Positions 1 through 27,404 of a stretch of 27,404 nt of DNA are shown one piece after another. The notes beneath the pieces were generated by a model that saw only the letters and a list, made by a program, of their open reading frames with translations, was not told the origin of the DNA and searched no databases. Position 1 is the stretch's first letter. Each line of letters opens with the position of its first letter. The stretch lies in the IMG/VR virus record IMGVR_UViG_3300032053_000419, positions 1-27,404 of that record. One strand, written 5' to 3'. Both the position numbers and the translations under genes were made by a program. The stretch is from a virus. Its lineage: Duplodnaviria; Caudoviricetes.

Positions 1-1
1 A

Positions 2-196
2 TGCAGACAAGTCATTGCGTGCACGCCTGAGCTTCAAAATCCCTTCGAGACCTCTCAGACGACGCTCAACATGGATTGCGTTGACAAGCAGTTGCTGACA
101 GTCGTGGATTAACAATCCCTTCGAGACCGCTCAGAGAGCACGCAATGACTTGTCTGCAAAACCGATATTGCCACGACTGGACTTCAAAATCCCTTC
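2..196. repeat. Non-coding repeat cluster upstream of terS: 21-bp perfect inverted repeat plus three ~75-bp-spaced imperfect direct repeats
   Basis: 2-22 TGCAGACAAGTCATTGCGTGC is the exact reverse complement of 138-158. AATCCCTTCGAGACC[T/G]CTCAGA occurs at 38-59 and 114-135, CTTCAAAATCCCTTC at 32-46 and 182-196. CAGTCGTGG 99-107 and CCACGACTG 171-179 are inverted. Confidence 0.85.
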
Positions 197-292
197 CATT
201 CTCGAAACGGCCCTATCGCCGGGGGAGTGCGGGCGCAGGCGGAGACTGGACGCCTGCGGCCATCCGTCCAGGCGTGGGCAGACTGGGGCGCT

Positions 293-301
293 GGGTATAT
301 G
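293..301 (+). promoter_or_regulatory. Possible archaeal TATA box for a leaderless terS transcript
   Basis: TATAT at 296-300 in a GC-rich context, 26-30 nt upstream of ATG 326, which lacks an RBS. Confidence 0.3.
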
Positions 302-325
302 GGGGCAGCGGCCCTCTCCTACCAC

Positions 326-781
326 ATGGTGAGGCAGCGCAGACTCGGACCCGGTCACCCGACCCTCTACGACCCAGACCTGCACCCCGACTGGGCAGAG
401 GGGATGAGGAGGACGGGCTACACGATGGCGGAGCTGGCCGAGGCGATGCAGGTCTCGATCGAGACTCTCTACGCCTGGGCGCGAGAACACAAAGAATTCT
501 CTGAAGCCATCAAGGAGGGCCCAGTCGAGAGCATTGGCCGCGTCCGCCGCGCCCTGTTCCGCCGGGCCCTCGGCGGCGAGACGGTGACAGACGAGACGCA
601 GACTGGCGACGGTGGTTTCCGCTCCACGACCAGGGAGCTGGCTCCAGACGTGGCCGCTCAGAGGTTCTTCCTCATGAACGTCGACCGCAGGCACTGGACC
701 GAGAGGAGAGAGCTGGCCGGAGACGCGGGCGCCCCGATCGGCGTAATCGTCCTACCCTCGAAGAGGGGAGATCCGTCGTGA
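326..781 (+). CDS. terS: Terminase small subunit (HTH type)
   Basis: GHPTLYDP...LAEAMQVSIETLYAWAREHKEFSEAIKEG HTH pattern and AAQRFFLMN...W C-terminal motif typical of TerS; lies upstream of terL. ATG 326 preferred over GTG 227. Confidence 0.8.
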   Translation: MVRQRRLGPGHPTLYDPDLHPDWAEGMRRTGYTMAELAEAMQVSIETLYAWAREHKEFSEAIKEGPVESIGRVRRALFRRALGGETVTDETQTGDGGFRSTTRELAPDVAAQRFFLMNVDRRHWTERRELAGDAGAPIGVIVLPSKRGDPS

Positions 782-1026
782 CGGGGACCGCGTGGGGCAC
801 CAGGAACGTCCTCCCCCCTCTGGGCCAGGAGGGCGTCAAGACCAGGAGGGTATCGATCGCAGAGGCGCTCGCGCTGGCTGGCTCTCCCCTCCCCGTCGTG
901 TCGATGCCACGCTCCGTCGCCCGTTGGTTCGCCAGGATGGACGGGCGGCTCGCGCTGCTCGCGATGCGGCGCCGCGCAGAGATAGAGGGGGTGCAGGCGC
1001 CGTCGTGGACGACGGTGTTCGCGTAG
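778..1026 (+). CDS. Small hypothetical protein (82 aa)
   Basis: GTGA start/stop overlap with terS, preceded by GAGGGGAG. Confidence 0.5.
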   Translation: MTGTAWGTRNVLPPLGQEGVKTRRVSIAEALALAGSPLPVVSMPRSVARWFARMDGRLALLAMRRRAEIEGVQAPSWTTVFA

Positions 1027-1125
1027 AGCAAACGTCGACGCACCGCCCGCTGGTTTCTGAGACTAGTCGCTCTTCTGCTCTTGCCTCGCCGTAACGCCCC
1101 GACGGCTCCCACTCTCAGAACGCCT

Positions 1126-1133
1126 CATATACT
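1126..1133 (+). promoter_or_regulatory. Possible archaeal TATA-like box before terL
   Basis: CATATACT about 21-28 nt upstream of ATG 1154, in the 127-bp gap between the 82-aa ORF and terL. Confidence 0.25.
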
Positions 1134-1153
1134 ACGGCGGGTGCACACTGCAT

Positions 1154-2638
1154 ATGCCCTCTGGTGCTCGGGTCTGCTCAGACGCCGCGGTGCGAATCGA
1201 GCCGCAGCCCGGGCCTCAGACTGAGTTTCTTCGCTCCGCCGCCGACATTACCATCTACGGGGGCGCCGCTGGGGGAGGCAAGACGTTCGGCCTCCTGCTG
1301 GAGCCCCTCTACGGCGTTGGCACGCCCGGCTTCGGGTCCGTCATCTTCAGACGGACCTACCCAGAGATCACGGCGGAGGGCTCCCTGTGGGACACGTCGT
1401 TCCTGATCTACCCGATCTGCGGGGCGACCGCCAAGGAGACCGACCTGTCGTGGTCGTTCCCGCCGCACGGAGACACAGTCTCGTTCGCGCACGCCGAGCA
1501 CGAGAAGGACGTCTACAAGTACCAGGGGTCGCAGATCTGCATGATCGGCTTCGACCAGGTGGAGTCGTTCACCGAGTTCCAGTTCTTCTATCTCCTGAGC
1601 CGCAACAGGTCAGTCTGCGGCATTCGCCCCTGCGTCAGGGCGACGTGCAACCCCGACCCCGACTCGTGGGTCCACGGCTTCATCTCGTGGTGGCTCGACG
1701 CGGAGGGTCGCTTCCCAGACATAAGCAAGTCTGGCGCGATACGCTGGTTCGTCCGAGACGGCGATGACTTCGTCTGGGGCGGCACGAGGGCCGAGCTCCT
1801 CGAGACGCACCCCGGGCGCGACCCCAAGTCGGTCTCCTTCATCCCAGCCAGTCTGGTCGACAACCCAGCCCTCGAGACGGTCGACCCGGGCTATAGGGGG
1901 CGGCTGGACGCGATGCCCCTGGTGGACAGGGCCCGCCTGCTCTACGGGGACTGGAGCATACGCGTAGCCGCTGGCAACATGTTTCGTCGTGAGTGGTTCG
2001 CCGTGGTCGAGGGCGTGCCGTCTGGGATGCGCACCACGAGGTGCTGGGACCTCGCCGCGACGGAGCCGTCCTCCTCGAACCGCGACCCCGACTACACGGT
2101 CGGCCTCCTCTACGGGGCGCACGAGGGCCTCTTCTACGCGCTCGACGTCGTCCGCGTTAGGGCGAACCCGGGCAACGTAGAGGGCGTCGTCAAGCACACG
2201 GCGACGGTGGACGGCTACGGCGTGGAGATTGGGTTCGAGCAGGAGGGGGGCAGCGCGGGCAAGGGCGTCATCGAGCACTACGCCCGAGACGTGCTGCCAG
2301 GATACGTCGTCTTCGGGGAGCGCCCGACTGGGGACAAGGCCACCAGGGCGATGCTGCCCTCTGCGGCGGCCCAGCACGGGCTCATCCGCCTCGTCAGGGG
2401 CGCGTGGAATCACTCGTTCCTCTCCGAGCTCGAGGCGTTCCCGACGAACGGAGTGCACGACGATCAGGTCGACGCCCTCTCGCTGGCGCACGAGCACCTG
2501 TCGAGGGGGTACGGCCAGCAGCCGGGCTCGCCCGTCCCGCAGGCGTCGATTCAGGCCACGATGCTGGCGAGGGGCATACCGAGCATGAGAACAGACTATG
2601 AACCGCCCACGGGGGGCGGAGCACCGAGGATGAGATAA
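1154..2638 (+). CDS. terL: Terminase large subunit (Terminase_6-like ATPase + RNase H nuclease)
   Basis: PQPGPQ adenine-binding motif, Walker A GGAAGGGKT, Walker B-like IGFDQ, ATCNP motif III, nuclease WDLA...DYTVG...HDDQVDALS. Confidence 0.95.
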   Translation: MPSGARVCSDAAVRIEPQPGPQTEFLRSAADITIYGGAAGGGKTFGLLLEPLYGVGTPGFGSVIFRRTYPEITAEGSLWDTSFLIYPICGATAKETDLSWSFPPHGDTVSFAHAEHEKDVYKYQGSQICMIGFDQVESFTEFQFFYLLSRNRSVCGIRPCVRATCNPDPDSWVHGFISWWLDAEGRFPDISKSGAIRWFVRDGDDFVWGGTRAELLETHPGRDPKSVSFIPASLVDNPALETVDPGYRGRLDAMPLVDRARLLYGDWSIRVAAGNMFRREWFAVVEGVPSGMRTTRCWDLAATEPSSSNRDPDYTVGLLYGAHEGLFYALDVVRVRANPGNVEGVVKHTATVDGYGVEIGFEQEGGSAGKGVIEHYARDVLPGYVVFGERPTGDKATRAMLPSAAAQHGLIRLVRGAWNHSFLSELEAFPTNGVHDDQVDALSLAHEHLSRGYGQQPGSPVPQASIQATMLARGIPSMRTDYEPPTGGGAPRMR

Positions 2639-2824
2639 ATGGACATTCGTGGGGGGCTCAGCGGCCTCGATCTCTTGGGAGTCTCTATCGAGTCCGTGGA
2701 GACCGAGCGGACAGCAGAGGGAATCGCGATCGATATTTACGCGTCCGTCGAGGACTGGGGAGCACGGGCCGCCGACGCCATAGGGCGCGTCCTCTCGGGA
2801 CTCAATGAGGGGGTGGAGGCGTGA
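2639..2824 (+). CDS. Small acidic hypothetical protein (61 aa)
   Basis: Abuts the terL stop (TAA-ATG) and overlaps the portal start (GTGA). Confidence 0.55.
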   Translation: MDIRGGLSGLDLLGVSIESVETERTAEGIAIDIYASVEDWGARAADAIGRVLSGLNEGVEA

Positions 2825-4497
2825 GGCCACAGGAGAAGGAGACGGATACGAGTCAGGCGCGTCTGGGGAAGCGGGCGAACGCGACGACGCTGGCGCCCGC
2901 GGCGATGGTGCCCTACACGGGCTTCACGACGCAACTGCCGAGGGGGATGAAGGACACGGACATGTCCCCGAGGATGACGGGGTCCACGTCCCTCGAGGGC
3001 GTCTACTACGTCCCCTCGTGGCTGCCACAGTATAGCTTCGTCTCGTGGCTCCAACTCAACGAGGAGGTCACGGCGCACAAGATCTATAACCTCCTGAACC
3101 ACTGGGCGATGAAGGGCGTCCTGGTGAAGCAGATGAACATGATCTTCTCGGAGACGCCCGACTCGCGCATCCGGATTCGGGTCGTCGACGAGGCGGGGAA
3201 GATCGACGACACGGCGACCGAGCTCCAGCACAGGCTGAACCAGATGATGCTCACCTCTCCGAGGGTCGACCTCGTGCGGAAGATGAGGTTCTCCTTCGCC
3301 GACGTCTTCGGCTACGGGATGGGCATCTACTCGTGGCAGTGGAAGCGCCACGGGAGCGAGCTGTGCCTCGACGCGCTGGTCAGGCTGCCGTCCCACTCGT
3401 TCGACTACCCACCGATCGGGCAGCCCCTCGTCTTCAGCCCCATCCTACAGGGCGTCACCCTCGAGCGCGACCCGCAGACGGGCCTGAACACGGGGAAGTT
3501 GCAGTTCTGGCAGCGCCAGTCTGTATTTAACTTCTACCCGATGCTCCTCGACTCCGACTCGCTCTTCTGGCTCAGAGACCCGATCGGCCACGAGCTCGCC
3601 GGCGAGCCCATCTGCAAGCCGATTATCCCCCTCTGCGAGATGATGACCTACTCGATGAACTCCCACATGCAGTATATCAACCGCAAGGGGGCTCCGTGGT
3701 TCTTCGTCAAGGTCACGAACCCGCAGGGGGCGTCGGCGATCAACGGCTTCGTCGACGACATCTCCTACGCGAACACCATCCTCCAGTACGCCAGCAAGGA
3801 CAACCGCTACGTCTTGAGGCCCAACATGACGGTCGAGTCGGTCGACTTCGGGGACACGACCGGGTCCGAGCTAGCCGGGCTGTCGACGGTGCAGGCGCTG
3901 AACCAGATCATCGTGGACTACTTCAGCCCGAAGGAGAGCGTCCAGCCGCAACAGGGGCCGAGCCTCGGGGCGTCCACCGCGGGGGCCACCTCCCTCTATA
4001 ACGTCTACGTGGACGCGATGCGGGCGTGGCTCAGCAGGGAGTGGAGCCGCATCCCACAGTGGTACATCGACGCGAACGGCTTCGAGGGCTATCAGGCGAT
4101 CATCGAGTTCCCGACGGGAGAGGCCGACCCGGGCGACCTGAGGGCGAAGCAGGCCGCGGCGGGCGCCCTCACCGGGATAGCGCCTCCGCTACAGGTCCTC
4201 GAGAAGCTCGGCTATGAGATCGACATCCCCGAGGACGTATACGGCGAGGGGGACGAGGCCGTCGAGGCCTACCTCCTTCAGAACGCCGAGTTCTGGGGGA
4301 AGGTGAACACCGCGCTGGGCAGGGCGCCGGGCGCCCAGCCGGGCGGGTTCGGGGGCCAGCCCGGGGGCCAGCAGACGGCCCTCCGCGCCATCGCCGACGG
4401 CACCGTGGAGGAGCGCGTGGTCGCGGACGCCCGCGCGGAGATCGCCCGACTAAGGGACAAACTCTATAACGACGTCGAGAGGGCGCTGCACAGATGA
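2821..4497 (+). CDS. Portal protein (DUF935/Mu gp29-like by position and size)
   Basis: 558 aa between terL and MuF; D(VF)GYGMGI-type portal segment; GGGTGGAGG RBS. Confidence 0.75.
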   Translation: MRPQEKETDTSQARLGKRANATTLAPAAMVPYTGFTTQLPRGMKDTDMSPRMTGSTSLEGVYYVPSWLPQYSFVSWLQLNEEVTAHKIYNLLNHWAMKGVLVKQMNMIFSETPDSRIRIRVVDEAGKIDDTATELQHRLNQMMLTSPRVDLVRKMRFSFADVFGYGMGIYSWQWKRHGSELCLDALVRLPSHSFDYPPIGQPLVFSPILQGVTLERDPQTGLNTGKLQFWQRQSVFNFYPMLLDSDSLFWLRDPIGHELAGEPICKPIIPLCEMMTYSMNSHMQYINRKGAPWFFVKVTNPQGASAINGFVDDISYANTILQYASKDNRYVLRPNMTVESVDFGDTTGSELAGLSTVQALNQIIVDYFSPKESVQPQQGPSLGASTAGATSLYNVYVDAMRAWLSREWSRIPQWYIDANGFEGYQAIIEFPTGEADPGDLRAKQAAAGALTGIAPPLQVLEKLGYEIDIPEDVYGEGDEAVEAYLLQNAEFWGKVNTALGRAPGAQPGGFGGQPGGQQTALRAIADGTVEERVVADARAEIARLRDKLYNDVERALHR

Positions 4498-4631
4498 GAC
4501 AGATCATTGACCTCGGGTCCACCACGGACGGCGGGAGGCACTACGCCGAGTTCGACGGGGAGCGCACGGCCCCAGTGCAGTCGTGGACGTGGCCCTCGGC
4601 AAAGATAGTGGTCGAGGTGACCGAGACGTGA
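4494..4631 (+). CDS. Small hypothetical protein (45 aa, MRQIIDLG...VVEVTET), absent from the ORF track
   Basis: ATGA overlap with the portal stop and GTGA overlap with the MuF start; exactly fills the gap. Confidence 0.55.
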   Translation: MRQIIDLGSTTDGGRHYAEFDGERTAPVQSWTWPSAKIVVEVTET

Positions 4632-6217
4632 TTCGCGCCGTCGCCCGCGCGGCCGGCCCGAGTGGACGGGCGAGCCCGCTGGTCAAGCCGGCGGTGGTCA
4701 GGGCGATAGGCATGGCCTTCGAGGAGTATCAGTCGGGCCTCTCGAAGACCCTCGCCAGGGCGGGCATCGACGCCTACCTCGTCGGCGACAGGCGCGGGGC
4801 CGTCAGGCTGGGAGCAGACTACGAGGAGCTGAACTACGCCGCCGCGGAGGCCTTCGCCCAGAGGTATCGCGACGACATGGAGACGCGGGGCGGCACGACG
4901 ATACGCGGGGAGTTTGTCCCGTGGATCAGGGACGGCGCCGAGGCCACGAGGTCGGCCGTCGTGGACGCGATCGAGGAGGGCGTCCGCTCCGGGAAGGGCA
5001 GTCGGGCGATAGCCCGCGACCTCAGGGGCGTCATCGACGAGGAGGCGCACGACCCCGCGCTGGTGGCGCAGACGGAGATGTCGCGCCTGGTCCACGTGGG
5101 GGAGCACCAGAGATACGTGGACGAGGGCGTCTCCTTCGTCGACTGGCTCCTCGGCGACAAGACGTGTCCCGAGTGCATGGACATCGCGATGGCCGACGTG
5201 GGCTACGGCCCCGGGCGCTACCCGATCGACGAGTGCCCCGAGATCCCGGTCCACCCGAAGTGCGAGTGCGACACCAAGGCCGTCCAGAGGGGTCAGGAGA
5301 GCACGCTCCGCGCTCACGTCTTCGAACCGGGCCACGAGGCCTACAACCCGGACATGTCCCGCGACGAGGAGGGCAAGTGGTCCGGTGGAGGGGGCGCGTC
5401 GACGCCCGTCTCGCGCGTCGGCAAGGCGTGGGTGCTCGCCGACGGAACTCCCGCGCCGGGGCACGTCCAGGCCCTCGGGATACCCCCGGCGTGGACAGAC
5501 GTGGTCGTCGACCCGAACCCCGACGCCGACCTCGTGGCGAAGGGGCACGACTCGAAGGGGCGGACCCAGTACATCTACTCCGAGCGCTACGACTCCGAGC
5601 AGCAGGCGGCGAAGTTCGCGAGGGTCTCCGAGATGGCCGACAGGTTCGACGAGATCCGGGCCCAGAACGAGGCGAACAGGGGGACGGAGGAGGCCGACCT
5701 GACCGCCCTCGTCATGTCGACCGGCATCCGCCCGGGCAGCGAGAAGGACACGAGGGGCGACGTCAGGGCCTACGGCGCGACGACCCTCGAGGGCAGGCAC
5801 GTGGTCGTCACCGAGGAGGGCGTGAGGCTCCAGTTCGTGGGCAAGAAGGGCGTCGACCTCGACATCCCCGTGGAGGACAAGTCAGTGGCCGATATGCTCG
5901 TCGAGCGGGCGGGGGCCGCCGGCGCCGACGGGCAGCTCTTCCCTACAGTCGGCCCGAGCGAGCTCTCAGACTACGTGCACGGGCTGAACGGCGGCGGCTT
6001 CAAGACGAAGGACTTCCGCACCGCGCTGGGCACGTCGACGGCCAGGGACCTCGTGGCCCGCACTGAGGCGCCCACGTCCAAGACGGCGTACAAGAGGGCG
6101 GTGCGGGGCGTGGCCAAGGCCGTCGCGGCCAGGCTGGGCAACACGCCGACCGTCGCGCTCCAGAGATACATCGCGCCAGAGGTATTCACCCCCTGGAGGG
6201 AGGCCGCGCATGTTTGA
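4628..6217 (+). CDS. MuF (SPP1 gp7-like) minor head protein fused to a C-terminal DNA topoisomerase IB domain
   Basis: MuF: AQTE...W...DKTCPEC...PVHPKCEC. TopIB: IPPAWTDV, GHDSKGRTQYIY, GIRPG (R), FVGKKG (K), KDFRT (R), LGNT (N), RYI (Y). GTG 4628 follows a GAGGTGA RBS. Confidence 0.9.
   Translation: MIRAVARAAGPSGRASPLVKPAVVRAIGMAFEEYQSGLSKTLARAGIDAYLVGDRRGAVRLGADYEELNYAAAEAFAQRYRDDMETRGGTTIRGEFVPWIRDGAEATRSAVVDAIEEGVRSGKGSRAIARDLRGVIDEEAHDPALVAQTEMSRLVHVGEHQRYVDEGVSFVDWLLGDKTCPECMDIAMADVGYGPGRYPIDECPEIPVHPKCECDTKAVQRGQESTLRAHVFEPGHEAYNPDMSRDEEGKWSGGGGASTPVSRVGKAWVLADGTPAPGHVQALGIPPAWTDVVVDPNPDADLVAKGHDSKGRTQYIYSERYDSEQQAAKFARVSEMADRFDEIRAQNEANRGTEEADLTALVMSTGIRPGSEKDTRGDVRAYGATTLEGRHVVVTEEGVRLQFVGKKGVDLDIPVEDKSVADMLVERAGAAGADGQLFPTVGPSELSDYVHGLNGGGFKTKDFRTALGTSTARDLVARTEAPTSKTAYKRAVRGVAKAVAARLGNTPTVALQRYIAPEVFTPWREAAHV
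5321..5395 (+). repeat. Peptide tag copy 1 (FEPGHEAYNPDMSRDEEGKWSGGGG)
   Basis: Lies between the MuF and TopIB domains; homologous to copies at 6375, 7130 and 7975. Confidence 0.95.
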
Positions 6218-7070
6218 TTACGACGTCCACCACGGCGCCGTCCGCGGGCGGCCCGTCGACTGGAGGAGCGCCCCCGATCCCGACCCCGAGGACGACGACG
6301 AGCTGCTGGCCGCCACCCCGGCGGGCGTGATCGCCACCCTCGGCTTCGACCCGATCGAGTCGCGGACTCACAGGTTCGAGCCCGGCCACGAGCCATACAA
6401 TCCAGACATGGGTCGAGACGAGAAGGGTCGTTTCACCTCTGGAGGAGGTGGCGGGGCCAGCCTGGTGAGGGGTGGCAAGCTCCGCGACTTCAGAGACATG
6501 TTCGCGGACAAGGACCTCGACTACGTGGAGCGAGCCACGATCTATGACTACATAGGCAGCGGCGGGGTGAGGTCGGCCACGATCAACCGCGAGCTGCGCG
6601 GCGGGCGCCTTGGCGCGAACACCAAGGAGGACGTGAAGGTCCTCGACGCGGCCATCGCCAAGACCACGCTCGACCCGAGCGAGCTCGAGGACCCGACCCT
6701 CTACAGGGGCATCGACATCGCCCACCTGAGCGAGGCCCTCGGGCGCGAGCCGCGGCCGGGCGACGTGATAGTCGACAAGGCCTACCAGAGCACGACGACG
6801 GACCGCAGCTGGGCCGTCAGGACGTTCGGTAGGACCAACTTCGCGAGGGACGGCAGCCCGATCCCCCCGACGGGAGATGAATACACGGTCCTCGAGATCC
6901 ACCCGACCGAGCCGATCCACGCCGTCTACAACAAGGAGGAGGATGAGGTGATCATGCCGAGGGGCACCGCGTTCAGGATAACCGGCGTCGAGACCCGCGA
7001 CGAGAGGGTATGGCCCACCATACCCGAGACGAGGCGCGTCACCGTCGTCAGGTGCGAGGTGGCGAGATGA
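6210..7070 (+). CDS. Tagged ADP-ribosyltransferase (VIP2/C2-like R-S-E class) with an acidic N-terminal segment
   Basis: Y...INRELR helix, LYRG (R), YQSTT (S), EEDEV (ExE), PRGTAFRI; GGAGG RBS. Confidence 0.88.
   Translation: MFDYDVHHGAVRGRPVDWRSAPDPDPEDDDELLAATPAGVIATLGFDPIESRTHRFEPGHEPYNPDMGRDEKGRFTSGGGGGASLVRGGKLRDFRDMFADKDLDYVERATIYDYIGSGGVRSATINRELRGGRLGANTKEDVKVLDAAIAKTTLDPSELEDPTLYRGIDIAHLSEALGREPRPGDVIVDKAYQSTTTDRSWAVRTFGRTNFARDGSPIPPTGDEYTVLEIHPTEPIHAVYNKEEDEVIMPRGTAFRITGVETRDERVWPTIPETRRVTVVRCEVAR
6375..6449 (+). repeat. Peptide tag copy 2 (FEPGHEPYNPDMGRDEKGRFTSGGG)
   Basis: Directly precedes the ART domain. Confidence 0.95.
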
Positions 7071-7909
7071 TAGAGGCGGAGAGGTTCATGGGGCTCTACG
7101 AGCCGGTCGGGGAGTCCGAGGAGAACGTCTTCCAGCCCGGTCACGAGCCGTTCAACCCCGACCAGGGGCGGGACGAGGGGGGGAAGTTCTCACCGGGTGG
7201 GGACGGAGGGTCGTCGCCGCCCATGCCCCCGGTCGACGCTTTCTATGGGCAGGTGATCACGCGCGAGAGGGAATACGACGTGCCAGGCAAGGAATACGCG
7301 TTGGCTCAGGAGAAGGAGTTCGGCCTCAAGAAGACCAAGCTCCAGCCTGAAGACGAGGAGGCCGTCAAGTTCTATGCCGCTAAGAAGGACCCCTCTGGTA
7401 AGAAGGACACGGAGCAGCTCGGCTATCGCAGAATGAACAACCAGATGAGGGGGAAGGCCGACCCCACGCCCGAGGTCCAAGAGAAGATCGAGGCAATGAA
7501 GGGCGTCGTGGACAAGTCCCCACCCCTGCCAGAGGGCGTCCAGCTCTTCAGGGGGATAGGAGACGACCACTCCGAGACCCTCTACGGTATGAAGGTCGGC
7601 GACGTGTGTGAGGACAAGGGGTTCCAGTCGTGGACCCTGAACCCGAACACGGCGAACGCCTTCACGGGCTACGTCACGGAGGCGGGGGCGGGCGTTCTCG
7701 ACCCAGATTGGCAGGCGGCCAAGCCGGTGATGCGCCTCGTCGGGGACGGCGCGACGAGGGGATTCTACTACAGAGGTGGCTCGGAGAACGAGATGATAAT
7801 CAACCCAAGCCAACTGCGCGTCGTTCGCGTGGACGACGTGAGGCAAACAATGAAGCGGGAAGGCAAGGGCTTCGTCTACTGGAAGGTGTTCACAGTGGAG
7901 GTGGCGTGA
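7067..7909 (+). CDS. Second tagged ADP-ribosyltransferase (VIP2-like R-S-E class), 280 aa
   Basis: YRRMNNQMRG, LFRG, DKGFQSWT, SENEM (ExE). Start ATG 7067 has an ATGA overlap and GAGGTGG RBS, so it is preferred over 7010. Confidence 0.85.
   Translation: MIEAERFMGLYEPVGESEENVFQPGHEPFNPDQGRDEGGKFSPGGDGGSSPPMPPVDAFYGQVITREREYDVPGKEYALAQEKEFGLKKTKLQPEDEEAVKFYAAKKDPSGKKDTEQLGYRRMNNQMRGKADPTPEVQEKIEAMKGVVDKSPPLPEGVQLFRGIGDDHSETLYGMKVGDVCEDKGFQSWTLNPNTANAFTGYVTEAGAGVLDPDWQAAKPVMRLVGDGATRGFYYRGGSENEMIINPSQLRVVRVDDVRQTMKREGKGFVYWKVFTVEVA
7130..7204 (+). repeat. Peptide tag copy 3 (FQPGHEPFNPDQGRDEGGKFSPGGD)
   Basis: Begins at codon 22 of the gene, before the ART domain. Confidence 0.95.
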
Positions 7910-8913
7910 TGCCCGAGTCGAGGTTCAACGCCGAGATCGAGATAGTCAGCCGCGCCTCCGATCAGGAGAGCGTCTTCCAGCCCGGGCACCCCGCCTACAA
8001 CCCCGACATGTCCCGAGACGAGGCGGGCAAGTTCTCGTCGGGGGGTGGTGGCAGCCCCGCGGCCGTCCACTCGAGGGTCATGGCGATTCGCGAGAGCAAG
8101 AGGGCAGGCTACGACGCGATCAGACAGAGGATTCGCGACGCCCGCGCCCACGAGAGCGAGGTCCTCACCCGGCTCACGCCGCGCTTCGACCAGCTCTGGA
8201 GCGAGAAGGACCCGGAGGTCAGGGTCGCCCTGAGGGAGAAGCTGGCCGTCCAGCAGAAGGAAGTCGTCGACCCGCTGTCGAAGGCGGTGTGGGACGCCGT
8301 GGACGAGCTCGACGCATACAAGGCCGCCGCGGCGGAGGAGATGTGGACGGCGATCGCTCCGACCGTCGGCTCCGTCGTCAGGACCAGGGACTGGGATCCG
8401 AGCAACAGCGTCCGCGACAAGAACCCCAACATCGAGGAGGGCGCGAGGTGGGTCGGCAGGATGGTCGTGACCGACGCGTTCGACGAGCCCGTCGGGGTGA
8501 TGGAAGAGGAGGGCACCCGAGAGAAGGGCGGGGCGGTGAACATCTCTATGAAGCCCACCTCTGAGAAGTGGGTGGCCGTCCACGAGCTCGGGCACACCCT
8601 CGAGGACCGCGACCCGGAGATCCACAGGGCGGCGGTCGACTTCTTGGCGTCGAGGACCTCGAGCGAGGCCGACGTCAGGCTCGCCGACCTCAAGCCGAAC
8701 TACAACTACGACAGCGACGAGGTCACCCGCCCCGACCGCTTCACCGACGTCTACATGGGCAAGCAGTATAGGGGGGCCGGCGGGGAGCCCTACGCCACCG
8801 AGATCGTCTCGATGGGGCTTCAGAAGATCTACCAGTCGCCGGGGGACCTCGCCAAGAGGGATCCCGAGTATTTTAAGTTAATGGTGGGCGTGATGGGGAG
8901 GGCCAAGAAATGA
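7909..8913 (+). CDS. Tagged zincin-like metallopeptidase (HExxH), 334 aa
   Basis: VAVHELGHTLE, YMGKQY...ATEIVSMG (candidate third ligand E) after a helical segment; ATG 7909 with TGATG overlap and GGAGGTGG RBS. Confidence 0.8.
   Translation: MPESRFNAEIEIVSRASDQESVFQPGHPAYNPDMSRDEAGKFSSGGGGSPAAVHSRVMAIRESKRAGYDAIRQRIRDARAHESEVLTRLTPRFDQLWSEKDPEVRVALREKLAVQQKEVVDPLSKAVWDAVDELDAYKAAAAEEMWTAIAPTVGSVVRTRDWDPSNSVRDKNPNIEEGARWVGRMVVTDAFDEPVGVMEEEGTREKGGAVNISMKPTSEKWVAVHELGHTLEDRDPEIHRAAVDFLASRTSSEADVRLADLKPNYNYDSDEVTRPDRFTDVYMGKQYRGAGGEPYATEIVSMGLQKIYQSPGDLAKRDPEYFKLMVGVMGRAKK
7975..8049 (+). repeat. Peptide tag copy 4 (FQPGHPAYNPDMSRDEAGKFSSGGG)
   Basis: Begins at codon 23 of the gene. Confidence 0.95.
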
Positions 8914-9149
8914 CGAAGGTAATAATCAGGGTGGGGCGCTGCCGCGCCTCGAACGAGGGCGGTGAGTGGTCGTCGGACGAGCCGGTGCTCGCCCGCCTCC
9001 TGAACGCCCGGGCCGGGCCGAGGTCGCTGCCAGAGGAGTACATCCCGGACGCGGCCTCGGCGATGCTCGGGCTGGCCAGGGCCGTCCTGCCTAACCTAGA
9101 GGTGGTCCTGCTGAGGACGCCTCGGGCGGCGCCGGGGGAGGTCTACTGA
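8910..9149 (+). CDS. Small hypothetical protein (79 aa), possible peptidase partner
   Basis: ATGA overlap with the peptidase gene; GGGGAGG RBS. Confidence 0.65.
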   Translation: MTKVIIRVGRCRASNEGGEWSSDEPVLARLLNARAGPRSLPEEYIPDAASAMLGLARAVLPNLEVVLLRTPRAAPGEVY

Positions 9150-9451
9150 TGTCGTCGACCGCGGAGGACTGCCTCCACTCCCCCCTCGAGCGCGTCGGGC
9201 CCAACCCCGTGATGACCGCGTTCCTCGTCGAGATGGCCAGGCAGCGCGCGGAGGCGGCGTGGGTGTGGTTCACCGTCTACAACCCACTGAACATCTGGGT
9301 CACGATCCCGCCCGAGTTCGAGGAGGAGTGCTCCGAGAGTACCATCGAGGCCGCCTCGCGGTGGGAGGTCCAGAGGATGTTCCTCTGGCACCTCGGGCTC
9401 GAGCGCAGCCCCGACGCCATGGGGGTGATGCCACGATGCCGCCGTACGTGA
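9149..9451 (+). CDS. Hypothetical protein (100 aa)
   Basis: TGATG overlap; GGAGGT RBS. Confidence 0.6.
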   Translation: MSSTAEDCLHSPLERVGPNPVMTAFLVEMARQRAEAAWVWFTVYNPLNIWVTIPPEFEEECSESTIEAASRWEVQRMFLWHLGLERSPDAMGVMPRCRRT

Positions 9452-11493
9452 CGCCCGACCTCGGCCCCGGCGCCCCCAAGGGCATGGTGGCGGAGGCGGG
9501 GCGCATCTACCGCGCCCTCAGAGAGGACGGCTACGAGGCCGAGAGGGCGGCCCCGATCATGTGGGCCAGCCTGAAGAAGAGGTGGAAGAAGGAGGGCGAC
9601 AAGTGGGTGGCGCGCAAGGAGAAGAGTAACGCGAGGTGGGCTCCGATGATGCAGATCCCGAGCGGAGGAGCGGGGGCCGGCGCAGGTCAGAGGTGCACGA
9701 GGTTCGGAAACACCGTGCTACAGGGCCTCGACCAGTGGCTGCCCGACGACAAGGGGCGCGTGCAGGGAACGTATTATCCCAAGTCGGCGTTCGAGCCGAC
9801 AGTGGGCGAGTGGGGCCAGGGAGTCCCCATCGTCTTCGGAGCCAAGCACGTCAAGATAGGCGGGCTGGCGAGGGATCCCGAGAAGACCCTACGAGACGCG
9901 AGCACGGACGAGGTCCGAGCCCGGATCGTGGGCTACTCGGTGGGGGTGGCGCTGCTGAGCAAGCATATCGGCAGGCCCCTGCTGAAGGTGGACCTCGGAG
10001 ACATATGCGACGCCGAGGTCCAGAACCTCTACGACGACGCGCGCCTCGGAGTTAGCAGCGCATTCACGGACCGCGAGACGGAGGACGGGAAGTATCTGGT
10101 CGGGGATATCCACCCCGATCACATCCTCCTGTTCCCCCGCGACGCCCTCACGGGCACTGAGCAGCGGGACTTGTCCGCGGTCGTGAACACCCTCAACCAG
10201 ATGGAGGGAGGTATGGATGATGTGAGAGGCGATCAGGAGAACGTAGGGGCCGAGTTCTCAAGAAAGAACAAGGACAAACTCAGGGGCTATCTCGGCGTCC
10301 TCCACGACCTCACCTCGAAGATAGAGGAGATGGTCGGGGAGAGCATGAACGACCTCGAGACGCTCCTCAGGCGGGCCGGGCAGGGCATGCCGGGGTCCGA
10401 GAGCAGCGCCGTCGAGACAACCGACGCCGCCGCTCGCGAGAACGCAAGCAAGTTTCCCTACGTTCCGAAGAACCCGAGCGACTACGAGAAGGGGACGGGG
10501 TCGTGGACCAAGCCGTCCCTGGGCGACTATACCGACAAGGTCTGGGATGATCTGACCGAGGAAGAGAGGAGCGACATTCGCTCCCACTTCGCGGCGGTGA
10601 CCGATGACACCTTCGGTGGGTGTAGGCTGGGCCACCACGAGCCCGACGGCACCCTCAACGCCAACGGCGTCAGGGCCGCCCTCGGGAGGCTCGATCAGAC
10701 GGACGGTATCTCCGGCATAGCCGAGAGCGTGCGGTCCCACCTCGAGAGCCACTCGAAGGAGTTCGGCGAGGAGAAGAGCGAGACGAACAACCTACCCAAG
10801 GAGGAGGTATCTATGGGAGAACAGGATAACAAGAAGAGGTCTGAGGCGGAGGCCGAGGCGGCCCGCAAGAAGGCGGAGGCCGAGGCCGAGGCCGCAAAGA
10901 AGGCAGAGGCAGAGGCCGAGGCAGAGGCCGAGGCGGAGGCCGCCAAGAAGGCGAAGGCCGAGGCCGCCAGGAAGGCCAAGTGCGGCGCCGACGACAAGGG
11001 CAAGGGCGCGCCCAAGGACGACGAGGAGCTCGAGGACGAGGCTGAGGGCAACAAGAAGAACATCGCCGTCCTCCAGGCGCAGATCGCCGCCCTCACCAAG
11101 AAGGTGTCCGAGAGGGACGCCCTCGAGGAGATGGGGCGGAAGAGGGACTTCACGAACCTTCTGAAGCCGGGGGCGCAGAAGGCCACCGAGCAGCTCTATA
11201 AGGAGTTCATCGCGGACCCTGTTGGGTTCATGAAGTCGAGGCAGAACGCCCTCGCCGGCAGCGGCGGGGAGACCGATCTGACGGGTCTCGAGCACGTCCC
11301 GAGCGGCACGGCCGCCGGCGACGGGAGCCCGTTCTCCGAGCAGGCGGTCAAGGCAAAAGCGGCCCAGCTGAACGCGAGACTCTCCGACAGCCCGGACAGG
11401 GCGGGGGAGAGCACCGTCGGGCGCGCCGTCTACAACGAGCAGACTGGCAAGCGCGACTGGGTTCCGCTCGGGCCATTCAGGAAGGAGGCGTGA
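9436..11493 (+). CDS. Head maturation protease/scaffold fusion with N-terminal ChaB-like domain (685 aa)
   Basis: N-terminus MPPY...IY...WASLKKRWKKEGDKW resembles ChaB. GVSSAF...DIHPDHILLFPR resembles DUF2213-type prohead proteases. The C-terminal A/E/K-rich coiled coil fits a scaffold. Located just before the capsid genes; ATG 9436 follows GGGGTGA. Confidence 0.7.
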   Translation: MPPYVTPDLGPGAPKGMVAEAGRIYRALREDGYEAERAAPIMWASLKKRWKKEGDKWVARKEKSNARWAPMMQIPSGGAGAGAGQRCTRFGNTVLQGLDQWLPDDKGRVQGTYYPKSAFEPTVGEWGQGVPIVFGAKHVKIGGLARDPEKTLRDASTDEVRARIVGYSVGVALLSKHIGRPLLKVDLGDICDAEVQNLYDDARLGVSSAFTDRETEDGKYLVGDIHPDHILLFPRDALTGTEQRDLSAVVNTLNQMEGGMDDVRGDQENVGAEFSRKNKDKLRGYLGVLHDLTSKIEEMVGESMNDLETLLRRAGQGMPGSESSAVETTDAAARENASKFPYVPKNPSDYEKGTGSWTKPSLGDYTDKVWDDLTEEERSDIRSHFAAVTDDTFGGCRLGHHEPDGTLNANGVRAALGRLDQTDGISGIAESVRSHLESHSKEFGEEKSETNNLPKEEVSMGEQDNKKRSEAEAEAARKKAEAEAEAAKKAEAEAEAEAEAEAAKKAKAEAARKAKCGADDKGKGAPKDDEELEDEAEGNKKNIAVLQAQIAALTKKVSERDALEEMGRKRDFTNLLKPGAQKATEQLYKEFIADPVGFMKSRQNALAGSGGETDLTGLEHVPSGTAAGDGSPFSEQAVKAKAAQLNARLSDSPDRAGESTVGRAVYNEQTGKRDWVPLGPFRKEA
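10843..10980 (+). repeat. Low-complexity GAGGCN repeats encoding AEAEAEAA(R/K)KK scaffold helix
   Basis: Tandem GAG-GCN units visible in the DNA and protein. Confidence 0.8.
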
Positions 11494-11494
11494 G

Positions 11495-12439
11495 ATGACT
11501 GGACAGAGAGCGCCGAGCCCACTGATCAACAAGATCGTCTGGTTCGGCGGAGTCCCAATGGCGATTCCGATGAACGTCGCGGAGGTTACGAACATCGCGA
11601 AGTTCGTCCCCGGTCGCCTCGCCGCGTCGGGCTCTAGGCTCGGCACCGGCACGGGATACTCAGACAACGACGCATACGTGGCCAACCTCCCGACGCAGAT
11701 GCCGTTCGGGTGGATCGGATACGAAGACGTCGACACCAACGCACGTCCGGCGGACGTGACGAAGGCGTACACGAATGGAGACGAGACGCGCGTCTATATG
11801 GGCGGCGGGTTCGGGATCTACGCGAGCCTGTTTACCTACCAGGCCGTCAAGCAGGGCGATCTCCTCTGCAACTGGTTCAACGGCCAGCTCGCGGGGCCGG
11901 TCGCGCCCGCCCCTGGTGGGATCTTCCTCGCAGTCCCCTACGCGACCGCGGCGGCCGTGGTCAGCACGGCGATTATCGTCCCGGTCGGATGCATGGTCGG
12001 CCACCACAGCTATGTCGAGCCGTCGACCGCGCTGGCGAGCACGATCGAGGTGGGCTTCGAGAACGCCACCGAGAGCGGGGACCTCGACGGAATCCTCAAC
12101 GCGATCTCCATCAACGCGACGAACATCCCCGTGGCGTCGAGCGCCTTCGGGACCGGCGCCGCGGCGGAGACGATCGGTGAGCTGCTCGCGGGAGGCGAAG
12201 AGGGATCTTCCTCGACGTACACCTACGGGCTCCTCTACCCCGGCTACGTCGTGGCGAGCCCCGGGTCGATGAACACCCTCGGCCGCACCGTCGTCTACAC
12301 GCCGGGCAGCGCCTCGGCGTGCGCCGGCCGCATCTGGCTGCACCTCGTGCACCCGCACCTGCGCGTCGTCGCCAAGGCCACGGAGAGCGTTACGACCACC
12401 AGCTCGGCCAGCAGCATTCGCTGCCTGAGCATGATTTAA
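11495..12439 (+). CDS. Capsid decoration/cement protein (314 aa)
   Basis: Between scaffold and MCP; beta-rich; V..GDLL...GQL and VVAKA.E pattern of decoration proteins. Confidence 0.55.
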   Translation: MTGQRAPSPLINKIVWFGGVPMAIPMNVAEVTNIAKFVPGRLAASGSRLGTGTGYSDNDAYVANLPTQMPFGWIGYEDVDTNARPADVTKAYTNGDETRVYMGGGFGIYASLFTYQAVKQGDLLCNWFNGQLAGPVAPAPGGIFLAVPYATAAAVVSTAIIVPVGCMVGHHSYVEPSTALASTIEVGFENATESGDLDGILNAISINATNIPVASSAFGTGAAAETIGELLAGGEEGSSSTYTYGLLYPGYVVASPGSMNTLGRTVVYTPGSASACAGRIWLHLVHPHLRVVAKATESVTTTSSASSIRCLSMI

Positions 12440-12452
12440 GGAGGAACGAGAC

Positions 12453-13430
12453 ATGGCAATCACTCTCGAGCCACTTCTGTTCCGAGCTGGCCAGGCGATC
12501 GACCTCGAGATCATCCAGCCCCTGAGGGCGTGGACGGTCGCGAGACAGGCGATCACCGCCAACCCGAACATCAAGGGAGAGGGCATCTACTCGGTCGACG
12601 CGATCCGTCTGGCCGACGCGGGCCCGGCCACGATCAGCTACCAGCTGCCGAGGCCCAACGACATCAAGGACGCGCCGCGGCTCAGCCGTGAGAACGTTCA
12701 GCTCCCCATCCTGCGTCACCAGATCGAGATCGACAGGAAGGAGTTTAACGCGCTCCAGAACTACGCCGGCGGGTCCATCGACATCACCCGCATCGGGGCG
12801 AACTCGCAGGCCTACCAGATGGCGGTCCTCGAGGACGCGCTGGTGTTCCAGGGGTGGAAGGCCGACGGAACCAACTACGCGATCTCGGGGTTCTACAACG
12901 CCTCGACCACGCAGTACACGACCTCGACGACCTTCGGGAACGGCTCCTACTACGGGAACTTCAACAAGATGATCGGCGCCGCCATCGGCAGCCTGAAGGC
13001 GTACGGCGTCAAGCCCCCGAACGGGTGCTACCACCTCTTCATGAACGCCGGGGACTACTCGTGGCTCGACGGCATTATCAGCACCCTCGGTGTGAAGGAG
13101 ATGGACGCCGTCCTCAAGACGCTGAACCACGGCAGGGACGCCGGACCCGGTGGAATCTGGGAGCTCCCGTCCGTGACCATCACGGACCCGGGCACCAGCA
13201 GGACGCAGACGATCACGGCCATGGCGCAGGGCACGGCCCTCCTGATGCCGGACGACCCGACGCGGACCTGGTACGAGGAGTACGTCATACAGGACGTCAA
13301 GACGAGCCTCGGCTACGACAGCCGCGACCCGAACAACTCCCCGATCTACTCCACCATGACGTCCATCGTCTACCCGCACCTGAAGCAGCCGCACGCCGGC
13401 TGCCAGATCACCACGCTGGTGCAGGGCTGA
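12453..13430 (+). CDS. Major capsid protein, HK97 fold, encapsulin/Linocin_M18-like
   Basis: LPIL.HQIEIDRKE...A.QMAVLEDALVFQG...ISGFYNA spine-helix pattern; strong AAGGAGG RBS; 325 aa. Confidence 0.8.
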   Translation: MAITLEPLLFRAGQAIDLEIIQPLRAWTVARQAITANPNIKGEGIYSVDAIRLADAGPATISYQLPRPNDIKDAPRLSRENVQLPILRHQIEIDRKEFNALQNYAGGSIDITRIGANSQAYQMAVLEDALVFQGWKADGTNYAISGFYNASTTQYTTSTTFGNGSYYGNFNKMIGAAIGSLKAYGVKPPNGCYHLFMNAGDYSWLDGIISTLGVKEMDAVLKTLNHGRDAGPGGIWELPSVTITDPGTSRTQTITAMAQGTALLMPDDPTRTWYEEYVIQDVKTSLGYDSRDPNNSPIYSTMTSIVYPHLKQPHAGCQITTLVQG

Positions 13431-13473
13431 GCTGGTGGGCTCCGGTCCACCACCTCTCCCCAACGAGGCGACG

Positions 13474-13791
13474 ATGGCGAACGAAATGACGAGGGTCAAG
13501 GCCCTCAAGAGCTTCACCGCCGACGGGTATCCGCAGGACGAGACCACCATGCACGGGATGCGGTTCAACCGGGAGGGAATGATATGCGAGGTGCCGACGA
13601 GTCGCGTCGAGTATCTCCTCTCTCTCGGAAGCATCGCGCTGCTCCCACCGGAGGAGGCCCCAGTCGAGGCCCCGGCGGCGCCGAGCGAGACCGTGGCGGC
13701 GGAGACCGTCGAGAACTCGGTGTCTGAGGTAAAGAAGCCTCGGCGCGCCGACGGGCGGTTCGCGCTCAAGAATACCAGGAAGAAGAGGTGA
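13474..13791 (+). CDS. Small post-capsid protein (105 aa) with Pro/Ala/Glu linker and basic tail containing RRADGRF
   Basis: ATG 13474 follows GAGGCG; typical position of small head accessory genes. Confidence 0.6.
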   Translation: MANEMTRVKALKSFTADGYPQDETTMHGMRFNREGMICEVPTSRVEYLLSLGSIALLPPEEAPVEAPAAPSETVAAETVENSVSEVKKPRRADGRFALKNTRKKR

Positions 13792-13797
13792 TCACGC

Positions 13798-14316
13798 GTG
13801 ACGGTCACGACCGACATGATCGACGGGGATAGCCCGTTCTCCCTCGGGCAGACCAAGGACGCCACTAGCAGGACGTATACGCAGTCGATGTTTAACCGCG
13901 CCCTCGCGAGGGCCGAGGACAGGTTTGCCAGAGAGAACCCGGGCCTCGGCTCGAACGAGGGGGACCAGGCGGTCGAGTATCTCGTCTGCCACTTCCTCTA
14001 CATGACGTTCGAGGGCGCCGAGGACATGGTCTCGGGCAGGATAGGCGACATGTCCTTCCAGAAGAAGGTCGACGACGAGACCGGAGAGGTCATGACCACG
14101 TATCTGTCCCTGTACAAGGGCCTGATCACCCTCAAGGGCAGCCGCGCCGTCGTGGCGCAGGCCGGAGTGGTGGCGGCGGACTCGCTCACTGCGAGGTCGC
14201 TGCATCCGAGCAATCAGAGGCTGCCGCTCATGGACTATGACGACAACAGCACGGGCGCTCCGACTCCAAGCAACAAGCGCCCTGCCGGGCAGGGGCCGAA
14301 TCCCCTGTACCCCTAG
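13798..14316 (+). CDS. Head-tail adaptor (DUF4054/gp15-like)
   Basis: AVEYLVCHFL...SGRIGDMSF...TTY...Y pattern; GAGGTGA RBS; synteny. Confidence 0.65.
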   Translation: MTVTTDMIDGDSPFSLGQTKDATSRTYTQSMFNRALARAEDRFARENPGLGSNEGDQAVEYLVCHFLYMTFEGAEDMVSGRIGDMSFQKKVDDETGEVMTTYLSLYKGLITLKGSRAVVAQAGVVAADSLTARSLHPSNQRLPLMDYDDNSTGAPTPSNKRPAGQGPNPLYP

Positions 14317-14332
14317 TGGGAGGTAAGAAGGG

Positions 14333-14926
14333 ATGATCACAATCAGTAAGGGCAGCGCCCTCGGCGGCGTGGCGGGCACGGCGGCCGTGATCGACTATAC
14401 GATTATGGGCTCCGAGAAGTCCCAATACGACGCCAGGGACGTGAAGACCCTCGCTCAGGGCAAACTCGACGACGAGGCGGCCGCCCTCTACACGGCGCCC
14501 ACCGTGGCGCCCGGGAGGGTCGAGGCCGTGTTCCTCGCGAACACGTCCGGCACGGCGGTCACGGGCGTCTACCTAACGGTGGACGGCTACCGGATCACGC
14601 CGGCGCTCACTATCCCCGCCTACGGGGCCGCAGTATACGGCCCAGACGGGTGGAAGACCTACACCACTGTCGGTGAGATCTCGGTGGCGTCCGGCGGGAC
14701 GGCCACGGCGTTCCCGAGGTACGGGGCCGCGGCCACGACAGCAGACGGAGGCGCCATCACCCACGGGTTCTCCGCGGCGCCGACGGTGGTGCTCGCGTGT
14801 GGGTCGATAGACACCGAGATGGTCACGATTACGGCCATCGGGTCCACGACGTTCACGGTCGCGATCAAGACGGCCCTGGGGGCGCCGGGGACTACGCAGA
14901 CGATCTACTGGGTGGCGATACCATGA
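14333..14926 (+). CDS. Virion appendage protein (head/neck fibre-like) with small C-terminal beta domain
   Basis: C-terminal ITHGFSAAPTVV...FTV...IYWVA resembles fibre-tip domains; N-terminus is paralogous to the 25015 gene. Confidence 0.55.
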   Translation: MITISKGSALGGVAGTAAVIDYTIMGSEKSQYDARDVKTLAQGKLDDEAAALYTAPTVAPGRVEAVFLANTSGTAVTGVYLTVDGYRITPALTIPAYGAAVYGPDGWKTYTTVGEISVASGGTATAFPRYGAAATTADGGAITHGFSAAPTVVLACGSIDTEMVTITAIGSTTFTVAIKTALGAPGTTQTIYWVAIP

Positions 14927-15765
14927 CGTCTTTCATGCAGAAGATGATCGGGGTCGTCGCCGTCTTGGCGATAGTCATGGCGGCGGCGTCGCTCGGACTA
15001 GTCCTCACGACTCCGCAGGGCCAACAGCCGGGGATTCTCGGCGCGGGGGTCGGGACCACCGACTGGGACTCCGCCTCGATCGCGAAGCCAGGGGTCCGCA
15101 ACTGGATCGATCAGGCGAACAACCTCACTCGGAAGGCGTTCCTCGCAGAGGACCTGATCCGGAATCTCACGAAGACGCTGGACTCGGCGGACAGAAACGC
15201 CTCGTTCGCCATAGACGCGTCCACGAGGAACGTCTCGTTCGCCATAGACGCGTCCACGGCCAATATCACGGCCCTCAGGGGCAATGGGACGGCGGTGCTC
15301 ACTAACACCACCACTGTGCCGGTGGCCATGCTCACGACGAGCTGGGCCGAGCTGCTGGCTCTCTCGGCCGGGCAGAGCCTGAACATCACGACGCCCGGGG
15401 CGGGGAGCTTCCTCGTCATCGCCAACCTGAGGGAGAACATCTCGGTCTCGTCGGCGGGCCAGATACCCGCGAGCGACTTCTCGGTGTTCGCCCTGTGCGA
15501 CGGCACCAGCGCCGCCGCGGACTCGGTCGTCACCAACTCCGAGCGCATGGGTACGATGTTCACGGGCACGCCCACCTACTCGAACATCACAGACGTGACC
15601 CGCACCTTCGCGTGGACCTACACTAACGCGACTGGCGCGGCCATAATCAGGGTGTGCGGCAAGATCCACGCCAACCTCCAGAACGGAGAGGCGGGCCCGG
15701 CGTGGTGGGGCGTCGCGTCCGACAGGGCGGGTAGATCGACCATCGGATACGTGAGGCTGCCATGA
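14923..15765 (+). CDS. Membrane-anchored/secreted protein rich in N-x-S/T sequons (280 aa)
   Basis: N-terminal K followed by hydrophobic IGVVAVLAIVMAAASLGLVL; 11 of 17 Asn are in sequons; ATGA overlap. Confidence 0.7.
   Translation: MTSFMQKMIGVVAVLAIVMAAASLGLVLTTPQGQQPGILGAGVGTTDWDSASIAKPGVRNWIDQANNLTRKAFLAEDLIRNLTKTLDSADRNASFAIDASTRNVSFAIDASTANITALRGNGTAVLTNTTTVPVAMLTTSWAELLALSAGQSLNITTPGAGSFLVIANLRENISVSSAGQIPASDFSVFALCDGTSAAADSVVTNSERMGTMFTGTPTYSNITDVTRTFAWTYTNATGAAIIRVCGKIHANLQNGEAGPAWWGVASDRAGRSTIGYVRLP
15193..15258 (+). repeat. 33-bp tandem duplication (RNASFAIDAST / RNVSFAIDAST)
   Basis: Near-identical copies at 15193-15225 and 15226-15258. Confidence 0.9.
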
Positions 15766-16289
15766 GGGTGTCGGCCCTCTCCCTCCTCTCCGCCCTCGTG
15801 GTGGTGGCGCTCGTCGCCGGGTGCGCGACGAGCACGGGCTCGCCCGGGTCGGTCCTCGGGATCAGCCCGTCGCAGCTCAACGGGAGATACATCCAGAGCC
15901 TCACTCTGAACACGACCCTCCCGGCGGCCGGCGTTAGCCTGCTCGCCGCCGACCTGTCGATGCCGACGGGGATCGAGGAGCCCCTGATGTATCTGGGCGT
16001 GCTCTTCGAGTGCAACGTAGGCGGGGTGCTGTCGGTGTCTCATAACGTCGGCTCCGGCAACTCCACCATGCTCGAGCAGCTCAACGGGGGCGTCGCCCTG
16101 GTGCCAAATCAGACGTACGCCTTCGTGGTGCCCATCGTCCAGACCGAGGTGATGAACTTCCGATACTCGGCCAACGGGACGACCACGAATGGAACGATCC
16201 AGCGGCTCGCCGTCATGGACCTCTACGAGGGAGGCTACGCCGGGATTCAGATCATCAACGGCACTCTGAAATATACCAGTGGGACGTGA
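15762..16289 (+). CDS. Predicted lipoprotein (175 aa)
   Basis: MR + hydrophobic stretch + LVAG|C lipobox; 6 of 11 Asn are in sequons. Confidence 0.7.
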   Translation: MRVSALSLLSALVVVALVAGCATSTGSPGSVLGISPSQLNGRYIQSLTLNTTLPAAGVSLLAADLSMPTGIEEPLMYLGVLFECNVGGVLSVSHNVGSGNSTMLEQLNGGVALVPNQTYAFVVPIVQTEVMNFRYSANGTTTNGTIQRLAVMDLYEGGYAGIQIINGTLKYTSGT

Positions 16290-16842
16290 AATCTTGCTGT
16301 TCGGGCTGTCGCATAAGTGCACGATTCAGGTGAGGGCGCGCAAGAAGAGGCTGGACTACACCGGCCTCTCGGGCGGGGCGTTCGCCGTGGGGAATACCGT
16401 GACGGGCGGGACGTCGCACGCCACGGGCGTGGTCAGCAGGCTGCTAACCGCCGGGCTGGTCCTCGAGGACTTGTCGGGCGTGTTCGTGGTTAGTGAGACG
16501 GTCTCGAACGGGACCGCTTCGGCCACGACGTCGGCGGTCGCCGACTACGAGACGGCGCAGGGCACGCCCGACTACTACTGGACAGATAGTCAGGCCAACG
16601 TGCCGTGCCGGTTCTACACCAGCCGTAAGCCCATCGCCCTGATCGGCCCCGGGCAGTACCAGGACCTCGCGACGAAGGTCATCGTCCCGCCGACCGTGAC
16701 GGTCACGGCGACGGAGCATAGAATCAAGTCGGCGTCGATCGGGTTCGCCAAGACGTTCCGCATCACGGACCTCTACGCGGCCCACTTTACACACGGGATA
16801 AACCACTACGAGCTCACGCTCGAGGAGCCACCGAAGGAATGA
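16279..16842 (+). CDS. Head closure/stopper protein with inserted beta module
   Basis: HKCTIQ N-terminus, VPCRF and INHYELTL C-terminus match head-closure proteins; the start may be TTG 16294. Confidence 0.55.
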   Translation: MGREILLFGLSHKCTIQVRARKKRLDYTGLSGGAFAVGNTVTGGTSHATGVVSRLLTAGLVLEDLSGVFVVSETVSNGTASATTSAVADYETAQGTPDYYWTDSQANVPCRFYTSRKPIALIGPGQYQDLATKVIVPPTVTVTATEHRIKSASIGFAKTFRITDLYAAHFTHGINHYELTLEEPPKE

Positions 16843-17156
16843 ACGGAGATTCGACCGTAACGATCAACCAGTGCGACAGGCGTATGTCAGAGGTAAGGAA
16901 CGAGATCCAAGTCTTCTGCTCTACGGTCACGGCGTCGATAGACGGATTAAAGGACGAACTACACAAGAAGGAGGTCGTCGACGTGGCGAAGCACGCCGAG
17001 GTCGAGGCGGAGATCGCCAGGGAGAAGTCGGAGAGGACTCTGAAGGACTGGGTCTTCGTCCACTATCAGGACCTTCTCCTCGCGTTCATCGTGATCATGG
17101 TCAGCGGCGGCCGCGCCTACGACCTGCTGATGATGGTCAAGCAGGGGCTGATCTGA
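16839..17156 (+). CDS. Small coiled-coil protein with C-terminal TM helix (possible lysis/holin-like)
   Basis: Charged helical N-terminus followed by hydrophobic LLLAFIVIMV. Confidence 0.5.
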   Translation: MNGDSTVTINQCDRRMSEVRNEIQVFCSTVTASIDGLKDELHKKEVVDVAKHAEVEAEIAREKSERTLKDWVFVHYQDLLLAFIVIMVSGGRAYDLLMMVKQGLI

Positions 17157-17684
17157 ATGGCCCGGCGCGGCGGTCGGCTGCTCACCCCGGCCGAGTTGGT
17201 GGAGAAGTTCGCCGTCCTCAAGAGGGGCAGCAAGAACGCCGTCAGGGAGGGCCTGACCGACGCCGCCATCCACGTCGAGGGCGTGGCGAAGGACTACTGC
17301 ACGATCGGGAAGTCCCCCTACGACTGGATGATCTTCCCGACGAAGGTCGACCGTCACGGCAACCAGAGGCCCGGGGCGCCATACGACGTCGGCGACCTCA
17401 GGAGTAGCATAACGCACCAGGTCACGGTCAGCGCCAGGCAGGTCGAGGCGGCCATCGGGTCCAACCTCGACTACGCCGCGGCCGTGCACGAGGGGCACAC
17501 GATTCCCTACGGCACCCCGACGGCCCAGGCGCTCGCGAAGTTCGGGGGCGGCAGCGTCGGCTTCGTGCCGGGGCGGCCATTCGTGCTCGACGCCATCCTC
17601 GACTCGAGAGACGACACCATTGACTACATCGAGAGGCGCCTGAGGGAGGCCATCGGCGAAGTAATCACTCGAGAGGCGATCTGA
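17157..17684 (+). CDS. Tail completion/neck protein (HK97 gp10-like)
   Basis: GDLRSSI...IGSNLDYAAAVHEG...GRPFV motif set. Confidence 0.8.
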   Translation: MARRGGRLLTPAELVEKFAVLKRGSKNAVREGLTDAAIHVEGVAKDYCTIGKSPYDWMIFPTKVDRHGNQRPGAPYDVGDLRSSITHQVTVSARQVEAAIGSNLDYAAAVHEGHTIPYGTPTAQALAKFGGGSVGFVPGRPFVLDAILDSRDDTIDYIERRLREAIGEVITREAI

Positions 17685-18149
17685 GTGAAGTCGAGCATAT
17701 ACGACGGCATAATCGCCAAACTGAGGGCCGACGCGGTCCTCGTGGCGATGCTGAGGAACGACTCGTCGCGAATATTCAGGTTCAGTCGAATCGCCCCGAT
17801 CAAGATCCCGTCGGTGACGGTACATGAAACAGGGGAGAGGGATGATCCGTTCCCCGGCGGGGAAGCTTCGTGGTCGGTCCCCCACGCGATAGTCTGGGAG
17901 AGCACGCCGTCGGTGCAGATCGACGTATGGGTGTCGTGGGCTGACGACTCCCCCCCCAACCTACCAGAGGATGCCGACGCGATCGCGCACAGGGTGAAGG
18001 TGGTCCTGATGAACCCGAGGAACTACGTGACCGACACGCACGGCTGGGAGAGGGTCGGCGGAGGCCAGGTCCCCGACATAAGCACTCAGATCTGGCACAA
18101 CTCGCTCCACTTTATCTTCAGGTATCACCAAGAGGGGGGCGAGTCGTGA
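17685..18149 (+). CDS. Tail terminator (DUF3168/gp17-like)
   Basis: IY..I...L.AD..L, PSVTV, VQIDVW pattern; immediately before the tail tube gene. Confidence 0.7.
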   Translation: MKSSIYDGIIAKLRADAVLVAMLRNDSSRIFRFSRIAPIKIPSVTVHETGERDDPFPGGEASWSVPHAIVWESTPSVQIDVWVSWADDSPPNLPEDADAIAHRVKVVLMNPRNYVTDTHGWERVGGGQVPDISTQIWHNSLHFIFRYHQEGGES

Positions 18150-18243
18150 TGGCGCCGCCGGTGATCGGGGGCTCGCCCCGTGAGTCGGCGCAGAAGGTCG
18201 AATACTCAGGCGCTCGCTGGAGCGCCATAGACAAGGAGGAATC

Positions 18244-19023
18244 ATGGTAGTCTCACACTACACGGGGCAACAGGGGAGAATCTACCTCACGGGTCACACG
18301 CTCCTCGCGAGCGCGATCTTTGACATCCCCATCACGCGGGGCGCGGCGTCTCACGCCCGAGGGGGCGCGTGGAGCGACCTCTCGGCGCCCGGCAAGATCG
18401 GCCCCCTGGTCATCACGGCCAAGGGCATATTGAGAAACGCGAACCTCATCGGCGGCATGCTGACGGACGCGTCGACGAGCGGTCAGGCGGCCGTCCTCGT
18501 GGCGGCCGACACGATCGTCGCGGACACAGTCGTGCCGTGCTCGACCAGCCCATCGTCGCCGTCGAGGATCCGGTTCGCCTTCGTCAAGGGCGCCGGGGCC
18601 GGCATCACCACGGCGGGGCAGATTATAGTCTTCGGCACCGACGCGAACGGCGCCAAGTCCTCGGAGATCATCGAAGTCGGCCTCACCACTGACGCCACCA
18701 AGAACTTCGATGGGAAGATACTCTTCGCGACGGTCACGCACTTCTCGGTCATAGACCTAGTTATCGACGGGGCCGGCACTGGGGAGCTCCGCTCGCTCGC
18801 AGGCGCGGCGTCGTACACGGTCGGGTTCCCGACATACTACGACCTCGAGTGCACGGTCCTCGACGACGTGACGGGCGACTACATCCTGGCGACGTTCCAC
18901 CACGCGTGGATCTCGAAGGGCACGTTCGCGTCGGGCGACGCGAGCAAGATGCTCGACGAGGACGTCGCGTTCACCATTCTGGACCCCGACGCCGACGTGG
19001 CGATCGCGGACCTCAACACCTGA
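18244..19023 (+). CDS. Major tail tube protein
   Basis: YTG..GRI N-terminus, beta-rich, 259 aa; AAGGAGG RBS; precedes chaperone and tape measure; no sheath gene seen. Confidence 0.7.
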   Translation: MVVSHYTGQQGRIYLTGHTLLASAIFDIPITRGAASHARGGAWSDLSAPGKIGPLVITAKGILRNANLIGGMLTDASTSGQAAVLVAADTIVADTVVPCSTSPSSPSRIRFAFVKGAGAGITTAGQIIVFGTDANGAKSSEIIEVGLTTDATKNFDGKILFATVTHFSVIDLVIDGAGTGELRSLAGAASYTVGFPTYYDLECTVLDDVTGDYILATFHHAWISKGTFASGDASKMLDEDVAFTILDPDADVAIADLNT

Positions 19024-19033
19024 GGTGGTTGTC

Positions 19034-19594
19034 ATGGCTGACGTGGGTGGGGGAGCGTTCCGCCGGATGACCGACGCCGAGAAGGCGGACGCCATAGCGA
19101 GGATGGAGAGGGACGCGCCTGAGTGGAGGCGGAGGCAGGCCCTCGTCCAGGCCAGAGAGGTCGCGAACAGAGACGTGATCGCGATGCTGGAGCGGCGGGT
19201 CCACGAGGAGCCCGCCCCCGAATACGTCGCCCTGCGGGGCGGCGACTACATCGCGATCAGGACTTGTCTCAGCGACGCCGAGGAGCGCGAGGCCGCCAAG
19301 CTCCTCATCGAGTGGGTCTCGAAGAGGCGGCCCGAGGCGGCGTATGAGCTCGTCGAGCTGGTGACGGTCGACGAGCGCATAACCAAGAAGTGGCTCATCG
19401 AGAACCCCGACAAGTTCGCGACGGGCGACTTCCTGGAGGTCCTGCTCGGCTACTTCGAGAAGAACGAGGATAGTATCAGGCAGCGCGCGGAGAGGGTGGC
19501 TCGCACCATCTCCTTTCGCCTCAAGCCCCGCGGGGCAGGAGTTCGGCCTGATGCTCCGGGACCTGGGGATTCTGGACCCCCGAGTGTGGGCTGA
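19034..19594 (+). CDS. Tail assembly chaperone (gpG-like)
   Basis: Between tube and tape measure; ATG 19034 follows GAGGTGG. Confidence 0.7.
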   Translation: MADVGGGAFRRMTDAEKADAIARMERDAPEWRRRQALVQAREVANRDVIAMLERRVHEEPAPEYVALRGGDYIAIRTCLSDAEEREAAKLLIEWVSKRRPEAAYELVELVTVDERITKKWLIENPDKFATGDFLEVLLGYFEKNEDSIRQRAERVARTISFRLKPRGAGVRPDAPGPGDSGPPSVG

Positions 19595-19673
19595 GATGCG
19601 GCCCGACCTCCAGGCGTTCTGGGGGTCGTGGTGGAAGGCCGGAGGGTGGAGAATGATAAGGAGGATGATCTGA
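19511..19673 (+). other. Predicted +1 programmed frameshift site (TCC-TTT-CGC) and gpGT-like extension FASSPAGQEFGLMLRDLGILDPRVWAEMRPDLQAFW...
   Basis: The +1 frame from TTC 19515 is open for 52 codons to TGA 19671-19673, ending 1 nt before the tape-measure GTG. Confidence 0.7.
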
Positions 19674-19674
19674 A

Positions 19675-21432
19675 GTGCCGGGAGACCTGGGCTCAATGGG
19701 CGGGGTGGCGTTCAGCGTCTTCGCCCAGGACGAGACGGGCGAGGGCCTCGACTCGGCCTCGAGCGCCTTCATGGTGACGGCTGGCGACATCATCAGCCAG
19801 ATCGAGTCCGTGAACAACAAGATACAGGAGTTCGCGCAGCAGCACGCCGTCGTGACCGGGACCGCCGAGAGGGCGGCCAAGATCACCGGCATAAACGCGG
19901 ACCAACTGCGCGATCTCGCAGTCAAGACGAGCGACGCGACCAGCTCCATAGAGGAGATGGCCGCCCTCGAGGTGCAGTTGGGCAAGGAGCACGTCACGAC
20001 GATCGGCCAGATGCAGACGCTGCTTCCGCTGTGGGAGGAGTTCGGCGACGCCGTGCAGGAGGACTCGGCCGTCCTGCTGAAGGAGATGGCCCCGGCGTTC
20101 AAGCAGTTTAACGTCGATATCAACGACACCCCGAAGTACATGGATAGACTGACCACCATCTTCGCTACGACGGATCTGTCCGCGTCGATGTTCTCATCTC
20201 AGATGGTCAGGATGGGGCCGGGCCTCGCCGCGGCCGGGATATCCCTCGAGGACGTGACTAACATCCTCACGGCCCTCAACGAGAAGGGCATCACGGGCCG
20301 CAAGGCGATCACGGCCATGAACGCCGCCATGAAGGAGATAACGGACGCCGGCGGCGAGTCGGGCAAGGCGATGCAGGGCCTACAGGACAAGCACGACGGG
20401 CTGGCCGAGAGCATCGCCGACGTCAAGCAGAGGTGGGGCGACCTGAACGAGAGGGTCGACGCTGGGCTCGTGTCGAAGAAGTCATACACCTCTGCGATCT
20501 TCTCCCTCAAGCAGGAGCTGGGGCACTACCAGGCACAGCTCGCCGCGGTCGACGGGCAGATGAAGACGCTGGGCGAGACCGAGTCCAAGACAGTCGACGT
20601 CCACGGCATTCTCATGAAGTCCCTCGGGCTGACCGACGCCGAGCTGGCCACGGCCGCTAGTAGGCTGGAGGGCGCTGGTGGGGCCACGGCGGCGTTCGCG
20701 GAGACGACTGAGCATACGAAGACTGGCCAGCAGGAGCTCACCGCCGAGGTCGCCAAGTCCACGTTCGGCCTAGGGGAGCTCGCCGGTGCGCTGTCCGCCC
20801 CGGTCGGGGCGATGGCCGGGCTCGGCCACGGCATCATGGAGGTCGCGATTATAGCCAAGCTGTTCCCATCCGTCGGCGCGGCCATAACGGGCGGGCTCGG
20901 CGGCGTGACCGAGTCGGTGGGCGCGGCGGCCGCCGGGGTCGGGGGCTCGATCGCGGTGGGCATCGTCGGGGGAGTCGCCGCCGGCATCGCCGGGGTGTGG
21001 ACCCTCGACCAACTCGGCATCCTCGACGCGTTCGACAGGCTCGGCCGCGACATCGAGTCGTCGCCGATAGGGGGCATCGTCATGGACGCCCTCAAGCTGG
21101 TGCTCGCCCCGCTCGGCTCCCTCGGCGCGGCCATCATCGACATCGAGAGGGGCAACTGGGGGGGTATCCTCGAGGACATACAGAAGCCGTGGCAGCAGTG
21201 GGGAGAGACCCTCGGCTCGGTGTCGGGGGCCGGAGAGGACTTCGGCCGTATGGTCTCGGGGGCCGGCAGGGCGACCGGGCAGGCGGCCCAGGGCGCCGGT
21301 GGCGTCTTCATCCAGACCGTCCAGGCGGACTTCTCCTCCGAGGCGAGGTTCAGGGAGTGGGTGAAGCGGACGGGTGGGGTCGACGTGGACGACAGCAAGA
21401 GGAAGGGAGTGCCGACGCAGTCGGCGACGTGA
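19675..21432 (+). CDS. Tail tape measure protein (585 aa)
   Basis: Helical Ala/Gly-rich protein; D.LT......T...MGP..AAAGISLED....L.AL...GI.G PhageMin_Tail-like motif; hydrophobic segments. Confidence 0.85.
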   Translation: MPGDLGSMGGVAFSVFAQDETGEGLDSASSAFMVTAGDIISQIESVNNKIQEFAQQHAVVTGTAERAAKITGINADQLRDLAVKTSDATSSIEEMAALEVQLGKEHVTTIGQMQTLLPLWEEFGDAVQEDSAVLLKEMAPAFKQFNVDINDTPKYMDRLTTIFATTDLSASMFSSQMVRMGPGLAAAGISLEDVTNILTALNEKGITGRKAITAMNAAMKEITDAGGESGKAMQGLQDKHDGLAESIADVKQRWGDLNERVDAGLVSKKSYTSAIFSLKQELGHYQAQLAAVDGQMKTLGETESKTVDVHGILMKSLGLTDAELATAASRLEGAGGATAAFAETTEHTKTGQQELTAEVAKSTFGLGELAGALSAPVGAMAGLGHGIMEVAIIAKLFPSVGAAITGGLGGVTESVGAAAAGVGGSIAVGIVGGVAAGIAGVWTLDQLGILDAFDRLGRDIESSPIGGIVMDALKLVLAPLGSLGAAIIDIERGNWGGILEDIQKPWQQWGETLGSVSGAGEDFGRMVSGAGRATGQAAQGAGGVFIQTVQADFSSEARFREWVKRTGGVDVDDSKRKGVPTQSAT

Positions 21433-21435
21433 GCC

Positions 21436-21795
21436 GTGACCACAGAGGTAATATACGGGTCTGTGACGCTGTCGAATCCCTCTCCGAGGACGCCCGTCGC
21501 CGATATCAGGGCCAAGAGGCGGCCGCTCCTCGACGGCACCCAGCAGGTGTTTGACGCCCCGAGCTACGGCGAGAGGTGGCGCTTCTCCTGCCTCACGACC
21601 GAGTGGTCCGAGGTGACGGCCCTCAGGGCCCTGATCGGCGTGGGGACCTACGGGACCACGCTGTACATAGATAGTGCTCTGATGGGGTGGTGCACCATAG
21701 TCTCGCTCGCCCCGAGGGAGGTCGAGGGGACCGGCGGCACCCTGATCGGATACACGGTCGAGTTCGCCAGGTCCACGTCGGGGGTCTCCTCATGA
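21436..21795 (+). CDS. Distal tail (Dit-like) protein, 119 aa
   Basis: First gene after the TMP; LDG...W...C...YTVEF tube-fold pattern. Confidence 0.6.
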   Translation: MTTEVIYGSVTLSNPSPRTPVADIRAKRRPLLDGTQQVFDAPSYGERWRFSCLTTEWSEVTALRALIGVGTYGTTLYIDSALMGWCTIVSLAPREVEGTGGTLIGYTVEFARSTSGVSS

Positions 21796-24700
21796 CCAAC
21801 CCCGACTTTAGAGTCGTCACCTATAACGACATCCCCCTGACCAAGCCGTCGCCGCACGTCCCCCTGTTTGATATCAGGCAGAACGTGCGCATATCGCTGG
21901 ACGGTCAGCAGAGGGTCGTCTCCCCGCCCGGCCACGGGCGGTCGTGGGTGGTCACGTGCTGGCCCGACAGCCAGGACGAGATCGACGACGTGAAGGCCCT
22001 CATCGGGACCGGCTCGTACGACCTCGTCGTGGCGGGGGAGACGGTCCACTACGTCTATATCACGGGCTGGTCCGAGCGCGAGGTGACGCCGGCCCAGCTC
22101 GAGTACACGGTCGAGTTTACTGAGGGGCAGGCGGAGCTGACCGTCTATACGATCGGCGCGGGTGGAATCCGGGTGTCGCAGAAGATAGGCGACGCGTACC
22201 GGTCCCTGACGATGGACCTCGTCGGATTCGTGCGGCCCGACCCGTTCGACCCCGTCGAGATCACGATGGCGTGGGGCGCTCACACGGCCCTGGTCTTCGG
22301 TGGGTTCACCCTGCCGATCACCAAGGAGTGGAGGCCCGGGGACAAGTCCGCGACGGTCAGTGGGGTGAGCCAGGAGTGGTATCTCAGCAGGCAGTACGGG
22401 TCCTACGCCACCCTCGCGGCGTGGGGCGATCCGTTCTTCGTCGACGAGGTGGCGGAGGATACTCAGCCGTCGGAGCTGATCAACCGCATGATCGGGCGCG
22501 ACCCGCTGGCCACAGACTACAGTTGGTGGACCGGCATCTTCCCATACGAGGTGACGCGCCTCGGCGGCATGGTCGGCTGGGGGACTACGATCCCATACAG
22601 GATGTTTACCGTCGACGAGAACACGACTATCAAGCAGACGATCGACCAGATATGCGACCACTGTAGCCACGTCTGGTTGGTCAAGGCCTCCGCCGGTGGG
22701 AACTTCTTCGCCTACTTCATCCCCTACAACATGATGGACGACGAGGACTGGGGCCTCGAGCTCCCGGCGAAGGCCTACATAGACTTCTACGACGGCCTCG
22801 TCGAGAGCATCACCGTCGAGGACAGGCAGGGCGAATACATCAATCAGGTTATCGTCTACGGGATGACCGTCGACGAGTTCACCAATCTGTGGGTGACCGG
22901 CAGCGCCGAGACGACAGAGGTGTCGGAGGGCGACGAGGTCCGCATCACCCTCTACGTCAAGAGGCCCGACCTCACGACGGCGGCGGAGTGCGACTCCGTG
23001 GCCCAGGGCATCCTCGACGTCGTGACCGACCCGCCCGTGGTCTACTCGTTTACCGTCATGGGCCTCGTCGACCTCGAGCTCTATCAGAAGATCTCCCTGA
23101 CTAACTTCGATGGCATCACCGACTCTGAGATGCGAATAATCAGCGTCGAGTACGTCAAGGACCTCGGGGGCGTCTACGTCAACGTCCAGTGCACGAAGGC
23201 GACCAGCTTCGCGTCTCAGGTCGTGTACAAGACTCTGGTGCAGGACAGGACCACGGCGGCGAAGGCGATCGCCTCGCAGATCGTCAAGGAGAAGGTCCCA
23301 GAGGTCCTGACCGGGCTCATGGACACGGTCGACGGCGTCGGCGGCGGGACGGCCGTCTCCTACAAGGACGGCCGGACCGTGAAGGTCAAGGTCATGGAGG
23401 GTGGCTACGGCCCGCCCGGGGAGGAGGGCCCGCCGGGCCCGCCCGGGGCGCAGGGCCAGCAGGGCCCACCCGGGACTCCGGGAGCGCCGGGAGCGCCGGG
23501 TGCCCCCGGGGCCGTCTGGTACGCGGGCGAGGGGGTGCCGGGCTCGGGCCTCGGCATTAACGGAGACTACTATCTTCGCACCACCAATGGGGACGTCTAC
23601 CTCAAGGCGGGTGGGACGTGGTATCTGATCGCCAACATCAAGGGCCCGGCCGGCGCCACCGGGAGCGTCTGGTACACTGGCCCCGGAGTGCCGGGCTCTG
23701 GGCTCGGCATTAATGGGGACTACTACTTGGACACAGATACCGACGACGTCTACCACAAGGAGACGGGCTCGTGGATCCTGATAGCCAACATTCGCGGGGC
23801 CGCCGGCAGCGTCTGGTGGAGCGGCGTGGGCCCGCCGTCGGCTCATATCCAGAGGGTGGTCAACGGCGACTTCGAGACGGGCGACATGACCGGGTGGACG
23901 GACTACTCGGGGGTGTATCCGGAGGGGTCGGGCACCGTCACCACCGAGGCGTCTGCGGCGGCCAAGCACGCCGGGGACTTCGGGGGGCGCTTCGAGGTAA
24001 CGTGGGACTCCGTGGCCACCTTCATGAATCAGGCGGATCGGTATCAACTCGTCTCGGAGAACGGTCTGCACGTCGGGGATGTCTTTGACTTCTGGGTGAA
24101 GATCCCGACGTGGGTTCTTGACGGGGCGGACGTGGACGTCCGGGTCATCGTGAGCGACTACGGGGAGATCGCCTTCACGGTGTGGACCGGCGCGGGAGCC
24201 CAAGACTGGCAGCACGTCCACGTTGCCCTAACAGAAGAGGATGCGTTTCCCCCCGAGGGGAATGTCTGGCTCGATGTGCTCGTCTACGCGGGCGGCACGG
24301 ACAGCACCGGGGAGATCGAGGTGTGGGTGGACGACATTACACTTACACAGTCGTTAGACCTCATGGACCTCGCCAAGGGCGGGTTCGAGGAGTGCCCCCC
24401 GCTCTCCCCGTGGGTCGACGTCAGCGATGGTGGGTACGTCTCGATCGCCTCGGACCATCCCTACTCGGGGGCCAAGAATGCGATGTGCTTCGTGAGCATC
24501 ACGGCCCCCACGACCGAGTCGTTCACGAGCGCGTTCGAGCAGGAGATCGGGGCCGTGGCGCTCGGGGAGGGGATCTCCCTCTGGTACCGGGTGTGGTACA
24601 ACGGAGCGACGGGGCACGGCGCCGACGCCTCCGTGCTCGTCGAGCTCGTGGACTTGTCCGCGTCCGAGAACCCGAACCAGACCATACTGTCGCTCGAGGA

Positions 24701-25010
24701 CCCGTCCGCGGGAGACTGGATTCACGCGGGGGACGTCGCCGACTGGACGAGTGGCTACGCGAAGATAGTCGTCACCGCGGCGCTCGCCGGCGACGGGACG
24801 GGTAGTGGCCTCTGGATCTTCGAGACCGAGTGGGACGACTTCTCCGTGGGCGGGTCTGAGGGCGCCGCCGTCGACGGCGATTACTATCTGAACACCACCA
24901 CCGGGGACGTCTATCACAAGGAGTCGGGCACGTGGGTCCTGGTTGGTAACATACGGGGCCCCACGGGCGTTGGCGGGGGATCGAGGGCCTTTTCCTTCTT
25001 CATCGGGTGA
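21792..25010 (+). CDS. Baseplate hub/central fibre protein (1072 aa): Dit-like domain, hub, collagen repeat, fibre repeats, two CBM-like domains
   Basis: ATG 21792 with ATGA overlap; INQVIVYG hub motif; G-X-Y run; GDYYL...DVY.K repeats; NGDFETG..TGW and GGFEE..W CBM-like starts. Confidence 0.75.
23409..23513 (+). repeat. Collagen-like (G-X-Y)n segment
   Basis: [35 protein letters not shown]. Confidence 0.9.
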
Positions 25011-25014
25011 GAGA

Positions 25015-27404
25015 ATGACACTTGCGCTTAACACGGGTGAAACGATCGGGGGGGTGGCGGGGACGGCTTCGGCCGTAGCCTGCGTCATCACCGGGGTAGA
25101 GATCGCGGGCGGCGTGGAGGCCTTCAAGGTGCTCTACCAGGGGCTGCTCGACGACGAGGTAGGCACGCTATACACCGTGCCGACCTCCACTATGGTCATT
25201 GTCCGCAACGTCGGCCTGACGAACACGTCGGGGGACTCGGTGGGCGGAGTCATTATCTACGTGAACGGCGCCGACGCGGCGCACCAGATCTGCGGCAGCA
25301 CCACGATACCGGCCGGGTCGACGTTCATGCGAACCGACTCTGGGTGGGTGATGACCGACAGCACCGGGGCGCAGCAGTCGAGCGGTGGTGGTGGAGGAGG
25401 GTCCGGTGACGTCGTGGGCCCGGGGTCTGCGACCGACGACGCCATCGCGCGGTTCGACACCGAGACGGGGAAGTTGATCCAGAACTCCCTCGCCACCGTC
25501 GACGACGCGGGCACGGTCGACGTCCCGTACGGGCAGGACTACACGATCGACGGCGTGGCCTCCAGGCTGTGGGACAGCATTGAGTACTATGTGAACTGCG
25601 ACACCGGCGACGACGGCGCCCCGGGGACCGTGGGGGAGCCCTTCGAGACCGTGCAGCACGCCCTGGACCTGCTCCCAAAGAACCTCGGCGGGCACAACGC
25701 CGCCATCTACTTGCAGGACTCTCCGAACTACGCGGAGTCGATCCTCGTGACGGGCTTCTATAACGGGGAGATCGACTTTATCGGCGGCACCCTCGTCTGG
25801 TCGGGCGGCATAATGGTCTCGATTATGGTGAACGAGGCGATCGTCTGGTTCTCTGGCATTGGCTTCTATGTCAACGAGGACGATATGTGGGCCGTCGCGT
25901 CCCTCCAGACCGCCCCGGTCCTCTTCGATGCCTGCAAGTTCTCGAAGGACCCGTCGGTGTCCGGCACCGCCGGCGTCTGCCCGACGTTCGGCACAGTCTG
26001 GCTGTTCGGCATCACGCCCCCGGGGGCCGGGGTCGAGGTCGACTACGGAGTCCTCGCCGGCGCCGGCTCCACCGTCTTCTACGACGACACGTCGCAGTTC
26101 GGGACGGAGTTTGTCCACTACCCGAGCACCGAGAGCATGGTGATGACCGAGGGCGGCTTCATGGTGAGCGGCCCGGGGCCCGAGGTCGGATCGACCGACG
26201 CCGCCGTCGCCGTCATGGACGGCACCAGGGGCGTTAAGATCAGGGGCTCTCTCGTCACGATCGACGCGGACGGCTCCGTGAACATCCCCTCCGGTGAGGC
26301 CTACGGCATCGACGGCACCCCCCTCGCCTACGGGGACGTGGGCGCGGCCGCGGCCGATCACGAGCACGCGGCGGGGGACATTACCTCTGGGAGCCTCGAC
26401 GGGGACCGGCTCCCGGCCCTCTCCACCGACAAGCGGGGCGGCGTGGCGGCGACGGGGACGCCCTCTGGCCTCTTCCTGCGGGACGACGACTCGTGGGCGG
26501 CGGGCGGCGGCGCCTACCGGCGCCCCGCGACCATCGTGGTGGCGGCATCGGACTCCAAGGATACAACTAATGCGGATTATGTCTGCCCTGCCACGGACGC
26601 CCTGGACTACATCACCACCACGGTCATCCCGGCCATGCCCGCGGCGGGGGGGAAGATCCTCTTCCTGGAGGGCACCTACACCGTGAATACGAACAGCAAA
26701 CCGATGGTGCTGAATCAGGGGACCGTGGGGATCGAGATCGAGGGCATGGGCGCGGGCACCGTGTTCAAGCACGGCGCGAACTCCATTAACAGCAAGCTAA
26801 TCCAGCTCTCCGGGAACAACTCCGGGGTCGTGATGGTCCGCCGGATCACCTTCGACAATACGGGAGTATCCGCCACGTCCTCCACCGGCATCGATAACTC
26901 AACCACCACCCCCCTGCAGGTGCAGGACTGCACATTCAAAGCTCTGTCATGGGGGATCTTTGGGTGGAATGCAGACATCTTCCGCTGCCGGTTCGTCTCG
27001 ACGTCAGAGTATGGGGTCCACTCGGTCCGGGACACCTTCACGCTAATCAACTGCGCCTTCAGCTACTCAAATGCCTACCTCATCGAGGGGAACTCCGGTA
27101 ACCACCGCATCCAGAGCTGCGACTTCACCGACATAGCAAAACTCTATATCGCCCGGGGTGTGGTCGTTGCCAGCAAATTCACGAACCGCGGGATCGAACA
27201 GCTAACCGGAGGGTCCGTAGGGCTCCACGTCCTCGGGTGTGAAGTCTCGGTCGTGAGCGGAGGCGCGGGCGATGCCCAGTGCGTCCTACTGGATGGGATC
27301 GGGGGGATCGTGGAAGGGAACACCCTAATTGTCCAAGAGGATGCCGATAAACCCTGCGTGAAGATCGCGGCTGGTGGGTCCGGGAACATGGTCCTCGGGA
27401 ACAT
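25015..27404 (+). CDS. Tail fibre/tailspike with predicted beta-helix (pectin-lyase-like) modules; truncated by the window end and absent from the ORF track
   Basis: Open frame from ATG 25015 to the end: MTLALNTGETIGGVAGT..., GDVVGPGSATDDAIARFD, YYVNCDTGDD...PFETVQHAL, ATIVVAASDS...ADYVC...GGKILFLEGTY, then xDCxF repeats. Confidence 0.8.
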   Translation, partial: MTLALNTGETIGGVAGTASAVACVITGVEIAGGVEAFKVLYQGLLDDEVGTLYTVPTSTMVIVRNVGLTNTSGDSVGGVIIYVNGADAAHQICGSTTIPAGSTFMRTDSGWVMTDSTGAQQSSGGGGGGSGDVVGPGSATDDAIARFDTETGKLIQNSLATVDDAGTVDVPYGQDYTIDGVASRLWDSIEYYVNCDTGDDGAPGTVGEPFETVQHALDLLPKNLGGHNAAIYLQDSPNYAESILVTGFYNGEIDFIGGTLVWSGGIMVSIMVNEAIVWFSGIGFYVNEDDMWAVASLQTAPVLFDACKFSKDPSVSGTAGVCPTFGTVWLFGITPPGAGVEVDYGVLAGAGSTVFYDDTSQFGTEFVHYPSTESMVMTEGGFMVSGPGPEVGSTDAAVAVMDGTRGVKIRGSLVTIDADGSVNIPSGEAYGIDGTPLAYGDVGAAAADHEHAAGDITSGSLDGDRLPALSTDKRGGVAATGTPSGLFLRDDDSWAAGGGAYRRPATIVVAASDSKDTTNADYVCPATDALDYITTTVIPAMPAAGGKILFLEGTYTVNTNSKPMVLNQGTVGIEIEGMGAGTVFKHGANSINSKLIQLSGNNSGVVMVRRITFDNTGVSATSSTGIDNSTTTPLQVQDCTFKALSWGIFGWNADIFRCRFVSTSEYGVHSVRDTFTLINCAFSYSNAYLIEGNSGNHRIQSCDFTDIAKLYIARGVVVASKFTNRGIEQLTGGSVGLHVLGCEVSVVSGGAGDAQCVLLDGIGGIVEGNTLIVQEDADKPCVKIAAGGSGNMVLGN

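Follow-up and report, generated by a model that had tools for sequence, protein, structure and literature searches.

A short peptide shared by four consecutive head-module genes of a tailed virus may mark enzymes as capsid cargo

Four consecutive genes in the head module of an uncultured tailed virus (Caudoviricetes) each carry one copy of a closely similar 23-residue peptide, the tag, between a leader and an enzyme. The genes, g1 to g4, lie in IMG/VR record IMGVR_UViG_3300032053_000419, of which the whole analysed stretch of 27,404 nucleotides (positions 1 to 27,404) is called the window here; all coordinates are on its plus strand. Each gene can be read as a cassette made up of a short leader, the tag, a glycine linker and an enzyme. 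The tag is likely a label for enzyme cargo that is to be taken up into the prohead, with a cut by the prohead protease likely just ahead of it; once released, the enzymes would pass with the DNA into the next cell infected. The DNA that the tags have in common is the joint for presence or absence of the third cassette in wild populations. We hold this model, taken whole, to be rather probable; packaging, cutting and injection of the tagged enzymes are what we infer.

Results

Tags 1 to 4 were located by pattern match at 5321..5389, 6375..6443, 7130..7198 and 7975..8043, one per gene and all in frame, with the leading Phe at residue 232 of g1, 56 of g2, 22 of g3 and 23 of g4; a six-frame scan of the window found no further copy of the full pattern. 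The best ungapped identity over 23 residues was 15–19 in the six pairs of tag genes, as against at most 12 in the other gene pairs (n = 319) and at most 11 in 150 shuffles of the four tag proteins, confirming the shared tag in consecutive head-module genes that a sequence-only reading of the window had reported. That reading had also correctly quoted different synonymous codons for invariant Gly and Arg residues and had placed the tag about 20–55 residues from the N-termini of g2–g4, in keeping with the Phe positions above. Over the pooled tag codons (six pairs of 23 codons) pS was 0.62 and pN 0.20, and the tag peptide is under purifying selection. A small R-D-x-x-G-K-W hairpin is the predicted shape of its core, with an Arg-Trp bridge in the AlphaFold2 model (mean pLDDT 73). 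Neither the four tags nor the g2 leader matched a Pfam family at E ≤ 10, a 15-tag profile had no match among PDB sequences, and an Rfam search gave nothing at E ≤ 0.1.

The first gene, g1 (4628..6217, its start inferred from a GAGGTGA site), joins a MuF region through tag 1 to a topoisomerase IB. The MuF match is weak and under the curated cut-offs (PF04233, E 0.002; TIGR01641, E 2e-4), there are several PHROG head-morphogenesis matches (E 1e-9), and MuF is absent from g2–g4, so that its restriction to the first gene stands as originally noticed. The TopIB domain (E 2e-17) has the motifs CxxC, PxHPxCxC, GIRPG, FVGKKG, KDFRT, LGNT and LQRYI. Gene g2 (6210..7070) consists of a 55-residue acidic leader, tag 2 and an ADP-ribosyltransferase (ART) of the R-S-E type (PF03496, E 3e-6; motifs LYRG, YQSTT and EEDEV). 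Its leader is conserved (dN/dS 0.21–0.36) and fused to the tag and ART; an ESM Atlas search with it gave no usable match, and a search for separate small genes encoding it behind TopIB in other genomes found none and matched only the two known relatives. In g3 (7067..7909) a 21-residue leader and tag 3 precede a second R-S-E type ART (PF03496, E 0.002, below cut-off; LFRG, FQSWT and SENEM), and in g4 (7909..8913) a 22-residue leader, tag 4 and a variable helical segment precede a zincin peptidase (phrog_33618) with HExxH at 8581 and a distal Glu. The catalytic motifs of the topoisomerase IB, both ARTs and the zincin are all intact. Shine-Dalgarno-like sites precede g1–g4 and, together with the dN/dS of 0.09 for the g3 ART (against L001), argue that these are expressed genes; no RNA data set was listed as carrying the sequence. 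Each encodes a single enzyme. The initial count of four different enzymes has to be lowered to three classes, because g2 and g3 both encode ARTs, which match one and the same ART of the relative L002 (29% and 37%), and the tag does not lie immediately before the catalytic domain in g4, where some 130 largely helical-looking residues separate it from the peptidase core.

The four genes do lie between portal and prohead protease genes, as first described, but g5 and g6 separate g4 from the protease. The upstream portal protein (2821..4497) has no Pfam match of its own, and four of its seven listed homologues carry PF06074. The small gene g5 (8910..9149; 79 residues, dN/dS 0.34) is conserved and matches ORF082R of cyanophage PaV-LD (pairwise BLAST E 8e-5), which also lies 3' of a g4-like peptidase gene; it is a possible immunity protein. 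The label ‘virion structural protein’ of PaV-LD ORF081R comes from RefSeq only. Next come g6 (9149..9451), a small conserved gene also present in the relative L014 (63%), and a polyprotein (9436..11493) of ChaB-like part, prohead protease, modules and scaffold. The protease call draws on the ESM Atlas (YonD_N/DUF2213/S78) and on Foldseek matches to viral prohead proteases (E about 4e-5 to 1e-4); against the PDB, Foldseek gave nothing at E ≤ 0.001, with herpesvirus proteases at ranks 4 and 8. The L014 protease-scaffold polyprotein holds two short-form tags. The major capsid protein (12453..13430) is encapsulin-like, of the HK97 type (PF04454, E 4e-8; NF041155, E 2e-10). The host is likely archaeal. 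The capsid protein has no cultured match, scans of GTDB with capsid or portal alignments found no provirus, and the Methanoculleus virus gene after the terminase, considered as a portal counterpart, proved unrelated on comparison. The 28 window ORFs scanned, from a partial genome, include no integrase.

The window tag is a longer version of a peptide that is widespread in phages, [FY][NDS]P[DN]xxRDxxG[RK][WF] (with Q at the first x in a narrower form): the four copies have the family core and a Gly linker before the module, and the F[EQ]PGH extension alone is peculiar to this group of three genomes. A profile of seven native tags matched 466 clusters at E ≤ 0.001, and 145 of the top 150 matches, which are biased toward multi-copy polyproteins, came from other viruses. 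The modules behind the tags (n = 406) fell into 183 clusters, 144 of them singletons. In a Pfam scan of the first 80 matches we found 18 MuF, 2 portal, 11 ART, 9 zeta kinase, 5 2H phosphoesterase, 2 Acb1 and 2 TopIB domains, and 27 proteins without any domain. The occurrence of the tag family in head-module proteins ahead of diverse enzymes supports the earlier reading, but 60 of these 80 lack a head-protein domain, in a library without gene context. Most copies are internal junctions of polyproteins, and many matches combine at least two dissimilar effector domains in a single chain; so does g1 of L002, with TopIB and an extra module that lacks a Pfam or PHROG match and may be JAB-like. Sequence comparison places the family on MuF, portal and protease polyproteins, and its conservation extends over viruses whose portals belong to three families (PF04860, PF06381 and PF06074). 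The tag core is absent from L007–L009, and the tag was not seen in two cultured homologues of the g4 peptidase that are fused to MuF; L012 (a head-closure-like gene) and L025–L028 were dropped as tag carriers, being chance matches. Searches of cultured phages with single tags by tblastn, too insensitive to establish absence, gave one match (E = 6) outside annotated head genes and one empty result. Literature searches found neither a paper on nor a name for the RDxxG[RK][WF] header peptide.

The residue just before the tag points to a candidate protease site. A single residue, mostly K, A or N, precedes every copy in 118 of 128 multi-tag proteins, as against a mean of 37 and a maximum of 53 in 5000 permutations. 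Within-protein sharing in the same proteins is 0.17–0.68 at positions −5 to −1 (0.07–0.21 when permuted) and near background at −6 to −15, and 32 of 61 Lys-type proteins retain Lys although spacer or register varies. Because this residue is virus-specific and common to all copies in a protein, it likely marks a head-protease site, which favours the role as a processing signal that had been offered as an option; the sharing could in part reflect recent duplication. By eye, RxD lies before the tags of PaV-LD and CL131 and also near the N-termini of their protease and capsid protein, and Asn lies at junctions of the protease polyproteins of the present clade and before both short tags of L014. 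Asn is the apparent cut site of this clade, whose protease polyproteins gave no Asn enrichment in a column test (5 of 115 columns against a background of 4.2%). The window tags are preceded by RAHV, RTHR, EENV and QESV, and the seven long tags of the window and L002 come once after Asn, four times after His and twice after Ser.

Tag DNA also serves as a recombination joint, as had been suggested, at contig level for tags 3 and 4. The crossover falls inside a 15-nt identity (7126..7140, identical to 7971–7985), the longest in-register identity of the six tag pairs, the others reaching 8–11 nt. In contigs of sediment runs X5 and X6 (two runs from two studies), about half of the population lacks the 845-bp cassette at 7141..7985, which comprises the rest of tag 3, the ART, its stop, the g4 leader and the start of tag 4. 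Depths in X5 and X6 were 7.3 and 22.2 for the 45-nt junction contigs, 8.7 and 19.4 for the cassette, and 14.6/12.4 and 34.4/38.6 for the flanks. We give very little credence to the reading of the junction contig as a library chimera or assembly artefact: the data are contigs rather than raw reads, the junction sits in the 15-nt identity and the two studies may be one campaign, but these contigs overlap by 30 nt, more than the 15 nt of identity, the junction is about as deep as the cassette, the two depths add up to about that of the flanks, and the cassette region is continuous without a break in contigs of X2 and X4. Deletion puts the leader of g3 in front of the enzyme of g4, so the leaders look interchangeable. 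In place of segment 8079..8576 of g4, L001 and runs X2 and X4 have about 501 different letters, and the cargo behind the tags is exchanged between relatives.

The cultured cyanophage CL131, whose virion proteome has been determined by LC-MS/MS (PMC6293099, SI Table 5), bears on packaging. Its portal-InPase-MuF polyprotein has an RDxxG-family tag and three stand-alone genes bear a different, cysteine tag; all four tag-bearing proteins found in 50 kb of the genome (ORF012, 044, 047 and 048) appear in the virion list. Presence in the virion is not specific to the tag, because 11 of the 12 proteins of ORF038–049, tagged or untagged, are listed too.

Discussion

The tag could be no more than a folding spacer or the primed side of an element recognised by the protease, with loading left to MuF, portal or scaffold fusions or to the leaders. 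The virus-specific residue directly before the tag, the prevalence of internal polyprotein junctions and the untagged MuF-fused peptidases are in its favour, but we consider it unlikely: a protease-matched site would not keep the same core while the preceding residue changes (K, A, N, D or R), and g2–g4 lack a head domain and begin with three unrelated leaders, which look interchangeable. Binding of the tag to DNA, which would keep the enzyme on the genome after cleavage so that it is retained and then ejected, would offer a universal ligand that explains conservation across three portal families, and the small protein encoded after the capsid gene ends in a basic look-alike (RRADGRF, or RGSGGQF in L014) within a K/R-rich tail. 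This too is quite improbable, since the four 23-mers are all net acidic (D+E 3–6, K+R 2–3). Hardly any weight falls on the remaining reading, that g2–g4 are spare MuF polymorphic toxin cassettes, the tag a recombination handle allowing delivery only once on MuF, and the leaders remnants of immunity genes: selection on DNA identity would do the opposite of keeping the peptide while synonymous sites diverge, g3, which lacks MuF, experiences strong purifying selection, and contigs of seven runs show no junction involving tag 1. We favour a cassette model in which the tag would be read not by DNA but by a protein inside the prohead (capsid, scaffold, portal or MuF). As the candidate protease site precedes the tag, the tag would stay on the cargo as the new N-terminus of the mature enzyme.

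The locus resembles the MuF polymorphic toxins, which Jamet et al. (2017; PMC5576092) found in temperate Firmicutes phages, in having MuF within a head-packaging module, a variable C-terminal enzyme (g1) and possibly a small downstream ORF of the immunity kind, and DNA-coupled delivery has been proposed for them; it differs in that three of the four enzymes lack MuF and a header peptide is common to all four, and the word ‘motif’ does not occur in the main text of that account. With phage-type polyvalent proteins (Iyer et al., 2017, PMC5512222; PMC9503650) it shares the ART, the zincin MPTase (HExxH + Glu) and the head-gene context. The accessible parts of these accounts also describe 2H, GNAT and ParB cargo in polyvalent and MuF-, portal- or protease-fused effectors, predict packaging, processing and injection and suggest cassette recombination, but hold no shared short header or virus-specific cut residue; here, unlike there, the repertoire is spread over several genes. 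A further parallel is the T4 capsid targeting sequence of IPI–III and Alt, likewise a short portable peptide, which occurs on unrelated internal proteins that include an injected ART and is tied to a prohead protease site (here a candidate one); as the available description has it, this is a 10-residue N-terminal propeptide that gp21 processing removes (PMC9026906). The window tag bears no sequence likeness to it, lies 21–55 residues from the N-terminus or within polyproteins, on the C-terminal side of the likely cut, and would be retained, unlike T4's clipped-off leader. In Family 1 encapsulins, short cargo-loading peptides address enzymes into shells. The capsid protein here is itself encapsulin-like, but in a tailed virus with portal and terminase, and phages whose head genes differ carry the tag family too.

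The findings bear on the route by which effectors such as ARTs, Acb1-like nucleases and peptidases, whether stand-alone or fused, may enter the heads of phages other than T4. The broadest version, a universal portable capsid-cargo code of bacterial and archaeal tailed viruses that combines a virus-specific protease site, a self-sufficient hairpin header that is retained and a crossover point through which a virus population could adjust its injected enzymes one cassette at a time, is tentative, and we lean slightly against it. What this locus adds is a likely archaeal host and population evidence of tags as cassette joints, and CL131, having both tags and a published virion proteome, lets the cut-site prediction be checked on existing material. 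If functional, a header of 13–23 residues on hundreds of clusters would provide a search handle for injected anti-defence enzymes, and may become a tool for loading proteins into capsids.

Cargo genes and their tags

The 27.4-kb window comes from a tailed virus, and its + strand encodes a terminase, a portal, the cargo block, a protease-scaffold, an encapsulin-like capsid protein, and neck, tape measure and fibre proteins. In the cargo block, four neighbouring genes (g1 to g4) each carry one in-frame copy of the tag, at 5321, 6375, 7130 and 7975, as the sequence-only reading had placed them. The copies share 15–19 of 23 residues, compared with at most 12 for other gene pairs (n = 319) and at most 11 for shuffles (n = 150). 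Their DNA agrees at 51–56 of 75 positions, with changes heaviest at third codon positions, and pS of 0.62 vs pN of 0.20 bears out the proposed selection on the peptide. The cargos behind the tags do differ, but the four different enzymes first described reduce to three classes, since both ARTs (g2 and g3, R-S-E type) belong to one; the others are a topoisomerase IB with its catalytic motifs (g1) and a zincin (g4) whose HExxH and distal Glu are conserved in 6/6 aligned homologues. The g3 ART differs from that of the relative L001 by 15 synonymous and 5 non-synonymous changes (dN/dS 0.09), and the g2 leader has a dN/dS of 0.21–0.36, which argues that the genes without MuF are not decaying spare copies.

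The tag core is widespread

The long form of the tag, with its F[EQ]PGH extension, turned up only in the window and its relatives L001 and L002, three genomes in all; other hits of that search were dismissed as chance matches. The core itself occurs widely: run against 1.84 billion proteins, a profile built on the seven native tags retrieved 466 clusters (E ≤ 0.001), in a library that lacks gene context and favours multi-copy proteins. The 514 anchored copies in the top 150 clusters yielded [FY][NDS]P[DN]Q[PAE]RDxxG[RK][WF][TS]xGG, six of them bearing the extension. After exclusion of five own-clade proteins, the remaining 145 gave 406 post-tag modules in 183 clusters (144 singletons). A Pfam scan of the leading 80 among the 145 found head domains (MuF 18, portal 2), enzymes (ART 11, zeta kinase 9, 2H 5, GNAT 4, Acb1 2, TopIB 2) and 27 proteins without any family, and tags in such proteins are also followed downstream by relatives of the TopIB, ARTs and peptidase encoded in the window, so that the expectation of diverse enzyme domains behind the tag held in the profile search.

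Tags also lie inside head modules of other phages (L003, L004, L006). L004 mixes two kinds, one with a PGHE stretch resembling the window's extension; several of its head-region genes (5058–13940) hold about 15 copies of K-GD(L/V)xGHxFxGNQW and two of K-EFNPDQSRD. The tag matched nothing in Pfam or the PDB, and a search of the openly accessible literature found no publication on it. An AlphaFold2 model (pLDDT 73) predicts an Arg-Trp bridge.

A likely cleavage site precedes the tag

Among 128 proteins with at least two tags, within-protein identity at positions −1 to −5 was 0.68, 0.45, 0.24, 0.24 and 0.17 (permuted tags: 0.21, 0.11, 0.09, 0.07 and 0.07), falling close to background from −6 to −15. 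One residue at −2/−1 was common to every tag in 118 of the 128 (permuted mean 37, maximum 53), the types being K (61), A (31), E (13) and N (12). In 32 of the 61 Lys-type proteins the spacer or register around the Lys varies, a pattern that duplication alone would not produce. A protease cut site directly before the tag is the likely reading of these alignments.

By eye, the pre-tag residue recurs at head-protein junctions, as RxD in the cyanophages PaV-LD and CL131 and as Asn at module borders of protease polyproteins in the window virus's clade; in the relative L014, REN precedes each of two short tags within the protease polyprotein. A column test for Asn in protease polyproteins was negative (5/115; background 4.2%), and the residues before the seven long tags (Asn 1, His 4, Ser 2) count against an Asn site. 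At an aligned site close to the portal C-terminus, four of seven homologues have EN and the others Thr, Ser or Arg; this would be compatible with a tolerant cut site but does not establish one.

The window's protease-scaffold polyprotein (9436–11493) is ChaB-like at its N-terminus and continues with two or three conserved internal modules, one of them containing HHEPDG; in L014, uncharacterised tag-headed modules take the place of the internal ones.

Tagged proteins in cultured phages

The g4 peptidase occurs in two cultured phages as a MuF fusion without visible tag, and in PaV-LD as a stand-alone gene followed by a small gene resembling g5, the window's small gene after g4. The PaV-LD peptidase and ART genes start with a cysteine tag; in PaV-LD (L033, 1490–18985) and CL131 (L037, 39276–48140), RxD and cysteine-loop headers sit on separate genes for ARTs, peptidases and hydrolases. 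Within the 50 kb searched of the 113-kb CL131 genome, the portal-InPase-MuF polyprotein has an RDxxG-family tag, and ORF044, 047 and 048 have cysteine tags. CsCl-purified CL131 particles yielded 23 proteins, all four of these included, with 59, 9, 14 and 105 peptides (PMC6293099, SI Table 5); a tag-headed protein encoded on its own can thus belong to the virion. The same list includes 11 of the 12 genes ORF038–049, so the tags are not thereby shown to place proteins there; the section of that paper examined does not mention them.

Tags as DNA joints

Tags 3 and 4 are identical over 15 bases in register (7126–7140, 7971–7985), the longest run among the six tag pairs. Of seven runs compared, X5 and X6, which come from two studies that may belong to a single campaign, have contigs that break at these tags; X1, X2 and X4 are continuous, and X3 and X7 have too little coverage. 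In X5 and X6 the left flank stops at 7140 and the right flank begins at 7971; an 890-nt contig spans 7111–8000, and a 45-nt contig joins g3 leader letters to tag 4. The 15-base identity predicts exactly this 45-nt junction and an 845-bp unit (7141–7985), ordered tag, enzyme, stop, next leader. Depths of left flank, cassette, right flank and junction were 34.4, 19.4, 38.6 and 22.2 in X6 and 14.6, 8.7, 12.4 and 7.3 in X5. Judged from contigs, about half of these populations thus lack the g3 ART cassette; in that form, tag 4 and the peptidase follow the g3 leader in the same reading frame. The suggestion that the tag serves as a recombination joint finds its junction here.

A second swap (8079–8576; L001, X2, X4) starts 35 bases past tag 4. 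Two g4 alleles are distinguished by block replacement (8079–8576 and 8773–8862), and X2 contains both (depths 93.6 and 7.7). The more distant L002 keeps the same grammar, with an additional tag-headed module between MuF and TopIB, and a g2 leader fused to a different ART, followed by an untagged small ORF resembling the g4 leader. In its regions 8177–10921 and 11920–14404, the MuF protein starts with a glutamine-amidotransferase domain and includes a tag-headed module bearing HSH, presumably JAB-like, and a collagen-repeat fibre gene lies within the head module.

Virus and host

Six of 8 listed runs contain half or more of the cargo block; all are sediment metagenomes, one possibly the window's source. 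The major capsid protein (12453–13430) matches family 1 encapsulin models (E 2e-10); it has no match among cultured phages and only four database relatives (75–98%). The small protein encoded 3' of its gene (13741–13791) has at its end a basic sequence similar to the tag core, RRADGRF, inside a K/R-rich tail, and its L014 counterpart (5108–5443) has RGSGGQF, likewise inside such a tail. The open-ended 820-aa ORF at 24943–27402 repeats Gly/Thr-rich segments and probably encodes a fibre; its N-terminus is similar to the ORF at 14333.

An archaeal host is fairly likely, although the evidence is thin: among cultured viruses, a Methanoculleus virus has the best-matching terminase (52.5%), ahead of a Rhizobium phage (47.4%), several gene starts have GAGGTG(A) sites, a Shine-Dalgarno-like consensus, and a search of GTDB yielded no provirus.

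A model for cargo delivery

g1 works like MuF polymorphic toxins, and the cargo block like phage polyvalent proteins, but split into separate genes; the tag is similar in logic to the T4 capsid targeting sequence, though it does not have the position that defines that sequence. We favour a prohead protein as the tag's reader, because the tag is acidic. The cargo genes would be expressed late, and the tagged proteins would enter the prohead, where the prohead protease would cleave ahead of the tag. By analogy with T4 Alt (PMC9026906) and following predictions in PMC5512222 and PMC9503650, the enzymes would then exit with the DNA; TopIB might relax the incoming genome, the ARTs might modify host proteins, and the zincin might cleave host targets or process cargo.
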